A DNA stretch of 64,000 nt from the NCBI GenBank assembly GCA_016176525.1, contig JACOWZ010000003.1, forward strand, positions 459,357-523,356, read 5' to 3'. This DNA is from Candidatus Colwellbacteria bacterium (GTDB taxonomy: Bacteria > Patescibacteriota > Minisyncoccia > UBA6257 > Colwellbacteraceae). Position numbers and translations under genes: made by a program. Numbering within the stretch: the stretch's first letter is position 1; each line of letters starts with the position of its first letter. Below, piece by piece: positions 1 to 64,000 of the stretch. The notes under the pieces were generated by a model. That model did not search any database. It had not been told where the DNA came from and worked only from the letters and a program-made list of their open reading frames with translations.

Positions 1-1
1 C

Positions 2-583
2 TTCTTGTCGGATGGCGATTTAAGCGTGGCGAAATTTCCGTTTTATAACATAGAAACTACTTATAAGAAAGATGTAATTCGCGATTTTTTTGAATATTTA
101 AGGCAAGAAACGGAGGGTATTAAGATATCTGCAGATTTGTTTGGATTAACTACTGTTGCGTATGACGACTTAGGAATCGGCCAAAAGATTGAATACGCTT
201 ATGAAAACTTTGATTTTGTTGCGCCGATGGTTTACCCGTCGCATTATGCTTCGGGGTTTAGGGGTTATGCCCGCCCGGCAGAGTTTCCATACGAGGTTGT
301 GTTTGCCTCAATGGAAGGAGCGTTGCAAAAATTGCTTGCGTGGGAGAATTCGCCAGTACAGAGGCAAACAGATCCGAACTTGCCTCCACCCGAATCAGAA
401 AAGCGTGTGGGTGGAAAATTGCGTCCTTGGCTGCAAGATTTTGATTTGGGCGCAACTTATGATGCGGGTAAAGTAAGGGCGCAAATTAAAGCAACAGAAG
501 AGGCGCTAGGTGAGCACTATGCAGGGTTTATGCTTTGGGACCCACGAAACAATTATACGCGCGAGGCACTACTACCAGAATAA
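2..583 (+). CDS. C-terminal fragment of an uncharacterized protein (possible TIM-barrel glycoside-hydrolase-like, DUF4015-like); 5' end lies outside the window
   Basis: ORF open to the window start. The DUF4015-like assignment is from memory of motifs such as VAPMVYPSHY and FMLWDP, not checked against a database. Confidence 0.3.
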   Translation, partial: FLSDGDLSVAKFPFYNIETTYKKDVIRDFFEYLRQETEGIKISADLFGLTTVAYDDLGIGQKIEYAYENFDFVAPMVYPSHYASGFRGYARPAEFPYEVVFASMEGALQKLLAWENSPVQRQTDPNLPPPESEKRVGGKLRPWLQDFDLGATYDAGKVRAQIKATEEALGEHYAGFMLWDPRNNYTREALLPE

Positions 584-585
584 TT

Positions 586-680
586 AAGTTCTAAATTCTA
601 ATTTCTAATCAAGATCTAATCAATTAAGACTTAAGTAAATAGAACTTCAATAGAACTTAAAAATTAAAACTTAGAAATTA
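586..680. repeat. AT-rich inverted pair of a short TTCTAA-rich repeat, also seen at 40575-40612 and 44437-44472
   Basis: left arm AAGTTCTAAATTCTAATTTCTAATCAAG; right arm reverse-complements to TAATTTCTAAGTTTTAATTTTTAAGTTCTA, 28 of 30 matches to site B. Confidence 0.6.
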
Positions 681-682
681 TT

Positions 683-1390
683 ATGAATATTTACGAAGTA
701 AAATTACATGAATTTAAGGGTCCGATGGATAAGCTCTTGGAGCTGATCGAGGCCAAAAAGCTTGATATAACCCAAGTCGGTTTAGCAGAGGTTACCGGAG
801 ATTTCTTAAATTATATACGGTCGCTAGAAAGTTTGCCGCACAAAGTGCTTGCAGACTTTATTTCTATTGCAGCCAAACTAATACTTATAAAGTCGCACAC
901 TCTTTTGCCGGAGCTGACCTTAGGTGAAGATGAACGCGCTGAAATAGGCGAGCTTGAAAAGAGATTGTATATATACAAACAACTAAAAGGCGCCGAGAGA
1001 AACATACAAGAGCTTTGGAGTAAAAATATATCTTACGGTCGAGAGTTTATGCTGAATGTCACTCCAGGCGGGTTTTATCTAACCCAAAAGATCAGCCCCG
1101 AGATGCTTTTGGAAGCGTTGGGGGCACTTATAAAAAATCTGGAGATTTTTACGCCCAAGCGCGAGACAGAGCGCCTCACGATGATAAGTTTTGAAGAAAA
1201 ATTAAAAGAGCTTATGGGGAGAATTGAGTCTTTGGTTTCTTCTAGTTTTTCCGATATTGTAAAGGGTAAAGAAAAGTCAGAGATTGTGGTATTATTCTTG
1301 GCGCTATTACATCTCTTAAAAGATGGTCTTCTTATGATAGAGCAGGAAGGGCAGTTTGGAGAAATAAAAGTGGCAAAAAACAACAAATAA
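683..1390 (+). CDS. scpA: segregation and condensation protein A (kleisin)
   Basis: N-terminal LDELIEAKKLDIT...DFL.YI motif and length typical of ScpA; immediately followed by scpB. Confidence 0.85.
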   Translation: MNIYEVKLHEFKGPMDKLLELIEAKKLDITQVGLAEVTGDFLNYIRSLESLPHKVLADFISIAAKLILIKSHTLLPELTLGEDERAEIGELEKRLYIYKQLKGAERNIQELWSKNISYGREFMLNVTPGGFYLTQKISPEMLLEALGALIKNLEIFTPKRETERLTMISFEEKLKELMGRIESLVSSSFSDIVKGKEKSEIVVLFLALLHLLKDGLLMIEQEGQFGEIKVAKNNK

Positions 1391-1393
1391 CAA

Positions 1394-1942
1394 ATGGCAG
1401 ATAACGACCTAACAAAAAAACTGCAAGCGTTGCTCTTTATTTACGGTGAGCCTACAAAAATATCTAAATTAGCAGAGGCCACGGGTGCACCGGAGCAGCA
1501 AGTAAAAGAGTCTTTGGAGGGTTTAAAAAGTTCTTTACAAGAGAGCGGAAGCGGCCTGGATTTAATGTTGTCGGAGGACGAGGCTATGCTCACAACAGCA
1601 GCCGAAGTGGGGGAGACAGTAAAAGGTGCAATAAAAGAAGAACTGGATTCCCAACTTACGCCTGCAAGCCTTGAGACACTAGCCATAATAGCTTATTTGG
1701 GGCCGGTGTCGCGCGCGGTTATTGAATATATACGTGGTGTGAATTCAAGTTTTATGCTGCGTAATTTGATGGTGCGTGGCTTAATTACAAAAGATGGGTC
1801 TCACCGTACTCCGGAATACAAGGTTACGTTTGATTTCTTACGGCATATGGGAGTTGATTCTCCAGAGAAATTGCCCCAATATCAAGAGTATAAAGAAAAG
1901 GTGCGACAGTTAATGGAAACCAGCAATAATGAGCAAACATAA
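1394..1942 (+). CDS. scpB: segregation and condensation protein B
   Basis: LETLAIIAY.GPVSRA.IE.IRGV winged-helix motif of ScpB; 4-nt gap after scpA. Confidence 0.85.
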   Translation: MADNDLTKKLQALLFIYGEPTKISKLAEATGAPEQQVKESLEGLKSSLQESGSGLDLMLSEDEAMLTTAAEVGETVKGAIKEELDSQLTPASLETLAIIAYLGPVSRAVIEYIRGVNSSFMLRNLMVRGLITKDGSHRTPEYKVTFDFLRHMGVDSPEKLPQYQEYKEKVRQLMETSNNEQT

Positions 1943-2843
1943 TATTCTGGCTTTAGTTTTTACTGCAGTTGTTTTAGTGTTTGTGGTTATAAACAAAGCT
2001 GATACAGGTGCCGGCGTGCCAGTTGCGGCAACAGAAGTGGATTCGGCAGGCTCACCACAAGAGGCGCCGGACAGCCAAGAGTTCTACGCTGCCACGATTG
2101 CTTCGCCGCAGTCCGTGGATATTTGGTTTGATGAGCTGAATATTAGCGCGCGTAGTTTAGGTGTTTTTGACTTAAAGGGCGGGGAGTTCGCCCTAAGAGA
2201 CGAAACCAAACTTTGGCCTATAGCTTCTATTACAAAGCTTATGAGCGCTCTCATAATATACGATTATGTGCCTGCAGGCGCGAAAATTAAGATTTCTGCA
2301 GTGGATATTGTCCGCGGAGAGCATGATTACGAGATGTTTTCCGCAGGAGAAGTTTTTACAAGAGACGATTTGTTAAAAGCTATGCTTATGCGTTCTTCTA
2401 ATACTGCAGCCGAGGCACTTGCAAACTTCAGTGCGGACAGAGCGGATTTTATACAACTTATGAATTCGTATGCAGTGCGTCTTGGCATGAAGAGCACAAG
2501 ATTTTACGACCCAAGCGGGATATCATCTCAAAATCAATCAAATGTTGAAGATTTATTTAAATTGGTAATGGCTATTTTAACCGAGAAACCGCAGATTTTT
2601 GAGATTACCGGTAGAGCAGCGGCGAATGTTACAGAACTTACAACATTAGAAACCAGAGAAATTCTAAATATAATTCCGTTTGCTGGCAGGCCGGACTTTT
2701 TTGGAGGTAAAACTGGCACCACGCCTGCCGCGGTAGGTAACTTGGTTGCGGTTTTTGCAGAAAGTGGCGGCGGAAGAGTAATAATTTTACTTGGTACAGA
2801 AGACAGGTTTAGAGAAGCAGAATTAATTTTAAACAAATGGTAA
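1929..2843 (+). CDS. dacA: D-alanyl-D-alanine carboxypeptidase (peptidase S11, PBP5/6-like) with N-terminal membrane anchor
   Basis: SxxK (SITK), SxN (SSN) and KTG (GGKTGTT) motifs in the canonical order. Confidence 0.8.
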   Translation: MSKHNILALVFTAVVLVFVVINKADTGAGVPVAATEVDSAGSPQEAPDSQEFYAATIASPQSVDIWFDELNISARSLGVFDLKGGEFALRDETKLWPIASITKLMSALIIYDYVPAGAKIKISAVDIVRGEHDYEMFSAGEVFTRDDLLKAMLMRSSNTAAEALANFSADRADFIQLMNSYAVRLGMKSTRFYDPSGISSQNQSNVEDLFKLVMAILTEKPQIFEITGRAAANVTELTTLETREILNIIPFAGRPDFFGGKTGTTPAAVGNLVAVFAESGGGRVIILLGTEDRFREAELILNKW

Positions 2844-3862
2844 GCGAAGTAGTTTTAGAGGCTATTAGGCTTTTGGTTACTGCAATGTTCGCATTTGCGG
2901 TTGCACTTTTTGTATCTCCCATTGTTATACGCATTCTAAAACGTTTGAGTTTTGGCAAGCAAATTCGCACCGAAGAGTCTGCACCAATAATGGCCGGTTT
3001 ACATAAAAAGAAAGAAGGTACGCCGACCATGGGCGGGGTTGTAATTTGGGGCACCGTGCTTGCGATTGCTTTCGGGCTTTTATTTACAGATTTTAATTTT
3101 ATAGATAGGTCGGAAACTTACCTGCCGCTCGCCGCACTTGTAATTGCCGCTTTTTTGGGCCTAATTGACGATATTTTAGGGGTTTGGAGAAAGGGTCCGC
3201 TGGGCGGCGGGTTAACTGTAAAACATAAGCTTATTTCCTACACTTTGCTTGGAGTGCTTGGTGCTTGGTGGTTTTACTACAAGCTTGGGTTTACATCTAT
3301 TCATATTCCATTTTTTGGCGAGTGGGAAGTCGGCGCGTGGTATTTCTTAATATTTGTGTTTGTAATAATTGCAAGCACATTTTCGGCAAACGAAACAGAC
3401 GGATTAGACGGTCTTTTAGGTGGAGTTATGCTTTTTGCGCTAGGTGCGCTAACGCTTGTTGCATTTGTAATAGGCAAATTCCACTTGGCTGTATTGGGCG
3501 GCGCTATTTTAGGGGCACTTCTTGCCTTTCTTTGGTTTAACATTTACCCGGCTAGGTTTTTTATGGGCGACACCGGCTCTATGGCCCTGGGCGGTGTTTT
3601 GGGCACTATGGCGATGCTTACAGACACGGTGGTTCTTTTGCCACTTTTCTTTATAATTCCGGTTATTGAGTCGCTCTCTGTTATAGTCCAGCAGATTTCC
3701 AAGCGCACTCGCGGCAAAAAAATATTCCTTTCCACGCCGATTCACCACCATTTTGAGGCAAAAGGTTCTCCCGAGTCGCAAATTACGATGCGTTTTTGGA
3801 TAATATCTATTGTATCCGTTGGCCTCGGCCTTGTAATCTTCTTTATAGATAGATTTGTGTAG
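2837..3862 (+). CDS. mraY: phospho-N-acetylmuramoyl-pentapeptide transferase
   Basis: HKKKEGTPTMGG and DD..G motifs; multi-pass hydrophobic protein. Confidence 0.9.
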   Translation: MVSEVVLEAIRLLVTAMFAFAVALFVSPIVIRILKRLSFGKQIRTEESAPIMAGLHKKKEGTPTMGGVVIWGTVLAIAFGLLFTDFNFIDRSETYLPLAALVIAAFLGLIDDILGVWRKGPLGGGLTVKHKLISYTLLGVLGAWWFYYKLGFTSIHIPFFGEWEVGAWYFLIFVFVIIASTFSANETDGLDGLLGGVMLFALGALTLVAFVIGKFHLAVLGGAILGALLAFLWFNIYPARFFMGDTGSMALGGVLGTMAMLTDTVVLLPLFFIIPVIESLSVIVQQISKRTRGKKIFLSTPIHHHFEAKGSPESQITMRFWIISIVSVGLGLVIFFIDRFV

Positions 3863-3942
3863 CCTTCTTTAGAAAAGCAACTTTGGAATCGTTGTTCAGT
3901 ATGAAACTTTATGTTACTATACAGAACTAAATTAATACCAAA

Positions 3943-4566
3943 ATGTTAACTCCACCCAAAGACTCCACTATTATTAACGTTTGCGTTATACCGTCAGATG
4001 AGGTTGGTGCAGAGTGTGTGAAGATTAGCCAATCTTTAAGATCAAACGGTACGGCGTTCATATTGGATGGTAAAAGCAAGTTTGCACATATGACAGTATT
4101 TATGGCCAGATTTGCGAATAGTAAAATACCAAATATATTAAATGCAACGGAAAAGGCCCTAAAAAATACCCGTAGTTTTCTTTGCGAGCATACCGGTTAT
4201 TTTATGACTTCCGGAAGATATCTCGAGGTTTCTTACCGTAGGTCTGAACAGTTTATGGCGTTGCACGAGGGATTAATTAATAGTTTGAAAAACTACCGAA
4301 TTAATCCAGGCCAACCATTTGAGGAGGGATATTTTACTCCATATACCAAAGAACAAAGAAAAAATGCTGAAGAAACCGGCTACGATCTAGCTTACAACTT
4401 ATACAGGCCCCACATTACTCTTACGCGATATAAAGAAGGGCAAGTACCGGAAGTCTTTCCGGCATTTCCTCAAGTTAAACTATCATTTAACCTAAATAGG
4501 GTTTGCGTGTATAAAGCCGACGATAATGGGGCGGTTTATGAACGTCTCGCTGAATTTGTAATATAA
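3943..4566 (+). CDS. 2H phosphoesterase superfamily protein (LigT / 2'-5' RNA ligase-like)
   Basis: two H-x-T-x motifs (AHMTVF and PHITLTR) about 100 aa apart. Confidence 0.55.
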   Translation: MLTPPKDSTIINVCVIPSDEVGAECVKISQSLRSNGTAFILDGKSKFAHMTVFMARFANSKIPNILNATEKALKNTRSFLCEHTGYFMTSGRYLEVSYRRSEQFMALHEGLINSLKNYRINPGQPFEEGYFTPYTKEQRKNAEETGYDLAYNLYRPHITLTRYKEGQVPEVFPAFPQVKLSFNLNRVCVYKADDNGAVYERLAEFVI

Positions 4567-4645
4567 AATAAGTAGATTTCATCTCATCACCATATAGTGG
4601 GTTTAGTTTATAGCAAAACTTGCGTGTTATAATTGATTCATAGCG

Positions 4646-6115
4646 ATGTCTATTCTTATTAAAAATGTCCAAGTTGTGGACGGTACCGGTGCCGAGCCCT
4701 ACAAAGCAGACGTTTTTGTGCAGAAAAATTTAATTTCTGCGATAGGGGATTTAAAGAAAAAAGAAGCGGACGAGACGATAGATGGCCTTGGTAATTACCT
4801 TACCCCAGGATTTATAGATGTTGATTCCGCATCCGACCAATATTTGTCTATCTTTACGTACCCCGAGCAGACAGGGTTTAGGGAGCAAGGTGTTACAACA
4901 ATAGTAGGCGGGCATTGCGGGTCGTCCCTTGCACCGCTCTTATACGGCACATTAGAGTCTATACGCAAGTGGGCAGATATTACTAAAATAAATGTTGACT
5001 GGCATACGACTGCGGAACTTTTTGCGGCTTTGGAGAAACTTAAGCTCGGAGTTAATTTCGGCACGCTTACGGGGCACTCCACAATAAGGCGCTCTATAGT
5101 AGGGGAGACGACCAGAGGCCTTACATTCAACGAAATTAATGTTTTTAAAAAGATTTTAACTAAAGCGTTGGAGGAGGGGGCTTTCGGCATGTCCACCGGC
5201 TTGGGATATATTCACGGCAAAAATACGCCGGTTGATGAAATAAAAGAGCTTGCCTATATTGTAAAAAGATATGACGGGGTTTATTCCACGCACCTTAGAA
5301 ACGAAGGCTATGGACTTTTGGCTGCAATTGACGAAACTTTGGCTGTAGCAAAAGAGACAGGCGTTAAAACCATAATAAGTCACCTCCGGCCGTTAAACGG
5401 TTTTGAATTGCAGTTTGATGAAGCTGTCTATCGGATAAAAGAGAGCGCCGAAGGGAATGTATATTTCTACATTTATCCGTCTGACACCAGTCTTGTTGTT
5501 TTATATAAATTTTTGCCGGAGTGGGCGCAGGAGAGAAATTTAGAAAGGATGTTGGAGATTTTGCGAAATCCAAATAACGCCGAGCGCCTTGAGGCAGATT
5601 TGCAAGAAATTGCTTTAGGGAATCTTGTGGTTGCCGATGCTCCCAAGAATGAATATTTAGTGGGCAAAAGCCTTGCGGATTTATCAGAAATGTTCGCAAT
5701 TCCGCCTATAAAAAGTTTGCTTAAGCTTATGGACATAACAGGTCTAAAGGCTACTATGCTTCATAAAAACATTAACATTAATAAAATTACGGAAGTTATA
5801 GCCGAAGATTACGTGATGATTGCATCTAATAGCGCATCTCGCGCGTCTTCCGATAAATTTATCCCGGCGGAGCGTGCCACAAACACCTTCCCTAAATATT
5901 TACAGCTTACTGTGCCAACTAAAAAACTCTCAATACAAGCCGCGATAAGAAAAATAACATCATTGCCGGCAAATTATTTTGGAATAAAAGATAGAGGAAT
6001 TTTACGCGAAGGCAAAGTTGCAGATTTAACACTAATAGACAAGAACGACTTGAGTATAAAAGAGACTATACTTGCAGGCAAAGCATCTAGCGGAGAACCT
6101 TTAAAGAGGGGATGA
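4646..6115 (+). CDS. amidohydrolase-family protein, N-acyl-D-amino-acid deacylase (D-aminoacylase)-like
   Basis: blocks PGFID, GVTTIVGGHCGSSLAPL, GHSTIR, THLRNEG, ISHLRP are collinear with the D-aminoacylase sequence as I recall it; the usual HxH after PGFID is replaced by DVDSASD. Confidence 0.6.
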   Translation: MSILIKNVQVVDGTGAEPYKADVFVQKNLISAIGDLKKKEADETIDGLGNYLTPGFIDVDSASDQYLSIFTYPEQTGFREQGVTTIVGGHCGSSLAPLLYGTLESIRKWADITKINVDWHTTAELFAALEKLKLGVNFGTLTGHSTIRRSIVGETTRGLTFNEINVFKKILTKALEEGAFGMSTGLGYIHGKNTPVDEIKELAYIVKRYDGVYSTHLRNEGYGLLAAIDETLAVAKETGVKTIISHLRPLNGFELQFDEAVYRIKESAEGNVYFYIYPSDTSLVVLYKFLPEWAQERNLERMLEILRNPNNAERLEADLQEIALGNLVVADAPKNEYLVGKSLADLSEMFAIPPIKSLLKLMDITGLKATMLHKNININKITEVIAEDYVMIASNSASRASSDKFIPAERATNTFPKYLQLTVPTKKLSIQAAIRKITSLPANYFGIKDRGILREGKVADLTLIDKNDLSIKETILAGKASSGEPLKRG

Positions 6116-7203
6116 GGAGGACTGGAAAAATAGATTATTTGATTTTAGTGGCAGTTTTTTTGCTAATCGCCTTGGGTTTTTTGTTTCTAGCCTCTGCCTC
6201 ATCTGACTTAGGTAAGGTAAGGTTTGACAATGCATATTATTATATTTGGCGGCAGATTATATATGGAGCATCTGTTGGCTTAGTGGGCTTTTTTCTTGCA
6301 CTTAAAATTCCATACAAGAACCTAAAGCCTTACACATTTTATCTTCTTATCGCGAGTGTTGGATTGGTTGCACTTACTTTTACGCCACTTGGAATTGTAC
6401 TTGGTGGGGCTAGGCGCTGGTTGCAATTTGGCCCTTTTGTTTTTCAGCCTGCCGAGATTTTAAAATTTACTTTTATAATGTATCTGGCTGCGTGGCTTAG
6501 CAGTGAAAGAAAAAATCGCTCTAAAAGTTTTTATAACGGCTTTTTGCCGTTTATAGTTCTCTCCGGTACTATAGGCGGACTCTTGCTTCTACAGAGGTCA
6601 ACAAGCGCGGTTCTTATAACTATGCTCTCTGCGCTCTGCGTTTATTTTATAAGCGGCGCAAAATGGAGATATATTTTAGCGGTGTTCGGCTTAGGCGCGC
6701 TTGTGTTGCCTTTAGTAATTTATTTTACCCCATATAGATTAGAGAGAGTTCTTACTTTTCTTGACCCTGCACAAGATACATCAGGCGCAAGTTATCAGAT
6801 AGATAGGGCAAAAGTGACAATAGGTTCTGGTGGCTTTCTTGGAGTTGGATATGGTAATTCGGTAACCAAGCAATATTTGCCGGAGCGCATAGGGGACTCA
6901 ATTTTTGCGATAATTGCAGAAGAATTCGGCTTTGTAGGGGCGAGTTCTCTTATCCTTTTATATTCAGTTCTTGTTTTGCGCGGACTTATGGTTGCAAAAA
7001 ATATTGGAGAGCCCTTTGGCAGGCTTTTACTCGCAGGTATATCTATTATTATAGGTTTGCAAGCTTTTACGCATATTGGCGCTATATCTGGGGTAATACC
7101 CCTAACTGGTGTGCCGCTGCCGTTTATAAGCTATGGAGGCACTGCCCTTGCGGTGTTTATGATCGCTGCTGGGCTTATGTTAAATGTGACGAAGAGGGGG
7201 TAG
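6112..7203 (+). CDS. ftsW: SEDS-family cell division protein FtsW/RodA (peptidoglycan glycosyltransferase)
   Basis: 10-TM profile and the GARRWLQFGPFVFQPAEILK block typical of FtsW; sits next to murG. Confidence 0.8.
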   Translation: MRRTGKIDYLILVAVFLLIALGFLFLASASSDLGKVRFDNAYYYIWRQIIYGASVGLVGFFLALKIPYKNLKPYTFYLLIASVGLVALTFTPLGIVLGGARRWLQFGPFVFQPAEILKFTFIMYLAAWLSSERKNRSKSFYNGFLPFIVLSGTIGGLLLLQRSTSAVLITMLSALCVYFISGAKWRYILAVFGLGALVLPLVIYFTPYRLERVLTFLDPAQDTSGASYQIDRAKVTIGSGGFLGVGYGNSVTKQYLPERIGDSIFAIIAEEFGFVGASSLILLYSVLVLRGLMVAKNIGEPFGRLLLAGISIIIGLQAFTHIGAISGVIPLTGVPLPFISYGGTALAVFMIAAGLMLNVTKRG

Positions 7204-7210
7204 TTGCTTT

Positions 7211-7328
7211 CACCACCCACCCATACTCTACAAGTCACCGGCGTAATCCGCCGGCTGGCGGATTCGCCTTCTTCTCGCGCCGTCGCGCTCCGAAAATGAC
7301 TTTACGAGCATGGCTGGGCGGCTCATTA
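7211..7328 (+). repeat. copy 1 of a roughly 115-nt structured intergenic repeat (long imperfect outer inverted repeat enclosing two hairpins)
   Basis: shares the core AGTCACCGGCGTAA...CGCCTTCTTCTCGCGCCGTCGCGCTCCGAAAATGACT with the copies at 15357, 19243 and 54590; starts 8 nt after the ftsW stop. Confidence 0.8.
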
Positions 7329-7372
7329 AATCAACCTTTCTTTATTACACATTACCAATTACAATTTACTAA

Positions 7373-8509
7373 ATGCGTAAATTCCGGGTTTTAGTAACTG
7401 GAGGCGGCACAGGCGGGCATATTTTGCCGCTTATTGCTGTTATTGAAGAGCTTCAGATACTTGCTTCCTCATCCGGAGTGCCGTTAAAACTGCGTTATTT
7501 AGGGGCATATGGCACGTATAAAACGACTCTTGAGGCAAATGACGTTAAGGTTTGGAAGCTTGTTCCAAGCAAGCTTCGCAGATATTTTTCTTTGGAAAAC
7601 TTTATTGATTTCTTTAAGTTTTTTATAGGTTTGGTTCAGGCGCTTTGGTACGTTTTTTGGTTTATGCCGGATGTGCTTTTTTCCAAAGGCGGCCCAGGGG
7701 CATTGCCTGTTGTTGTAGCTGCTTGGTTTTACAGAGTGCCGATTGTGGTGCACGAGTCCGACAGTGTGCCAGGGCTAACCAACACTTTGAGTGCAAAGTT
7801 TGCAAAAACTATTACGCTTGGTTTTGAGGGAGCAAATGTTTATTTTAAGGGTAGGGGAGTGTATGTTGGCAATCCTGTGAGGCGCGGAATACTTTTAGGC
7901 GAACAGCGTTCGCAGAGCGCCTTAAAAGAGCTGTTTGGTTTTAATCCTGCTAAGCCTCTAATGCTTGTTTTTGGAGGGTCTCAAGGTTCTGTACGCATAA
8001 ACGATTTTGTTTTAGATAATTTGCCGCAGATTTTAGAAGTAACACAGATTTTGCACCAAACCGGCATAGAAAATTATAAAGATGTTAAAAATCAATCGGC
8101 GTTTGTTGTGGGAAGCGTCCGTGAGGATTTAAGGGGCGGGTATGCAGCGGTAGATTATTTTGACATTGGCATTAGAGACGCATATAGAGCCTCAGACGTT
8201 ATAATGGGCAGAGCCGGCGCCTCTGCGATAGCCGAGGCGGCAGCCTTTGGCAAGCCGATGATGCTTGTACCTCTGCCAGAGTCCGCAGGTGACCATCAAC
8301 GGCAAAATGCATATGAATATGCCAAAAGTGGCGGCGCGGTTGTACTAGAAGAAGAAAATCTATTGCCAAATTTGTTTATAAGCGCGCTGAAGGAAATATT
8401 AGAGAATAGTGAAAAATATACCACTATGAGTGAGGCTGCGAAGAATTATCACAAACAAAAGGAGGCGGCGCCTGCGATAGCTAAAATGATGTTGGGATAT
8501 TATAAATAA
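7373..8509 (+). CDS. murG: undecaprenyldiphospho-muramoylpentapeptide beta-N-acetylglucosaminyltransferase
   Basis: N-terminal VTGGGTGGHI.P motif and GT28 fold length. Confidence 0.9.
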   Translation: MRKFRVLVTGGGTGGHILPLIAVIEELQILASSSGVPLKLRYLGAYGTYKTTLEANDVKVWKLVPSKLRRYFSLENFIDFFKFFIGLVQALWYVFWFMPDVLFSKGGPGALPVVVAAWFYRVPIVVHESDSVPGLTNTLSAKFAKTITLGFEGANVYFKGRGVYVGNPVRRGILLGEQRSQSALKELFGFNPAKPLMLVFGGSQGSVRINDFVLDNLPQILEVTQILHQTGIENYKDVKNQSAFVVGSVREDLRGGYAAVDYFDIGIRDAYRASDVIMGRAGASAIAEAAAFGKPMMLVPLPESAGDHQRQNAYEYAKSGGAVVLEEENLLPNLFISALKEILENSEKYTTMSEAAKNYHKQKEAAPAIAKMMLGYYK

Positions 8510-8543
8510 CTACGTAACGAGGTAACAAAATAACAGAATAACA

Positions 8544-9950
8544 ATGGATAACAAAAGAGTAAAAGTGAGGTTTGCGCCAAGCCCAACTGGATGGCTGCAT
8601 ATTGGGGGAGCAAGGACCGCGCTATTCAATTGGCTTTTTGCAAAAGCAAATGGCGGTGAGTTTATATTGCGTATAGAAGATACTGACCGTGAACGCTCTA
8701 AAAAAGAATTTGAAGAAGGTATTTTAAGCGGCCTTAAATGGCTTGGTTTAGAGTGGGACGAGCTAATACGCCAGAGCGAGAGGAGAGAGGTGTATAAAGA
8801 ATATTTAGAACAACTAATAGCCTCAAAGGCGGCATATTATTGCTTTTGCACAAAAGAAGAGCTTGAAGGTGCGCGTGAAGGAATGGTGGTAAGCGGCTTA
8901 CCGCCAAAATACTCAGGGCGTTGCCGCGCACTCACGGATGCTGAAATTGAGGGGAAGAAACGTGCTGGCGCAAAAAATGTTATAAGGTTTAAGATGCCGG
9001 AGAAGAAAGTTATATTTAAAGATACAATAAGAGGGACGGTTACGTTTGATGCGGCTCTATTTGGCGACCAGGTTATAGCAAAGAGCTTAATAGAGCCATT
9101 GTATAACTTTGCAAACGTAGTTGATGATTCAGAGATGCAAATAACGCACGTTATAAGAGGGGAGGAACATCTAGCAAACACGCCAAGGCAGATTCTTATT
9201 GCTGAAGCGCTTGGGTTAGCTTCGCCAAGTTTTGCTCACATTCCTCTTATTCTGAACCCAGACAGGAGCAAAATGTCTAAAAGGTTTGCCGATGTTGCGC
9301 TAAAAGATTATATAAGCGGCGGTTATTTGCCTGACGCGATGTTTAATTTTTTGGCCTTTCTTGGATGGCACCCAAGAGAAGACAAAGACATTATGAGCCG
9401 CAATGAATTGGTTAAAGAATTCGAGCTTGAGCGCGTGCAAAAGGCCGGTGCAGTTTTCAATATTGAGAAGTTAAATTGGCTAAATAGCCATTACATAAAT
9501 AGACTCTCAAGTGAGGAATTTACCGAGCTTGCGCAAAAATATTTGCCGGACGACTGGAAGTTTACAAATACAATGGCCGAATCTGTGCGATCACGTGTTA
9601 AAAATCTAGGCGAGGTTAAAGATCTTGCAAGTTTTTATTTTAATTTGCCGAATTATGATAAAGCTATTCTTTTGTGGAAGAAAATGCCCCCAGCGGCAGC
9701 AGAGGCTAATTTAAGCAATATTGCGAAGATTCTAGAAGGCATTGATAATCTTAGTTTTACTAAGGAGAATTTGGAGAAGATTTTAATTGAAAAGACCAAG
9801 GATCTGCCTAAAGGCGAAGTATTCTGGCCGCTTAGAGTAGCTTTGTCTGGTGCGGAGAAATCGCCAACGCCCTTTGAAATAATGGAGGCGCTCGGCAAAA
9901 TTGAAAGTTTAGACAGAATAATGCGTGCTATTAATAAATTAAGGGAATGA
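8544..9950 (+). CDS. gltX: glutamyl-tRNA synthetase
   Basis: class I HIGG (PTGWLHIGG) and KMSKR motifs. Confidence 0.9.
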   Translation: MDNKRVKVRFAPSPTGWLHIGGARTALFNWLFAKANGGEFILRIEDTDRERSKKEFEEGILSGLKWLGLEWDELIRQSERREVYKEYLEQLIASKAAYYCFCTKEELEGAREGMVVSGLPPKYSGRCRALTDAEIEGKKRAGAKNVIRFKMPEKKVIFKDTIRGTVTFDAALFGDQVIAKSLIEPLYNFANVVDDSEMQITHVIRGEEHLANTPRQILIAEALGLASPSFAHIPLILNPDRSKMSKRFADVALKDYISGGYLPDAMFNFLAFLGWHPREDKDIMSRNELVKEFELERVQKAGAVFNIEKLNWLNSHYINRLSSEEFTELAQKYLPDDWKFTNTMAESVRSRVKNLGEVKDLASFYFNLPNYDKAILLWKKMPPAAAEANLSNIAKILEGIDNLSFTKENLEKILIEKTKDLPKGEVFWPLRVALSGAEKSPTPFEIMEALGKIESLDRIMRAINKLRE

Positions 9951-11269
9951 AACGTGTTACATTCATTGCATTATTCATAATAATTGCGCTTTTTGGCAAA
10001 TCTGCTATTACTTTCGCCCAAACCTCTGCTGATGATTTAAGAAACTCAATAAATGAGAAAGTGCGTGAACTTGAGGAGCTTAATGCTCGGATACAAGAAA
10101 CCCAGCAGACTTTAAATCTTGTTGCGGGGCAGAAAAGAACCTTAAGCACTGAAATACGCAGATTTGACCAGACTATAAATCAGCTTAGTTTGAACATTCG
10201 CGCAAGTGAGGTGAATATTGATAAACTCGGGCTTGAACTTGAAAAGCTTGGCATAGAAATTGAAGATATTGAGCGTGGCATAGATTCAAGAAAAGCTTCG
10301 ATTGCAAGCAGTTTGAGACTTATGCAATTGCGCGACAAAGATGGACTTGTTGAAACCGTGTTTAAGTACGATAGTTTGGCAGACGGCTTGGCTGAAGTAC
10401 AGGCGCTAAATGATTTGCGTAACACCTTATCGTTGGATGTTGCGTTTTTAGACTCACTACACAGTGATTTAACCGAGGCGGCACAACTCACACAAGCGAA
10501 AAAGTCGGAAGTTGAGCTGGAGAGAATGAATTTAAGCAAAAGAAAATCTATAGTAGACGACCAGCGCGATGATAAGGCAGTACTTTTAAAGCAAACCCAA
10601 AATAAGGAGAGTGTTTACCAGGCGCAACTTGCAGAGTTAGAGGGTGAGCAGAGGAAGATTGCAGAGGAAATAGACAGAATTGAGAGCGAGTTACGCGCGA
10701 AATTTGATAAGGCGCTGCTACCCACGCCTGCACCTGGGGTTTTAAGCTACCCAATTAAAGATGTGCGCATTACCCAGGGCTATGGTCCGGCGAGTGTGGA
10801 AACAAGGCGTTTTTACAGCAACCACAATGGAATTGATTTTGGCGTGCCAACGGGTACGCCTATTTTCGCGGTTTCGGACGGTTTAGTTATTGCAATGGAC
10901 AACAATGACATTGGCGCATGGAAAAACTATCAATATGGCAGATATGTTCTTATACAGCACGATAATAATCTTTCTAGCCTTTACGCCCACTTATCTGGGT
11001 ATGCTGAAGGCGTTGGTGTGGGCAGTAGAGTAAAAAGAGGACAGGTTATAGGTTATTCTGGCGGGGGCCGTGGGGCATATGGATCTGGAGTTTCGCTTGG
11101 ACCTCATTTGCATTTTACGGTTTATTATTGTGGCACTACAGGTTGGTTGAAGGGCACATCTTTAGATGTGTTGCAAAATTCTAACCTTTGCGGACTTGTG
11201 GCTAACTTTAAAAATGCGGCCGGCAGCGTGCCGATTGGGGCCCACATTGACCCCTCACCTTACCTCTGA
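9947..11269 (+). CDS. M23-family metalloendopeptidase with N-terminal signal peptide and long coiled coil (EnvC/murein hydrolase activator-like)
   Basis: coiled-coil N-terminal half; C-terminal half carries HNGIDF, D..H and HLHF M23 motifs; start overlaps the gltX stop (ATGA). Confidence 0.8.
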   Translation: MKRVTFIALFIIIALFGKSAITFAQTSADDLRNSINEKVRELEELNARIQETQQTLNLVAGQKRTLSTEIRRFDQTINQLSLNIRASEVNIDKLGLELEKLGIEIEDIERGIDSRKASIASSLRLMQLRDKDGLVETVFKYDSLADGLAEVQALNDLRNTLSLDVAFLDSLHSDLTEAAQLTQAKKSEVELERMNLSKRKSIVDDQRDDKAVLLKQTQNKESVYQAQLAELEGEQRKIAEEIDRIESELRAKFDKALLPTPAPGVLSYPIKDVRITQGYGPASVETRRFYSNHNGIDFGVPTGTPIFAVSDGLVIAMDNNDIGAWKNYQYGRYVLIQHDNNLSSLYAHLSGYAEGVGVGSRVKRGQVIGYSGGGRGAYGSGVSLGPHLHFTVYYCGTTGWLKGTSLDVLQNSNLCGLVANFKNAAGSVPIGAHIDPSPYL

Positions 11270-11312
11270 CCACAAAATAACCACGAGCTTTGTGGTCAGA
11301 GGTTATATTCCG
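11263..11312 (+). terminator. rho-independent terminator-like hairpin after the M23 peptidase gene
   Basis: perfect 14-bp inverted repeat CCTCTGACCACAAA / TTTGTGGTCAGAGG followed by a T-containing tail. Confidence 0.6.
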
Positions 11313-11337
11313 GGTTAGTATGGTATAATTTATAAAA

Positions 11338-11487
11338 ATGGAATTTCTCTTTGAGCTTTGGAACGACATAAAAAACTTGTTTGACCCTATTGTCGTAGTT
11401 GTAAAAGGCTTGTTTGCAATCTTAGCCAAGATCTTCTCTTTTTTTGCTAGTTTTATAACAAATCTACTCTCTGGCGGCGGCGCCTAA
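11338..11487 (+). CDS. small hydrophobic protein (49 aa), possibly leaderless
   Basis: ORF MEFLFELWNDIKNLFDPIVVVVKGLFAILAKIFSFFASFITNLLSGGGA; extended -10 TGgTATAAT ends about 9 nt before the ATG; no homology claim. Confidence 0.3.
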   Translation: MEFLFELWNDIKNLFDPIVVVVKGLFAILAKIFSFFASFITNLLSGGGA

Positions 11488-11494
11488 ACTTGGC

Positions 11495-11522
11495 TTGACA
11501 AACTTTTAAAAGAAGGTATAAT
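11495..11522 (+). promoter_or_regulatory. consensus sigma-70-like promoter (TTGACA-N16-TATAAT)
   Basis: exact TTGACA at 11495-11500 and exact TATAAT at 11517-11522; the GC-rich non-coding locus starts 2-7 nt downstream. Confidence 0.7.
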
Positions 11523-11523
11523 A

Positions 11524-12045
11524 GGGGACACTTATAAAGTTCTTTAGTATACCTAATTCGCAGCAGAAAAGAAGAGAGGATAGTATACGAATTACGACAC
11601 TTTGACTAGATAAATGAATTTACGAAATTGTCTTTTCTTTCCTGCTGCGGACAGGTTCTGTCTAGGGCGCATGGGTAACTAATCCCATCGCAAGCATCCT
11701 AGACAGGAATGTTTTTAAGACATCATAGCGAGCCGAGCGCGCTTTGGAGGGTTTCTAGAACTCTCTGGAGAAACAAGTACTCTGGCCTGATGGAATTGCG
11801 GGCTTTTGCGAGCCTGCGAAACCAATATCAAGGGATGTGATGTCGCCTGGGTGAACCGTAACGCCCTTGGTTACCCCAAACCCACGCTCGCGAAAAATTG
11901 CGAGTGTGGGATAGATCTTAATAGCCCCGTGGAGAGTTCTGTCTGTAAGTGCTTGCGCCGTGCATCCCAAATGACGGGCAGGTGGGGGTGCAGACAGACA
12001 GAATATCCCGGGGCACTTTACTTTTTATATAGTGTCAGAAAAGAT
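11524..12045 (+). ncRNA. candidate large structured non-coding RNA (about 520 nt) of unknown class
   Basis: no credible ORF on either strand; visibly higher GC than flanks; many hairpins including G-U pairs that only work on the + strand (GCGGGC/GCCUGC; CGCUCGC/GCGAGUG); 5' end GACACUUAUAAAG can pair with the 3' end CUUUUUAUAUAGUGUC. Confidence 0.5.
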
Positions 12046-12131
12046 ATATTGTGCGACGCTATATATTTTAAAAAGAAGATACTCCCCTGTGCAGATTTAT
12101 ATATTTATATAGGTTTGGTTTTAGCATATAA

Positions 12132-12899
12132 TTGTTTGTAATGCTAAAAAACGGCAATGGTGCAGCCAATTTTAAAGAATCTCACGGATATATTATTGAT
12201 GGAGTTTGGTATCCTAGAGTTACTAGTATTGTAAATATTAAAGCTAAGCCGGCCTTATATCGCTTTTATGGCTCGGTTCAGAGCTTTGCAGAGGGTGAAG
12301 CGATTAAAAACCGCTCTGCCGAAGAAGGCACTCTTATTCACGAAGCTGTGCAGAATTTTATGGTTGGCAAAGCTGTGTCGCCGGACCCGCGCACAGAGCC
12401 CTCTATAAAGGCATTAAAATCGTTTTTAGAGGCAAAGCATATCCAGTTTGTGCCGGAATGGATTGAGAGGCGTATTTTAAGCTTCAAAGAGAGATATGCC
12501 GGCACAATTGACGCACTGGCTTTAATAGACGGCAAATTCGGCGTTTTAGACATTAAAACCTCGCAAGAGATATATCGTGATTTCAATCTGCAAACTGCGG
12601 CTTATTTTGACGCGCTAAACGAAAGTGTTGAAGGACTCCAAACCCGCTGGATTTTACGCATAGACCAAGTACAGATGTGTTTAAGTTGCGGTGCAAAGCG
12701 GCGCATAAAGGGTGGCAGAGAGAAAATTCGCAACAATGGTGTTTATTGTAGGCATAATGAATGGTCGGAGGTTGTAGGCCAAGTTGAGTTAAAGGAATTC
12801 CCCCACTGGGCTGATGATTACCGTGCGTTTTTAGCGGCTAAAAAGTTGTGGGAGTGGGAAAACGAGAATTATTTAAAAGCTATTGGATATTTACGCTAA
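12132..12899 (+). CDS. PD-(D/E)xK nuclease superfamily protein (Cas4/RecB-like)
   Basis: D...D.K core (GTIDALALIDGKFGVLDIKTS) and a C-terminal Cys cluster (CLSC...C). Confidence 0.55.
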   Translation: MFVMLKNGNGAANFKESHGYIIDGVWYPRVTSIVNIKAKPALYRFYGSVQSFAEGEAIKNRSAEEGTLIHEAVQNFMVGKAVSPDPRTEPSIKALKSFLEAKHIQFVPEWIERRILSFKERYAGTIDALALIDGKFGVLDIKTSQEIYRDFNLQTAAYFDALNESVEGLQTRWILRIDQVQMCLSCGAKRRIKGGREKIRNNGVYCRHNEWSEVVGQVELKEFPHWADDYRAFLAAKKLWEWENENYLKAIGYLR

Positions 12900-13439
12900 C
12901 TTTTCTCCTGCCATAATAAAATATGGTGGAAAGTTTCTAAATTCTACAAGCAAGGAGATTTTACCGAAATAAGTTTCCATAATTCGCTTAACTAATGTGG
13001 AATATTGGAATACAACAAATCTCCCGTTATTATTTAGCGCTTTAAAAGTGCTTTCTATTATTTTATTTTTACTATCTAGATCCAAAAATGTGAATGGGAT
13101 GTTAGATATTACCATATGAATTTCTGGCAATCCCAAATCAGTAAGTTTAGTTAGCAAGCTCATTATATCCCCTTTTATAACAATAAGGCGTGAGTCTTTT
13201 ATTTTAAGGAGCTCTTTGTAAAAGTCATTATTTATTTCTATAGCTATTACTTTGCCGTCGGCTGGCAAGCGCTTTAATATTTCTCTAGTAACAGTTCCGC
13301 ATCCCGCCCCATATTCGACTATATATTTATAGGTGGGTTTTATAAAAGACAAGATTTTACCGATTGTATATTTGGAAGTTTCGGTAATTGCACCTACGCG
13401 CAAATCTTGTAGGGTGGCCTTAAAAAATTTCCAGCTCAT
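12891..13439 (-). CDS. class I SAM-dependent methyltransferase, small Erm/KsgA-like rRNA adenine methyltransferase fold
   Basis: motif I VEYGAGCGTVT and motif IV NIPF in the spacing of the KsgA/Erm family; lacks the C-terminal domain. Confidence 0.5.
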   Translation of the reverse strand: MSWKFFKATLQDLRVGAITETSKYTIGKILSFIKPTYKYIVEYGAGCGTVTREILKRLPADGKVIAIEINNDFYKELLKIKDSRLIVIKGDIMSLLTKLTDLGLPEIHMVISNIPFTFLDLDSKNKIIESTFKALNNNGRFVVFQYSTLVKRIMETYFGKISLLVEFRNFPPYFIMAGEKLA

Positions 13440-13660
13440 TACGCACGGCGAACTTCATATGCCCCCCCTTTGTAAATAAAAGTGTGCCGCCTGCCGTGGC
13501 TATCCGGCAATTCAATATTTTTTGCCATGCCGAATACGCGCACGCGTTCAAAAAGCTGCATAAACTCGCTTGCTCCCAGATTTCTTAGGGTTTTCATGCA
13601 CTCTGTAGAGTTGGCGTCGTATTGGATTTTATAGCCGTTTATTACTGTGGTGTTAGCCAT
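13439..13660 (-). CDS. small hypothetical protein (73 aa)
   Basis: ORF only; weak KTSC-like C-terminal YKGGAYEV; no confident family. Confidence 0.3.
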   Translation of the reverse strand: MANTTVINGYKIQYDANSTECMKTLRNLGASEFMQLFERVRVFGMAKNIELPDSHGRRHTFIYKGGAYEVRRA

Positions 13661-13662
13661 TA

Positions 13663-14244
13663 CTATAAATTCTGTTGTCTATTATATATGCCAATTAACT
13701 CTGTTTTCTCTATTATAGCACCCTCCATAGCGTGTTCTACTTCAGCTTTAGTTGCGCCTGCTTGCAGTTCAAGGACTTTGCCTAACGCAAAAATTCTGAA
13801 GAAATATCTGTGTTCTTTGTCTGGCGGGCAGGGGCCTGTGTATTTGTTCTCTCCCGCAGAGTTTGCGCCTTGCACTCCGGCAGGCGCTATCCCCTCTTCT
13901 ATTTGTATCGTCCTGGGTGGCATACCTGCCTGTACGGCAGGCATATTAAAAATAACCCAGTGGACAAATATTTCTATTCCGCGTGATTTTTTTACAAAAT
14001 CTGGTATGTCGGGGTCATCCATTATTAAAGCAAGTGATTTTGTCCCCGCTGGGACATCTGAGATTGTAAGCGGTGGAATTAAGTTTCCACCGTCGCAGGT
14101 ATACTTAGCCGGTATTGAGCTATTATGTGTAAATGCCTGGCTCTCTAACTTCATTGTGTTTTCTATTTTACCATCATATGCCGCAAAGCCAATAATAATT
14201 AGTAATATGACAAAAAATATAGTTAACAGTGGTTTATAGTGCAT
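13663..14244 (-). CDS. YbhB/YbcL-family PEBP protein with N-terminal membrane anchor
   Basis: KYTCDGGNLIPPL, DDPD.P, HWV.FN.P and GPCPP...HRYFF blocks. Confidence 0.75.
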   Translation of the reverse strand: MHYKPLLTIFFVILLIIIGFAAYDGKIENTMKLESQAFTHNSSIPAKYTCDGGNLIPPLTISDVPAGTKSLALIMDDPDIPDFVKKSRGIEIFVHWVIFNMPAVQAGMPPRTIQIEEGIAPAGVQGANSAGENKYTGPCPPDKEHRYFFRIFALGKVLELQAGATKAEVEHAMEGAIIEKTELIGIYNRQQNL

Positions 14245-14541
14245 TTATTTTGTTATAAAGTTTTTAAACTCCTTTAGATTATCATTATACTTAAATCCAA
14301 CGCTTTTTACTTGTGCAAGCGGCGAACCTTGGTGGCACCAGTCTATAAAGTTTTTTAAGTTTTCTTCTTCTCCTTCTGCCTCAATATAGACGGAACCATC
14401 AGGCAGATTTTCTGCAAACCCTTTAATACCAAGCTCTTCAGCGCGCTTTTGCGCAAAGTGCCTGAAGAAAACACCCTGTGCTTTTCCTTTAACAATTATA
14501 TCTATGTGTTTCATATATCTAACACAAGCGCTGTTTCCCAC
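14245..14541 (-). CDS. acyP: acylphosphatase
   Basis: V.GKAQGVFFR ... G.V.N..DGSV.IEAEG signature in about 95 aa. Confidence 0.75.
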   Translation of the reverse strand: MGNSACVRYMKHIDIIVKGKAQGVFFRHFAQKRAEELGIKGFAENLPDGSVYIEAEGEEENLKNFIDWCHQGSPLAQVKSVGFKYNDNLKEFKNFITK

Positions 14542-14882
14542 TCACCGTGCTTGTTTAGGTGCACATTTGCTTCGTGGTAGGTTACGGCCTTAATATTTTC
14601 TATAAATTTTTCTACTTTGTAGCCCTCTAAAATCGCTTCTATCTCTTTATCGGAAAATTTAAGGAATTTAACACGCGTATATATTTCTTTGTTGCTTTGA
14701 GCTAATTGCAAAGCTTCGTTTAAAAAGTCTACCAAAAGTGCCGTAGAGTCTGCGGATTTTACATATACAGGCTGTTTTAGGGTTACAGGTATGGCTTTTT
14801 GGGGATATAGAATTTGCATAAGCCCGCCAAGAGCCTCTCTAAACAGATCTTCTTTTGTGGGTGCTGTAATTTGCAGGCGCAT
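14511..14882 (-). CDS. archease-family protein (N-terminally short)
   Basis: C-terminal IKAVTYHEANVHLNKHGEWETALVLDI matches the archease C-terminus; the N-terminal HTAD segment is absent and in-frame stops lie upstream. Confidence 0.5.
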   Translation of the reverse strand: MRLQITAPTKEDLFREALGGLMQILYPQKAIPVTLKQPVYVKSADSTALLVDFLNEALQLAQSNKEIYTRVKFLKFSDKEIEAILEGYKVEKFIENIKAVTYHEANVHLNKHGEWETALVLDI

Positions 14883-15079
14883 TTTATTTCAGTTATTTAT
14901 TCTCTAGTTTCTATTATAATCGGCGCGTGGGTGTCTGACTTGCCGGCCTTGTACCCAAGCCCAAAGGCAAGAAAAACCAGTAGCGCGGCTGTAGCTATAG
15001 CAATATAAAATTCTTTCTTCTTAAATTTGACTTCGCTATCCATTTAGTCTATTATAACCAGAATTATATTTAGACAGAA

Positions 15080-15352
15080 ATGGCACATACAAAATCTGGT
15101 GGTTCAACAAAATTAGGTAGAGATTCACGGGCACAACGGCTAGGTGTAAAGGTTTATGACGGCGAGCCGATTAGCGCCGGAGAAATTATATTGCGCCAGA
15201 GAGGAACTAAGGTTATCCCGGGAACGAATGTTAGGCGCGCCGGCGACGACACTCTCTATGCCGCAAAGCAGGGCACAGTAAAATTCTTCTCAAAAAAGAA
15301 AACTCGTTTCGACGGCAACCGCCGCTACATTAAAGTTGTTTCTGTAGTCTAA
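15080..15352 (+). CDS. rpmA: 50S ribosomal protein bL27
   Basis: [23 protein letters not shown]...RQRGTK.IPG. Confidence 0.9.
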
Positions 15353-15356
15353 TAAC

Positions 15357-15470
15357 TCACCAAACCCACAGTATCTCGAGTCACCGGCGTAAAATTCTTG
15401 CTGAATTTTCGCCTTCTTCTCGCGCCGTCACGCTCCGAAAATGACTCTCGACACAATGGGTTTGGTTCGT
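15357..15470 (+). repeat. copy 2 of the structured intergenic repeat
   Basis: about 95% identical to copy 4 and shares the core with copies 1 and 3; starts 5 nt after the rpmA stop, in a convergent gap before rplI. Confidence 0.8.
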
Positions 15471-15476
15471 AAAAGA

Positions 15477-15917
15477 TTAGGCCGAGACTACCTCTATTTT
15501 AACTTCTCCTACTACTCCCCTGCCTAGGTTTAATATAATTCTGTGAGTTCCGGTTGTTTTTATGTGGCCTTCTGGGAATTCTACTTCTGCGTTTTCCAGA
15601 CCAAACTTTGTGAGTCTATCTTTTATTTCTATATCTCTAATTGAGGCGAATAATTTGCCCTTATCCCCTACCTTTACTTTTATAACTATGGGTTTATTTT
15701 TTGTTTCTTCTTCTAGGGTTTTAAGTTTTGTGCGTAGTTCTTCTACCTCTTTATTAATTACCTCGCGCATATTAGCCACTTCTTTTAGCGCTGCACTGGT
15801 TGCGGGTTTAGCTAAACCTTTAGGTATCAGAAAATTTCTAGCATAACCGTCAGATACATTCTTAATGTCGTTAATTCTTCCAACTCCCTTTATATCTTTT
15901 TGTAATACTACTTTCAT
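15477..15917 (-). CDS. rplI: 50S ribosomal protein bL9
   Basis: [28 protein letters not shown]. Confidence 0.9.
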
Positions 15918-17137
15918 AATGATTGTTTAAGTATTTCCACGGCTTTGTCGAGTTGTGGATCTTCAACGGACTCTAAATCTTCTGGGGGTTCAACTGCGTA
16001 ATCGGGCTCTATTCCATGCCCGTTTATTACAGTGCCTTTTGGAGTAACCCAGCGCGCTATTGTAATTTTTAACGTTGAGCCATCGTGCAGATAATCCAAC
16101 TCTTGCACTGTGCCTTTGCCGAAGCTTTTTTCTCCTATTATCTTAATTCCGCGGTTATCGCGCAGAGCTCCGGCAAATATTTCGGATGCGGATGCCGAAC
16201 CCTTATTGATTAAAATTGTTACCGGAAAATCTTTAAATTCTCCATTCCTTCTGGATTTAAATTCAGTTTCTTTACCATCTGCAAATTGCTCCTTTACTAC
16301 TAGTGATTCTGGCTCCAAAAACCAGCCCGCAGAGGCTATTGAAACTTCCAAAAATCCGCCAGGATTATTGCGTAAATCCAATACTGCTCCCGTCGCCCCA
16401 TTTTTATATATATTTCTCATTGCCTCACCCAATAGCCGGTTTGTGTTCTCGTTAAAGCTGAAGATTTGCACGTGGTAGATGCCATCTCCGACCTCGGTGT
16501 ATTCAATGGTTGGCACTCTTATAAGGTCTCTTACTACTGTAAATTCCTGTGATCTATCCCAGCCATCTCTTATTATAGTGAGAGTTATTGATGTTCCGGG
16601 TTCGCCTCTTATTAATCTTACAGATTCTTCAACAGAGAGATCTACAGTGGACTCTTTATCAATTTCTAAAATTATATCCCCTGCCTTTAGTCCGGCTTTA
16701 TCGGCGGGTGTGCCCTTTAGTGGGGCGATTATCTGCAATCGTTTGTCTCTTATGCCTATTTCCATTCCAACACCGCCGAATATGCCACGGACATCTTCGC
16801 TGAATTTCTCCGCGTCGGACGGTTTCAGAAAAATTGTGTAGGGGTCGTTATAGGCGCCTGCGAGCCCTGATATCGCGCCGTATATAAGGTCTTCGGCGCT
16901 TACATCACCTCTGTCTACGTGGTGTTCTCGCAGTTCGTTCCATGCTTCCCAAAATATGCTGAAATCTGCATCTATATCTTCCGGTGTCTCTCCGCCTTTT
17001 ATCCCAGAGATTACAACATCTTTAGGGTTTTCAGTCCCTGCCTCGTAGCCTAAATTAAAAGTAAACCTAGCAACTAGTATTGTGAGCGCTAGTACTATAA
17101 AAAATAACCAGATACCTTTGTTTATCCTTTTTAGCAT
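15914..17137 (-). CDS. ctpA: carboxyl-terminal processing protease (S41) with PDZ domain
   Basis: PDZ block GDIILEIDK and S41 LDLRNNPGG motif; N-terminal TM helix. Confidence 0.85.
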
Positions 17138-17177
17138 AATGGAAATAATAACTTGTTTCTAATATAATATCAATTAA

Positions 17178-17453
17178 TTGGATTATATAGACAAGTTAAA
17201 GCAGCGAGCAAAAGAGTCAAAAGTTTATACCAAGCATCAGCTGGTTGGGCTTGAGCTTGCAGAGATTTTAGACGACGAAGAGCATAAATCTTTATATATG
17301 AAACTTGCTAAAACACACGACGCAGATAGATTGCTCAAGCTTGCAAAATCGGTTGCTGAGAATAAAAAAGTAGAAAATAAAGGAGCGTATTTTATGCGCG
17401 TTTTGGAAATCAGAAAAATAAAAGCGGCTTCTTCCGAAGAAGATAGCCGCTAA
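17178..17453 (+). CDS. hypothetical protein (91 aa, TTG start)
   Basis: ORF with native AT-rich composition; no recognisable family. Confidence 0.35.
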   Translation: MDYIDKLKQRAKESKVYTKHQLVGLELAEILDDEEHKSLYMKLAKTHDADRLLKLAKSVAENKKVENKGAYFMRVLEIRKIKAASSEEDSR

Positions 17454-17474
17454 TGGGGTTGCGGTGTAATTAAG

Positions 17475-17876
17475 TTAGCCGTCTACGATCTGTACTGCGT
17501 AGATGACGAACTTATAGTCCGCTTTGCACTTCAGGTAGAGGGCGTAGTCTTCGCCGGCGTACCACACCTTCACCTGCTGGTTGTTCTCGCTGGCGTTGCG
17601 GAGTGTGGACACGATTGCCTGTTCGTTGGGTCCCGTTGTTATGGCATATGTGTCCGTCGGCTGGCCGGCGGGCAGGTAGTGAGCGAACTGGACGTTCCAG
17701 GTCGGGCAGATGGTGCCGCTCGGCCACACCGTGAGGACGTGGTCATTGAAGTAGCAGTTCTCCTCGGCTTCTCCGCAGACGCGGCTGCCGACACGCACCG
17801 TCATTGAAGAGACGAAGGCGGTCAGAATGCCGGCGATGATGAGGACGCCGATTAGGACCTTGCCGGCGGTCTTCAT
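17475..17876 (-). CDS. small secreted Cys-containing protein (133 aa) of foreign GC-rich composition
   Basis: N-terminal signal/TM MKTAGKVLIGVLIIAGILTAFVSS; GC-rich codons (GGC/GCC/CTG/GAC) unlike the flanks; start overlaps the upstream lipoprotein stop (ATGA). Confidence 0.6.
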   Translation of the reverse strand: MKTAGKVLIGVLIIAGILTAFVSSMTVRVGSRVCGEAEENCYFNDHVLTVWPSGTICPTWNVQFAHYLPAGQPTDTYAITTGPNEQAIVSTLRNASENNQQVKVWYAGEDYALYLKCKADYKFVIYAVQIVDG

Positions 17877-18520
17877 CCCTTCACCTCCGCCATATTACTG
17901 GCATCAGCGACGCCTGACGGGTTCGCGAAGTTGTAGCCTTGGTCCCAAGCCGTGTTGAGGCCCGGGAATGTGCGTTTCATCGCCTTGATGCAGCCGTGGT
18001 CCATCGAGTTCGCCAGCGACAAGCTGGTCAACTCGACGCAGTAGACGACTTCGTTGTCTGTGTACTTGCACTCCGTATCCGAGTACCGGATCCAGTAGAA
18101 GCGCAGTTCCAATTTTTCGGCGCGCCATTGCTGGAGACTGTTGATTAGCTTGCTATCGTAGGGCAAGCCATATTTTGCTTCGTCGCCCGAGCCAGTGCCG
18201 TGGTCGTTGCGGAACTGGACACTCCACTTCATGTTCGAGCAGACACCTCCAACGTGCGGATAGCCATTGTTGTCGGGGCACGGCAAGATGGCCGTCGCTC
18301 TGTCCTCACCGCTGTAGGCGCTGTTGTCGGGGCTGCACGAGGTGTCCATGCCGTACTCCTGATACACTCGGGCAGGGATGTCCTGGCCGACGCCACCAGC
18401 GATGATGTTCATTGTGTTTGCTTTCACGGGGCCAGATTGTTCATCCGCACAGCCGGCGAGTAGGGCGGTTGCGATTACGGCGAGCGCGATGCTCACCGCC
18501 TTGGTTTTCATTTTCACGTT
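17873..18520 (-). CDS. Cys-rich lipoprotein of foreign GC-rich composition (start at GTG 18520 or ATG 18514)
   Basis: lipobox LLAGC after MK(M)KTKAVSIALAVIATA; AGGAGA 9 nt upstream of the GTG; GC-rich codon usage. Confidence 0.6.
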   Translation of the reverse strand, partial: NVKMKTKAVSIALAVIATALLAGCADEQSGPVKANTMNIIAGGVGQDIPARVYQEYGMDTSCSPDNSAYSGEDRATAILPCPDNNGYPHVGGVCSNMKWSVQFRNDHGTGSGDEAKYGLPYDSKLINSLQQWRAEKLELRFYWIRYSDTECKYTDNEVVYCVELTSLSLANSMDHGCIKAMKRTFPGLNTAWDQGYNFANPSGVADASNMAEVKG

Positions 18521-18613
18521 ACCATTTCTCCTTATGTGCAAACTTTCAGATTTTAAAAGGACATTCCTAAAGCCGCAAACGGCTTTGGAATTACCCTTTC
18601 ACCGTCTTCAGCT

Positions 18614-18641
18614 TGCGGCAATATTGTACATATAAATGCTT
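18614..18641 (-). promoter_or_regulatory. sigma-70-like promoter for the GC-rich operon (TTGACA-N16-TACAAT on the - strand)
   Basis: the reverse complement of 18614-18641 reads TTGACAaataagcatttatatgTACAAT; the roughly 90-nt leader carries the hairpin AAAGCCGUUUGCGGCUUU. Confidence 0.5.
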
Positions 18642-18743
18642 ATTTGTCAAATCTCCGCATGGGAAGAATACTTCATAAGGAGCCGCTATACTATGTTAAT
18701 AACGGGGTGGTATCATTAATTATGTCACCCAATTTCCGGTATT

Positions 18744-19220
18744 ATGAATATAAATACAAAAATACTTAATGCGCGGGATAAAAAGGATGCCAAGTTTTTG
18801 CGCAAAAAGACAGCTAAGTTTGACTTTAAAAAACACACTAAGAGTGAGATAACAAAGTTAGTGTCGCAAATGAAGGCTATAATGCTCAGTGCTAACGGCC
18901 AAGGGCTTGCAGCAAACCAAATAGGGCTGAATTCTTCTGTTTTCGTTGCGCAGGTTGACGGCAAATTTTATGCTGTTTTCAACCCCACAATCACTAAAGC
19001 AACGGAGGAAAAAGACACTTGGCAAGGCGAGGGGTGTTTGAGTTTGCCTGGAGTAACGGCGCCAACATACTCACCCGCTAAACTTACGCTTGAAGGCCAA
19101 GACAAAAATGGCAAGAAATTAAAGATAAAGGCTTGGGGAATGCTCGCGCTCACCTTCCAGCACGAGGTAGACCATCTCAATGGCAAATTATTTATTGATC
19201 GCAGGGTTGTAAATTCATAG
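18744..19220 (+). CDS. def: peptide deformylase
   Basis: GLAANQIG, EGCLSLPG and HEVDHLNG motifs. Confidence 0.9.
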   Translation: MNINTKILNARDKKDAKFLRKKTAKFDFKKHTKSEITKLVSQMKAIMLSANGQGLAANQIGLNSSVFVAQVDGKFYAVFNPTITKATEEKDTWQGEGCLSLPGVTAPTYSPAKLTLEGQDKNGKKLKIKAWGMLALTFQHEVDHLNGKLFIDRRVVNS

Positions 19221-19242
19221 TATCTTACGTTTGTCTGCTTCG

Positions 19243-19358
19243 CCATCCAGCCATACTCTACAAGTCACCGGCATAAAATTCTTACTGAATTTTTGCCTTT
19301 TTCTCGCCTTGTCAGGCTCCGAAGATGACTTTACGAGCATGGCTGGGCGGCTCATTAA
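19243..19358 (+). repeat. copy 3 of the structured intergenic repeat
   Basis: same outer arms as copy 1 (CCATACTCTACAAGTCA ... TGACTTTACGAGCATGGCTGGGCGG); both internal hairpins present with covarying stems; lies between def and fmt. Confidence 0.8.
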
Positions 19359-19387
19359 CTTTTACGAACTCTGATATAATCTTTGTT

Positions 19388-20233
19388 ATGAAATATATTT
19401 TTTTCGGAACTCCGCGGTTTGCGGAAATTGTCTTAAAAAAGCTGATTGATTCTGGTATGTTGCCAGTTGCGCTTGTGTGCAACCCCGACAAGCCGGTTGG
19501 CCGCAAAAAGGTTATTACTCCGCCACCCACCAAAAAACTACTCACTACTAACTACTCACTACCAACTGTTATTTTGCAGCCAGAAAAATTGGACGACGAG
19601 TTTCTAACTAGACTAAAGAAACTGAAGGCTGATTTCTATGTCGTTGCGGCTTATGCAAAGATTTTACCGAAAAAATTACTCCAGATTCCGCACCTTGGCG
19701 TAATCGGTGTGCATCCCTCGCTTTTGCCAAAGTATAGAGGTGCAACGCCAATACAGTCTGCAATTTTATCTGGTGGAGAGAAAACCGGCATTTCGCTTTA
19801 TTTAATAGACGAAGGAATGGACAGCGGCTCAATTCTCGCCCAGCGAGAATTAGAAATAGTAGATGTAGATTATCGAAAATTAGAAGAAGAATTAGCAGAA
19901 CTTGCTGGAGCAATGCTCGTAGAAACACTTCCAAAATTTGTTAAGGGTGAAATAAAACCCATGCCGCAAGATGATTCTAGAGCAACTTATACGCGCAAGT
20001 TTAAAACAGAAGATGGGTTTATTGATTCCGAGGCTTTGCGTAAGGCAGAAGCCGGTGATAAAAAGCTCGCAAAAGAAATATACAATAAAATTCGCGCCCT
20101 TAATCCCGAGCCGGGTGTTTACACAATAAAGAACGGCAAGCGTATTAAACTACTAAAAGCAAAGCTCGCCGAAAGTGGCGAGCTTATACTTTTAGAAATC
20201 CAGAAAGAAGGAGGTAAACCTCAAACTATCTAG
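19388..20233 (+). CDS. fmt: methionyl-tRNA formyltransferase (start moved to the ATG at 19388)
   Basis: MKYIFFGTPRFA...NPDKPVGR Fmt N-terminus; the tracked ORF start at 19325 would read through the repeat element; a TATAAT sits at 19371-19376. Confidence 0.85.
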   Translation: MKYIFFGTPRFAEIVLKKLIDSGMLPVALVCNPDKPVGRKKVITPPPTKKLLTTNYSLPTVILQPEKLDDEFLTRLKKLKADFYVVAAYAKILPKKLLQIPHLGVIGVHPSLLPKYRGATPIQSAILSGGEKTGISLYLIDEGMDSGSILAQRELEIVDVDYRKLEEELAELAGAMLVETLPKFVKGEIKPMPQDDSRATYTRKFKTEDGFIDSEALRKAEAGDKKLAKEIYNKIRALNPEPGVYTIKNGKRIKLLKAKLAESGELILLEIQKEGGKPQTI

Positions 20234-20729
20234 ATGCTTGGATTACCTGTGCTACTCCATCAATATCTTGTGCATCAGGAGCTGATACGGTAATTTGGCC
20301 GTTTGCATCTTGCAATACCTCATATTGGGTGTCGTAGTTAGTTGCGTCTGTCCATGTGCCTGTCTGCGGGTCTACCGGCAGAGAAGAAATATATGTTGGC
20401 ACTAGACAATCTGCAATGTCGTAGTCGCCCACCGTGCTGCTCATATTAATAGCAGCTGCAGGTATCGGTTCATCTGTCGCGTCTGCATCTGGGTCGCAAA
20501 CTGCAGGGACTCCACCTTGGCCGGCGGCCTCAAAATCACCCCCTCTTAGGTCAACTAATCTTTGGCCTATAGCGTTAAGAAGGGTGTTAACATCTGCGGT
20601 TCTTGTTGTGTTGTTAGCTTGGGCAAACTGCCTTGCGGGGTTTAGTGCAACAAGTACAACGCCAGCCAAAACGGCGATGATGCCTATAACTATCAAAAGC
20701 TCAATAAGTGTAAAACCTTTTTTGTTCAT
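20226..20729 (-). CDS. type IV pilin (probable major pilin)
   Basis: class III signal MNKKGFTLIELLIV with G|FTLIE cleavage/methylation site. Confidence 0.8.
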   Translation of the reverse strand: MNKKGFTLIELLIVIGIIAVLAGVVLVALNPARQFAQANNTTRTADVNTLLNAIGQRLVDLRGGDFEAAGQGGVPAVCDPDADATDEPIPAAAINMSSTVGDYDIADCLVPTYISSLPVDPQTGTWTDATNYDTQYEVLQDANGQITVSAPDAQDIDGVAQVIQASR

Positions 20730-20798
20730 TAATTCAATTGTATTTGTCGACCTTTTAAACTGTTTTAAATTATATCACAGCATTATCTAGTCTCAATG

Positions 20799-21218
20799 TT
20801 AAAAACTTTCTACTTCTTCCCACGACACAAGCGATAATGTTATGTTTTCTATAACTACATATAGGTTTGTAACTGCCTCCAATACAGTAGACGTTGCTTT
20901 AATGGCTTTTTTAGGCGGTATTTCAATAATATCTTCTATAGGCAGTATTGTGCATGAGTCTTGCCCGATATTTATGGTTTCGTTTCCAGCGTAGAGCGGG
21001 TTTTCGGAGAGCCGCAAGATAGCGGTATTTGCGCACGCCTTTGCGGCAGACGCGCTAATTTCTTTGTAGTAACTCTCTTGCACATTCCCCTGCCCTACAT
21101 AGCCGCGCCAGCTTACCGCGAGAACTATTGTTATAGTGAGTGCAGATATAAGGATTACGGAAGTGAGCGCAATATACCCGTTGTTATTCATGTAGGTAAA
21201 TGGTTGTTTCAAAAACAC
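20799..21218 (-). CDS. pilus-associated minor protein with N-terminal hydrophobic helix
   Basis: hydrophobic N-terminus (MNNNGYIALTSVILISALTITIVLAVS) without the G-F-T-L-I-E motif; inside the pilin operon. Confidence 0.4.
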   Translation of the reverse strand: MFLKQPFTYMNNNGYIALTSVILISALTITIVLAVSWRGYVGQGNVQESYYKEISASAAKACANTAILRLSENPLYAGNETINIGQDSCTILPIEDIIEIPPKKAIKATSTVLEAVTNLYVVIENITLSLVSWEEVESF

Positions 21219-21666
21219 GCTCGTTTTCTTCCAGATAATCCTGAATATCCAGATTAATTCTTACTCCTGCGGGCCTATCTCCCACCGAAGCAATGTGTGT
21301 AAACTCCAGATTAGAAATTATTGTTCTCTCGCTGTTTAATTCAAGCCACCCGCCATTATTTTTTTGAATGCGTATGTTGGTTCCGTTTAAATCAAACTCA
21401 ACGGGGTTATCGTTGTAGTTAAACCTATCTATAGATAGTGAGTCTCCAGATACGCCAGAAGCGGGGCTATTAATATCGCTTGCGCTTGCCATTGCCCATC
21501 GAAATTTACCCAATATAAAATTTGCTTCTTCTTCAACTGCGGCAATGCGCTCTATATCTTCACTCCCTAATATTATTTGATAAGTTGCCGAGAGTACAAA
21601 ACCAATGGTTAGGGCAAGTATCGCCGCGTAGATTATTGTTTCTATAAGAGTAAACCCCTTACGCAT
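21184..21666 (-). CDS. prepilin-type minor pilin/pseudopilin
   Basis: MRKGFTLIETIIYAAILAL prepilin N-terminus. Confidence 0.7.
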   Translation of the reverse strand: MRKGFTLIETIIYAAILALTIGFVLSATYQIILGSEDIERIAAVEEEANFILGKFRWAMASASDINSPASGVSGDSLSIDRFNYNDNPVEFDLNGTNIRIQKNNGGWLELNSERTIISNLEFTHIASVGDRPAGVRINLDIQDYLEENERVFETTIYLHE

Positions 21667-21667
21667 G

Positions 21668-23080
21668 TTATGGGCTGGAGGTTATTATCCGCAGAGCATC
21701 GTTGCTGCGCACTGCGGTGTAGACCAAGTTATTTTCGTAATCAATATCCATAATACTCTGTGGGAAGTTAAAGCTGCTCCAGAGCTGGATATCGTCCGGA
21801 TCGTCAGTTCTCCAAACCTGGAATTCTGTGTTTGAGTTTGTTGTGCCTATAAAAGAAAGGTAGTCGCGCGTGTATATTCCGTTTACGTCGCCGCCCGGAT
21901 TGCCCGAATCTTTTGGGTCCACTGCAGCCGGCACAGTTGCGTCTATTACCCTAAATCCATCAGAGGCAGAGTTTCTTCCAAAATAGGCCATATTTCCCGC
22001 CAAAAAGACGCTCTTGCCATCAGACCCGTCGGGGGCATCATATGACCCGACTTCGGTTATTGAGCCCGGCGTTGCAACGTCCAGCATTACAAGCTCTTTA
22101 TCGCTGGGTGACATTGCAATATGGGCAATTTCGTTTTGCATATGAATATTGTTTACATCCCCACCCACTTCGTAGCTGCCAGCAATTGTGGGTGTTAGCG
22201 GATTTGATACATCAATAATATAAAATTCGTTCCCATTACTTGCCGTCTTTGTGCCCAAATAAACCATATCATCGTAGAAGAAAATACTTAGCGCTTCTAC
22301 TCCGCCTTCTTCCTCCTCCCCTTCTCCAAAAGGAAGATTAAGAGAAGATGCCACCAGTGGAGCATTAATGTTTGATATATCTACCACAAAAAATTGTGTG
22401 TCTTCATCGCTCGCTGCTATGTATGCGTAGTCCGTGGCTGCGTCAACTGCATTGGCCCCGCTTATACCTAGATTGAGGCTAGATACTATAGATGGGTTTT
22501 CGCCATCTGTTGCGTCTATTATCCAAAAATCAGCGTGCGCAACTGCAGAAATTTTAGAGGTCATATAAACGATGCCGTTTATTGCATCTAAGCCTGTCCC
22601 TTGGTTGCCGTTTGGCGTTAAACTAATTGACCCTAGTGTTCTTGGATTTTGCCAATCGCCGGTTAGACCGCCTCCCCCGCCGTCGCCGCCAAGTTTTGTT
22701 ATTTCAAACGGGTCTGTTATTAAGCTTCTTAGTTCAACTTCTTCCGGGCGGTTTGGGTCTACATCCCAAATAACTTTTACAATAACTTCTTTTTCAAAAC
22801 TGCTTAAATCCACTATTGTCCGCTCTATTGTAAATAAGCTGCTATTATAGCTTCTTTCTATTACAGAGCTAAAGTCATCTTTTGCGTCTGCTAACACGCC
22901 TTCTAATTCTGCTCTTGCAAGCTGCAGTGCCTCGTTTCTGTTTTGTGTATCTATTGATACAGACTGGTTGCCAACCGCAACTATTACTATGGCGGATATT
23001 GTTATTGCGATAATCGCAAGAGCGACCAGAATTTCTACCAACACTTGCCCTTTCTTACCAACTAATTCTGCCTTCATCAT
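21668..23080 (-). CDS. large minor pilin: prepilin-like N-terminus fused to an LVIVD-repeat (beta-propeller-like) domain
   Basis: N-terminal GQVLVEILVALAI; at least four repeats of the form ...YxYIAxSDxxxFxVVDISNxxAPxxxxS / YLGTKTASNGNEFYIIDVSNPLTPT; poly-Gly linker GGDGGGGG. Confidence 0.6.
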   Translation of the reverse strand: MMKAELVGKKGQVLVEILVALAIIAITISAIVIVAVGNQSVSIDTQNRNEALQLARAELEGVLADAKDDFSSVIERSYNSSLFTIERTIVDLSSFEKEVIVKVIWDVDPNRPEEVELRSLITDPFEITKLGGDGGGGGLTGDWQNPRTLGSISLTPNGNQGTGLDAINGIVYMTSKISAVAHADFWIIDATDGENPSIVSSLNLGISGANAVDAATDYAYIAASDEDTQFFVVDISNINAPLVASSLNLPFGEGEEEEGGVEALSIFFYDDMVYLGTKTASNGNEFYIIDVSNPLTPTIAGSYEVGGDVNNIHMQNEIAHIAMSPSDKELVMLDVATPGSITEVGSYDAPDGSDGKSVFLAGNMAYFGRNSASDGFRVIDATVPAAVDPKDSGNPGGDVNGIYTRDYLSFIGTTNSNTEFQVWRTDDPDDIQLWSSFNFPQSIMDIDYENNLVYTAVRSNDALRIITSSP

Positions 23081-23483
23081 TTACCGATATAGTTCTTGAC
23101 CTTTTGTTATTGTCTAGTGTCAGGTCCCCTGCTGGGGTTGCAATGCCCTCAAGTTCACTAAATACAAATTCTTGGGTTCCAGAAATATTCACCACCACGG
23201 CTACAGGAATCTCTTCGTCGTAGTCTGGGTCCCTATTCGCATAAGAAGGTCCCCTGAAAAGCACATAATTTATGCCATCTGTGTAGAATCCATGCTCGGA
23301 CTCGCCAATGTTTGCCATGGCGCGCGTGCGTGCCCGCTGGATTAAGCTGACTGCTGTCCCTAAGTCAGCTTCCAGCGCATAAGTGCGGTATTGTTCTATT
23401 GCTACGAGCAGTCCCATACCGCCAAGAGCAGCCAAAATCCCAATTGCTATGACAATTTCTATTAAAGTAAACCCTTTTCTCAT
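23055..23483 (-). CDS. prepilin-type pseudopilin (GspH/FimT-like)
   Basis: MRKGFTLIEIVIAIGILAAL N-terminus. Confidence 0.7.
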   Translation of the reverse strand: MRKGFTLIEIVIAIGILAALGGMGLLVAIEQYRTYALEADLGTAVSLIQRARTRAMANIGESEHGFYTDGINYVLFRGPSYANRDPDYDEEIPVAVVVNISGTQEFVFSELEGIATPAGDLTLDNNKRSRTISVNDEGRISW

Positions 23484-24658
23484 CTTGTTGTGGGCCTAAT
23501 CCCCTGCGTTACCTCGTATATTGGCATTATTATAGATATTGCCACAAAGCCTACTAGCAAGCCCATAACAACCATTAAAATTGGCTCAAGTACACTTGAT
23601 AAATTCTTTACGGTTCCATCCAGTTCGTTTTCGTAGAACTCGGAGAGATATGCAAGGTTGGAGTCTAGGTTGCCTGTCTGTTCGCCGATTTGGACCATGC
23701 GCGTTACGGTCGGCGGAAAAAGAGAAGGGTGCTTATCAAACCTTTTGTAGAGCGCCTCGCCCCGTGTAACCTCTTCCGCGGCTTTTTTAAGGGATTCTTT
23801 GTAAACTAAATTTGCAACTGTGTCCGATGTTGCCGATATTGCCTCCACTATTTTTGTTCCACTTTTTAATAAAAGCCCGAGCGTGCGGGTAATGTTTGCC
23901 ATATTATAGTGTTTGGCCATTGTGCCGAATATCGGTATAAGAAGAATCATGCGGTGGTATACATATTTTATTACTTTTATTCTTAATAGCAGTGCAAAAC
24001 CTATTATAAAAACCACCAAACCAATTCCTATATAAATGTAATATTGCTGTATAAAGTTAGCCGAGGATATTAATATTTTTGTTGTTATCGGCAACTCTAC
24101 TTTTAAGCTTGTAAATATCGGCATTATTTTTGGGAGCACAAAGAAAACCAAGCCGCCGGAGACGCTAAGGGTCGCAACTAAAATTACCATCGGGTAAATT
24201 AAGGCAGAGCGCACTTTAGCATGTAGTTCGCTTTTTTTCTTTGTTTCTACTGCAAGATATTCCAAATTTTCGGGCAGTGTACCGCTTATCTCGCCAAGTT
24301 TTATAACGCCCACAAAAAGCTCGCCAAACGTACCCTTATATTTAGATAAGGATTCCGATAGAAACTGGCCGTTTTCTAGATCTATTCCAACTTTGTCTAG
24401 AATTTTTCCAAAACCGCGGCTTTTAATCTGGTTGCGAATAATCTTAATGCTCTCTATCTCGGACATTCCGGACTTTAACATTAGAGACAGATGTTTTGAA
24501 AAAAGCAGAAGTTCGTTTAAAGGCACTTTTGTAGGTAAAAGAAAAGAAAATTCAAAATGTTTTTTGGGGCGTTTGCTACCCTGCCTCGGTGGGACGGCCG
24601 CTTTTTCGTCGCTTGACTTTGTTTTAACAACTATGTCTTGCTGCATTCCTTTATTCAT
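23480..24658 (-). CDS. pilC: type IV pilus inner-membrane platform protein (GspF/PilC family)
   Basis: two GspF-type repeats; follows the assembly ATPase gene. Confidence 0.8.
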   Translation of the reverse strand: MNKGMQQDIVVKTKSSDEKAAVPPRQGSKRPKKHFEFSFLLPTKVPLNELLLFSKHLSLMLKSGMSEIESIKIIRNQIKSRGFGKILDKVGIDLENGQFLSESLSKYKGTFGELFVGVIKLGEISGTLPENLEYLAVETKKKSELHAKVRSALIYPMVILVATLSVSGGLVFFVLPKIMPIFTSLKVELPITTKILISSANFIQQYYIYIGIGLVVFIIGFALLLRIKVIKYVYHRMILLIPIFGTMAKHYNMANITRTLGLLLKSGTKIVEAISATSDTVANLVYKESLKKAAEEVTRGEALYKRFDKHPSLFPPTVTRMVQIGEQTGNLDSNLAYLSEFYENELDGTVKNLSSVLEPILMVVMGLLVGFVAISIIMPIYEVTQGIRPTTR

Positions 24659-25883
24659 GAATCACGCGCAGAATTTCTTCTAGCGATGTTATTCCCTCTT
24701 TTGCCTTATTGATGCCGTCTTGCAACATCGTGGTCATACCTTCACTTATGGCTATGCGTCGTATTTCTGCAGAGGATGCGCGCGCAACTATGGCATTCCT
24801 TATTGCCTCTGTCATCTCCAACACTTCGTGTATGCCGATTCTGCTTATGTAGCCGGTTTTGCTGCATTCTTTACAGCCAACCGGACTGTAGAAAATCTTG
24901 CTTTTGCCTAGATGTTCCATAGGGAATGTTTCCTTGAGGCTTTCTAGCTCTTTTTCTGTTAGCTCTTTTTTAAGCTTACATATGTTGCAAAGTTTGCGGA
25001 CCAGGCGCTGGCCTATTGCAATGTTTACTGTTGAGGCTATTAAGAACGGTTCTATTTCCATATCTAGCAAGCGCGGCAATGTAGTGGCGGCATCGTTTGT
25101 ATGTAGTGTAGATAGCAGCAGGTGGCCGGTCAACGCCGCGTTTACGGCGATGCCTGCGGTTTCGTTGTCGCGTATTTCGCCCACCATTATTATGTTTGGG
25201 TCTTGCCGGAGTATAGAGCGCAGGCCCCTTGCAAACGTAAGACCGGTTTGCGAATTAACTTGTATTTGGTCTACACCCTCCAAAGAATATTCTATAGGGT
25301 CTTCAATTGTTATTATAGAAACATCGGGATTATTTAGTTCTCTAAGTATTGTGTAGAGCGTTGTGGTTTTGCCGCTACCGGTTGGCCCTGTTGCCAGAAT
25401 CATTCCGTATGGCTTAGAAATCGCGTGGCGTATTGCTTTTATGTCTCTCTTTGAAAAGCCGATGTTCTCCAGATTAAAAGTCTCTCCTTGTTCTACTAAG
25501 AGCCTCAACACTGCGTTTTCGCCGTAGTGCGTGGGCATAATGGATACGCGAATATCAAACCGTGTTTTTTTGTCTTTTGTCATAAATTTAAACCTGCCGT
25601 CTTGTGGAGTGTTGTGTTCGTCGGTGCGGAGTCCCGAGAGCACTTTGATGCGGCTGATTATTTCTTGATGAATTTCTACTGGAACCGTAAAAGAATCTTG
25701 CAAAACCCCGTCTATGCGCACGCGCACCTTAAAGGCATTTTCTGTGGGGCTAAGGTGGATGTCGGAGGCGCGGGAGTCATATGCAAACTCTATTATAGAC
25801 TCCACAATGTTTATTATGGAGATTTCTGCAGAGGGCTTTGTTAGAGTTTGTTCTATAGAAGTTTTGGTTGAATTACCAAGCAT
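24651..25883 (-). CDS. pilB: type IV pilus assembly ATPase (GspE/PilB family, short form)
   Basis: Walker A ATGPTGSGKTTTL; C-terminal tetracysteine motif CNIC...CKEC typical of PilB/GspE. Confidence 0.75.
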   Translation of the reverse strand: MLGNSTKTSIEQTLTKPSAEISIINIVESIIEFAYDSRASDIHLSPTENAFKVRVRIDGVLQDSFTVPVEIHQEIISRIKVLSGLRTDEHNTPQDGRFKFMTKDKKTRFDIRVSIMPTHYGENAVLRLLVEQGETFNLENIGFSKRDIKAIRHAISKPYGMILATGPTGSGKTTTLYTILRELNNPDVSIITIEDPIEYSLEGVDQIQVNSQTGLTFARGLRSILRQDPNIIMVGEIRDNETAGIAVNAALTGHLLLSTLHTNDAATTLPRLLDMEIEPFLIASTVNIAIGQRLVRKLCNICKLKKELTEKELESLKETFPMEHLGKSKIFYSPVGCKECSKTGYISRIGIHEVLEMTEAIRNAIVARASSAEIRRIAISEGMTTMLQDGINKAKEGITSLEEILRVIHE

Positions 25884-25904
25884 GTATATAATTTTAGCAT
25901 ACGT

Positions 25905-26333
25905 ATGTGGAAGGCAATAATTACAATATTTTTGTTGGGGCTAATATTTATTGTGGTTCAAAAGGATGATATGCGGGTTTTATTTGGGGATACAGAGGTT
26001 ATAGTAGAGATAGCAGATACGGATGAAAAACGCGCGCTTGGACTTTCCGGCCGCGAGGAACTAAAAGATGACCATGGGATGCTTTTTATATTTGAGAACA
26101 AGCATATACCTGGCTTTTGGATGAAAGACATGAATTTCGCCATTGATATTATCTGGATCGGCGAAGATTTTATTGTGCGTGATATAACGCCAAATCTGCT
26201 GCCAGAAACCTATCCGCAAGCTTTTTATCCTAGAGAGCCGGTTTTGTATGTATTAGAGGTCTCCGCTGGCTGGGCAGCACGGCACAATATTGAAGTTGGC
26301 GCCACCCTGAATTTCGAGATTCAGGGTAATTAA
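25905..26333 (+). CDS. DUF192 domain protein with N-terminal TM helix
   Basis: ADTDEKRALGLSGRE..GMLFIF....FWMKDMNF.IDIIWI pattern. Confidence 0.6.
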   Translation: MWKAIITIFLLGLIFIVVQKDDMRVLFGDTEVIVEIADTDEKRALGLSGREELKDDHGMLFIFENKHIPGFWMKDMNFAIDIIWIGEDFIVRDITPNLLPETYPQAFYPREPVLYVLEVSAGWAARHNIEVGATLNFEIQGN

Positions 26334-26471
26334 GGATATTGAGGTGATGGAGAAGGGTGACGCCCTGTAGATTCTTTTGCTACACTCCTTTTTTATGTAA
26401 GTGTCAATGGGTTGATTCGTCATGTTAAACAAAAGGTCGCATTATTACAAATTATAAAAATCAAGAGAATC

Positions 26472-26834
26472 ATGAAAAAACTTACTGGTTTTATAGCTCT
26501 TTTCGGATTTGCAACTCTTATGGTTTTAACAGCCGCTGCGCAGACTAACGGCGCTTATAACTACATTGATACGGAGGGTTATGTTAAGAGAATACAAGCT
26601 CAAAGCGCCGAAGATGCGCTAGCACTCTCGGTGAATGATGCCTCTGTACACAGTGGAGTAATACATAATCCAAACCCACTCAGTGTTGGCGACAGGTTTG
26701 CGTTTAAGTATATGTATGTTGCTTCAGACGGCACTCTTAAAAGTGTTGAAGCTGCAACCGCAGATGATGCTGCAGTGCTTGCCGTAGATAGAGATCCGAA
26801 CAGTGGTTTTTGGCTAAGGGATAAAGCTAATTAA
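26472..26834 (+). CDS. small secreted hypothetical protein (ATG at 26472)
   Basis: signal peptide MKKLTGFIALFGFATLMVLTAAAQ; no family assignment. Confidence 0.4.
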   Translation: MKKLTGFIALFGFATLMVLTAAAQTNGAYNYIDTEGYVKRIQAQSAEDALALSVNDASVHSGVIHNPNPLSVGDRFAFKYMYVASDGTLKSVEAATADDAAVLAVDRDPNSGFWLRDKAN

Positions 26835-26964
26835 TCCCTTTTACCTTTATGCCTTGTTCATGTATTGGGCCCACAACAGATACAGCGCGAGATCTATCTT
26901 CAAAAGATGAGTCTCGCGCTGATGTAATAGTAGAAGTTAGTGTAGAAGAATACGTTGAAGTAAA

Positions 26965-27396
26965 CTAGTCTTTAGCTTCCAGCACCCAGTCTCTCATAAA
27001 AACCATAAAGTCTTCTTTTCTTAGTTCAATGCTTGTTTCACGCAAGTGTTTAATAGGGTGTTTTTCGGGCCTTGGTTCGTAGTGGCCTGTAATACGCCTG
27101 TTTCTGTAAAACCTTATGTGGTATTGGAATCTCTCCATATGGATTTTGCGCAAGCTAAAAAGCTCTTCTACGTCTTTATAGGCTATAAAATGCCGCTTAA
27201 AGCCGTGGTTGCGCATATGTTTAATAAACTCTTTTGGAGTTTTATCTTGTTTGAGCCAGCCTAGATGTTTTTTGTCTTTATCTTTTTCGCGCCACGGTAT
27301 TCTCCAACGGCCCATACACATCCTAAATATTGGCCAGACGGGTGCTGCAATAAGCCAAAAAGACTTGCCAATCCCCTTTTTAATTACGCGGACCAT
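26965..27396 (-). CDS. basic hypothetical protein (143 aa), His/Arg-rich
   Basis: ORF only; no motif I can name. Confidence 0.35.
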   Translation of the reverse strand: MVRVIKKGIGKSFWLIAAPVWPIFRMCMGRWRIPWREKDKDKKHLGWLKQDKTPKEFIKHMRNHGFKRHFIAYKDVEELFSLRKIHMERFQYHIRFYRNRRITGHYEPRPEKHPIKHLRETSIELRKEDFMVFMRDWVLEAKD

Positions 27397-27498
27397 ATGT
27401 TTTTATTTGATTTTTAATTATAAATCACAAGTTTATTTTAGGCAACGTTTTTATAAAGAATATAAAAAAATAGCTCCGAATTGGAATTCGGAGCTGTA

Positions 27499-27574
27499 AC
27501 GCGAGCGGAAGGATTTGAACCTTCGGGTTCCAGTCTCCGGTAGACTGGCGTCTTGCCAAGCTAGACTACGCCCG
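27499..27574 (-). tRNA. tRNA with non-canonical anticodon arm (CCG-containing loop; would read CGG/Arg if a CCG anticodon is used)
   Basis: manual cloverleaf: acceptor GCGGGCG/CGCUCGC, D-stem GUCU/AGAC, T-arm GAAGG-UUCAAAU-CCUUC; the anticodon arm CCAGU-CUACCGGAG-ACUGG is 19 nt, either a 9-nt loop or a 7-bp stem with a 5-nt loop; CCA not encoded. Confidence 0.7.
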
Positions 27575-28112
27575 CAAAGAGCTCCAGGCACGCTTAGGAG
27601 GGAGGGATATTTCGGGGTAAGTGTGCCCTGGAGCTGGGTTATGTTTTAATGTGCACCCCTTCGTGCGGTTCAAGCCGGTTTGGCTCGTTTGATGGTTGTC
27701 ACTTGATTGTCTGCTGTTTGGGTTGTTAACCAAGGGGGTTTCCAGAGAAACTCCCATTTTGTTTGAGACAATACCTGGACAATCGCATGCACGCACGAAG
27801 GGGGTTGTTCCACTTAAGGAACTTCGTCCTATCGACACCGGCTTGTCGCCGAGTGTATTTTACGTCGCTCGGACGAATGAGCGAACAACTCTAGCTTTGT
27901 TGGCATCCGCCAACACCTTTTCCCGAGTCAATACTCGGTACTTTTGCGTATTCCAGAGAAGACCATGCTAGGCGGCTTGTCTTCTCTCCGATCTCGTAGT
28001 ACGTAGTCCATCTGGTTTGGTGCTTTTACCGTTTCTCGATGGAGTAGAAACAGTAGCGAGCCCTTTACGGCTCACATTCAATTTATATCATAAAGCCCAA
28101 TTTATGGCAAAT
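27575..28112 (-). ncRNA. candidate structured non-coding region (about 540 nt) directly 5' of the tRNA on the same strand; class unknown
   Basis: no plausible ORF; elevated GC; 12-bp stem AGCTCCAGGCAC/GTGCCCTGGAGCT and many further hairpins; strand uncertain. Confidence 0.35.
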
Positions 28113-28538
28113 TTACTCTATAATTAGGTTTAACCCTGTTTTTTTGTCGTGCGCGCGGCGAATTTCGCCGGAAAAAGCCCTAATGTGCATCTCCCCCGCC
28201 CCGGAGATTATCAGTTCCATAACGTGCCCCCCGATTGTGCTAAAGTTTTGTTTGCCGAATGTTCCGTGCAGGTGAATAATCGTATTTTTATCTTCTCCAA
28301 TCGCAATATTGCCTACAAGCGAAAGAATTTCTAAATCTTCAGTAAAGACTTCCTTCTTATATTTCATTTCTTTTAAATTATAAAAGCCGAGTGTAAGTTT
28401 GCTTGTTGCACCTAGCCCGGTAATATGCCCGGCTTTAATATTTTTCTCTTTTGCGAATTTAGATATACCGGAGATTATCTCTTCTCCTGGAGAAAAGTTT
28501 AAAGTATAAAAATTTCCATCTTGATGTGCTATTTTCAT
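28113..28538 (-). CDS. PPC (DUF296) domain protein
   Basis: collinear with the plant/prokaryote PPC domain (ISGISKFAKEK..GHITGLGATSKLTL ... EILSLVGNIA ... HLHGTFG..GGHVMELIISGAGE). Confidence 0.55.
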   Translation of the reverse strand: MKIAHQDGNFYTLNFSPGEEIISGISKFAKEKNIKAGHITGLGATSKLTLGFYNLKEMKYKKEVFTEDLEILSLVGNIAIGEDKNTIIHLHGTFGKQNFSTIGGHVMELIISGAGEMHIRAFSGEIRRAHDKKTGLNLIIE

Positions 28539-28561
28539 CCAGTTTATTATATAATAAATGT

Positions 28562-28951
28562 ATGAAAAAGATATTACTTTTAGCGATTTTGGTGGTTGTG
28601 GGAGTGGTCGTTTGGCAGTTTGTTGCTAGAGAAGATTCGTATCAAAAAACACCGACTTCTGCTGATAATGCCCCACCGGGGAGTATTCACAATTTGCCTG
28701 TGCCGGATGCAGTGGCGGCCGTACGCAGGCTTGCGGCAGAAACTTACAATGTCCCGGAAGGCGAAGTAATTGTAATCACTGCATACGAAAGAGAGTGGCC
28801 AAATTCATGCTTGGGGCTTGAAGCAGGGGGCGAGTTTTGTGCCCAAGTTATTACCCCGGGCTACGAAGTTACAGTAAAAGCCGGCAGTCAAAACTATACT
28901 TACCGCACAAACTCAAACGGCACCGCTATTCGCCTTGCAGAATCTCAATAA
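28562..28951 (+). CDS. secreted hypothetical protein (ATG at 28562)
   Basis: signal peptide MKKILLLAILVVVGVVVW; two Cys; no family assignment. Confidence 0.4.
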   Translation: MKKILLLAILVVVGVVVWQFVAREDSYQKTPTSADNAPPGSIHNLPVPDAVAAVRRLAAETYNVPEGEVIVITAYEREWPNSCLGLEAGGEFCAQVITPGYEVTVKAGSQNYTYRTNSNGTAIRLAESQ

Positions 28952-29153
28952 TCTTCTGTTTTGATGTGTGGCCAGAGATGATTCTGACCGAATATTTTGG
29001 AACACTAAAATACTCCGCGAGTGCATCTACAACTGCCCTGTTCGCCCTCCCCTCTTTCGGTGGCTCTTTTACAGACACCACAAAAACACCCTCGCCGATT
29101 TTCTCAATTTTCTCCTCCCTTGCCGAGGGTTTTACTTTAACAGAAATTTTCAT
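28926..29153 (-). CDS. DUF167 (YggU-family) protein
   Basis: MKISVKVKPSAREEKI...GRANRAVVDALAEYF.VPKYSVRIISGHTSKQKII matches the YggU pattern. Confidence 0.65.
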   Translation of the reverse strand: MKISVKVKPSAREEKIEKIGEGVFVVSVKEPPKEGRANRAVVDALAEYFSVPKYSVRIISGHTSKQKIIEILQGE

Positions 29154-29175
29154 GGCTCCCAGTGTTCTCCGTAAT

Positions 29176-29943
29176 TTATAAATTATTTTTCTTAATAAAA
29201 TCTATAATAACTCCGTTAACAGCATCAATTTCACTAAAATTATGTCGGAAATCATGCCCAATATTTTTTATTACAATGTACTCTTTAGGTTCGTTTGCGT
29301 TATTATAAACTTTCTTTACGTCCTCGGGAGGGCAAATTTTATCTAATTCTCCAGCCAGGAAAAGAACTGGAACCTTAACTCTTTTGACATCTTCGTCCAC
29401 GCGATATTTATAATTATCCAAAATATGCGAATATGGAACTTTGAAAGTTTTAGTTCCAGAATCGCCTGGAATATCGCGATTATGAATCGTAAAACCACTT
29501 TTTTCTGCCTCTTTTAGTTTTTCGTCCATAACAGATTGCAACGACGGCATAATTGATATTACAGCAGATATTTTGGTGTCTCTGGCGGCATACATAACTG
29601 CAAGTCTTGCGCCCCTGCTGTGGCCGCCGATAATAATTTTCTTATAACTCCCGCGATTTAACATAAACTCCACAACTGCCTTGATGTCTGCCAAATATTG
29701 GGTAGTTGTATACTCCGAAATATTACCCTCACTCTCCCATGTGCCGGTAGGGTCAAATCTAACAGTTGTATAACCTTGTTTTACTAATTCTCCGGCAAGT
29801 TTTACTAAATGAGTATAGTCTTTGGTGTCTAAATAACCCGGTAAAAGAATAGCGAGTTTTTCTGACTTTACTTTTTCATCACGCTCTACAACTGCCGCTA
29901 GCCTATTCTTACCAGAAGGAATTTTAACTTTTTCTTGAATCAT
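29176..29943 (-). CDS. alpha/beta hydrolase
   Basis: nucleophile elbow GGHSRG plus downstream Asp/His candidates (GELDKICP, GHDF). Confidence 0.65.
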   Translation of the reverse strand: MIQEKVKIPSGKNRLAAVVERDEKVKSEKLAILLPGYLDTKDYTHLVKLAGELVKQGYTTVRFDPTGTWESEGNISEYTTTQYLADIKAVVEFMLNRGSYKKIIIGGHSRGARLAVMYAARDTKISAVISIMPSLQSVMDEKLKEAEKSGFTIHNRDIPGDSGTKTFKVPYSHILDNYKYRVDEDVKRVKVPVLFLAGELDKICPPEDVKKVYNNANEPKEYIVIKNIGHDFRHNFSEIDAVNGVIIDFIKKNNL

Positions 29944-29995
29944 AAGTACCCACTATTCTACCACCCTTTCTGGGGTTTATTTTAATAGACTATTA

Positions 29996-30838
29996 CTAAT
30001 AGTGAATTTCATAACTAATAGGTTTTATACATCCTCCTTTTATAGTACCTAAGCCAAAATTAACTGTATAAGCACTATCTGTGGGGTTTGGATAAGGGAA
30101 CTGAAAATCATAAGAGAACTGGTCTTCTTGAGTTTTCCCATTTATAGACGATATGTAATTAATGTTAAATATAACATTTGCAGAATTACCTCGGCCTAAG
30201 TGAGGTATAATTTGTAATTCTATAGGAATGCTTTGTTTTATCGGGGCAGAAATAGTGCGGCCAGGCACGTCTCTTTCCAGTAGATTCGACTGATCCTCCG
30301 GCGCTGTTAAATTGCTTCGCTCAAAACCAACAACTTGAGCATCTTTCTCTGCTATATAGAATCTAAATATTTCAGGATTTTTTCCTAATGAGAATATAAA
30401 TGTCGGCAAAATATCCACCTTGCTTACATTTTTTGCCTCAAATTTGACATTTATAGATTTAAAATTTGTTGGGATTACGTCTTTATACCACATGTCTGGA
30501 GATGAAAAATTAGAACCTTGTCTAACACAATAAAAGCCTTGGTTATCTGGTCCGGCATAACTGCGAGTATCCCATTTTCTCTTTGATTCTACAAACTCCT
30601 CTTGAATTATGTTAATACCACTAGCGGTTTGAAGAAATTGCTCTTTCTTTTCGGGACTTAAAGATGCACCTCCTTGGCTACTAATATCAATATCTATCTC
30701 AGGATTATTGTTATTAAGAACAAAGATGTAATAGCATAAAACGAAACCAAACACGAAAGCAGTGATTATTGCTCCTAATGAAATTTTTCTCTCTTGGAGC
30801 CATTTAACACCATCTTTAATGAGCTGAATCATTAACAT
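29996..30838 (-). CDS. membrane-anchored hypothetical protein (280 aa)
   Basis: single N-terminal TM helix, then a large domain with no motif I recognise. Confidence 0.35.
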   Translation of the reverse strand: MLMIQLIKDGVKWLQERKISLGAIITAFVFGFVLCYYIFVLNNNNPEIDIDISSQGGASLSPEKKEQFLQTASGINIIQEEFVESKRKWDTRSYAGPDNQGFYCVRQGSNFSSPDMWYKDVIPTNFKSINVKFEAKNVSKVDILPTFIFSLGKNPEIFRFYIAEKDAQVVGFERSNLTAPEDQSNLLERDVPGRTISAPIKQSIPIELQIIPHLGRGNSANVIFNINYISSINGKTQEDQFSYDFQFPYPNPTDSAYTVNFGLGTIKGGCIKPISYEIHY

Positions 30839-30943
30839 TTTACTTCGTTAATCTTTTTATATAATTAAAGTGTTTTCAAAAGTTATGGAGAGTGGTGCGA
30901 CTTTTACTGCCTTAATGACCACCACCCTACATTTATAATTCTC

Positions 30944-30969
30944 TAATAACTCCGCATAAGCGGAGTTAT
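30944..30969 (-). terminator. perfect palindromic hairpin downstream of the HTH gene
   Basis: AATAACTCCGC-ataa-GCGGAGTTATT directly after the stop of the 30973..31347 gene. Confidence 0.4.
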
Positions 30970-30972
30970 TGT

Positions 30973-31347
30973 CTACAGATTTATTTTATCTAAGCGTCCA
31001 ATATGTTTTTCAAGAAGCCCCGCTTTTTCTTCATCTGTCATTCCAGTTAACTTTCTAGATGGTATTTCTAATGTCTTCATCCATCTTGCAATTGTGCTGT
31101 AACCGACTCCGAAGTATTTAGCTACTTTATCTACAGAACCATACTTATTGTATAATTCCATCAAGCTACTTCTATCTGGCATTGGCATTTTCTTGTATGA
31201 CCTTCTTTTCGGTAGCTCAACTCCCCAATTTCTCAGAAGAATCTTTAATTGGTACTCTGAAATGTATAGCCTCTTTGCTATATCTTTAAGCGGTATGCCC
31301 TTATCCTTTAAAGCTCTTATTATCTTATTCTTTTGGTCTTCATTCAT
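30973..31347 (-). CDS. DNA-binding protein with two helix-turn-helix motifs (resolvase/sigma-70 region 4-like)
   Basis: IPLKDIAKRLYISEYQLKILL and GSVDKVAKYFGVGYSTIARWMK HTH-like segments. Confidence 0.4.
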   Translation of the reverse strand: MNEDQKNKIIRALKDKGIPLKDIAKRLYISEYQLKILLRNWGVELPKRRSYKKMPMPDRSSLMELYNKYGSVDKVAKYFGVGYSTIARWMKTLEIPSRKLTGMTDEEKAGLLEKHIGRLDKINL

Positions 31348-31655
31348 TTTGATAAATATTAACCTATACGACCTTTAACATCTCTATTGTACTAAACCAA
31401 CCTAAAATGTCAAATTATGAGAAATCGGTGTTAGTTTCTTGTTATCTTCTATATTATATGCCACAACCGTTATTCTTTACAAAGCTGGTAATCTCTCTTA
31501 AACTCTTATCTCATGTGTTTTCGTAGACGGTTTTTAATCTTTATCCAAAGCGACCTTACATTTGTCGTAAGCGGAACGTCTATGTGAACAGCGGTTTTAT
31601 TTCCTAAATCTTTAGTCATACTTAGATTCTCTTCTTATTTTGGTGATTTTCTAAA

Positions 31656-31673
31656 TTCTGCTATGTAGCAGAA
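31656..31673 (+). promoter_or_regulatory. perfect 8+8 inverted repeat (candidate operator) upstream of the pyrD-like gene
   Basis: TTCTGCTA-TG-TAGCAGAA, immediately followed by TTGACA at 31677-31682. Confidence 0.35.
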
Positions 31674-31737
31674 TTGTTGACACGACCCTTGTATATAAAT
31701 ACCCTAAATGCAGATCGTTTACAGGTAGAAGATATGT

Positions 31738-32685
31738 ATGCTTCTAAAAGGAATTGATTTTGGGCCAATCTGCGGCGCATCTGGTGTTCAAGGCTTTTTC
31801 GGCGAGGGGTATTGGTACCATCGCGTGTTAAAACCCGTGGGTCTAGATTTCCGCGGAATGACGTTTGTCGCTAAAACGACTACGCTTAATCCCCGTAAAG
31901 GCAATATGCCGCTTCGCAGAAATTTTACTCCGTGCGAAATCTTGCCGGAGTCAATTGTTGTGCGCCCGCTAAAAGGCATAGCCTTGAATGCAGTTGGGCT
32001 AAGTGGTCCCGGAGCAAAAGCGCTTTTTGAACAACAACTTTGGCAAAGACGCAAAGAGCCGTTCTTTATTTCTTTTATGTCGGTTGCGGAGAACCCGACT
32101 TTAAGAATTGAAGAGCTTGCGGCATTTGTTGAGCTTTTCCATAAGTATTTGCCGCATTTTAAGGCGCCGGTTGGGCTACAGATTAATTATTCTTGCCCGA
32201 ATGTGGGTCTCCATATGGAAGAGCTGGTCCACGAAGTTAAGAGTGGACTAGACATAGCTTTTTCTTTAAAGATCCCCGTCGTGCCGAAGTTTAATCTGAT
32301 GCTTCCCGCCGAAACTGCGGCAGATATTGCAGAGCACCGCGCTTGTGATGCATTGTGTATTTCAAACACAATTCCATGGGGACAATTCCCCGACAGGATT
32401 GATTGGAATACGCTTTTCCCGGGCGGCAAATCCCCTCTCGAGCGCTTTGGCGGAGGCGGCCTTTCTGGCAAGCCGCTGCTTCCGCTTCTTCTTGAGTGGC
32501 TTATTGCCGCGCGTGAATCTGGCTTAAAAAAGCAGATTAACGCCGGGGGTGGCATCTTGTCTCTACGTGATGCGGAGCGTGTTTTTCAGGCAGGGGCAGA
32601 TTCCGTCTTCTTGGGCTCTATTGCTTTTCTGCGCCCTTGGAGGATACGTAAGATTATCTCTGGGATTAATTCACAGAGAGCTTAA
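31738..32685 (+). CDS. dihydroorotate dehydrogenase-family (PyrD-like) flavin oxidoreductase
   Basis: GLSGPG, INYSCPNVG, GGGGLSGKPL and NAGGGILS..DA...GAD.V.LGS blocks in PyrD order; GC visibly above the flanks. Confidence 0.6.
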   Translation: MLLKGIDFGPICGASGVQGFFGEGYWYHRVLKPVGLDFRGMTFVAKTTTLNPRKGNMPLRRNFTPCEILPESIVVRPLKGIALNAVGLSGPGAKALFEQQLWQRRKEPFFISFMSVAENPTLRIEELAAFVELFHKYLPHFKAPVGLQINYSCPNVGLHMEELVHEVKSGLDIAFSLKIPVVPKFNLMLPAETAADIAEHRACDALCISNTIPWGQFPDRIDWNTLFPGGKSPLERFGGGGLSGKPLLPLLLEWLIAARESGLKKQINAGGGILSLRDAERVFQAGADSVFLGSIAFLRPWRIRKIISGINSQRA

Positions 32686-32686
32686 A

Positions 32687-32713
32687 ACGGCATATCTATG
32701 CCGTTTTTTATAT
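32687..32713 (+). terminator. rho-independent terminator of the pyrD-like gene
   Basis: AAACGGCATA-tct-ATGCCGTTT followed by TTTTATAT. Confidence 0.7.
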
Positions 32714-32718
32714 AAAAA

Positions 32719-32752
32719 AAAGCCACTAAGGGTAACCTTAGTGGCGGGTTTG
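32719..32752 (-). terminator. rho-independent terminator for the convergent small-gene trio
   Basis: GCCACTAAGG-ttac-CCTTAGTGGC followed on the - strand by an 8-U run. Confidence 0.7.
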
Positions 32753-32755
32753 TGC

Positions 32756-33043
32756 TTATGCTTTGGGTTCGGATCTTGTGAGTCCGATGAGCGGGTTGCC
32801 GCTAATGTAGCGTTGGGTCTTAAGATCGCTACTCCATGCGAACTCAATGTTAAAGCTCACTGAGTGCGAGCGGATGAGATCGCCGATTGCTTCATTGCTT
32901 GTTTTCCCGGCAGCCCATTTTCCCGGCTCTCCTTCGATGCATGCGTGTATGTCGTGAGCTCTTTTTGTAAGAACTATTTTTACCATTTCACCACCTCCAC
33001 AGTGATGTATGCTCGTTATACTGTAATATACAAAATATGTCAA
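32756..33043 (-). CDS. HicB-like (UPF0150) small protein; likely true start at MVKIVL (32986)
   Basis: KIVLTKRAHDIHACIEGEPGKWAAGKTSNEAIGDL resembles the HicB/UPF0150 core. Confidence 0.4.
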   Translation of the reverse strand: MTYFVYYSITSIHHCGGGEMVKIVLTKRAHDIHACIEGEPGKWAAGKTSNEAIGDLIRSHSVSFNIEFAWSSDLKTQRYISGNPLIGLTRSEPKA

Positions 33044-33059
33044 TATATAAAAAAGCCCG

Positions 33060-33278
33060 TTAGGGCTTGTGTGGGTTGAAAAGGACTGTTACGTGCGGAA
33101 TTGGCGGAAAAGACGTTGATCCGTCATCTTCAATTGTTTTGGTTATATGTGCGCTTATAACCCTGATGCCGGTATCGTCATCTGGGCAAATTGTTGCTAT
33201 TACCTTGCTGTCCAGAATTACCTCTACAAGGTTAACGGGGCGGATGCTGTGTTTTACTATCCGAAACTCAACTGGCAT
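33060..33278 (-). CDS. small hypothetical protein (likely start MPVEFRIV)
   Basis: ORF in an operon with the flanking small genes; no family. Confidence 0.3.
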   Translation of the reverse strand: MPVEFRIVKHSIRPVNLVEVILDSKVIATICPDDDTGIRVISAHITKTIEDDGSTSFPPIPHVTVLFNPHKP

Positions 33279-33292
33279 GCTTACCTCCTTGC

Positions 33293-33577
33293 TTAAGGGC
33301 ACTTGTGGTTGGGGTTGTTGGTCGGTGTACCGCATTTACCACATGTCCATGGCCTTGGGCCTTGTTCGGAATATTGCCCCTTATCCAAAAGCTTTGCCCT
33401 ACTTAGGCGATCTAAGATGATCTCCGGATGCTCGGCTTCCATGTGTTGTTTTTGAGCTTGTAGATCTTTTTCTGGCAGCTCTTTTGGGCAGCCCGGGCAC
33501 TTTATCATCTTTACAACTTCTACTTCTTTTTCCATTTTAACCCTCCATTTGGAGATGTACTGGCCGCAGATTACCAC
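33293..33577 (-). CDS. zinc-ribbon protein
   Basis: CPGC ... CGKCG two CxxC pairs. Confidence 0.45.
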   Translation of the reverse strand: MVICGQYISKWRVKMEKEVEVVKMIKCPGCPKELPEKDLQAQKQHMEAEHPEIILDRLSRAKLLDKGQYSEQGPRPWTCGKCGTPTNNPNHKCP

Positions 33578-33654
33578 CTATTGTGGTTTTTGTAAACTTT
33601 TCACTATGCTAGTATCTGAATTGAATTGAAAAGGTAAGAGGAATACAATTATAA

Positions 33655-34344
33655 ATGATGCCTAAATTTCCCAAGAATGGCTCACTTGCTGATTTTCAGA
33701 GATTTATACACAAAGTTTATGCGATGCCGGACGCCCGGCTATATTCCTTAGAGGATCTTTTAACACATCAGCAACGCTTTGCAATGCGTGCCATTAAGGG
33801 TATCCGTAAAGGCAAGAAAATAAAAATAGAGTTTAATTTAATCATTGCTCTTGCTTGGCTTATGGCAATAGCTAATAGATTATACGTTGATCTTGAGACT
33901 CGAGTTTGGGAACGCTTTCCGAATCTTTGCTCCTATTGCGGTGAGCGGACTTGCGTATGTAAAGTAATGAAAGTTAAAAAGAGAATTAAGATTAAACCCA
34001 GACGATCGCAAAAACCGAAAAGCGTTGCAGAATTCCAGGCGATGTTTGAAAATATTTATCCGTCTAACACAAGAACACTGGATCACGCAGGCATCCATAT
34101 GGCCGAAGAGGTGGGTGAAATAAGCGAAGCGGTTCACAACTTTATGGGAGAGCATAAAGGAGCGCAGTTTAGCGACATTGAGTTTGAGATGGCTGATCTT
34201 GTGTCGTGCATTATGGGTGTTGCCAACTCCGCTCACATTGATATTGCTTCTACGCTTTCAAAAATGTTTTCAAATGGCTGCCACGTTTGCCATAAAGCGC
34301 CTTGCACCTGTAGATTCTCCGAGGTGGCAAATATAAAGACTTAA
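33655..34344 (+). CDS. tandem MazG-like all-alpha NTP-pyrophosphatase domains, each followed by a CxxC-x4-CxC cluster
   Basis: second module HMAEEVGEISEA...EFEMADLV matches the MazG EExxE...ExxD pattern; the first module is degenerate; CSYCGERTCVC and CHVCHKAPCTC clusters. Confidence 0.5.
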   Translation: MMPKFPKNGSLADFQRFIHKVYAMPDARLYSLEDLLTHQQRFAMRAIKGIRKGKKIKIEFNLIIALAWLMAIANRLYVDLETRVWERFPNLCSYCGERTCVCKVMKVKKRIKIKPRRSQKPKSVAEFQAMFENIYPSNTRTLDHAGIHMAEEVGEISEAVHNFMGEHKGAQFSDIEFEMADLVSCIMGVANSAHIDIASTLSKMFSNGCHVCHKAPCTCRFSEVANIKT

Positions 34345-34393
34345 ACTGAGAAGTAGAATAATCGGCAAAAATCTATTATAATATGCCCCAAAT

Positions 34394-34466
34394 TGCCAGA
34401 TCGTCTAGGGGTAGGACGTCGCTCTCTGGAAGCGAAAACCGGGGTTCGAATCCCTGTCTGGCAACA
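34394..34466 (+). tRNA. tRNA-Gln (CUG)
   Basis: manual fold: acceptor UGCCAGA/UCUGGCA, D-stem GUCU/GGAC, anticodon arm UCGCU-CUCUGGA-AGCGA with anticodon CUG, T-arm CGGGG-UUCGAAU-CCCUG. Confidence 0.75.
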
Positions 34467-34470
34467 AATT

Positions 34471-34995
34471 ATGCCGAACATAAAAATACCAAAATCAAAT
34501 CGTAAACGGGCGCTAATACTTGTTGATATACAAAAAAGTTTTGTAAAAAACCAAAAAAGTAAATTAATTAAGAATCTAGACAAACTTTTAAAACAAGAAA
34601 AGTACGATCTCTTTATCGAAGCAACATTTCATGCGGAAAAGGGTTCCTTATGGGATAGACAAACCCATTGGACCTTTCCCTATGAACCAATGATATCCGA
34701 AATCACAAAGAAACTTTTGAAAGGCAAAAAAATAGTAAAAGTAATTAAAGAAACTCGATCCGCATTCAAAGGAAATAAAAATATTCTTGCTTTACTGAGA
34801 AAGAAGAAGATAGAAGAGATTCATGTCGCTGGTTTTGATATAAATGATTGTGTATTTGCCACCGCCCAAGAATCATTCGATTACGGATTTTATACTTATG
34901 TAATTGAAGAATGTGTTGGATCTAGTGCTGGGGTCGCTTTGCACAAAGCTGCTATAAAAATCCTTCGATATCTTGGACTTACTAATCATTCTTGA
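34471..34995 (+). CDS. isochorismatase-family cysteine hydrolase (start moved to the ATG after the tRNA)
   Basis: ALILVDIQKSF N-terminal motif and catalytic Cys context VAGFDINDCVFATAQES. Confidence 0.7.
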   Translation: MPNIKIPKSNRKRALILVDIQKSFVKNQKSKLIKNLDKLLKQEKYDLFIEATFHAEKGSLWDRQTHWTFPYEPMISEITKKLLKGKKIVKVIKETRSAFKGNKNILALLRKKKIEEIHVAGFDINDCVFATAQESFDYGFYTYVIEECVGSSAGVALHKAAIKILRYLGLTNHS

Positions 34996-35034
34996 TCAAA
35001 ATAGCTTCAACGTTATCTAGCTAAAAATAAAGAA

Positions 35035-35619
35035 ATGGAGAAGAAATTTTTTGAAAATAGAGAAGAGCCAAAACAAGAAGTTATTTTTGACAAAACCAAG
35101 GGGACTCTCTTGCTTGAGGTGGATAAGAATAAACTTGGTGTTGAAGCTCTACGTGATGAAGCTATTGCGAGAAATCTAAACGAGAAAAACACATTTCATT
35201 TAACGGTTATTGGGAGTGATACCGCAGAAAAAATAGTTAAATCCTTAGCTGGGCATAGTGGTGATGAAATAGCGGCTGTTTTGTTTAAAATTGAAGATTT
35301 GGCCCGCAAAGTAAAATGGAATGTTGATCTTAAGCCAGAGTTTTATTATGTAACCAAAGAATATAACGATGCTAGTTCTGAAGATCCAGAGCAGTTGATA
35401 AAAGAGATGAGAGAATCAATTATTCAAATTGCGGATGCAAACGGCATAGCAGAATTCTACGACGAGTTGAAAAATTTGACTGGTTTGGAATTTGAATTGC
35501 CTATGCCGCATGTAACGCTCTTTACCAACAGTACGCGTCCAGATAAGAAACTTAGAGGAATTGGAATATATTCGAGGGAGGAATTTCAAGAGATGAATCC
35601 GATCAAGATTGAAGTGTAA
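35035..35619 (+). CDS. 2H phosphoesterase superfamily protein (second copy in the window)
   Basis: two H-x-T-x motifs FHLTVIGS and PHVTLFTN. Confidence 0.5.
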   Translation: MEKKFFENREEPKQEVIFDKTKGTLLLEVDKNKLGVEALRDEAIARNLNEKNTFHLTVIGSDTAEKIVKSLAGHSGDEIAAVLFKIEDLARKVKWNVDLKPEFYYVTKEYNDASSEDPEQLIKEMRESIIQIADANGIAEFYDELKNLTGLEFELPMPHVTLFTNSTRPDKKLRGIGIYSREEFQEMNPIKIEV

Positions 35620-35710
35620 TTGGAACAGAAAAGAATAAGTGTGCCTGCACTATAGTTTGAAGTAAATCCATTTTCGTAGTAATCTCCAGTTAGTTCCAAG
35701 GAGTTTCGAC

Positions 35711-35968
35711 GTGATACTCTCCTCTGAAATAACATGGAAAGTGTTCGGGCAAAGAATACTTGCTTTGGCGCTTATTGTAAGTTACGTAGGGACATTCACG
35801 CTTTTTTACGCGGCATTATTAGCTCCCTGGCTACTTATCTATTACTGGGCTCACTATGAAGTGGTTACGAATGTGATGCTTTGGAGACTCCCATTGTTAT
35901 TTGTAATGATGGGAGTTATCCATACCTCTATTGATGTTGCATCACGCATTTATCTAAAACCACATTGA
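35711..35968 (+). CDS. small membrane protein (85 aa)
   Basis: two or three predicted TM helices; GTG start. Confidence 0.35.
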   Translation: MILSSEITWKVFGQRILALALIVSYVGTFTLFYAALLAPWLLIYYWAHYEVVTNVMLWRLPLLFVMMGVIHTSIDVASRIYLKPH

Positions 35969-35981
35969 GTATCCCGATTAC

Positions 35982-36008
35982 CCGCACTTAAGGTGCGGCT
36001 TTTCTTTA
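35982..36008 (+). terminator. rho-independent terminator
   Basis: CCGCAC-ttaag-GTGCGG followed by CTTTTCTTT. Confidence 0.6.
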
Positions 36009-37535
36009 GAGCTCTTTCAAATCTAGTATTTGGTCGACTCTAATTTGACTTACAAAGTCGGGAACGTGACTTACCAGTATCATCGCGCCATCGTAACGAT
36101 TTAAGGCGTCTGCTATAACCGGAATGTGGCGGAAATTTATGTGGTTGGTTGGTTCGTCCAATATTAAAAGTCCCGGCCGTTGGAGCACAATTTGGGCAAA
36201 AGCCACAAGGCCTTTTTGTCCTTCGGATAGGGCGCCGATTTTGGTTTTTAATATTTCGGCATTTAGCAAAAAACCAGATGCGTGTGAGCGCAACTCTTGT
36301 TCTGTTGCAAAATCAGCCGCGTTTTTGAGCGCATCATAGACGGTTTCTTCAAAGTTAAGAGTGGAGAAGTCTTGTCTGTAATAGCCGATGCGGATCCCCG
36401 AAGCCACATGCTCGCCTTTCGCATGGCCTGTTGCAAGGCGCTCTAAAAGGGTTGTTTTGCCAATTCCGTTTGGTCCCGTGAGAAGCAAGTGGTCTTTCTT
36501 TCGAAGGATAATATTAACCTTCTTTTCAACGTTTTTGTTGTTTTTAACTACTGATACAGATGTAAGCGTGAGCACTTTTGGATCAATCTCACTTTTATCT
36601 TGGGAGGGAATAGTAAACTTTCTTATTGTTTTGTCTTCAACTCTTACGTCCACAATCTCTTCTTCTAGTTCCTCTATTTTCTCCCTCATTTTACGGGCCA
36701 CGTCTCGCATGTGGCCTCCCTTTTGCGCAAAAAAGCCAGCTTGTTCTTTGCGGTGTTGGATGTCTTTCTCTAGGCGCGCATTTTCTCGGTTTTCTTTATC
36801 AATTCTTGCGGCAATCATGCGCACCACGTCGTTATAGTTTCCCTGATATTGCTCAATTTTACGGGTAAAGATCTCCAAATAAATAACGCCGTCGGTAAAA
36901 GAGTTTAAAAAGTTTGCATCGTGCGATATAACTATTACGGTGCCTTTATAGCTTTCTAGAAAGTTAGTTAGATGGGCAATGCCTTCTTTGTCAAGATTGT
37001 TAGTTGGTTCGTCCAACAGTAATAAGTCTGGATTTTGAATAAGGGCCGCGGCAAGAAGCAGTCGCGCTTGCTGCCCGCCGGATAAGCTCTTAACAATTCT
37101 ATCTTTTGATATTTCTAAATTTACCACATCCAATATTTTTTCAATTTTAGGATCAATGTCATAAATTTTTTTAGCGAATTGATTTTCAAAATATTCCCGC
37201 ACAGTTAAATTGCTTTCTCCGCGGGGAATTACTTGTTTTGCTGTTGCAATGGTAAGGCCTTTTTTAATGTGGATTTTCCCAGATTCGGGTTTTCTTGCGC
37301 CTGTTATAAGCTCAAAAATCGTGCTTTTGCCGGCGCCGTTTTGGCCCATAAGCGCAATTTTTGAGCCGTCTTTGATAGAAAAATCTACCTCATTCAGAAT
37401 GGGTTTCAAGTGGCCATATTCGAAGGACGCCTTTTCAAACCTTAATATTGTCTCTCCTGACTTAGGCATAGGGAAGTAGAATACCCTATCGGTGGCTTCT
37501 TTTCCATGGAGGGCGCCGTCCGAATCTGCGTACAT
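36006..37535 (-). CDS. ABC-F family ATPase (ribosome-associated, two ABC domains, no TMD)
   Basis: two Walker A motifs (GQNGAGKST, GPNGIGKTT) and two signatures (LSGGQQ, LSEGQK). Confidence 0.85.
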   Translation of the reverse strand: MYADSDGALHGKEATDRVFYFPMPKSGETILRFEKASFEYGHLKPILNEVDFSIKDGSKIALMGQNGAGKSTIFELITGARKPESGKIHIKKGLTIATAKQVIPRGESNLTVREYFENQFAKKIYDIDPKIEKILDVVNLEISKDRIVKSLSGGQQARLLLAAALIQNPDLLLLDEPTNNLDKEGIAHLTNFLESYKGTVIVISHDANFLNSFTDGVIYLEIFTRKIEQYQGNYNDVVRMIAARIDKENRENARLEKDIQHRKEQAGFFAQKGGHMRDVARKMREKIEELEEEIVDVRVEDKTIRKFTIPSQDKSEIDPKVLTLTSVSVVKNNKNVEKKVNIILRKKDHLLLTGPNGIGKTTLLERLATGHAKGEHVASGIRIGYYRQDFSTLNFEETVYDALKNAADFATEQELRSHASGFLLNAEILKTKIGALSEGQKGLVAFAQIVLQRPGLLILDEPTNHINFRHIPVIADALNRYDGAMILVSHVPDFVSQIRVDQILDLKEL

Positions 37536-38697
37536 GTGGAATACGCTTTCTTGGTAGAGTTAGCATTGCCTCTGTAACACCTGGCAGATCCGGCAGTTTA
37601 GCCACGGGGAGCGTAAGCCGTATAAGCCGCTCAATAACTTTTACATCTCTTTTTTGATCGGGCCGCGCGAATGAAATTGCATGTCCTTTGCCGCCGGCGC
37701 GCCCAGTGCGGCCGATTCTGTGCACATAGTCTTCTGCCATTTGCGGCAAATCATAATTTATAACAAGTTCAATGTTTGTAACATCAATTCCACGCGCGGC
37801 AATGTCTGTTGCCACGAGCACGCGATATTTGCCGTTTTTAAAACCCTGGAGCGCTTCTTTCCGCTGGTTTAGCGATCTATCTGAATGAATTTCGGCGACC
37901 GTTTCGCGCATGGAGCGTACTTTAGAAACAATTCTAGAGACTCCGTGCTTTGTGCGTAAAAATATTAAAACCGAGCCCTTGTATTCTTTTAATATTTTTT
38001 CAAGCAGTTTTGGTTTTGCTTCTTGCGGGATAAAAAACACTTCCTGCGTAACATCTTTCGCGATTGTTCCTTGAGGCGCAATCTCTACTCTAACCGGGAG
38101 TTTCATATACGACCTTGCCATATTTATAATCGCCTCTGGCATGGTTGCCGAAAAAAGCATTGTTTGCCTTTCTTTTGGGAGCGCCGAATTAATTTTTCTA
38201 AGTTGTGGCGCAAAGCCCATATCAAGCATGCGGTCGGCCTCGTCTAGCACCAGAACATTTACTTTATCCAAATAAATGCTTTTTTGTTCAAGGTGGTCGA
38301 TGATTCTCCCTGGCGTTCCGATAACAATGCTCGGGTTTCTATAAATCGCTTTCTTTTGGCGGAAAATCGGTTCGCCGCCTATCAAAGTAGCGGTACGCAC
38401 ACCCAAAGGCTGGCATATTTTCTCGAGTGCTTCGTTTATTTGGAGGGCAAGTTCCCGAGTCGGGGCGATAATTAAGCCCAATCCCTTTTTATTCAAAATA
38501 TATTGGATGAGCGGGATTCCGAAAGCTAGAGTTTTGCCGGTTCCGGTTTGGGCTATGCCCATCAAGTCTTTGCCGTCAATTCCAATAGGGATTGACTGTT
38601 CTTGAATAGGCGTTGGGGTGGTTAATTTAAGTTTTGCGAGAATATCCAAAATAGCGGGCGCGATTCCCAAGCCATAAAAGTTTTTTATGTTTTCCAT
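37486..38697 (-). CDS. DEAD-box ATP-dependent RNA helicase
   Basis: AQTGTGKT, DEAD, SAT and HRIGRTGRAG motifs. Confidence 0.9.
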   Translation of the reverse strand: MENIKNFYGLGIAPAILDILAKLKLTTPTPIQEQSIPIGIDGKDLMGIAQTGTGKTLAFGIPLIQYILNKKGLGLIIAPTRELALQINEALEKICQPLGVRTATLIGGEPIFRQKKAIYRNPSIVIGTPGRIIDHLEQKSIYLDKVNVLVLDEADRMLDMGFAPQLRKINSALPKERQTMLFSATMPEAIINMARSYMKLPVRVEIAPQGTIAKDVTQEVFFIPQEAKPKLLEKILKEYKGSVLIFLRTKHGVSRIVSKVRSMRETVAEIHSDRSLNQRKEALQGFKNGKYRVLVATDIAARGIDVTNIELVINYDLPQMAEDYVHRIGRTGRAGGKGHAISFARPDQKRDVKVIERLIRLTLPVAKLPDLPGVTEAMLTLPRKRIPHVRRFGRRPPWKRSHR

Positions 38698-38717
38698 GTT
38701 CTAATAGTATTGAAAAA

Positions 38718-38745
38718 GTTCAGCTCCGAGGAGGGGTTCGGAGCT
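38718..38745 (-). terminator. hairpin plus U-run between the nuclease gene and the helicase gene (terminator or leader structure)
   Basis: on the - strand AGCUCCGA-accccucc-UCGGAGCU followed by GAACUUUUU. Confidence 0.4.
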
Positions 38746-38922
38746 AATGAAGGGTACCCGGGGCCGCCCAGCGCTAGGTTGGGTGGAGGGTGGGTGGTGG
38801 GCTAAATTAGCCATGCACCAAGCAGCACCCGGGACGGGAGCCATGTGGATTTTAACCACACAATGCTCCCACTTGAGGTCTGTTATGAGCTAAATAAATT
38901 ATACTATAAATAAATACTTTAT

Positions 38923-39672
38923 CTAGGTTCCCGCCTTTTTGGCAGCCTCTCTATATGGGCAATATTCGCAAAGCTCTCCTGCTTTTGGCAAAGAATTTTC
39001 CACAAGGCACTTTTTAATTCTTTGGAGAGTTTCTGGAATCCATGCATCTTTGCAATTGTGTGGGAATACTTGCACGTCAAATTCCAGTTTTTTATCAAAG
39101 GCTTTTCTGTCTGTTTTGCCGTTGACGTAAACAAAATAGCCGATGTCCGCTACTTTAAAACCGTTTTGCCTAAAGAGCCATTGGTATATTTCCATTTGAC
39201 GCTTATATCCTTCTTTCCATCTGCCCTCCATAGTAATCTCTCGCTCGGTAGCAGTAGCCTTGTAGTCTACTATAATTAACTCCCCTTTCGGATTTATCCA
39301 TATATCATCAATTGCCCCGGTTATAAGAAGATTGGTTGGCTTATGCAGATATTGAATTCCTTTAAAGTTGTTGCGCCATACATCCAGCTCCTTGTGCGGA
39401 TACGGTACGGCGTCTATCGCATAGTGTTCCATAAGCGGGTGTTTGGAGCCGTTTGCGCGGTGAATATCAAATTCTTTCTTTAAAAGCGTGTCCACAGCGT
39501 TGTTTAGAGTAAATGCCGGCATTGAGGGCCGCGAAATACCGAGCCTGCGATCAAGATAAAAACAGCGCGGGCATTCGGTGAATAGTTCTATTTTAGAGCG
39601 GCTTAGTTTAAATGGAGATGTGGATTTTGGATCAAATGTAGTTTTATAACGATTATTGCCGTTGTATGCCAT
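38923..39672 (-). CDS. PD-(D/E)xK nuclease with Cys cluster (Cas4/RecB-like)
   Basis: GAIDDIWINPKGELIIVDYKAT core; N-terminal CPRC and C-terminal C...CEYC cysteines. Confidence 0.65.
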   Translation of the reverse strand: MAYNGNNRYKTTFDPKSTSPFKLSRSKIELFTECPRCFYLDRRLGISRPSMPAFTLNNAVDTLLKKEFDIHRANGSKHPLMEHYAIDAVPYPHKELDVWRNNFKGIQYLHKPTNLLITGAIDDIWINPKGELIIVDYKATATEREITMEGRWKEGYKRQMEIYQWLFRQNGFKVADIGYFVYVNGKTDRKAFDKKLEFDVQVFPHNCKDAWIPETLQRIKKCLVENSLPKAGELCEYCPYREAAKKAGT

Positions 39673-39737
39673 AAGACTTTATTTTAACATTGCTTGCGTT
39701 TAATGCATAAATATGGTAAATATAGCGCGCAGGTAAT

Positions 39738-40098
39738 TCAGGTAATAGCTCTGCAAACTTCCGTAATTTTAACCGAAAAGACAGCTCTTTCCAAAGGCGA
39801 GTTTGTAGGGAGGAAAGTCCGGACACCTAGCAACAAGTACAGGTTAACGGCCTGCCGCAGTAATGCGAGAGGTGCGAACAGTGACGCCCCGTGGCGAAAG
39901 CTTATGGGGGAGCCCTATCTCAAGCTAGTCGGCTCAATTCGGTGATAGAGATAAAAAAGCCGAAGTGAAACGTTTCTAAATCCTTACCGGGTGCAAGACC
40001 GTGCTCCGATAAACATCGGAGAGAGTCGCTAGAGCCCGCGAGTAATCTCGGGCCCAGATAAATTGTTGCCAAATACAGAATCCGGCTTATGAATTACC
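39738..40098 (+). ncRNA. rnpB: RNase P RNA (bacterial type A)
   Basis: GGAGGAAAGUCCGGAC (P4 5' strand), ACAGAAUCCGGCUUA (P4 3' strand), P1 pairing AGGUAAUUCA/UGAAUUACCU. Confidence 0.85.
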
Positions 40099-40107
40099 TG
40101 CATATAA

Positions 40108-40133
40108 AAACCCCGTGTATAACGGGGTTTTTA
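40108..40133. terminator. bidirectional rho-independent terminator shared by rnpB (+) and rnhA (-)
   Basis: AAAAACCCCGTgtataACGGGGTTTTTAT, A-run before and T-run after. Confidence 0.75.
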
Positions 40134-40568
40134 TATGCCCAAGTCTTGTGCTTGGTTTACGAGTCTGTCTGCTTCTTTGTTTAATTCTCGCCGCACGTGT
40201 TTAAATTCAACTTTGGGAAAATCTTGTTTTAAATTCCACACTTCTATAAAAAGCGGCTGAAGGTTTTGGTCTTTTATTTTATATTGTCCCGTCATTTGTT
40301 TGTATATAAGTTCGCTGTCTGTGCGCAACTCTATTTCTGAATTCTCGCGTTTTTTGCCTAAAAGTTGTTTTGTCTTTTTTAGTGCAAATATAACAGCCTT
40401 GTATTCTGCAACATTGTTTGTAGCAATGCCGATGTACTCGCTGTATTCTTTGTGCATTCTTGGAGCTTGCGAATCTGTGTTTTCTTCTTCTATAACAACG
40501 CCGATTGAAGCAGGGCCAGGGTTGCCTCTTGCCCCGCCATCTGTGTAGATGATAATTTTATGTTCCAT
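40131..40568 (-). CDS. rnhA: ribonuclease HI
   Basis: TDGGARGNPGPA, E..A..AL and DS.....QM.G.YK blocks. Confidence 0.85.
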   Translation of the reverse strand: MEHKIIIYTDGGARGNPGPASIGVVIEEENTDSQAPRMHKEYSEYIGIATNNVAEYKAVIFALKKTKQLLGKKRENSEIELRTDSELIYKQMTGQYKIKDQNLQPLFIEVWNLKQDFPKVEFKHVRRELNKEADRLVNQAQDLGI

Positions 40569-40574
40569 AAAATT

Positions 40575-40612
40575 TAATTTCTAAGTTTTAATTTCTAAAT
40601 TCTAATCAAGTT
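40575..40612. repeat. TTCTAA-rich AT repeat (site B) just upstream of the rnhA start
   Basis: TTAATTTCTAAGTTTTAATTTCTAAATTCTAATCAAG. Confidence 0.6.
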
Positions 40613-40619
40613 ATAAGTT

Positions 40620-41459
40620 TTAAGATTTAATTATTCGCCAGGGCCAAGATTTGTTAATGTCTAATGCAAACGCTGCTGCTGCCCTGTGCCCCCCCCCTCC
40701 GTATTTGGCGGCGAGCTTTGAAACATCCACTTTGCCGTTTGAGCGCAACGACACTCTCTTTCTGCCACCGGATTCTGCATAAACTATGCCTATCGGCGGT
40801 TTTCTTTTCGTCAGTTCATGCCCTATGGCAGATGTTAGGCTTGCAAAGATAGCCGAATTTGCGGCGAGGGTCTTATATCCCTCAAAGACAACCAGTTGCG
40901 CCCTATCGGAGGCACGTTTCACTAGCCCCTTATTGTGTTCCAGTATTATTTTACCTTTTTCTATAATTTTTTTCCCGTTTTTCCTTTTTTCTAGATCTTG
41001 GGCAATTTTGTCCAAAACTTTAAAGTCAAACTCGTAGAGTTCTAACGCGCAGGCGATTTCTGCTGTGTTTTTAATCTTAAATTTCCATAAGTCAATATCT
41101 TCTATATGGCGCAGAAGTTTTGGTATTTTTTTGCGTGGATGGAAAAATTTCCATGCGAGCACAGCGCCAGAGTGGTGTAGAGCATAAGAATAGTTTGGCA
41201 CACTCTCTGTAATATGCTTTGCGCTTATATGGTGGTCTATTATCGTAAGAGACTTTGCAGATTTCAGTATTTTCTTTGTTTCTTTCTCTGGAAAACAAAA
41301 ATCTAGTGTGTATACTTCTTTGCCTTTTAAGTTTGCTGGCGGCGGTTTTTGGTGTTCTTGGGCAATATAGATTGCGTTTTTGCCGAACTTTTTCCACGCC
41401 GCCCAAGCTGCGCCGAAACCGTCGTAGCAATTCTTATGATAAATAATTACTTTTGTCAT
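40620..41459 (-). CDS. nrnA: DHH-family phosphoesterase (NrnA-like nanoRNase / pAp phosphatase)
   Basis: DHH motifs (CYDG, IDHH) and DHHA1 GGGH. Confidence 0.65.
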   Translation of the reverse strand: MTKVIIYHKNCYDGFGAAWAAWKKFGKNAIYIAQEHQKPPPANLKGKEVYTLDFCFPEKETKKILKSAKSLTIIDHHISAKHITESVPNYSYALHHSGAVLAWKFFHPRKKIPKLLRHIEDIDLWKFKIKNTAEIACALELYEFDFKVLDKIAQDLEKRKNGKKIIEKGKIILEHNKGLVKRASDRAQLVVFEGYKTLAANSAIFASLTSAIGHELTKRKPPIGIVYAESGGRKRVSLRSNGKVDVSKLAAKYGGGGHRAAAAFALDINKSWPWRIIKS

Positions 41460-42514
41460 TTAAGTGTTTCTATTGCTGGCAGTCTTTTACCGGCTAGAAA
41501 TTCCAGCATAGCTCCACCGCCGGTAGATATAAAACTAAATCTTTTCTGCAGGCCAAGCCTTATAACAACTTCTGTTGTGTCTCCGCCGCCCACAATTGAA
41601 AACCCGCGAGATGCGGCTATTGTCCTTGCAACTTTGTTTGATCCCACGCTAAAGCGCTTTGTGTCTATATCTCCCATCGGGCCGCTCCATATTATAGTTT
41701 TTGCTTTTTTTATTGTTTTTACGTAGTTTTCTGCAGTTTTTTTGCCGATGTCCAGTATCTTAGAATCGTTCCAATGCCAATCTACCGGCAAAACTATTTT
41801 CTTCTTTTGTACAAGTTTCTTTGCGAGCTCTAGCATATGTGGTTCAAAAATTGAAGAGCCAATATCTAAACCACTTGCTTTTAGTACGGTGTTTGCCGGG
41901 CCTCCCCCCAAAAGTATATTTGTTGTTTTGTTGTAGAGGTTTTTTATCACGCTCATTTTGTCTTCGATCTTTGCCCCGCCGATTATTAGAACAAACGGTT
42001 TTGTTGGTTTAGTTATTGCTTTTGATAAAGCCTTAATTTCGGCTTTAAAAGTAGGGCCCATGCAGGATTTTATATATTTTGTTATGCCAACGGTTGAGGC
42101 ATTTTTGCGGTGCGCTGTGGCAAAATCGTCGTTTACGAACAAGTCGCCAAGGCTAGCGAGATTTTTTGCAAGTTTTGCGTCGTTTTTAGTTTCTCCAGGC
42201 AAGAAGCGTATGTTTTCTAACATTAACATAGAACCGTGCGGAGCCTCTGTGATTTGGTTTTTTAATCTTGGAAAGTTAAAGTGACTTAGAAATATAATTT
42301 TCCTTTTTAGCCTTTTCTCTAAAAGGACCTTAAGCGGCAAAAGACTTTTTTTTCTATCTCTGCCTTTGGGGCGGTCTCTGTGGCTTATTATTACAAGTTT
42401 ATTCGTTTTTTTAGCTATCTTTGCTATTACTTCGGCAGCTTTATGGAAGCGGATTGATTTTGCTATTTTATAGCCGTTTTTTATATCTAAATTTACGCGC
42501 AAAAGTGTAATCAT
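41456..42514 (-). CDS. pgk: phosphoglycerate kinase
   Basis: RVNLDI N-terminus; GGGDTTEVV; STGGGAMLEFLAGKRLP C-terminal signature. Confidence 0.85.
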   Translation of the reverse strand: MITLLRVNLDIKNGYKIAKSIRFHKAAEVIAKIAKKTNKLVIISHRDRPKGRDRKKSLLPLKVLLEKRLKRKIIFLSHFNFPRLKNQITEAPHGSMLMLENIRFLPGETKNDAKLAKNLASLGDLFVNDDFATAHRKNASTVGITKYIKSCMGPTFKAEIKALSKAITKPTKPFVLIIGGAKIEDKMSVIKNLYNKTTNILLGGGPANTVLKASGLDIGSSIFEPHMLELAKKLVQKKKIVLPVDWHWNDSKILDIGKKTAENYVKTIKKAKTIIWSGPMGDIDTKRFSVGSNKVARTIAASRGFSIVGGGDTTEVVIRLGLQKRFSFISTGGGAMLEFLAGKRLPAIETLK

Positions 42515-42556
42515 TCAGTTAATTATATCACAGAAAAAGCCAAACCCCCGCCGAGG

Positions 42557-42582
42557 CGGGGGCAGGCACATATTATGTAGGA
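42557..42582 (-). terminator. GC-rich hairpin plus U-tract between tpiA and pgk
   Basis: on the - strand CCCCCGCC-ucgg-GGCGGGGG followed by UUUGGCUUUUUC. Confidence 0.5.
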
Positions 42583-42665
42583 GGGCAGTCCACGGGTTGG
42601 TTAAAACCTAGGGACTATACTCATACTCACTCGGGGGCCATTATACATCAAAACACCCCTAAAAG

Positions 42666-43391
42666 TCAAATTAACTTGTTAAATTCCTCCGGGTTTAGAG
42701 AAGCCCCGCCAACCAGCGCCCCGTCTATTTCTGGGTGAGATAGGAACCCCGAGCTATTTCGTCCATTTACGGAGCCGCCGTAAAGTACTTTAGTTTGTAG
42801 TGAGTAGTTTGTAGTGAGTAGAGATTTGATAAATATTGACATTTCGGCGGCGGATTCTGGCGTGTCGGGCGTGCCCGTACCTATTGCCCAGATGGGCTCA
42901 TAAGCTATGATTAAGTTTTCAGTTTTCAGTTTTAAGTTTTCAGCTCCTTTTAGGTCTTTTTCTAGTTGGTTTTGGACATAGTTTTTTGCGGTTTCAATCC
43001 CCTTTTCGCGGATTTCTTTTGGTTCGCCGACGCAGAGGATTATATTTAGGCCGCCCTCTAGCGCGGAGAGAAGCTTTTTGTTTATTAGTTCATCAGTTTC
43101 GCCTCCGCCAACTGGCGGATTGCGCCTTTCAGAGTGTCCGAGTATTACATATTCTACGCCAAACTCCTTAAGCTGACGCCACGATATTTCGCCCGTATAT
43201 GCCCCTAAATCGCCCCAGAATGCGTCCTGCGAGGCCAATTTGGCCTTTTTAAGGGTCTTGCTCGCAGACTCTAAAAACACGTGCGGCGGGGCTATTACAA
43301 CACCTTTGTGATCCTCCGCTTTTGCCAATTTTACGGCCTCTTTTGTAGTAAGAGGATTAGTCTTCCAATTAGCTACGAGTAATTTTTTCAT
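42666..43391 (-). CDS. tpiA: triosephosphate isomerase
   Basis: ANWKTN, ILGHSERR, AYEPIWAIGTG and YGGSV motifs. Confidence 0.9.
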   Translation of the reverse strand: MKKLLVANWKTNPLTTKEAVKLAKAEDHKGVVIAPPHVFLESASKTLKKAKLASQDAFWGDLGAYTGEISWRQLKEFGVEYVILGHSERRNPPVGGGETDELINKKLLSALEGGLNIILCVGEPKEIREKGIETAKNYVQNQLEKDLKGAENLKLKTENLIIAYEPIWAIGTGTPDTPESAAEMSIFIKSLLTTNYSLQTKVLYGGSVNGRNSSGFLSHPEIDGALVGGASLNPEEFNKLI

Positions 43392-44425
43392 CTTGCTTCT
43401 CTTATAAATTTTGCGGCGTCGTCCGGATCCATTATGTTTATATCTATTCCTGTGCCGAGTTCAAAACCGGCTATTTTTGATATTTTGGGCAATATCTCTA
43501 TATGCCAATGATAGTGCTCGTGTTTATGTTTGTCTTTAATTGGCGCAGTATGAATAAAAAGATTATATTGCGGCTTTAGCGCGTTGTGCAATTTTCTTAC
43601 GGTTTCTTGCGTTGCGGTTATGATGTCGTCAATTTGGTTTGCAGGTGTATCTTCAAAATAAGGGTTGTGGCGCTTTGGGTATACACGCGTTTCAAAAGGT
43701 AATCGCGAGACAAACGGCGCGAAGCTTATTGCGAACTCATTTTCAAATATTATTCTTGACCCCTGTTCTTTTTCCCATTTAATCATATAGCAATGCACGC
43801 ATTTACCCGTTCTTTTTTTGTATCTTCCGGAACCTGCAAGAGAGTGTCCAACATCTGGCGGGATTACTGGGAGCGTTATTATTTGGTAATGCGGATGGTA
43901 GACAGAAGCTCCAGCCAAGGGACCTATATTGTGGAACATGGATACGTAAGATATACTGCCGTCTTCTTTAATAAATGCTTTGTATCTGTCAGCAAGGGCC
44001 TTAAATAAGGTTTTTGCTTCGTTATGGGATAAATCCCAAATATCTTTGTTGTGGTCTTTTGTTATTACAACTTCGTGGTGGCCAACCCCGTTTATTGCGG
44101 AGTATGGACCTATTTTAAATAATTTAACAGCCGCACATTCTTTGCATTTTATTTTTCCTTTTGTGTGAGTATGCGTTACTGCAGGATATTTATTGTTTAT
44201 TATTTTTACCAGCCAATTGTCTTTTGCGGCGTCGTTTTTGGGGTAGCTTGCGACTAACGGCCCTGCCCCGGCACGCTCCGGGTGCTCAAAAGGACAGGTT
44301 TTCGCGCTTGTTTTCTCTATTGGTTTCTCCACCGCAAAGTCGTGCGGCCTCTGCCCCCTTGCAGTTGATATTAGTATCCAGTCTCCGGAAACCGGGTCTT
44401 GTCTTAATTCAGAATTCTGAAGCAT
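43388..44425 (-). CDS. galT: galactose-1-phosphate uridylyltransferase (HIT-like)
   Basis: N-terminal RQDPVSGDWILIS..RG.RP and HPHYQI HxHxQ motif. Confidence 0.7.
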   Translation of the reverse strand: MLQNSELRQDPVSGDWILISTARGQRPHDFAVEKPIEKTSAKTCPFEHPERAGAGPLVASYPKNDAAKDNWLVKIINNKYPAVTHTHTKGKIKCKECAAVKLFKIGPYSAINGVGHHEVVITKDHNKDIWDLSHNEAKTLFKALADRYKAFIKEDGSISYVSMFHNIGPLAGASVYHPHYQIITLPVIPPDVGHSLAGSGRYKKRTGKCVHCYMIKWEKEQGSRIIFENEFAISFAPFVSRLPFETRVYPKRHNPYFEDTPANQIDDIITATQETVRKLHNALKPQYNLFIHTAPIKDKHKHEHYHWHIEILPKISKIAGFELGTGIDINIMDPDDAAKFIREAR

Positions 44426-44436
44426 AAGTATAAATA

Positions 44437-44472
44437 TTTTACTACACTAGATTAGAACTTAGAAATTAGATC
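44437..44472. repeat. TTCTAA-rich AT repeat (site C, inverted) just upstream of the galT start
   Basis: reverse complement reads CAAGTTCTAAGATCTAATTTCTAAGTTCTAATCTAG. Confidence 0.6.
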
Positions 44473-46346
44473 TTAGAACTTGCAGGCGATAGCCTGTTTT
44501 GGTAGTACCATTCAAATACATCTCGTGCTATTGGCAGAGTGTTTGAACTGCCCTCCACGGCATCTTCTATAAGGATAAGTATTGCAATTGTCGGATTATC
44601 TGCGGGGGCATAACCAACAAACATTGCGTTTGTTTTTGTATTTAGGGCAGTTTGGGCACTGCCAGTTTTAGCTGCTACTTTTATTGGCAGCCCAGAGAGC
44701 ATATAAGCCGTGCCATAAGTACGAGAGACCGCGTCTTGCATGCCGATTTTTACTTCTTTTAAGGATTTTGCCATATCTGATACATCAAAAAGAAGTTCTT
44801 CGGGCCGATTCATATTTATTTTTGGGCGGTATACGAGTCCCTCGTTTGCAACGGCAATTATTGTATCTAAAATTTGCAGCGGCGTTATATTAAGGTCTCC
44901 CTGGCCGATTGATATGTTGTAAGTATCCCCAACTCTCCATGGAATACCTGTTCTTTTTTCTTTTTCTTCTGCGGTTGGCAGAAAACTTGTGGGTTCCACG
45001 CCTAAATCGATGCCGGTTTCACGGCCCAGCCCGAACAAGAGCCAATACTTGTTTAATCTTGTTATGCCGAGCGAATTTATTGGGTAGCTTGTACCCTGTA
45101 CAATACCGGCTTCGTTTTTAGGCAGACCGCCTCCCACGGTATAGAAAAAAATGTTAGAGGAGCGCGCAATGGCGGAGTATAAATTAACCCAACCGTGCGC
45201 TTTCCAATCCACAAAATAACTGGGATTATCTGGGAAGTATGGGTTTGGAATTTCTATCTGTCCACGCGAGTTTATTGATGCGGTTGTAGATATTACGCCC
45301 TCTTCCAAAGCCGCAGTTGCGTGCAGTGGTTTTATTGTAGAACCGGGGCTGTATAGCCCCGAAACCACGCGGTTAAAGAGCGGTTGGTTTTTCGCATTTA
45401 GATATTTAGAAATATTATCGGGTTCAAAGCTTGGCAAGCTTATTAGTGAAAGCACTTCACCGTTTTTTGGATTTATGGCTATTCCTGCGCCGGCTGTTTG
45501 CCCTTTCGTTTTCATATAAGCAAGCAACCTTTCATAAAAGTATTCTTGCAACTCGCCGTCTAATGTAGTTTGCAGCGTTTCGCCAGTCTCCGGCTCTTTT
45601 ATTAATTTTTCTTCTTGCTCGTTGAGCCTAGCATCTCTTAATATTATTTTTTCGCCGTGGCGCCCTAAAAGTATGTCGTTATAGTATTTTTCTAGGCCGG
45701 CTTTGCCGATAGAGTCTAAAAGATTAATTTTTTCGTTAGATTCAAGGTCTTCTTTTGTAGGAAGGCCAACATAGCCAAGTACGTGCGAAAATGCGGGGCT
45801 CACGTAGTGTCTTTTGTAATCGCCCTCAACACTAATTGAGTTTAGTGATAGGTCTTTAAGTTTTATTGCATCTGAAGTGGATATATCTTCGGCTATTTTA
45901 AGATTTATATTTTCCTCTAAGTTTGCGCTAGAGAGCTTGTCCTTAATCTCCATCTCTGGGATATTCAGTGTTTCTGATAGAGCTTTTAACGCCTCGTCTT
46001 TTTCGCCCATTTGAAGCATTACGCTTGGGTTTAGAAATGCGCTTAGAACAAACTTGTTTTCTAGTATGGGTTTGCCGAATCTATCCACTATTAGTCCGCG
46101 CTGTGCCAAAATAGGGATTTCTTTATGCATATTGCGTTCTGCCCTTGTTTTATAGAAGTTGCCTTTTGCAACTGCAAGAAAAAGCGCGTTTGCTAAAAAT
46201 AGCAAGCAGATTATCACTGTTACCGTAAAAATTGCTTTAAATAGTCCGGGTTTTAGCGGCAATTCAACGGGGTTTGGCTCTCTTTCTACGTCTGATACAA
46301 CTTCTTCAAAGTCTATGCCTCTATCTTTTCTGCGCATATTTATCAA
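44466..46346 (-). CDS. mrdA: penicillin-binding protein 2 (peptidoglycan D,D-transpeptidase)
   Basis: SxxK (GSTIKP), SxN and KTGSAQ motifs; adjacent to mreBCD. Confidence 0.85.
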   Translation of the reverse strand: MINMRRKDRGIDFEEVVSDVEREPNPVELPLKPGLFKAIFTVTVIICLLFLANALFLAVAKGNFYKTRAERNMHKEIPILAQRGLIVDRFGKPILENKFVLSAFLNPSVMLQMGEKDEALKALSETLNIPEMEIKDKLSSANLEENINLKIAEDISTSDAIKLKDLSLNSISVEGDYKRHYVSPAFSHVLGYVGLPTKEDLESNEKINLLDSIGKAGLEKYYNDILLGRHGEKIILRDARLNEQEEKLIKEPETGETLQTTLDGELQEYFYERLLAYMKTKGQTAGAGIAINPKNGEVLSLISLPSFEPDNISKYLNAKNQPLFNRVVSGLYSPGSTIKPLHATAALEEGVISTTASINSRGQIEIPNPYFPDNPSYFVDWKAHGWVNLYSAIARSSNIFFYTVGGGLPKNEAGIVQGTSYPINSLGITRLNKYWLLFGLGRETGIDLGVEPTSFLPTAEEKEKRTGIPWRVGDTYNISIGQGDLNITPLQILDTIIAVANEGLVYRPKINMNRPEELLFDVSDMAKSLKEVKIGMQDAVSRTYGTAYMLSGLPIKVAAKTGSAQTALNTKTNAMFVGYAPADNPTIAILILIEDAVEGSSNTLPIARDVFEWYYQNRLSPASSKI

Positions 46347-46716
46347 TTATATAAAACACAGCAAAAAATAAAGCTGTGTTGTAGATTGCGGTTTTTAGAA
46401 AGGCGATTAATTCAAAACCAATTAGTTGTGTAATTCCGGTTGCTATGATTATTGCAAAAAAGCCGCAGATCGGTTTTTTCCATGGCAGGTATTGGAGCGC
46501 CGCAATGCCGGAAAGGGCTGCGAAGGCAAAAAGTATTGCCTGCGGGTCTAACCCGGCATAGAATTTTACTGAAATTGCGGCAATAAGCACTAGTATTAGT
46601 CTCCTTGGCCAATCGCTAAATAAGGCCGACAATGCTATTACAAGGGCAAGCGTAACATTGGGCTGTATGGCGCCAGCGAGAATTATTATGCTCGCGCTAG
46701 CGACTAACTTGAACAT
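46321..46716 (-). CDS. mreD: rod shape-determining protein MreD (small polytopic membrane protein)
   Basis: hydrophobic 131-aa protein in the mreB-mreC-X-mrdA position. Confidence 0.45.
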   Translation of the reverse strand: MFKLVASASIIILAGAIQPNVTLALVIALSALFSDWPRRLILVLIAAISVKFYAGLDPQAILFAFAALSGIAALQYLPWKKPICGFFAIIIATGITQLIGFELIAFLKTAIYNTALFFAVFYIIDKYAQKR

Positions 46717-47341
46717 CCCTTAGTTTGTTTATCTCTACAGACGGCGCGATTAAAGCTTCTTTAAAAGGCATATTAATATCTTCTTGTATTTCTATTATAC
46801 GGCCGATATTAAGGCCATAAGGCAAGCCGGCGCTTGCAGTTAAAACTATGTCGCCGACTCTTACTTCACTTTCTTTTGGAATCATAGTTATTCTGGGGCT
46901 TGATCCGCCCTTTAAAAAGCCGTCTCTCTGCTCAGTGCCTATCCTAACAGCAAGTTCTATAGAGGGATCAAATATTGTTGACACTACGCTGTAAGTCGAG
47001 AAAACTTTTTTGACTACTCCAACAAATAAATTACGGTTTGAAACTATTGCAGCTGCTACCTCTAGGTTTGAAGAGCCCGCTTCTATTGCTATTTCTTGTA
47101 ATCCCCGCAAAGGATGGCTGCCATAAACTTTAAATGAGTCTGGTTGTGTAATCTCATCGTTGAATATTTCGGTTTTAAGGCTTTCAATTTGTATCTTAAG
47201 TTGTTCAATCTCTGACTGTAAATTATTTTCGCTATTTGGGAATATAAGAGAAGCTGCTTTTAATTTTAGGCCGGTGGGCGTTCCCCATATAAATATGCCC
47301 GTGAGCGCAATTATTGCTATTGTATAACTCCAAAAACGCAT
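46697..47341 (-). CDS. mreC: rod shape-determining protein MreC
   Basis: N-terminal TM plus coiled coil, then beta-rich domain; position after mreB. Confidence 0.6.
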   Translation of the reverse strand: MRFWSYTIAIIALTGIFIWGTPTGLKLKAASLIFPNSENNLQSEIEQLKIQIESLKTEIFNDEITQPDSFKVYGSHPLRGLQEIAIEAGSSNLEVAAAIVSNRNLFVGVVKKVFSTYSVVSTIFDPSIELAVRIGTEQRDGFLKGGSSPRITMIPKESEVRVGDIVLTASAGLPYGLNIGRIIEIQEDINMPFKEALIAPSVEINKLRDVQVSR

Positions 47342-47348
47342 AAAGTGT

Positions 47349-48389
47349 CTATATATTTACTACTCTAGGTTGCTGTTGATTTAGCAGTATATTTTTATAT
47401 GTTGGCATATCTTCTATTATAATCCCCAACCCTCTTACCGTGCAGGTTAATGGATCTTCAACAACTGCGGTTGCAACAGTTATTTCAGATGCAATGTATT
47501 TATCCAAACCCCTTAGTTTGCTTGTACCGCCGGTTAAATAAATTCCTCTTTTTAGAATATCTCCCACAAGCTCCGGAGGAGATTCTTCTATAAGAGTTTT
47601 TATCGCTTCTGTTATGCCTTTTAGCGATTTTTGGAGCATAGCTCTAACTTGAGTGTCGCGCAGGGTTATTTCTTTTGGAAGACCGGTACTAACGTTTCTG
47701 CCGCGTATTGTAATTTCCAATTTTTCCTGCAGAGGTATGGCAGAGCCAATATTCACTTTTATTTCTTCGGCTGTAGGTTCGCCTATAAGCACGCCAAATT
47801 CGTCTTTTATGCCCTTGATAATTTCTTCGTTGAACTTTTCTCCGGCTATCTTAAGGCTTTTTGATTTTACAGTTCCACCAACCGATATTATGGATATCTC
47901 TGTTGTTCCCCCACCCATGTCTATAATCATATTGGAGGTGGGTTCTTCTATGGGTAGCCTTGCCCCAATTGCAGCTGCAAGCGGCGCTTCTACCAAAAAT
48001 ACTCTGCCTGCTCCGGCGGAGACCACCGCGTCTTCTACAGATTTCCGCTCTACCTCTGTAAGATTTGTAGGCACGCTTATTGCCGCTGCATTAAAGCGCG
48101 AGAAAAAACCGCCTTTCCCGGCTTTCCGCAGAAAGTATTTTAATATTTCTTCAGTCATTTCAAAATCAGAAACCACGCCGTGGATTAGCGGTTTAATAAG
48201 CTTAATATGCTCCGGCGTGCGGTCCAGCATTTTTTTGGACTCCGCGCCGATGTTTAATATCTGGTTTGTCCTTTGGTTTACCGCAACCATTGTGGGTTCG
48301 TTTATAACTATTCCCTGTCCGCTCAAATAAAGCAGAGTGTTTGCGGTGCCTAAATCTACCCCAACGTTTTTATAAAAGTTTCTTAACAT
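47349..48389 (-). CDS. mreB: rod shape-determining protein MreB (actin-like ATPase)
   Basis: VGVDLGTANTLLY phosphate-1 motif; about 346 aa. Confidence 0.9.
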   Translation of the reverse strand: MLRNFYKNVGVDLGTANTLLYLSGQGIVINEPTMVAVNQRTNQILNIGAESKKMLDRTPEHIKLIKPLIHGVVSDFEMTEEILKYFLRKAGKGGFFSRFNAAAISVPTNLTEVERKSVEDAVVSAGAGRVFLVEAPLAAAIGARLPIEEPTSNMIIDMGGGTTEISIISVGGTVKSKSLKIAGEKFNEEIIKGIKDEFGVLIGEPTAEEIKVNIGSAIPLQEKLEITIRGRNVSTGLPKEITLRDTQVRAMLQKSLKGITEAIKTLIEESPPELVGDILKRGIYLTGGTSKLRGLDKYIASEITVATAVVEDPLTCTVRGLGIIIEDMPTYKNILLNQQQPRVVNI

Positions 48390-49581
48390 TATTTATTGAT
48401 ACTAGTTTTGTTTTACTGCTGTTTCTTTGCTTTAGTTCAATTTTCCCCTTAGTTTTTTGGCTTATTACCGCCCTGTAAGGAATACCGAGCAAATCTGAAT
48501 CTGCGAATTTCTCGCCAGCTGTTGTATCGCGGTCATCATAGAGTATATTATCCTTCTTGTCCTGTAAACTCTTATAAGCCTTAGTTGCTAGTCCTTTCTT
48601 AAGTTCTATTAGGTGTAGTTTAAATGGGGCGACTTTCTCCGGCCAGAGTAAACCGCGATTATCTCTATTAATTTCTGCAAGCGTGCCCATAATACGGCTG
48701 ATGCCTATACCGTAGCAGCCCATTACAGCCTCCAGTTCCTCGCCGGATTTTGTTTTGTATTTTACTGCAAAAGGGCTTGAATATTTTGTGCCCAGCTTAA
48801 ATATATTGCCAACTTCAATGCTATTTGATTTTTGTATTTCGCCTTTGCCGCATTTGGGGCAAGCGCCTTCTCTAATTTTTGCAATTTCTTTGTTCTGCGA
48901 AAATCCACACGCTTTGCAGTAAAATATTTCGTCTTCACCAATATCGGAGAGAGCTTGGAACTCATGCGAGTATTTAGAGAATGTGCCGCCGCTAGCCTCG
49001 GTTAATAGGGCTTTTATGCCAAGCCGTTTAAATATGCGTTTGTAGGCGTTTAACGCTTTTGCATAAAATTTCTCTAAATCTTTTTCGTCCGTATGGAAAC
49101 TGTAGAGATCTTTCATTAAAAATTCTCTGCCACGCAAAATACCGGATTTTGCCCGCGGTTCGTTACGGAATTTCGTTTGTATTTGGTAAAAATATGCAGG
49201 CAAGTCTCTATATGAGCTTATTTGTTTTTTTGCGATGGGAGCAATAATTTCCTCGTGGGTAGGGCCCAAAGCAAACCACTTGCCGCCGTGGCCCTCTACT
49301 TTGTATAGAATATCAAGAGTCTCCCACCTACCTGTAGTTTGCCAGTTCTCTTTTGGATGCAAAACAGGCATTAAAAGCTCGTTTGCGCCCAAAGAGTTCA
49401 TTTCTTCGCGAATAATAGCAGTAATATTTTCTAAAACCCTAAGGCCCAACGGAAGATACGAATATATGCCGGCCGCCTCTTTATTTATAAACCCGCCGCG
49501 TACAAGCAGTTTTGCGCCTTCTGTTTCTTCATCGGAAGGTGCTTTGTGAGATGTCTTTATAAATAATTCTGATTGCCGCAT
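48370..49581 (-). CDS. proS: prolyl-tRNA synthetase (compact form; zinc-ribbon-like CxxC...CxxC insertion in place of the editing domain)
   Basis: class II motif 2 YQIQTKFRNEPRAKSGILRGREFLMKDLYSFH matches the ProRS sequence as I recall it; insertion CKACG...CPKCG. Confidence 0.75.
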   Translation of the reverse strand: MRQSELFIKTSHKAPSDEETEGAKLLVRGGFINKEAAGIYSYLPLGLRVLENITAIIREEMNSLGANELLMPVLHPKENWQTTGRWETLDILYKVEGHGGKWFALGPTHEEIIAPIAKKQISSYRDLPAYFYQIQTKFRNEPRAKSGILRGREFLMKDLYSFHTDEKDLEKFYAKALNAYKRIFKRLGIKALLTEASGGTFSKYSHEFQALSDIGEDEIFYCKACGFSQNKEIAKIREGACPKCGKGEIQKSNSIEVGNIFKLGTKYSSPFAVKYKTKSGEELEAVMGCYGIGISRIMGTLAEINRDNRGLLWPEKVAPFKLHLIELKKGLATKAYKSLQDKKDNILYDDRDTTAGEKFADSDLLGIPYRAVISQKTKGKIELKQRNSSKTKLVSINNVKKLL

Positions 49582-49593
49582 ATTACTAGTGTC

Positions 49594-50595
49594 TTATGTT
49601 AAGAGTTTGGCAATGTCGCTTATGGTGACAATTATCGCAAGTAGTATAAGAAGACCGAACCCAACTGCGTTTGCAAGGTACTCGGTTTTCTGGTTTAGGC
49701 GCCGGCCAAGTATTTTTTCTGCGACCACAAAAGAAAGCCTGCCGCCGTCTAATGCCGGTATAGGCAAAATATTAAACACGGCTAAGTTAAGCGAAAGGAT
49801 TCCGGCCAGCTGCACTAAAAATATTGTTCCCATCTCGGAAGTGGACTTAACAATACCGAATATTCCAACTGGCCCGGCAACGCTATCCAATACCTCACCG
49901 CCGTTAAATAAGCTAATTACTATTCCTCCAAGAGCTTGGAATATTGCGCCTATTATATATACCGATGTTGTAAAACCTAGCTTTAACCCGTGAAGTACCC
50001 CGCGGCCATACATAGTTTCTGAAATTGTTACGCCAATTCTTCCTTCGCTTTCTGTAAATTCTGTTCTAGGTGTAACCTCTTTGCTGTTTAAGGTTATTGC
50101 TTTACCCTCGTTTTGCGCAAGATATGTTTGAAAGCTCTCCAGTGATTCAAAGCCTGTTATAATTTCACCGGGCTTAAGGCCCGCTTGCATAGCTGGGCTA
50201 TCTTCTAAAACTGAAATTATTTTTATGCCTTTTGGTTCTGTACCTATCGCAAACACAGCGCTAAGCGCTAGCCAGCCAATAAGAAAGTTCATTGCCACGC
50301 CTGCTACTAAAATTACTGTTTTTTTCCATATCGGCTGAGCGGCAAAACTGCGCTTTTCATCTTCTGGGGTTTCTGCCTGTTCTTTATTTTCGCCAAATAT
50401 TTTTACAAATCCGCCGAAAGGGACTGCATTTATACTATATTTTGTTTCGCCTATTTTTTTAGAAAAAACCCTTGGTGGGAAACCAATCCCAAATTCCTCT
50501 ACCTTAAGCTTGAATAGCTTCGCCGCAATAAAATGGCCGAATTCGTGGCCGATAATAAGTAGTCCTATTAATCCTATAAATGTGAGTATCAGCAT
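49594..50595 (-). CDS. rseP: site-2 protease (M50, RseP-like) with PDZ domain
   Basis: HEFGHF zinc motif at the N-terminus; PDZ segment; C-terminal TM helices. Confidence 0.8.
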   Translation of the reverse strand: MLILTFIGLIGLLIIGHEFGHFIAAKLFKLKVEEFGIGFPPRVFSKKIGETKYSINAVPFGGFVKIFGENKEQAETPEDEKRSFAAQPIWKKTVILVAGVAMNFLIGWLALSAVFAIGTEPKGIKIISVLEDSPAMQAGLKPGEIITGFESLESFQTYLAQNEGKAITLNSKEVTPRTEFTESEGRIGVTISETMYGRGVLHGLKLGFTTSVYIIGAIFQALGGIVISLFNGGEVLDSVAGPVGIFGIVKSTSEMGTIFLVQLAGILSLNLAVFNILPIPALDGGRLSFVVAEKILGRRLNQKTEYLANAVGFGLLILLAIIVTISDIAKLLT

Positions 50596-51137
50596 TAGTT
50601 TTGTATTTCTTTAATTTTGCTCTCAACCATACTGTCAATTTGCTCGTTTACGGAATCTATTTCTTTCTGGATGTTTTCTTTTATTCTGAATTTTTCGTCT
50701 TTGTCTTTTGTGCCTGTTTCTGCTTTCTTTTTGATGTCGTCTCTTGTTGTTCTTATTCTTATGCGTATATTCTCTGTCATTGATTTTGCGGTTTTAATAA
50801 GTTCTTCTTGCCTTTCAGATGTAAGTTCCGGCATTTTCAGTCTTATTGAGTTGCCTTGGTTTGATATGGAGTATCCTAGTTTTGCCTCTTCCAATGCTTT
50901 TTGGATGGTTTGTAGAGAGGCTTTGTCCCATGGCGAAACTATTATATCCCGCGGCGGTTCCACACTAAGGGATGCTAATTGTTTTATAACAAGCTGGGTG
51001 CCCATATAGTCTACTTTAATATTCTCTATTGGGGCTGCTGTAGGCCTATTTGTGCGTATCTTTAGTAGCTCCTCTTTTAGAGAAGATACGGCTTGCTCCA
51101 GTTTCTGTTTTAGTTCTTTTATATATTCGCTATTCAT
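50595..51137 (-). CDS. frr: ribosome recycling factor
   Basis: about 180 aa with the RIRTTRDD block. Confidence 0.85.
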   Translation of the reverse strand: MNSEYIKELKQKLEQAVSSLKEELLKIRTNRPTAAPIENIKVDYMGTQLVIKQLASLSVEPPRDIIVSPWDKASLQTIQKALEEAKLGYSISNQGNSIRLKMPELTSERQEELIKTAKSMTENIRIRIRTTRDDIKKKAETGTKDKDEKFRIKENIQKEIDSVNEQIDSMVESKIKEIQN

Positions 51138-51148
51138 AATTTATTATT

Positions 51149-51973
51149 CTAATTTAGTGCTGCTTCTAATTGCATCCGCTTGTTTGTATTATATTCTTTA
51201 ATCAGGCTTATTCGTCTTAGAATTTTACCGATTTGTTTATAATTTTCTCTAACATTCGCACTCATTATTGTAACTAAACTATATAAAAACGGCAGAATTT
51301 TTTCTTTGTTTTCTGCACTTGATAGTTCGGCAACAACTTTTGCGCGGTTAGTCTGGTTTTTTAAATAAGACTTTGCCAGAGATTCAGATTCTTTTAATGA
51401 TTTATCTGTAAGAAGCGCAATAGCTCTCCCCGGCCGACCGAAAGACGTTTTGGAGATTTTATCGGCTTCTTCGGCGTTCAGACTGTAGTTTTCTTTAAGC
51501 AATATAGATATTTCTGACTCTGTAACTGTTGGAAAGTAGATCTTTTGGAACCTTGAGTTTAGTGTAGGCAAGAGGTTCTCTGTGTTTGAAGATATAAGCA
51601 CCAAAAGCCCATGTTCCGGCGGCTCTTCGGCTATTTTTAATATTGCGTTTTGGGCCTGATATGTTAGGGCATCCGCATTGTCTATTATAGCCATTCTATA
51701 TCTGGAACTTATAGGCTTTTGATAAAGAGCGATTTTTAGATCGCGGATTTCTTCTATGCCTATTGAGTCGTTTACCGGTTTTAAGATTAAACACTCTCTT
51801 AGCTGTCTTGTAGGGGTTTCAAATTTATTATTTTCCAAAAGACTTGCAAGAGCCGAAGCAAAAGTGTATTTGCCTACTTGCGGTTCTCCAAAGAAAATGT
51901 AGGCATGCGAGAGTTTGTTCTCTTTCGCGAGTTTCTTAAATATTTTTTCTATATTTTTATGGCCTATAATCAT
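51149..51973 (-). CDS. holB: DNA polymerase III delta-prime subunit-like AAA+ clamp-loader protein
   Basis: LSHAYIFFGEPQVGKYT P-loop-like motif and NSRFQ (SRC-like) motif. Confidence 0.55.
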   Translation of the reverse strand: MIIGHKNIEKIFKKLAKENKLSHAYIFFGEPQVGKYTFASALASLLENNKFETPTRQLRECLILKPVNDSIGIEEIRDLKIALYQKPISSRYRMAIIDNADALTYQAQNAILKIAEEPPEHGLLVLISSNTENLLPTLNSRFQKIYFPTVTESEISILLKENYSLNAEEADKISKTSFGRPGRAIALLTDKSLKESESLAKSYLKNQTNRAKVVAELSSAENKEKILPFLYSLVTIMSANVRENYKQIGKILRRISLIKEYNTNKRMQLEAALN

Positions 51974-52980
51974 TAATTTTTGTTCAAAAGTGCCCTCTTA
52001 TATACTCCTAGGTGATCTAATATTATTCCCGAGCCCTTGGCAACGCATAAGATTGGATCTTCCGCTATATAAGACTGCACGCCAAGCAGCCGTTTGAAGA
52101 ATTCTTCAATGTTGCGGAGCTGCGCGGAACCGCCAGAGACTATTATCCCCTTTTCCATTACGTCTGCCACAAGTTCCGGCGGAGTTTCGTTAAAAACCGC
52201 TTGTATAGAGCTTATTATTTCAGATAAGAGGGGGTTTAGGGCTTCTGCTATTTCGTTGGATGTAACGCTTAAATCTCTTGGAAGGCCGGAGGCTATGTCT
52301 CTGCCTCTGAATTTAAATTCAATTTTGCTTTTTAAGGGCAGTGCCGAGCCGGCGCCTATTTTTATTGCTTCTGCGGTTTGTTCTCCGATAGAAATTCCGT
52401 ATTTTTTCTTTACATAGTTCATTATAGCCTCGTCAAACTTATTTCCAGCAACTCTTAAGCTCGCCCATTTTACTATTCCACCGAGAGAAATTACTGCGAC
52501 TTCAGATGTGCCGCCACCAATATTGATTATCATATTTCCGGAAGAAGAGTTTATCGTTATGCCGGCGCCTAGCGCTGCCATAAGCGGTTCGCGGACAACA
52601 TATGCATTTTTTGCGCCTGCTTCCATTGCCGCATTTATCACTGCTCTGCGTTCTGTTGCAGTAATTCCGGCAGGCACGGATATTACAACCTCTGGCCTGA
52701 ATAAATTAAACTTTCCGACAGCTTTTCCTATAAAATAGCGCAACATTGCGCGTGTTATGTAGTAGTCTGCTACAACGCCATCTTTAAGGGGCTTGTATGC
52801 GGCAATGTCGCCCGGAGTTCTCCCTATCATTTCTTTCGCCTCGCGTCCGACGGCGAGCACCGAGTTGTCGGGAATATTTAGAGCTACAATGGTGGGCTCG
52901 TTTATAACAAAACCCTTGCCGGGTACAAAAACTACAGTATTTGTGGTGCCTAAATCTATGCCGATTCTTCGCGTTAACAT
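51973..52980 (-). CDS. second MreB/Mbl-like actin homologue
   Basis: IGIDLGTTNTVVF phosphate-1 motif; paralogous to the 47349..48389 gene. Confidence 0.8.
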   Translation of the reverse strand: MLTRRIGIDLGTTNTVVFVPGKGFVINEPTIVALNIPDNSVLAVGREAKEMIGRTPGDIAAYKPLKDGVVADYYITRAMLRYFIGKAVGKFNLFRPEVVISVPAGITATERRAVINAAMEAGAKNAYVVREPLMAALGAGITINSSSGNMIINIGGGTSEVAVISLGGIVKWASLRVAGNKFDEAIMNYVKKKYGISIGEQTAEAIKIGAGSALPLKSKIEFKFRGRDIASGLPRDLSVTSNEIAEALNPLLSEIISSIQAVFNETPPELVADVMEKGIIVSGGSAQLRNIEEFFKRLLGVQSYIAEDPILCVAKGSGIILDHLGVYKRALLNKN

Positions 52981-53032
52981 TTAAGTAATTCTAGAATATC
53001 TGGTTTAAGGGCGGGTGTCAAAACTAAACTAT

Positions 53033-54535
53033 CTAGAATAATTTGATTTTTGCTCCTAGAGAATTGAGTTTTTTGTGTATGTCTTCGTACCCGCGGTTTA
53101 TTGAATATACGTCGCGTAGAATTGAAGTACCCGGTGCGGCGAGCATTGCCAAAAGTATTATCGCTGCAGGACGAAGCGCAGGCGGGGCAACTATTTCTGC
53201 GGGCTTAAATTTAGTCGGCCCGATTATTTGCACTCTATGCGGGTCTATAAGATTTATTTCTGCACGCAGTTTAGAGAGTTCAGTATAGTGTATAGCTCTG
53301 TTTTCGTATATCCAATCGTGTATTAGAGTTGTCCCTTCTGCAATACATGCAATTGGCACAAAAAAGGGCAGGTTGTCTATGTTTAGGCCCGGATATGGCA
53401 AGGGGTGAATTTTATCATCCGGCGCACGGAGTTTAGACGGGTATGTTTTAATATCTACTAAATTAGTATATCCGTTTTTAGCTTTATAGGTTTTAGAGAC
53501 CTTAAATTTAAAGCCCATTTTTTCCAGTTTTAAAAGCTCCACGCCTAAAAAGTCTATAGGGCATCTTTTAATTTCAATTGACGAGCTGGTTAGCACAGCC
53601 GCAGTAATGTATAGCATAGAGTCAATGGGGTCTTCGCTTATGTAATACTCAATATTTTTCTTTATTTCAGGGTTGCCATGTATCGTTAAATTATGTGTTC
53701 CTATCCCCTCTATTCTTACACCGCATTTTTCCAAAAACCAGCAAAGTTCTTGCACTTGATAGTTAGATGAGGCAAAGGTTATAGCTGTTGTTCCATTTAT
53801 GCGCGCTGCGGCCATAATGGCGCTCCCGGTTGCGGTATCTCCGGTTTCGTACATTACTATATTTGCGGGAGTTAGTTTATTTTTAACTGTAATTTTGTAG
53901 TTTTTACTGTCTGTTTCTATATCTACGCCAAGATTTTGCAGGGCATAAAAATGCGGGCGCACAGTACGTTTGCCAAGCCTGCACCCGCCGGCATGCGGCA
54001 GTTTAAAACTCTTTAGTTTATGTATTAGCGGCGCTATTAAAAGAATGGCGCTGCGGGTTTTAATTGCTGATTCAACATTAAGGTTTTTTAAGTCGATTTT
54101 TTTAGGTGGAACGATTTCTACACTCCGCGGAGCTATCCATTTTATTTTTGCACCGATACTTATTAAAACTTCTATTATTCGGTTTACTTCTTCAATTTTA
54201 GGCACATCGTGCAAAGTAGTTTTGCCTTCGTTCAAAAGTGATGCGCAGAGCAAAAAAACGGCGCCGTTTTTGGAAGAGTTTGTGGTAACCGAGCCGGAGA
54301 GCGTAGTTGGGCCCTCTATCTTAAAATTTATAGATTTTGGGGTGGCGATAAGTTCACGGTTGAATATGCCGCTTATTTTTACGAGTGTCTCCGCACTTAA
54401 GTTTTGTTTGCCGGCTTCAATTCGGGCAACTGCGCTTTGTGTTGTGTGTAGCGCGCGCGCGAGTTCGTCTTGGGTCATTCCGCGGCTGGCGCGCAGTCCG
54501 GCTATAAAATGCCCTAGTTTTTTAATGTCAGCCAT
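53033..54535 (-). CDS. murA: XRE-type HTH domain fused to UDP-N-acetylglucosamine 1-carboxyvinyltransferase (MurA)
   Basis: N-terminal Cro/C1-type HTH (GMTQDELARALHTTQSAVARIEAGKQNLS); MurA blocks SKNGAVFLL and active-site LPHAGGCRLGKRTVRPH. Confidence 0.7.
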   Translation of the reverse strand: MADIKKLGHFIAGLRASRGMTQDELARALHTTQSAVARIEAGKQNLSAETLVKISGIFNRELIATPKSINFKIEGPTTLSGSVTTNSSKNGAVFLLCASLLNEGKTTLHDVPKIEEVNRIIEVLISIGAKIKWIAPRSVEIVPPKKIDLKNLNVESAIKTRSAILLIAPLIHKLKSFKLPHAGGCRLGKRTVRPHFYALQNLGVDIETDSKNYKITVKNKLTPANIVMYETGDTATGSAIMAAARINGTTAITFASSNYQVQELCWFLEKCGVRIEGIGTHNLTIHGNPEIKKNIEYYISEDPIDSMLYITAAVLTSSSIEIKRCPIDFLGVELLKLEKMGFKFKVSKTYKAKNGYTNLVDIKTYPSKLRAPDDKIHPLPYPGLNIDNLPFFVPIACIAEGTTLIHDWIYENRAIHYTELSKLRAEINLIDPHRVQIIGPTKFKPAEIVAPPALRPAAIILLAMLAAPGTSILRDVYSINRGYEDIHKKLNSLGAKIKLF

Positions 54536-54589
54536 AGTACGCGAATTATAGCATATGTGCTATATTTAACATAATTTGGTTGTTTGAGG

Positions 54590-54702
54590 CTCCCCAAACC
54601 CACAGTATCTCGAGTCACCGGCGTAAAATTCTTACTGAATTTTCGCCTTTTTCTCGCACCGTCGTGCTCCGAAGATGACTCTCGACACAATGGGTTCGGT
54701 TC
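54590..54702 (+). repeat. copy 4 of the structured intergenic repeat
   Basis: about 95% identical to copy 2; ends 4 nt from the map stop but on the opposite strand. Confidence 0.8.
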
Positions 54703-54705
54703 GCT

Positions 54706-55458
54706 TTATTCCGTAACCACTCTGCTGCCTTTTTCTGTAATCAATATTGTGTGCTCAAAATGAGCGGAGGGGCTGTTGTCGGCTGTTGCGAAGCTGTCGT
54801 CCGGCAGTTGGACAATTCTGCCGGTGCTAATAGATGTCATCGGTTCTATGGCAAGCACCATTCCGGGTCTTAACTTAATGCCTGCGCCGGGCTTGCCAAA
54901 GTTGTAAATTACAGGCTCTTCGTGAATTTCTATGCCCACGCCGTGGCCCGTTAAGCCTTCTATTATGTGGAATCCTTTATTAGATATTGTGCGTTCTATT
55001 GCAAAGCCTATATCACCCAAGGTTTTGCCCGGCTTTGCGGCACGTATCGCTTCCACAAGCGCTCTTTTTGTTGTGCTTATAAGGTCTAGGTTTTTTGCCG
55101 TAACTTTGCCTATAGGCACGGTTACTGCAGCGTCTGTTATGCCACCCTGCCAATCTACACCTATGTCTATTTTTAAGACATCGCCGGATTTTAAGAAATA
55201 TTTTTTAGGCACGCCGTGCACTACAACCTCGTTTACGGATGCACAAATACTTGCTGGAAATGGAACTTTAGCTCCGTACGGCCTATAGCCTAAAAAAGCT
55301 GGCTTTGCACCCAACTCTTTTATCTGCTTATGTGCCATGTTATCCAGACTAATCAGATCTATACCTTCTTTTGCGGCATTCTTAAGACTTTTTAGTACAG
55401 CAGAGAGAATTTTGCCGGATTTTTCGATTTTCTCTATTTGTTTTTCTGTTTTTATCAT
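54706..55458 (-). CDS. map: type I methionine aminopeptidase
   Basis: pita-bread fold blocks; HGVGIEIHEEP. Confidence 0.9.
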   Translation of the reverse strand: MIKTEKQIEKIEKSGKILSAVLKSLKNAAKEGIDLISLDNMAHKQIKELGAKPAFLGYRPYGAKVPFPASICASVNEVVVHGVPKKYFLKSGDVLKIDIGVDWQGGITDAAVTVPIGKVTAKNLDLISTTKRALVEAIRAAKPGKTLGDIGFAIERTISNKGFHIIEGLTGHGVGIEIHEEPVIYNFGKPGAGIKLRPGMVLAIEPMTSISTGRIVQLPDDSFATADNSPSAHFEHTILITEKGSRVVTE

Positions 55459-55511
55459 ATTGCTTTATATAACTCACCAAACTACAGCATCGCAGACAGT
55501 TTGGTTCGTAA

Positions 55512-56180
55512 TCATGTTAAATGTTTGCATATATTTTCAAAAACTTTGCTGATTCTTTGTTCGCCGTTTACTTTAATAATATTGTATCCCCTGTCTTTTA
55601 AGTAGCCAAAAACCGGCATTGTTTCTTTGGTATAGACGCCATAGCGTTTTCTAATAATTTCCGGTTTGTCGTCTTCTCTATAGATAAAAGGTGAACCGTC
55701 GTATTTACAGTGGGTAATGTTTGCGAAATCAGGGTTATAGTCTGCACTTGGTATGTTGTGTTTATTAAGTTTGCAAACGCGCCTGTGGGTGTTTCGTTTA
55801 ACTGATTCTTCTTCACTTATATTTATAAGAACCATTTTAATATTATCGCGTCCATATAAAGCCTCTAGTTTTGGGAGTATAATTTCGGTTTCTTCAACTG
55901 TGCGCATAGACCCAGATGTTACAATCCCCTTGCTTATGGCTTTTACCTCATCAACTTTTTTATTAAACCAGCCGGCAAACATTTTGGGGCTTGTCAGTTC
56001 TCCGCGGGCTTTCCGTTTTTTTTCTTCTAGAATCTTTTTGTCGTTCGGGTCGGCTTTTGCAAAGCCTTCTTCTATAATTTTAGATGTTTCTAAGTGGGCT
56101 AGCCCCGTGAACTCGCTCAATTTTTCGGCCTGCGTACCTTTGCCGCTTCCTGGAGCACCAAATAAGATTATTACTTTCAT
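55512..56180 (-). CDS. adk: adenylate kinase (start at MKVIILFG)
   Basis: GAPGSGKGTQA P-loop; LID region with Cys/His residues. Confidence 0.85.
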   Translation of the reverse strand: MKVIILFGAPGSGKGTQAEKLSEFTGLAHLETSKIIEEGFAKADPNDKKILEEKKRKARGELTSPKMFAGWFNKKVDEVKAISKGIVTSGSMRTVEETEIILPKLEALYGRDNIKMVLINISEEESVKRNTHRRVCKLNKHNIPSADYNPDFANITHCKYDGSPFIYREDDKPEIIRKRYGVYTKETMPVFGYLKDRGYNIIKVNGEQRISKVFENICKHLT

Positions 56181-56236
56181 AGTAATAATCTTACTATATT
56201 TAAACATTTAAATGTTGCAATATTGCGTGAGCGTTG

Positions 56237-57511
56237 TTAGCGTATGCCTTCGTATTCTCTTACTGTAAGCTGTGAGTCCAGCTGTTTTGATGTTTCAAGC
56301 GCCACAGACACTACAATTAGAATTGCTGTTCCACCGAGCGTTAGTGCCGGAGTATTGGTTAAGAATTGCACTATTATAGGCAATATTGCGATTAGCCCCA
56401 GGAAAGATGCGCCGAATACAGTGATTCTGGAGATAATGTTCTTTAAAAATCCGGCAGTGGGTTCTCCAGGCCTTATACCTGGCACGAATCCTCCGCTTCT
56501 TTGCAGATTCTTAGATATTTCTCTTGGGTCAAATGTAACCGATATATAAAAATAGGTAAAAGCAAATACTAGGACAAAATATATTATTCCGTATATTAGC
56601 TGATTGTTGAATATTCTCGTAACCCAGTCTGTAACTATAGTGCCTATATTTTCGGAGAAGGCAGATATTATTTGCCCGAAGAATTGCGGAAAAAGGAGTA
56701 TTGATATTGCAAATATTATAGGGATTACGCCTGCTTGGTTGACTTTTAGCGGCAGGTAGCTAGATGCGCCGCCATATACGCGGTTGCCCCTAATTCTCTT
56801 TGCGTAAGATATAGGCACCTTGCGCTCGCCTTCGTTTACCATAACAATGCCGGCTATAACAGTAAGAGCCAACAGCACAAATGCTATGTATGTTGTAAGA
56901 AGTTCTGGAGTGTAAGATATATAAGCATTTACCATTAAGCTCGGCAAACCGCTTACGATTCCTGCAAAAATTAATAGTGATACGCCGTTGCCAAGCTTTT
57001 GCTCAGTGATTAACTCGCCAAGCCATACTAATATCATAGAACCTGCAGTTATTGTTACAACATTTACTATTGTGGCAGTTAAACCAACATCCGGCAGAAC
57101 ACCCTGCGAAGATAAGAGTTTTAAAAATCCAAAACCTTGTATTGCAGAGAGTGGAATAGTTAAGTAACGTGAAAACCTATTGAATTTAGCCCGGCCTTGC
57201 GCACCTTCTTCGTAATAAAGCGCCTTCAGCTGCGGGAAAATCATAGTCATAAGCTGCATTATAATTGTTGCCGTAATATAAGGCCCCAAACCCAACATAA
57301 CTATTGATAGATTTGCTAGTGCGCCTCCCGAGAATATATTTAAGAATCCTAAAAGCTGGTTGTTGCCAAAAAATTGTTCGAGTGCGGCAACATCTACTCC
57401 AGGTATAGGGATTGCGGCAAACAATCTAAAGATAACGAGTATTAAGGCTATAATAAAGATTCTCTGCCTTAACTCCGAAATTTTGAATATGCGAGATATT
57501 TTACCTGCCAT
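56237..57511 (-). CDS. secY: preprotein translocase subunit SecY (start at MAGKISRIF, overlapping the uL15 stop)
   Basis: 10-TM SecY profile; the ATG sits inside ATGGCAGGTAA, which also carries the rplO stop. Confidence 0.9.
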   Translation of the reverse strand: MAGKISRIFKISELRQRIFIIALILVIFRLFAAIPIPGVDVAALEQFFGNNQLLGFLNIFSGGALANLSIVMLGLGPYITATIIMQLMTMIFPQLKALYYEEGAQGRAKFNRFSRYLTIPLSAIQGFGFLKLLSSQGVLPDVGLTATIVNVVTITAGSMILVWLGELITEQKLGNGVSLLIFAGIVSGLPSLMVNAYISYTPELLTTYIAFVLLALTVIAGIVMVNEGERKVPISYAKRIRGNRVYGGASSYLPLKVNQAGVIPIIFAISILLFPQFFGQIISAFSENIGTIVTDWVTRIFNNQLIYGIIYFVLVFAFTYFYISVTFDPREISKNLQRSGGFVPGIRPGEPTAGFLKNIISRITVFGASFLGLIAILPIIVQFLTNTPALTLGGTAILIVVSVALETSKQLDSQLTVREYEGIR

Positions 57512-57734
57512 TTTTCTTTCTATTTTTCTTTCTAAATCTCGCAGCTTTGTTTCCAAATCCGCGCAGTTTTGGCAAACGCTGTGTATAGTCGCGAGAAGCA
57601 GGGCGAATTCTTCTGCCAGAGCGAGATTTTTGTCCCTTTTGGCCGCGGCCGGATGTTGTGCCGCGCTTGCCGCCTCGGGCTATTCTCTTTTTCTTTTTAT
57701 TCGGATATTTTGGTTTTATTTCGTGTAGCAACAT
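57501..57734 (-). CDS. rplO: ribosomal protein uL15, unusually short (77 aa, N-terminal extension only)
   Basis: GRGQKGQKSRSG motif; stops 80-90 aa earlier than typical uL15; in-operon position between rpsE and secY. Confidence 0.6.
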   Translation of the reverse strand: MLLHEIKPKYPNKKKKRIARGGKRGTTSGRGQKGQKSRSGRRIRPASRDYTQRLPKLRGFGNKAARFRKKNRKKNGR

Positions 57735-57744
57735 AAACTATGAA

Positions 57745-58206
57745 TTACTTTATTTTTTTAAGCGCTTCCATTGTAGCTAGCGCATTTGTTAGTTTGTTCT
57801 TAGTTCTGCTAAGGCATTTTGCAGTTATATCGTTTATCCCTAGAAGACGCAGCACAACACGCGGTGCGCCGCCGGCCATAAGGCCGTGCCCTTTAACAGC
57901 TGGTTTAATTATAACTCTAGCTGCTCCGAATTTAGATTCTACGGAGTGCGGGATAGTGCCGTCTTGTGTTTTTATTTTCGTCATATTCTTTTTTGCTGCA
58001 CGTTTGGCTTTGTCTATAGCTCCTATAACGTCGGCTCCTTTTGCAACGCCAATACCAACCGAACCTTTTTCGTCGCCTATTACAACGGTGGCTCTAAAAC
58101 TCATTCTTTTTCCGCCCTTAGTAACTCTTGTAACTCGACGCAGGTCTAGCACCTCGTTCTTAAATTCTTCTCTATTTTTAGTGAATCTTGCTCTTGGTGT
58201 TCTCAT
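57745..58206 (-). CDS. rpsE: 30S ribosomal protein uS5
   Basis: VTKGGKRMSFRATVVIGD...GVAKGADV signature. Confidence 0.9.
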   Translation of the reverse strand: MRTPRARFTKNREEFKNEVLDLRRVTRVTKGGKRMSFRATVVIGDEKGSVGIGVAKGADVIGAIDKAKRAAKKNMTKIKTQDGTIPHSVESKFGAARVIIKPAVKGHGLMAGGAPRVVLRLLGINDITAKCLSRTKNKLTNALATMEALKKIK

Positions 58207-58210
58207 TATT

Positions 58211-58555
58211 TTATATTTTTAACCCTTCTTTTCGTGCGCCTTCAGCGAGCGCCATTACTCTACCGTGGTATTTATACGCTCCTCTATCAAAACGAGCTTT
58301 TTTGATTCCAGCTTCTATCGCAGATTTTGCGAGCAATTTGCCCAAGCTTTCAGCTTGTTCTTTCTTTGTGCCTTTCTTTTTGCCTAATTGTACAGATGAA
58401 GCCGAAACTACAGTTTTATTATCCTCGTCGTTAATCAGCTGCGCATAAATGTATTTATTGCTTCTAAATACAGACAAACGTGGCGCTTCTTTAGTGCCTC
58501 TAACGCGTACTCTATTTCTTATAGCTCTTCGTTTTTTAGGTGTTAATCTTTTCAT
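58211..58555 (-). CDS. rplR: 50S ribosomal protein uL18
   Basis: operon position and RLSVFRSNKYIYAQLIDD motif. Confidence 0.9.
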   Translation of the reverse strand: MKRLTPKKRRAIRNRVRVRGTKEAPRLSVFRSNKYIYAQLINDEDNKTVVSASSVQLGKKKGTKKEQAESLGKLLAKSAIEAGIKKARFDRGAYKYHGRVMALAEGARKEGLKI

Positions 58556-58565
58556 AGTATTTTTA

Positions 58566-59120
58566 TTATTTAGCGGCGCCAGTTGCTGCTGCAGCTTTCT
58601 TGCCTTGCTTCTTGCGAACCACTTCGTTTTTATATCTGATTCCCCTGCCTTGATACGGTTCCGGTTTTTTAATTTTTCTTATCTTTGCTGTGATTTCTCC
58701 AACTAGAGATTTATCTGGGCCTATCACTTGTATAATATTTTTCTCTACCTTTACTTTAATTCCTTTAGGTATTTGAAATTTAACAGGGTGTGAAAAACCG
58801 ATGTTTAAAACCAACTTTTCTCCTTCAACGGAGGCCCTGTATCCAACGCCGACTACTGACAACTCTTTTATAAAGTCTTCTTTAGCGCCATGTACTGCGT
58901 TTGTAATTAGCGCACCCATTGTTCCCCAATTGCTCAACACTTGCTTAGAATCCCCTATAGGAGCAAGCGTTATAAAGCCATCTTTAATCTCTGGCTTTAT
59001 GCCGTGCAAAATGTTTACTGAGTTGGTTGAATTTTTACCTTTAACCTGAATAGTACTGTCTTTTATCTCAACAAGCACTCCTTCGGGTATTTTGATTGGT
59101 TTTTTTCCTATTTTAGACAT
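58566..59120 (-). CDS. rplF: 50S ribosomal protein uL6
   Basis: MSKIGKKPI..P.GV two-domain uL6. Confidence 0.9.
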   Translation of the reverse strand: MSKIGKKPIKIPEGVLVEIKDSTIQVKGKNSTNSVNILHGIKPEIKDGFITLAPIGDSKQVLSNWGTMGALITNAVHGAKEDFIKELSVVGVGYRASVEGEKLVLNIGFSHPVKFQIPKGIKVKVEKNIIQVIGPDKSLVGEITAKIRKIKKPEPYQGRGIRYKNEVVRKKQGKKAAAATGAAK

Positions 59121-59138
59121 TGTAATCTTTTAAATGTT

Positions 59139-59516
59139 TTACCAGATTTCAAACAATAATTCGCCTCCGACTTTGTTCTTTTTTGCGTCTGTCTCTGTCA
59201 TTATCCCATGTGAGGTTGAGAGCACATAATGCCCCATGCCTTTGTGTGATTTTTTAATATCTTTATATCCTATATATGTTTTCTTTGACGGTTTGCTTAA
59301 AAACTTAATTCCGGATATTGCCGGATCGCCAGCATTATATTTTAGCCTAATGTCTATTATCTTTTTTATTCCCCTGCCTTTTTTAACAGCGGACTCCAAA
59401 AAACCGGATTTTACCAGAGTTTCAACGAGCGTCATATTGAGTTTTGAATAAGGGATTTTTACTCTTTCATATTCCCTGTCTAGGCCATTTTTTATTTTTG
59501 TTAGTGTGTTTATCAT
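59139..59516 (-). CDS. rpsH: 30S ribosomal protein uS8
   Basis: DP..D.LTRIRN-like N-terminus and HG.MT C-terminus. Confidence 0.9.
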   Translation of the reverse strand: MINTLTKIKNGLDREYERVKIPYSKLNMTLVETLVKSGFLESAVKKGRGIKKIIDIRLKYNAGDPAISGIKFLSKPSKKTYIGYKDIKKSHKGMGHYVLSTSHGIMTETDAKKNKVGGELLFEIW

Positions 59517-59527
59517 GGTTTAGTTAT

Positions 59528-59713
59528 TTACCAACTCGCCTTTTTAACTCCGGGTATTTGGCCGGCGGATGCCATTTCTCTAAAACAGATTCTGCAAAGT
59601 TCAAAGTCTTGAATATATCCCCTTTTTCGGCCGCAGCGAAAACATCGCCTTACAACTCTTGTAGAGAACTTAGGTTTTTTCTGCGATCTTGCTATAACTG
59701 ATTTTTTGGCCAT
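59528..59713 (-). CDS. rpsZ: 30S ribosomal protein uS14 (zinc-binding type Z)
   Basis: 61 aa with C..C...C..C. Confidence 0.9.
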
Positions 59714-59727
59714 GGGAAGATATATTA

Positions 59728-60204
59728 CTATTTTTTAAGCGGCACTGCCAAGTCTTTAATTAACTTAACCGCCTCTTCTTTATTTTTCGCTTTTACGACG
59801 AGCGTTATTTGTAGTCCAAATGGGAACTGCGCTTTTTCCGGATTTATTTCCGGAAAAACTGTATGCTCTTTCATACCTATAGAAAGATTGCCTTTTTTAT
59901 CAAAGTGTTTCGGGTCTATTCCTTTAAAGTCTCTTACTCTAGGCAGAGCAACGTTAACCAGCCTTTCTAAGAAATTAGTCATTTTTTTGCCGCGCAGGGT
60001 TACTACTGCACCTATTACATCTCCCTGCCTTGTTTTAAAATTAGCAATTGATTTTTTAGCGCCGCGTTTTGCGGGATATTGGCCTGTAAGCGCACTCAAA
60101 TCTTTTATAATTTCGGGCAGTATTTTTTCTTCAAATGCTGGCATTTGCCTCAATTTACCTACACCCACCGAAACTACTATTTTTTCTAAAGTGTTGCGTT
60201 GCAT
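59728..60204 (-). CDS. rplE: 50S ribosomal protein uL5
   Basis: operon position and conserved uL5 blocks. Confidence 0.9.
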
Positions 60205-60491
60205 TTTTTACAATATCTAATCTTATTCTTATCTCCAATTTTTATGCCAATCTTTACCGGTTTATTGCACGAACCGCATATAATCTGCACATTCGATGCG
60301 GGCATTGCTTTCGGCATAGATACTATTTGCCCTTTTTCTCCTTGTTTCTTGGGCCGAACAGATTTTTTATACAAGTTTAAACCCTCTAATATAAGCTTTT
60401 CAGCTTTCATTTGAACTGATAAAACCTTGGCAGTTTTACCTTTTTCTTTGCCTGTCATAACCATTACTTTGTCTCCTTTTAGTATTCTCAT
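60186..60491 (-). CDS. rplX: 50S ribosomal protein uL24
   Basis: KGDKVMVMTGKEKGK KOW motif. Confidence 0.9.
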   Translation of the reverse strand: MRILKGDKVMVMTGKEKGKTAKVLSVQMKAEKLILEGLNLYKKSVRPKKQGEKGQIVSMPKAMPASNVQIICGSCNKPVKIGIKIGDKNKIRYCKKCNATL

Positions 60492-60495
60492 GTTT

Positions 60496-60864
60496 TTATA
60501 CTATTTCTTCTGCCATTCCAATTATTGCGTCGTAGCCAGCTTCTTTTATTTCTCTCGGTATTGGGCCGAAAATTCTGGTACTCTTTGGTTCTTTTTTCTC
60601 GTCTATTATTACTGCTGCATTTTCGTCAAAGCGCACATAGCTGCCATCGCTTCTTCTTTTTGGCGCGCGGCTGCGCACTATCACAGCTTTTACTATGTCT
60701 TTTTTCTTAATTGCTTTGCGCGGCTCTGCAGTTTGTACAGAGGCTATAATTATTTCTCCTAAACGCGCATATCTTTTACGGCTGCCGCCAGGCACTCTAA
60801 AACATCTTATTGTTTTTGCTCCGGAGTTGTCAGCAACTTTTAATATGGATCTTTCTTGTATCAT
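60496..60864 (-). CDS. rplN: 50S ribosomal protein uL14
   Basis: MIQERSILKVADNSGAK. Confidence 0.95.
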   Translation of the reverse strand: MIQERSILKVADNSGAKTIRCFRVPGGSRKRYARLGEIIIASVQTAEPRKAIKKKDIVKAVIVRSRAPKRRSDGSYVRFDENAAVIIDEKKEPKSTRIFGPIPREIKEAGYDAIIGMAEEIV

Positions 60865-60866
60865 GG

Positions 60867-61118
60867 TTATACTTTATTTACTATTTTCCATTTTTTTTCT
60901 TTGGATAGCGGCCTAGTTGCTTCTATTACAACTTTATCTCCGGTTTTATATTGATTATCAGGGTTCTCTGCTTTAAATCTTTTCGTAACCAAAATCCTTT
61001 TTTCATATTTTTTATGCATCTTAATTCTAGTTACGGCTACAACCGCGGTTTTTTGCATCTTATCCGAGACAACTACACCTTCCAGTTGCCTCTTTTGGAT
61101 TGTATTATTGTTTTCCAT
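60867..61118 (-). CDS. rpsQ: 30S ribosomal protein uS17
   Basis: GVVVSDKMQKT.VV. Confidence 0.9.
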   Translation of the reverse strand: MENNNTIQKRQLEGVVVSDKMQKTAVVAVTRIKMHKKYEKRILVTKRFKAENPDNQYKTGDKVVIEATRPLSKEKKWKIVNKV

Positions 61119-61120
61119 TG

Positions 61121-61324
61121 TTATTTTGTTGCTTCGTTACCTTTTATAAAGGTTAAAATTCTTGCTATTTTCTTTTTGGTTTCTTGAATAAGTTTTATAT
61201 TCTTAACTTTTCCGGCTACTAAGTCAAATTTTAAGGCGCGGAGCTCCTCGCGAGCTTCTTTAAGGGTTTTCTGCAACTCTGCAATATTCTTATCTTTTAA
61301 CTTTTGTATGTCTTTAGTTTTCAT
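61121..61324 (-). CDS. rpmC: 50S ribosomal protein uL29
   Basis: 67-aa helical protein in the operon position. Confidence 0.85.
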   Translation of the reverse strand: MKTKDIQKLKDKNIAELQKTLKEAREELRALKFDLVAGKVKNIKLIQETKKKIARILTFIKGNEATK

Positions 61325-61734
61325 TATTTTTTCACTAACCTCGTTTTAAACGGCATTTTGTGCCCGGCTAGCCTTAGTGCTTCTTTAGCAGCGCTCTCGG
61401 ATAGTCCGTCTACTTCGTAAATTACTCTGCCCGGTTTTACTGGGAAAACATAGTGGTCTACCATGCCTTTACCGCCGCCCATTGTTACTTCTGGCGGCCT
61501 TTTTGTAACGGGTTTATCTGGGAACACTCTAATCCACACCTTGCCTCCGCGCTTTGTAAAATTAGTTATGGTTCTTCGGCCGGCTTCTATTTGGCGCGAA
61601 TTTAACCTTGCAGCTTGAAGAGCTTGCAGGCCAAAACTGCCATAAGCAAGGCTTAATCCGCGAGTTTCTATCATGCGCTTGCGCGAGCGTCCCTTTTGCC
61701 ATTTTCTATGTTTTACTTTCTTTGGAATTAACAT
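61324..61734 (-). CDS. rplP: 50S ribosomal protein uL16
   Basis: MLIPKKVKHRK.QKGR. Confidence 0.95.
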   Translation of the reverse strand: MLIPKKVKHRKWQKGRSRKRMIETRGLSLAYGSFGLQALQAARLNSRQIEAGRRTITNFTKRGGKVWIRVFPDKPVTKRPPEVTMGGGKGMVDHYVFPVKPGRVIYEVDGLSESAAKEALRLAGHKMPFKTRLVKK

Positions 61735-61739
61735 ATTTT

Positions 61740-62381
61740 TTATTTAGTAAAAATCTCGCCTTTGTATAGCCAGACCTTAACCCCCACAGTACCATAGCTG
61801 CACACTGCAGGCGATGTGCCATAGTCAATATTTGAACGTAAAGTTGAAAGAGGCAGTTTGCCTTTTGCGAGCCATTCTGTCCTTGCAATTTCATTGCCGT
61901 CTAGTCTGCCAGATAGCATAATTTTTGCTCCCTTTACTTCTCGGTTTTGCATTATATATTCTAGATGCTTTTTTATTGTTCTTCTGTATTTCATGCGCCT
62001 TATAAGATCAGAGGCAATATTCTGCGCAACTACTGCGGCATGAACCTCTGTTCTTTTAACTTCTTCTACGTTAAGGCTTACGGCTACTTTTTGGTCTAGC
62101 ACCTGTTCAATGCTTCTAATAAGCATTTCTACTCCTTTACCGCCGCGGCCTATTATTAATCCGGGTTTGCTAGCCTTGATTAAGATTTTAAGCTTGTCGC
62201 CGGCTCGTTCTATCTCTACGCTTGCTATTCCCGCGCCTGCTGTTTTAGAGGCTATAACCTTGCGGATTCTAACATCTTCTTTAAGCCACTTTCCAATTCC
62301 GCGCTTAGGGGCAAACCATCTGGAATCCCAGTTCTTGTTTATTCCTAATCTATATAGGTTTGGATTTATTTTTCTAGCCAT
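61740..62381 (-). CDS. rpsC: 30S ribosomal protein uS3
   Basis: KH domain plus C-terminal domain; operon position. Confidence 0.9.
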   Translation of the reverse strand: MARKINPNLYRLGINKNWDSRWFAPKRGIGKWLKEDVRIRKVIASKTAGAGIASVEIERAGDKLKILIKASKPGLIIGRGGKGVEMLIRSIEQVLDQKVAVSLNVEEVKRTEVHAAVVAQNIASDLIRRMKYRRTIKKHLEYIMQNREVKGAKIMLSGRLDGNEIARTEWLAKGKLPLSTLRSNIDYGTSPAVCSYGTVGVKVWLYKGEIFTK

Positions 62382-62387
62382 TTTATT

Positions 62388-62888
62388 TTATATTGATTTT
62401 CTTCTAAACATCTTTTGGAAGAAGCCTGGCTTTTTCTGTGCTGCTTTAGCTTTTTCTTCTTGCGGTTTCTTTGCTTTCTGCTTTTCTTTTGTCGGTAGTT
62501 CTTTCTTAATTTTCTTGATTGCTTTAGGAATTATATATTTAGTGGTTATTGCCATATCTTTTTCTGCAAGGACAAGGTTTACATGGCTTAATTTTTTTTG
62601 AATCGGCGTTGCCATACCCCGAGCTCTTGGCAAATATCTTTTTAGCATTGCTCCCCCATTTACAATAATTGATTTTATAAAAAGCTTATTTTCGTCCATT
62701 TTTAGCACACGTGCGTTTGCTACTGCAGACTCTATAAGCTTTTCTAGCGGTTTTGCGGCTCGCAGCGGCGACAAGCGCACTTCTGCTAAAGCGCTTGGAA
62801 CACTCTTATTTTTTAAGGTGTTCACAAGAAAGCGCACTTTTCGCGGCGCTATAGAAAGATTTTTAAGTTGTGCTTTTGCCTCTGCCAT
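62388..62888 (-). CDS. rplV: 50S ribosomal protein uL22 with Lys-rich C-terminal extension
   Basis: uL22 core followed by a KEKQKAKKPQEEKAKAAQKK tail. Confidence 0.85.
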   Translation of the reverse strand: MAEAKAQLKNLSIAPRKVRFLVNTLKNKSVPSALAEVRLSPLRAAKPLEKLIESAVANARVLKMDENKLFIKSIIVNGGAMLKRYLPRARGMATPIQKKLSHVNLVLAEKDMAITTKYIIPKAIKKIKKELPTKEKQKAKKPQEEKAKAAQKKPGFFQKMFRRKSI

Positions 62889-62890
62889 TG

Positions 62891-63223
62891 TTATTTGCTT
62901 GGGGTTTTAGCCTCCGTTTTTGCCGCCATTTCCGCTTCTTTAGCTTTTTGTTCTAATTCTTTCTGGATTTTTCCGCCATGTCTTACGAATTTTCTGGTTG
63001 GTGAAAACTCGCCAAGTTTATGCCCAACCATCTCTTCTGTAATAGCAACGCTTATAAATTCTTTGCCGTTGTGTACGGAAAATGTAAAACCAACCATTTC
63101 TGGGGCAATTTCGGATTTCCTAGACCATGTTTTAATAGCCGTTTTTCCATCCGGTTTTTTACCTGTAATTTTTTTAATTAATCTTTGGTCAACGTATGGA
63201 CCTTTCTTTAAGCTTCTAGACAT
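62891..63223 (-). CDS. rpsS: 30S ribosomal protein uS19
   Basis: [12 protein letters not shown]. Confidence 0.95.
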
Positions 63224-63224
63224 A

Positions 63225-64000
63225 TTATTTCTTCTTTTTATTTATTCTTCTTGAGATTATCAGCTTATTAGACCACTTTTTTCGATTTCTAGTCTTGTGG
63301 CCTCCTGTAATTTTACCCCACATTGTTTTCGGTTTTCTTGTTCCTCTGGGTTGTCTGCCTTCTCCACCGCCGTATGGGTGGTCAACGGGGTTCATTGCTG
63401 TACCGCGCACGGTTGGCCTTATGCCCATCTGTCGCGATCTACCGGCCTTGCCTATTACAACCAAATTATTGTCAGGGTTAGAAACTTGGCCAATGGAGGC
63501 AAAATTACCCGAGAGAACTTTTCTTATTTCTCCTGATGGCATTTTAATGTGAGTGAAGCCCTGTTCGTGCGCTAAAATTTCTGCCGAACTGCCCGCACTT
63601 CTTACAATTTGGCCGCCTCTGCCAGGATTTAGTTCTATATTGTGGGCGTTGAAGCCCAAGGGAATATTTTTTAGCGGCACGCGGTTGCCAGGCTCTAATG
63701 GGGCAGAATAAGATGTTAAAACAGTGTCTCCAGCTTTTATTCCGTGCGGAGCAATCATATATCGCCTTTCGCCGTCACCAAAGACAACACGCATTATAAA
63801 ACAAGTTCTATATGGATCGTATTCTAGGGTTTCTACGCGGCCGGGAACATCCATTTTGTTTTGTTTAAAGTCGATTTTTCTGTATAGCTTTTTTACTCCG
63901 CCGCCTTGGTGGCGTGTTGTTATCCGCCCTTGGGAATTCCTACCCGAATGGGCTTTTAATTTTTGGGTTAATTTCTTTAAAGGCTTAACCCTGCTTAAAA
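63225..64000 (-). CDS. rplB: 50S ribosomal protein uL2 (5' end beyond the window; the tracked ORF begins at an internal Met)
   Basis: the frame stays open upstream of 63854 to the window edge and encodes ...[26 protein letters not shown], the conserved uL2 N-terminal region. Confidence 0.85.

What the first reader, a model, noticed from the sequence alone, without database searches (positions are those of the whole stretch)
27499..28112. tRNA with a 2-nt-expanded anticodon arm, preceded on the same strand by about 540 nt of structured non-coding sequence
The minus-strand tRNA folds into a normal cloverleaf except for the anticodon arm. It reads CCAGU-CUACCGGAG-ACUGG, 19 nt instead of 17, giving either a 9-nt loop or a 7-bp stem with a 5-nt loop. 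Expanded anticodon loops are the hallmark of frameshift-suppressor or recoding tRNAs. Alternatively this is a pseudo-tRNA or attachment-site remnant. The 540 nt immediately upstream on the same strand have no ORF, elevated GC and many hairpins, including a 12-bp stem AGCUCCAGGCAC/GUGCCCUGGAGCU. Large ornate ncRNAs such as GOLLD and ROOL are often adjacent to tRNA genes and mobile DNA, and this locus opens an accessory island. I could not assign the region to tmRNA, SRP RNA or a group I intron by eye.
Basis: seen in the sequence. Interest (0 to 1): 0.6.

Follow-up and report, generated by a model that had tools for sequence, protein, structure and literature searches.

The report
Odd tRNA-Arg behind an orphan structured RNA
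In a tiny-genome groundwater bacterium (Candidatus Colwellbacteria), a well-formed arginine tRNA with a 2-nt-longer anticodon arm sits directly behind about 500 nt of strongly folding, gene-free sequence that matches no known RNA or protein; both features are real, but with no relatives found their function stays unproven.

Summary
On the minus strand, 27575-27500 is a solid tRNA (ARAGORN tRNA-Arg(CCG); Rfam 51.9 bits). Its anticodon arm is 19 nt, CCAGU-CUACCGGAG-ACUGG. It is identical in a second assembly. The 536 nt upstream have no credible ORF, are GC-enriched, and fold far better than shuffles (z -6.4 to -6.7; rank 2 of 238 same-size genomic windows).

The arm also fits a third reading: a 6-bp stem with a normal 7-nt loop, UACCGGA, with CCG centred and A33. 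CGG is an ordinary in-frame Arg codon here, including the invariant R of PilB's LRQDPD motif. No CGGU or CCGGU recoding site exists in the window. Frameshift suppression is therefore unlikely.

The tRNA also has C20 where A20, the Arg identity element, is expected. All 120 tRNA-Arg(CCG) genes pulled from metagenomes have 7-nt loops.

The upstream RNA matches no Rfam family (E<=10), so it is not tmRNA, GOLLD, ROOL or an intron. No homologue turned up in any collection searched. A promoter (TTGCCA-17-TGaTATAAA) and a terminator bracket one ncRNA-tRNA unit.

Best model: one transcript, cut by RNase P into a roughly 500-nt orphan RNA and an atypical CGG-reading tRNA. Confidence is moderate to low.

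The parts
28082..28110 (-). Sigma-70-type promoter candidate: -35 TTGCCA (28110-28105), 17-nt spacer, extended -10 TGaTATAAA (28090-28082). Predicted start is near 28075.
   Evidence: One of only 17 sites in both strands of the window with at least 5/6 plus 5/6 matches. Same layout as the sequence upstream of the RNase P RNA gene, TTGCGT-17-TGgTAAATA, and similar to the promoter of the neighbouring 143-aa gene. Inferred only; no transcript data.
27577..28075 (-). About 499-nt orphan structured RNA (candidate ncRNA or long tRNA leader).
   Evidence: MFE -179 kcal/mol, z -6.42, 0 of 100 shuffles as good. No Rfam hit at E<=10. No protein homologue in any of six frames. No DNA match in phages or plasmids.
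28027..28075 (-). Two 5'-terminal hairpins: GUGAGCC/GGCUCGC (28075-28056) and a 10-bp hairpin (28055-28027).
   Evidence: MFE and centroid structures.
27898..27987 (-). Three perfect hairpins: 9 bp (27987-27955), 6 bp (27938-27923) and 7 bp (27915-27898).
   Evidence: The segment 27917-27884 is also partly complementary to the 5' half of the tRNA, but only weakly significant (4 of 200 shuffles as good).
27656..27803 (-). 3' domain closed by a perfect 12-bp long-range helix, CCCCUUCGUGCG (27803-27792) / CGCACGAAGGGG (27667-27656). It encloses nested helices and A/C-rich linkers.
   Evidence: Present in both MFE and centroid.
27580..27635 (-). 3'-terminal 12-bp hairpin with one bulged G and a C-rich loop (CCCUCCCUCCU), ending 4 nt before tRNA position 1.
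27500..27575 (-). tRNA, nominally Arg(CCG). The discriminator G is at 27500 and no CCA is encoded.
   Evidence: ARAGORN. Rfam tRNA 51.9 bits. Cloverleaf MFE -32.8 kcal/mol.
27530..27548 (-). 19-nt anticodon arm CCAGU-CUACCGGAG-ACUGG; CCG is at 27540-27538.
   Evidence: Identical in L001.
27465..27495 (-). Intrinsic terminator: 10-bp stem AGCUCCGAAU/AUUCGGAGCU followed by AUUUUUUU.

Best explanation
The locus is a two-product non-coding transcription unit in a Candidatus Colwellbacteria (Patescibacteria) genome.

A sigma-70-type promoter at 28110-28082 starts a primary transcript of about 600 nt, and the intrinsic terminator at 27495-27465 ends it. RNase P, whose RNA gene lies in the same window at 39730-40104, cuts at the 5' end of the tRNA. 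That cut releases two products:

1. A roughly 500-nt, highly structured RNA restricted to this lineage. Both its ends are closed by stable hairpins. Its role is unknown.
2. An atypical tRNA that most likely still serves as this organism's decoder of the rare Arg codon CGG. It would read triplets, with the arm adopting either a 6-bp stem and 7-nt loop (U32-A33-CCG-G37-A38) or a 9-nt loop.

Shown directly: the tRNA fold, the 19-nt arm, the absence of coding potential, the strong folding, the terminator, and the in-frame use of CGG.

Inferred only: the promoter and start site, co-transcription, RNase P release of a stable upstream RNA, and aminoacylation and decoding by the tRNA.
For: - tRNA calls and canonical tertiary nucleotides.
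- Identical sequence in a second assembly.
- A terminator immediately 3' of the tRNA, and no promoter-like site between the structured region and the tRNA.
- A good promoter at the 5' edge that resembles the RNase P RNA promoter.
- Folding z -6.4 to -6.7, rank 2 of 238 genomic windows.
- GC enrichment in a compact genome with a median intergenic gap of 52 nt.
- No Rfam, protein or DNA homologue.
- 51 in-frame CGG codons in 59 genes, including the invariant Arg of PilB LRQDPD.
- No frameshift-requiring sites.
- Natural tRNAs with 6-bp anticodon stems (tRNAPyl, mt-tRNASer-UCN) and with an 8-nt loop that still reads triplets (yeast mt-tRNAThr1) are functional (PMC7609411).
Against: - No homologue of the 500-nt region was found, so there is no covariation or conservation evidence that it is a functional RNA.
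- Its helices are almost all perfect Watson-Crick pairs, and a G.U strand test is neutral.
- It has no GNRA or UNCG tetraloops, seen by eye.
- The tRNA has C20 where all eight bacterial tRNA-Arg(CCG) genes compared have A20, the major ArgRS identity element in E. coli (established knowledge).
- The tRNA would have A33 instead of the near-universal U33 in the 7-nt-loop reading.
- None of 120 metagenomic tRNA-Arg(CCG) genes has such an arm. No species representative in GTDB matched the loop pattern searched, CTACCGGAG followed 12-14 nt later by GGTTCRAATCC; a relative with a different T-loop would have been missed.
- I could not inspect the rest of the 645-kb contig for a second CGG decoder.
- There are no expression data.
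Confidence: 0.4

Rival explanations
1. The tRNA is functional, but the 500 nt are not an independent RNA gene. They are only a long, incidentally structured 5' leader, or the decayed remnant of inserted DNA such as an old mobile element or intron-like insertion of the kind common in CPR genomes. They are tolerated next to the tRNA and discarded after RNase P processing.
For: - No homologue anywhere searched.
- The helices are near-perfect inverted repeats that fold equally on both strands: 103 shared pairs, G.U test neutral.
- No stable tetraloop motifs.
- Flanking gene order is not conserved in relatives.
- In 200-nt windows the region is only in the top 2-5% of the genome.
Against: - A streamlined genome (median intergenic gap 52 nt) rarely keeps 500 nt of junk.
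- GC is raised to the level of the RNase P RNA, as expected for selected structure in an AT-rich genome.
- There is a well-placed strong promoter, and hairpins close both ends.
- No repeats, terminal inverted repeats or protein-gene remnants.
Confidence: 0.27
2. The tRNA-like element does not decode on the ribosome. It could be a recently disabled pseudo-tRNA. It could instead be a tRNA-shaped module serving as an RNase P processing handle for the upstream RNA (like mascRNA behind MALAT1), as a decoy for an anticodon nuclease, or as an amino-acid donor outside translation.
For: - C20 instead of the Arg identity element A20.
- The anticodon arm departs from the 5-bp/7-nt/U33 rule.
- Such an arm was absent from 120 metagenomic tRNA-Arg(CCG) genes and from the pattern scan of GTDB representatives.
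- It sits 4 nt after the terminal hairpin of a large RNA.
Against: - Every other stem and tertiary position is intact.
- CGG codons need a decoder, and CPR genomes usually carry single-copy tRNAs (general knowledge).
- CCG, G37 and A38 are exactly as in normal tRNA-Arg(CCG).
Confidence: 0.22
3. The tRNA is a natural quadruplet or quintuplet decoder, or +1 frameshift suppressor. It would use a 9-nt loop with anticodon ACCG or ACCGG to read CGGU or CCGGU at programmed recoding sites.
For: - A 9-nt loop with canonical flanks, CU-ACCGG-AG, is a possible reading.
- Expanded loops are what classical frameshift suppressors (8 nt) and engineered five-base decoders (9 nt) carry (PMC7803779 and PMC9094744; engineered five-base decoders from my own knowledge).
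- In-frame CGG-U is somewhat rare: 4 observed against about 9 expected, not significant.
Against: - No ORF pair in 64 kb is rescued by a +1 shift at CGGU or CGGN or a +2 shift at CCGGU. The hits are gene starts or overlapping distinct genes.
- 51 CGG codons are read in frame.
- The extra 3' G pairs with C32 and restores a 7-nt loop.
- The loop pattern searched was not found in any other GTDB representative genome.
Confidence: 0.04
4. The 2-nt expansion is an assembly or sequencing artefact, or a minor population variant.
For: The genome is a metagenome-assembled genome. Both assemblies probably derive from the same read set.
Against: - Two different assemblers give identical sequence over the whole locus.
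- The change is two separate single-base insertions outside homopolymers, and they preserve pairing.
Confidence: 0.03

Closest known systems
Canonical bacterial tRNA-Arg(CCG)
   Same: Cloverleaf, CCG followed by G37-A38, discriminator G73, 5-nt variable loop, standard T and D tertiary nucleotides.
   Different: One extra nucleotide on each side of the anticodon, giving a 19-nt arm. It has A33 or a 9-nt loop. It has C20 instead of A20 and a G4.U69 pair.
Frameshift-suppressor tRNAs (sufD, sufA6/SufB2) and engineered four- and five-base decoders
   Same: An anticodon loop larger than 7 nt is a possible conformation.
   Different: The classical suppressors have 8-nt loops from a single insertion. 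Here a second insertion can re-pair and restore a 7-nt loop. No recoding targets were found, and CGG is a normal codon.
Yeast mitochondrial tRNA-Thr1(UAG) with an 8-nt loop; tRNAPyl and mt-tRNASer(UCN) with 6-bp anticodon stems (PMC7609411)
   Same: Natural, active tRNAs that break the 5-bp/7-nt rule yet read triplets. This is the precedent for the favoured model.
   Different: In tRNAPyl and mt-tRNASer the sixth pair uses positions 26/44 and the variable loop is shortened, so the arm is not physically longer. Here G26 and a 5-nt variable loop are kept, and the extra pair lies on the loop side.
MALAT1-mascRNA / MEN-beta (3'-end formation by RNase P at a downstream tRNA-like structure)
   Same: A large structured RNA immediately followed by a tRNA-shaped element that RNase P would cut, leaving a hairpin-protected 3' end.
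   Different: Those are eukaryotic nuclear lncRNAs, and the tRNA-like part there is not a decoder. Processing here is inferred, not shown.
GOLLD and ROOL large ornate RNAs
   Same: Size class of about 500-800 nt, many hairpins, adjacent to a tRNA gene.
   Different: No covariance-model match at E<=10. No phage or mobile context. No detectable family members. No GNRA-rich ornate architecture.

Membership tests
tRNA (Rfam RF00005) | Cloverleaf scoring above the family's gathering score; called by a tRNA finder | tested here: met
   51.9 bits against a gathering score of 29. ARAGORN tRNA-Arg(CCG).
tRNA (canonical elongator) | 5-bp anticodon stem, 7-nt loop, U33 | tested here: not met
   The arm is 19 nt. 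It is either 5 bp with a 9-nt loop, 6 bp with a 7-nt loop and A33, or 7 bp with a 5-nt loop.
tRNA-Arg (ArgRS substrate) | C35 and G36/U36 in the anticodon | tested here: met
   CCG lies at 27540-27538, centred in the 7-nt-loop reading.
tRNA-Arg (ArgRS substrate) | A20 in the D-loop (major identity element in E. coli and T. thermophilus) | tested here: not met
   The D-loop is AGCUUGGCA, so position 20 is C. All eight comparison tRNA-Arg(CCG) genes have GGAUA. Whether the Colwellbacteria ArgRS needs A20 is unknown.
Frameshift-suppressor / quadruplet-decoding tRNA | Expanded anticodon loop | tested here: inconclusive
   A 9-nt loop is possible, but the C-G closing pair gives a normal 7-nt loop.
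Frameshift-suppressor / quadruplet-decoding tRNA | Cognate recoding sites in genes | tested here: not met
   No credible CGGU/CGGN (+1) or CCGGU (+2) site joins ORFs in 64 kb. The rest of the genome was not available.
GOLLD / ROOL / OLE / HEARO and other Rfam large RNAs | Match to the family covariance model | tested here: not met
   No match in 27577-28112 on either strand at E<=10 or at gathering scores.
tmRNA | tRNA-like domain plus tag reading frame, detected by ARAGORN or Rfam | tested here: not met
   ARAGORN -m finds nothing even with thresholds lowered to 80%. No Rfam tmRNA hit. The tRNA has a full anticodon arm.
Group I / group II intron, SRP RNA, 6S RNA, RNase P RNA | Match to the family covariance model | tested here: not met
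   No hits at E<=10. RNase P RNA is elsewhere, at 39730-40104.
Protein-coding gene or pseudogene | ORF or detectable homology in some frame | tested here: not met
   The longest ORFs are 90-91 aa. A six-frame concatenated query against 5.8 billion proteins gave no hit at E<=1e-3.
RNase P-released upstream RNA (MALAT1-mascRNA-like) | tRNA-shaped element directly 3' of the RNA; cleavage by RNase P yields the mature 3' end | not testable with these tools
   The arrangement is met: a 4-nt linker between hairpin and tRNA. Cleavage and stability need RNA end-mapping.

The most novel reading that the evidence does not exclude
The ~500-nt region is a new, Colwellbacteria-restricted class of large structured RNA. 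Its 3' end would be made by RNase P cutting at a co-transcribed tRNA, a bacterial counterpart of MALAT1-mascRNA. The attached tRNA, with a 9-nt or A33 loop and C20, would have been partly or wholly co-opted for that role or for non-standard decoding. This would be one of several unrecognised structured RNAs in this genome.
Probability: 0.12. Interest if true: 0.75.

Novelty: new variant of a known kind. Interest (0 to 1): 0.45.

Why it matters
Patescibacteria (CPR) have tiny genomes and poorly known RNA biology. A tRNA that breaks the 5-bp/7-nt/U33 rule yet may be the only reader of an in-use codon would extend what a bacterial ribosome and ArgRS are known to tolerate in nature. That is relevant to codon-expansion engineering.

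A promoter-driven, terminator-bounded ~500-nt structured RNA with no relatives deserves notice in a genome that otherwise wastes almost no sequence. So do a second ~600-nt orphan and a 4-copy ~110-nt structured repeat in the same window. Together they suggest CPR lineages hold unexplored non-coding RNA families. The claim is limited by the lack of comparative or expression data.

Tried and rejected
1. Known RNA family. Rfam at gathering scores and at E<=10 found only the tRNA. ARAGORN tmRNA mode at lowered thresholds found nothing.

2. Hidden protein or pseudogene. Six-frame translations against 5.8 billion proteins gave nothing.

3. Phage or plasmid origin. blastn in distant mode gave no match.

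4. Repeat or template repeat, MITE or DGR-like. No second copy exists in the window.

5. Synteny route to homologues. I examined neighbourhoods for six homologues of the upstream PCC-domain protein and three homologues of the downstream 143-aa protein. None has the RNA or a tRNA there.

6. Pattern scans.
- The loop-plus-T-loop pattern in GTDB genomes gave 7 chance hits, none a homologous tRNA.
- My metagenome pattern was too permissive. It filled its quota with ordinary, mostly archaeal, tRNA-Arg(CCG) genes. That was useful only as a control set of 120 normal loops.
- Viral scans: one 20-mer hit five contigs, but within a phage DNA-polymerase gene, so it is a chance match.

7. Anti-Shine-Dalgarno regulator idea, prompted by the CCUCC-rich loop. 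Rejected because this genome almost lacks SD motifs: about 4 of 59 genes have one, and many starts sit right after a TATAAT box.

8. The leader sequestering the tRNA. The segment 27917-27884 pairs with the 5' half of the tRNA in the full-transcript MFE, but 4 of 200 shuffles do as well and the test was post hoc. Kept only as a weak lead.

9. Strand assignment by G.U pairs. Neutral.

10. Frameshift targets. None found.

Full report
Source and context. The upstream protein's database name places the window in a metagenome-assembled Candidatus Colwellbacteria genome (Patescibacteria/CPR), on a 644,793-nt contig. The genome is compact. The median gap between ORFs in the window is 52 nt and GC is 0.417. 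On one side of the locus lie type IV pilus genes (PilB/T2SSE, T2SSF, pseudopilins), a DUF192 gene and small secreted proteins. On the other side lie a PCC/PPC DNA-binding protein, a DUF167 gene and an alpha/beta hydrolase. Nothing nearby looks like phage or mobile DNA.

The tRNA. ARAGORN reports tRNA-Arg(CCG) at 27499-27576 on the minus strand. Rfam's tRNA model scores 51.9 bits at 27575-27500, placing 7 nucleotides where the model has 5. From the sequence the parts are:
- acceptor stem GCGGGCG/CGCUCGC, with G4.U69
- U8 and A9
- D-stem GUCU/AGAC with loop AGCUUGGCA
- G26
- anticodon stem CCAGU/ACUGG with CUACCGGAG between the strands
- variable loop AACCC
- T-arm GAAGG-UUCAAAU-CCUUC
- discriminator G, with no encoded CCA (the window's tRNA-Gln also lacks one)

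All conserved tertiary positions are present, so this is not a decayed sequence. The locus is base-for-base identical in an independent Logan assembly of run SRR12113430.

The 19-nt arm has three readings:
- 5 bp with a 9-nt loop
- 7 bp with a 5-nt loop, which is the thermodynamic optimum
- 6 bp with a 7-nt loop

In that reading the loop is U-A-C-C-G-G-A, so CCG is centred and followed by G37-A38 exactly as in normal tRNA-Arg(CCG), but A replaces the near-universal U33. Relative to normal tRNA-Arg(CCG) genes there is one extra A before the anticodon and one extra G after A38, and that G can pair with C32.

How unusual the tRNA is. A scan of one genome per GTDB species for CTACCGGAG followed at the right distance by a T-loop returned 7 hits, about the chance expectation. 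None was a homologous tRNA. A metagenome scan built to catch tRNA-Arg(CCG) genes with the same D-stem, whatever the loop size, returned 120 genes before hitting its limit. These were mostly archaeal with some bacterial, and all had 7-nt loops. The eight bacterial-type sequences I aligned all have A20 in the D-loop, while the window tRNA has C20. A20 is the major ArgRS identity element in E. coli and Thermus (established knowledge). Its absence is a second departure from a textbook tRNA-Arg.

Is it a recoding tRNA? In 59 non-overlapping long ORFs, CGG occurs 51 times in frame, or 3.1 per 1000 codons. One CGG encodes the invariant Arg of the LRQDPD motif of the PilB/T2SSE ATPase. The organism therefore reads CGG as an ordinary Arg triplet and needs a decoder for it. 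I scanned both strands for CGGU or CGGN sites where a +1 shift would join two long ORFs, and for CCGGU or CGGUN sites where a +2 shift would. The only hits were gene starts or overlaps of clearly different genes, for example a DEAD-box helicase with an ABC-F ATPase. CGG-U is not significantly avoided: 4 observed against about 9 expected. Natural tRNAs with 6-bp anticodon stems (tRNAPyl, mt-tRNASer-UCN) and with an 8-nt loop (yeast mt-tRNAThr1) read triplets (PMC7609411). I rate programmed quadruplet or quintuplet decoding as unlikely, about 0.04. An atypical but working CGG reader is the most likely role. A non-decoding role remains a real alternative because of C20 and A33. I could not reach the rest of the contig to see whether a canonical CGG decoder exists, and that is the single most informative missing fact.

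The upstream 536 nt.
- Coding potential. No ORF exceeds 91 aa and none looks protein-like. A query made of all six translated frames found nothing at E<=1e-3 among 5.8 billion proteins.
- Composition. GC is 0.49-0.56 against 0.32-0.44 nearby, similar to the RNase P RNA gene at 0.49.
- Folding. The minus strand folds to -186.2 kcal/mol, z -6.66. The plus strand folds to -199.7 kcal/mol, z -5.93. In both cases 0 of 100 shuffles fold as well.
- Genome background. Among 238 same-length windows, after regressing MFE on GC, the region ranks 2nd on the minus strand. In 200-nt windows, which cut the long-range helix, it lies in the top 2-5%.
- Predicted architecture. Two 5' hairpins are followed by three perfect hairpins of 6-9 bp. 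A 150-nt domain is closed by a perfect 12-bp helix (27803-27792 with 27667-27656).

Transcription unit. At the 5' edge sits TTGCCA, 17 nt, then TGaTATAAA (28110-28082). It is one of only 17 sites in 128 kb of both strands that match both hexamers at 5/6 or better. It has the same form as the sequence upstream of the RNase P RNA gene, TTGCGT-17-TGgTAAATA. No promoter-like site lies between it and the tRNA. A strong intrinsic terminator follows the tRNA (27495-27472 plus a U tract). The next gene has its own promoter. The simplest reading is one transcript of about 600 nt, from which RNase P would release a roughly 499-nt RNA with hairpins at both ends, plus the tRNA. This is inference; there are no expression data. 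The strand rests on the promoter, the terminator and the tRNA orientation. A test based on G.U pairs versus A.C mismatches inside shared helices was neutral, with four on each strand.

What the RNA is not. It matches no Rfam family on either strand at E<=10. That rules out tmRNA (also ARAGORN), SRP RNA, 6S RNA, group I and II introns, and GOLLD, ROOL, OLE and HEARO. It has no match in phage or plasmid collections and no second copy in the window.

Search for relatives. All routes failed. The neighbouring PCC-domain protein and 143-aa protein have homologues at 50-66% identity in other Patescibacteria, but in different gene contexts and without the RNA or a tRNA. Exact-pattern scans with four RNA segments in viral contigs gave nothing or a chance hit inside a phage polymerase gene. 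There is therefore no covariation evidence. This keeps my confidence that the region is a functional RNA gene, rather than a structured leader or a remnant, at roughly even odds.

Functional ideas tested.
- Anti-Shine-Dalgarno regulator, prompted by the C-rich loop CCCUCCCUCCU. This is not tenable, because almost no gene in the window has an SD motif and many start codons sit just after a TATAAT box, which implies leaderless or short-leader mRNAs.
- The leader sequestering the tRNA. When the whole transcript is folded, 27917-27884 pairs with the 5' half of the tRNA at 27 positions instead of letting the cloverleaf form. However, 4 of 200 shuffled leaders and 5 of 256 genomic pieces pair as well. 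I note it only as a weak lead.

Comparison with known systems. As a tRNA it is a member of the tRNA family but fails the canonical anticodon-arm rule and one Arg identity feature. It works most like the rare natural tRNAs that tolerate altered anticodon arms while reading triplets. As a locus, a large RNA followed by a tRNA most resembles the MALAT1-mascRNA arrangement, or the tRNA-adjacent GOLLD and ROOL RNAs. It is not a member of those RNA families, since the membership tests failed.

Verdict. The tRNA is a new variant of a known kind. The upstream RNA is an orphan candidate whose status cannot be settled without homologues or transcript data. Interest is 0.45. The most novel reading still open is a new large RNA class matured by RNase P at a co-opted tRNA, at probability about 0.12.

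Noticed in passing
window 7195-7345, 15342-15492, 19225-19375, 54576-54726 (minus strand): Four copies of a ~110-nt intergenic element. On the minus strand, these are the most stably folding 200-nt windows of the whole 64 kb after GC regression (z -3.4 to -4.4). Their consensus structure has 36 pairs, 12 with compensatory double changes, and invariant U.G pairs that would be C.A on the plus strand. No Rfam match. This is a candidate new small structured RNA family.
   Followed up: partly
window 11495-12131 (+): A second large orphan. A perfect TTGACA-16-TATAAT promoter at 11495-11522 is followed by about 600 nt with no credible ORF. MFE is -242.8 kcal/mol, z -7.85. It is the best-folding 536-nt region on the plus strand and has no Rfam hit. 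A PD-(D/E)XK nuclease gene (12132-12899) lies directly downstream.
   Followed up: partly
window, 22 nt upstream of 59 long ORFs: Shine-Dalgarno motifs are almost absent; about 4 of 59 genes have GGAG, GAGG or AGGA. Many start codons lie 5-12 nt after a TATAAT-like box, which suggests widespread leaderless or very short-leader mRNAs in this Colwellbacteria genome.
   Followed up: no
window 27884-27917 versus 27539-27572 (minus strand): A segment of the upstream RNA is complementary to the tRNA's D-arm and the 5' side of its anticodon arm, pairing at 27 positions. It replaces the cloverleaf in the MFE of the full transcript. This is only marginally better than shuffles, with 4 of 200 as good.
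   Followed up: yes
window 39730-40104 (+): The RNase P RNA (bacterial type A) scores only 125 bits against a gathering score of 100. It has a ~38-nt insertion in the first hairpin and a shortened 3' region, a divergent CPR-style version.
   Followed up: no
L013 1968-2050 (Nonomuraea roseoviolacea tRNA cluster): A tRNA-shaped sequence lies between called tRNA-Glu and tRNA-Asn genes. It has normal acceptor, D and T arms but an irregular, enlarged anticodon region containing CUACCGGAG. ARAGORN does not call it.
   Followed up: no
L010 2736-6805 (Blastocatellia MAG contig): A dense array of 34 tRNA genes in about 4 kb. Several have anticodon positions shifted to 37-39, which resembles phage or mobile tRNA arrays.
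   Followed up: no
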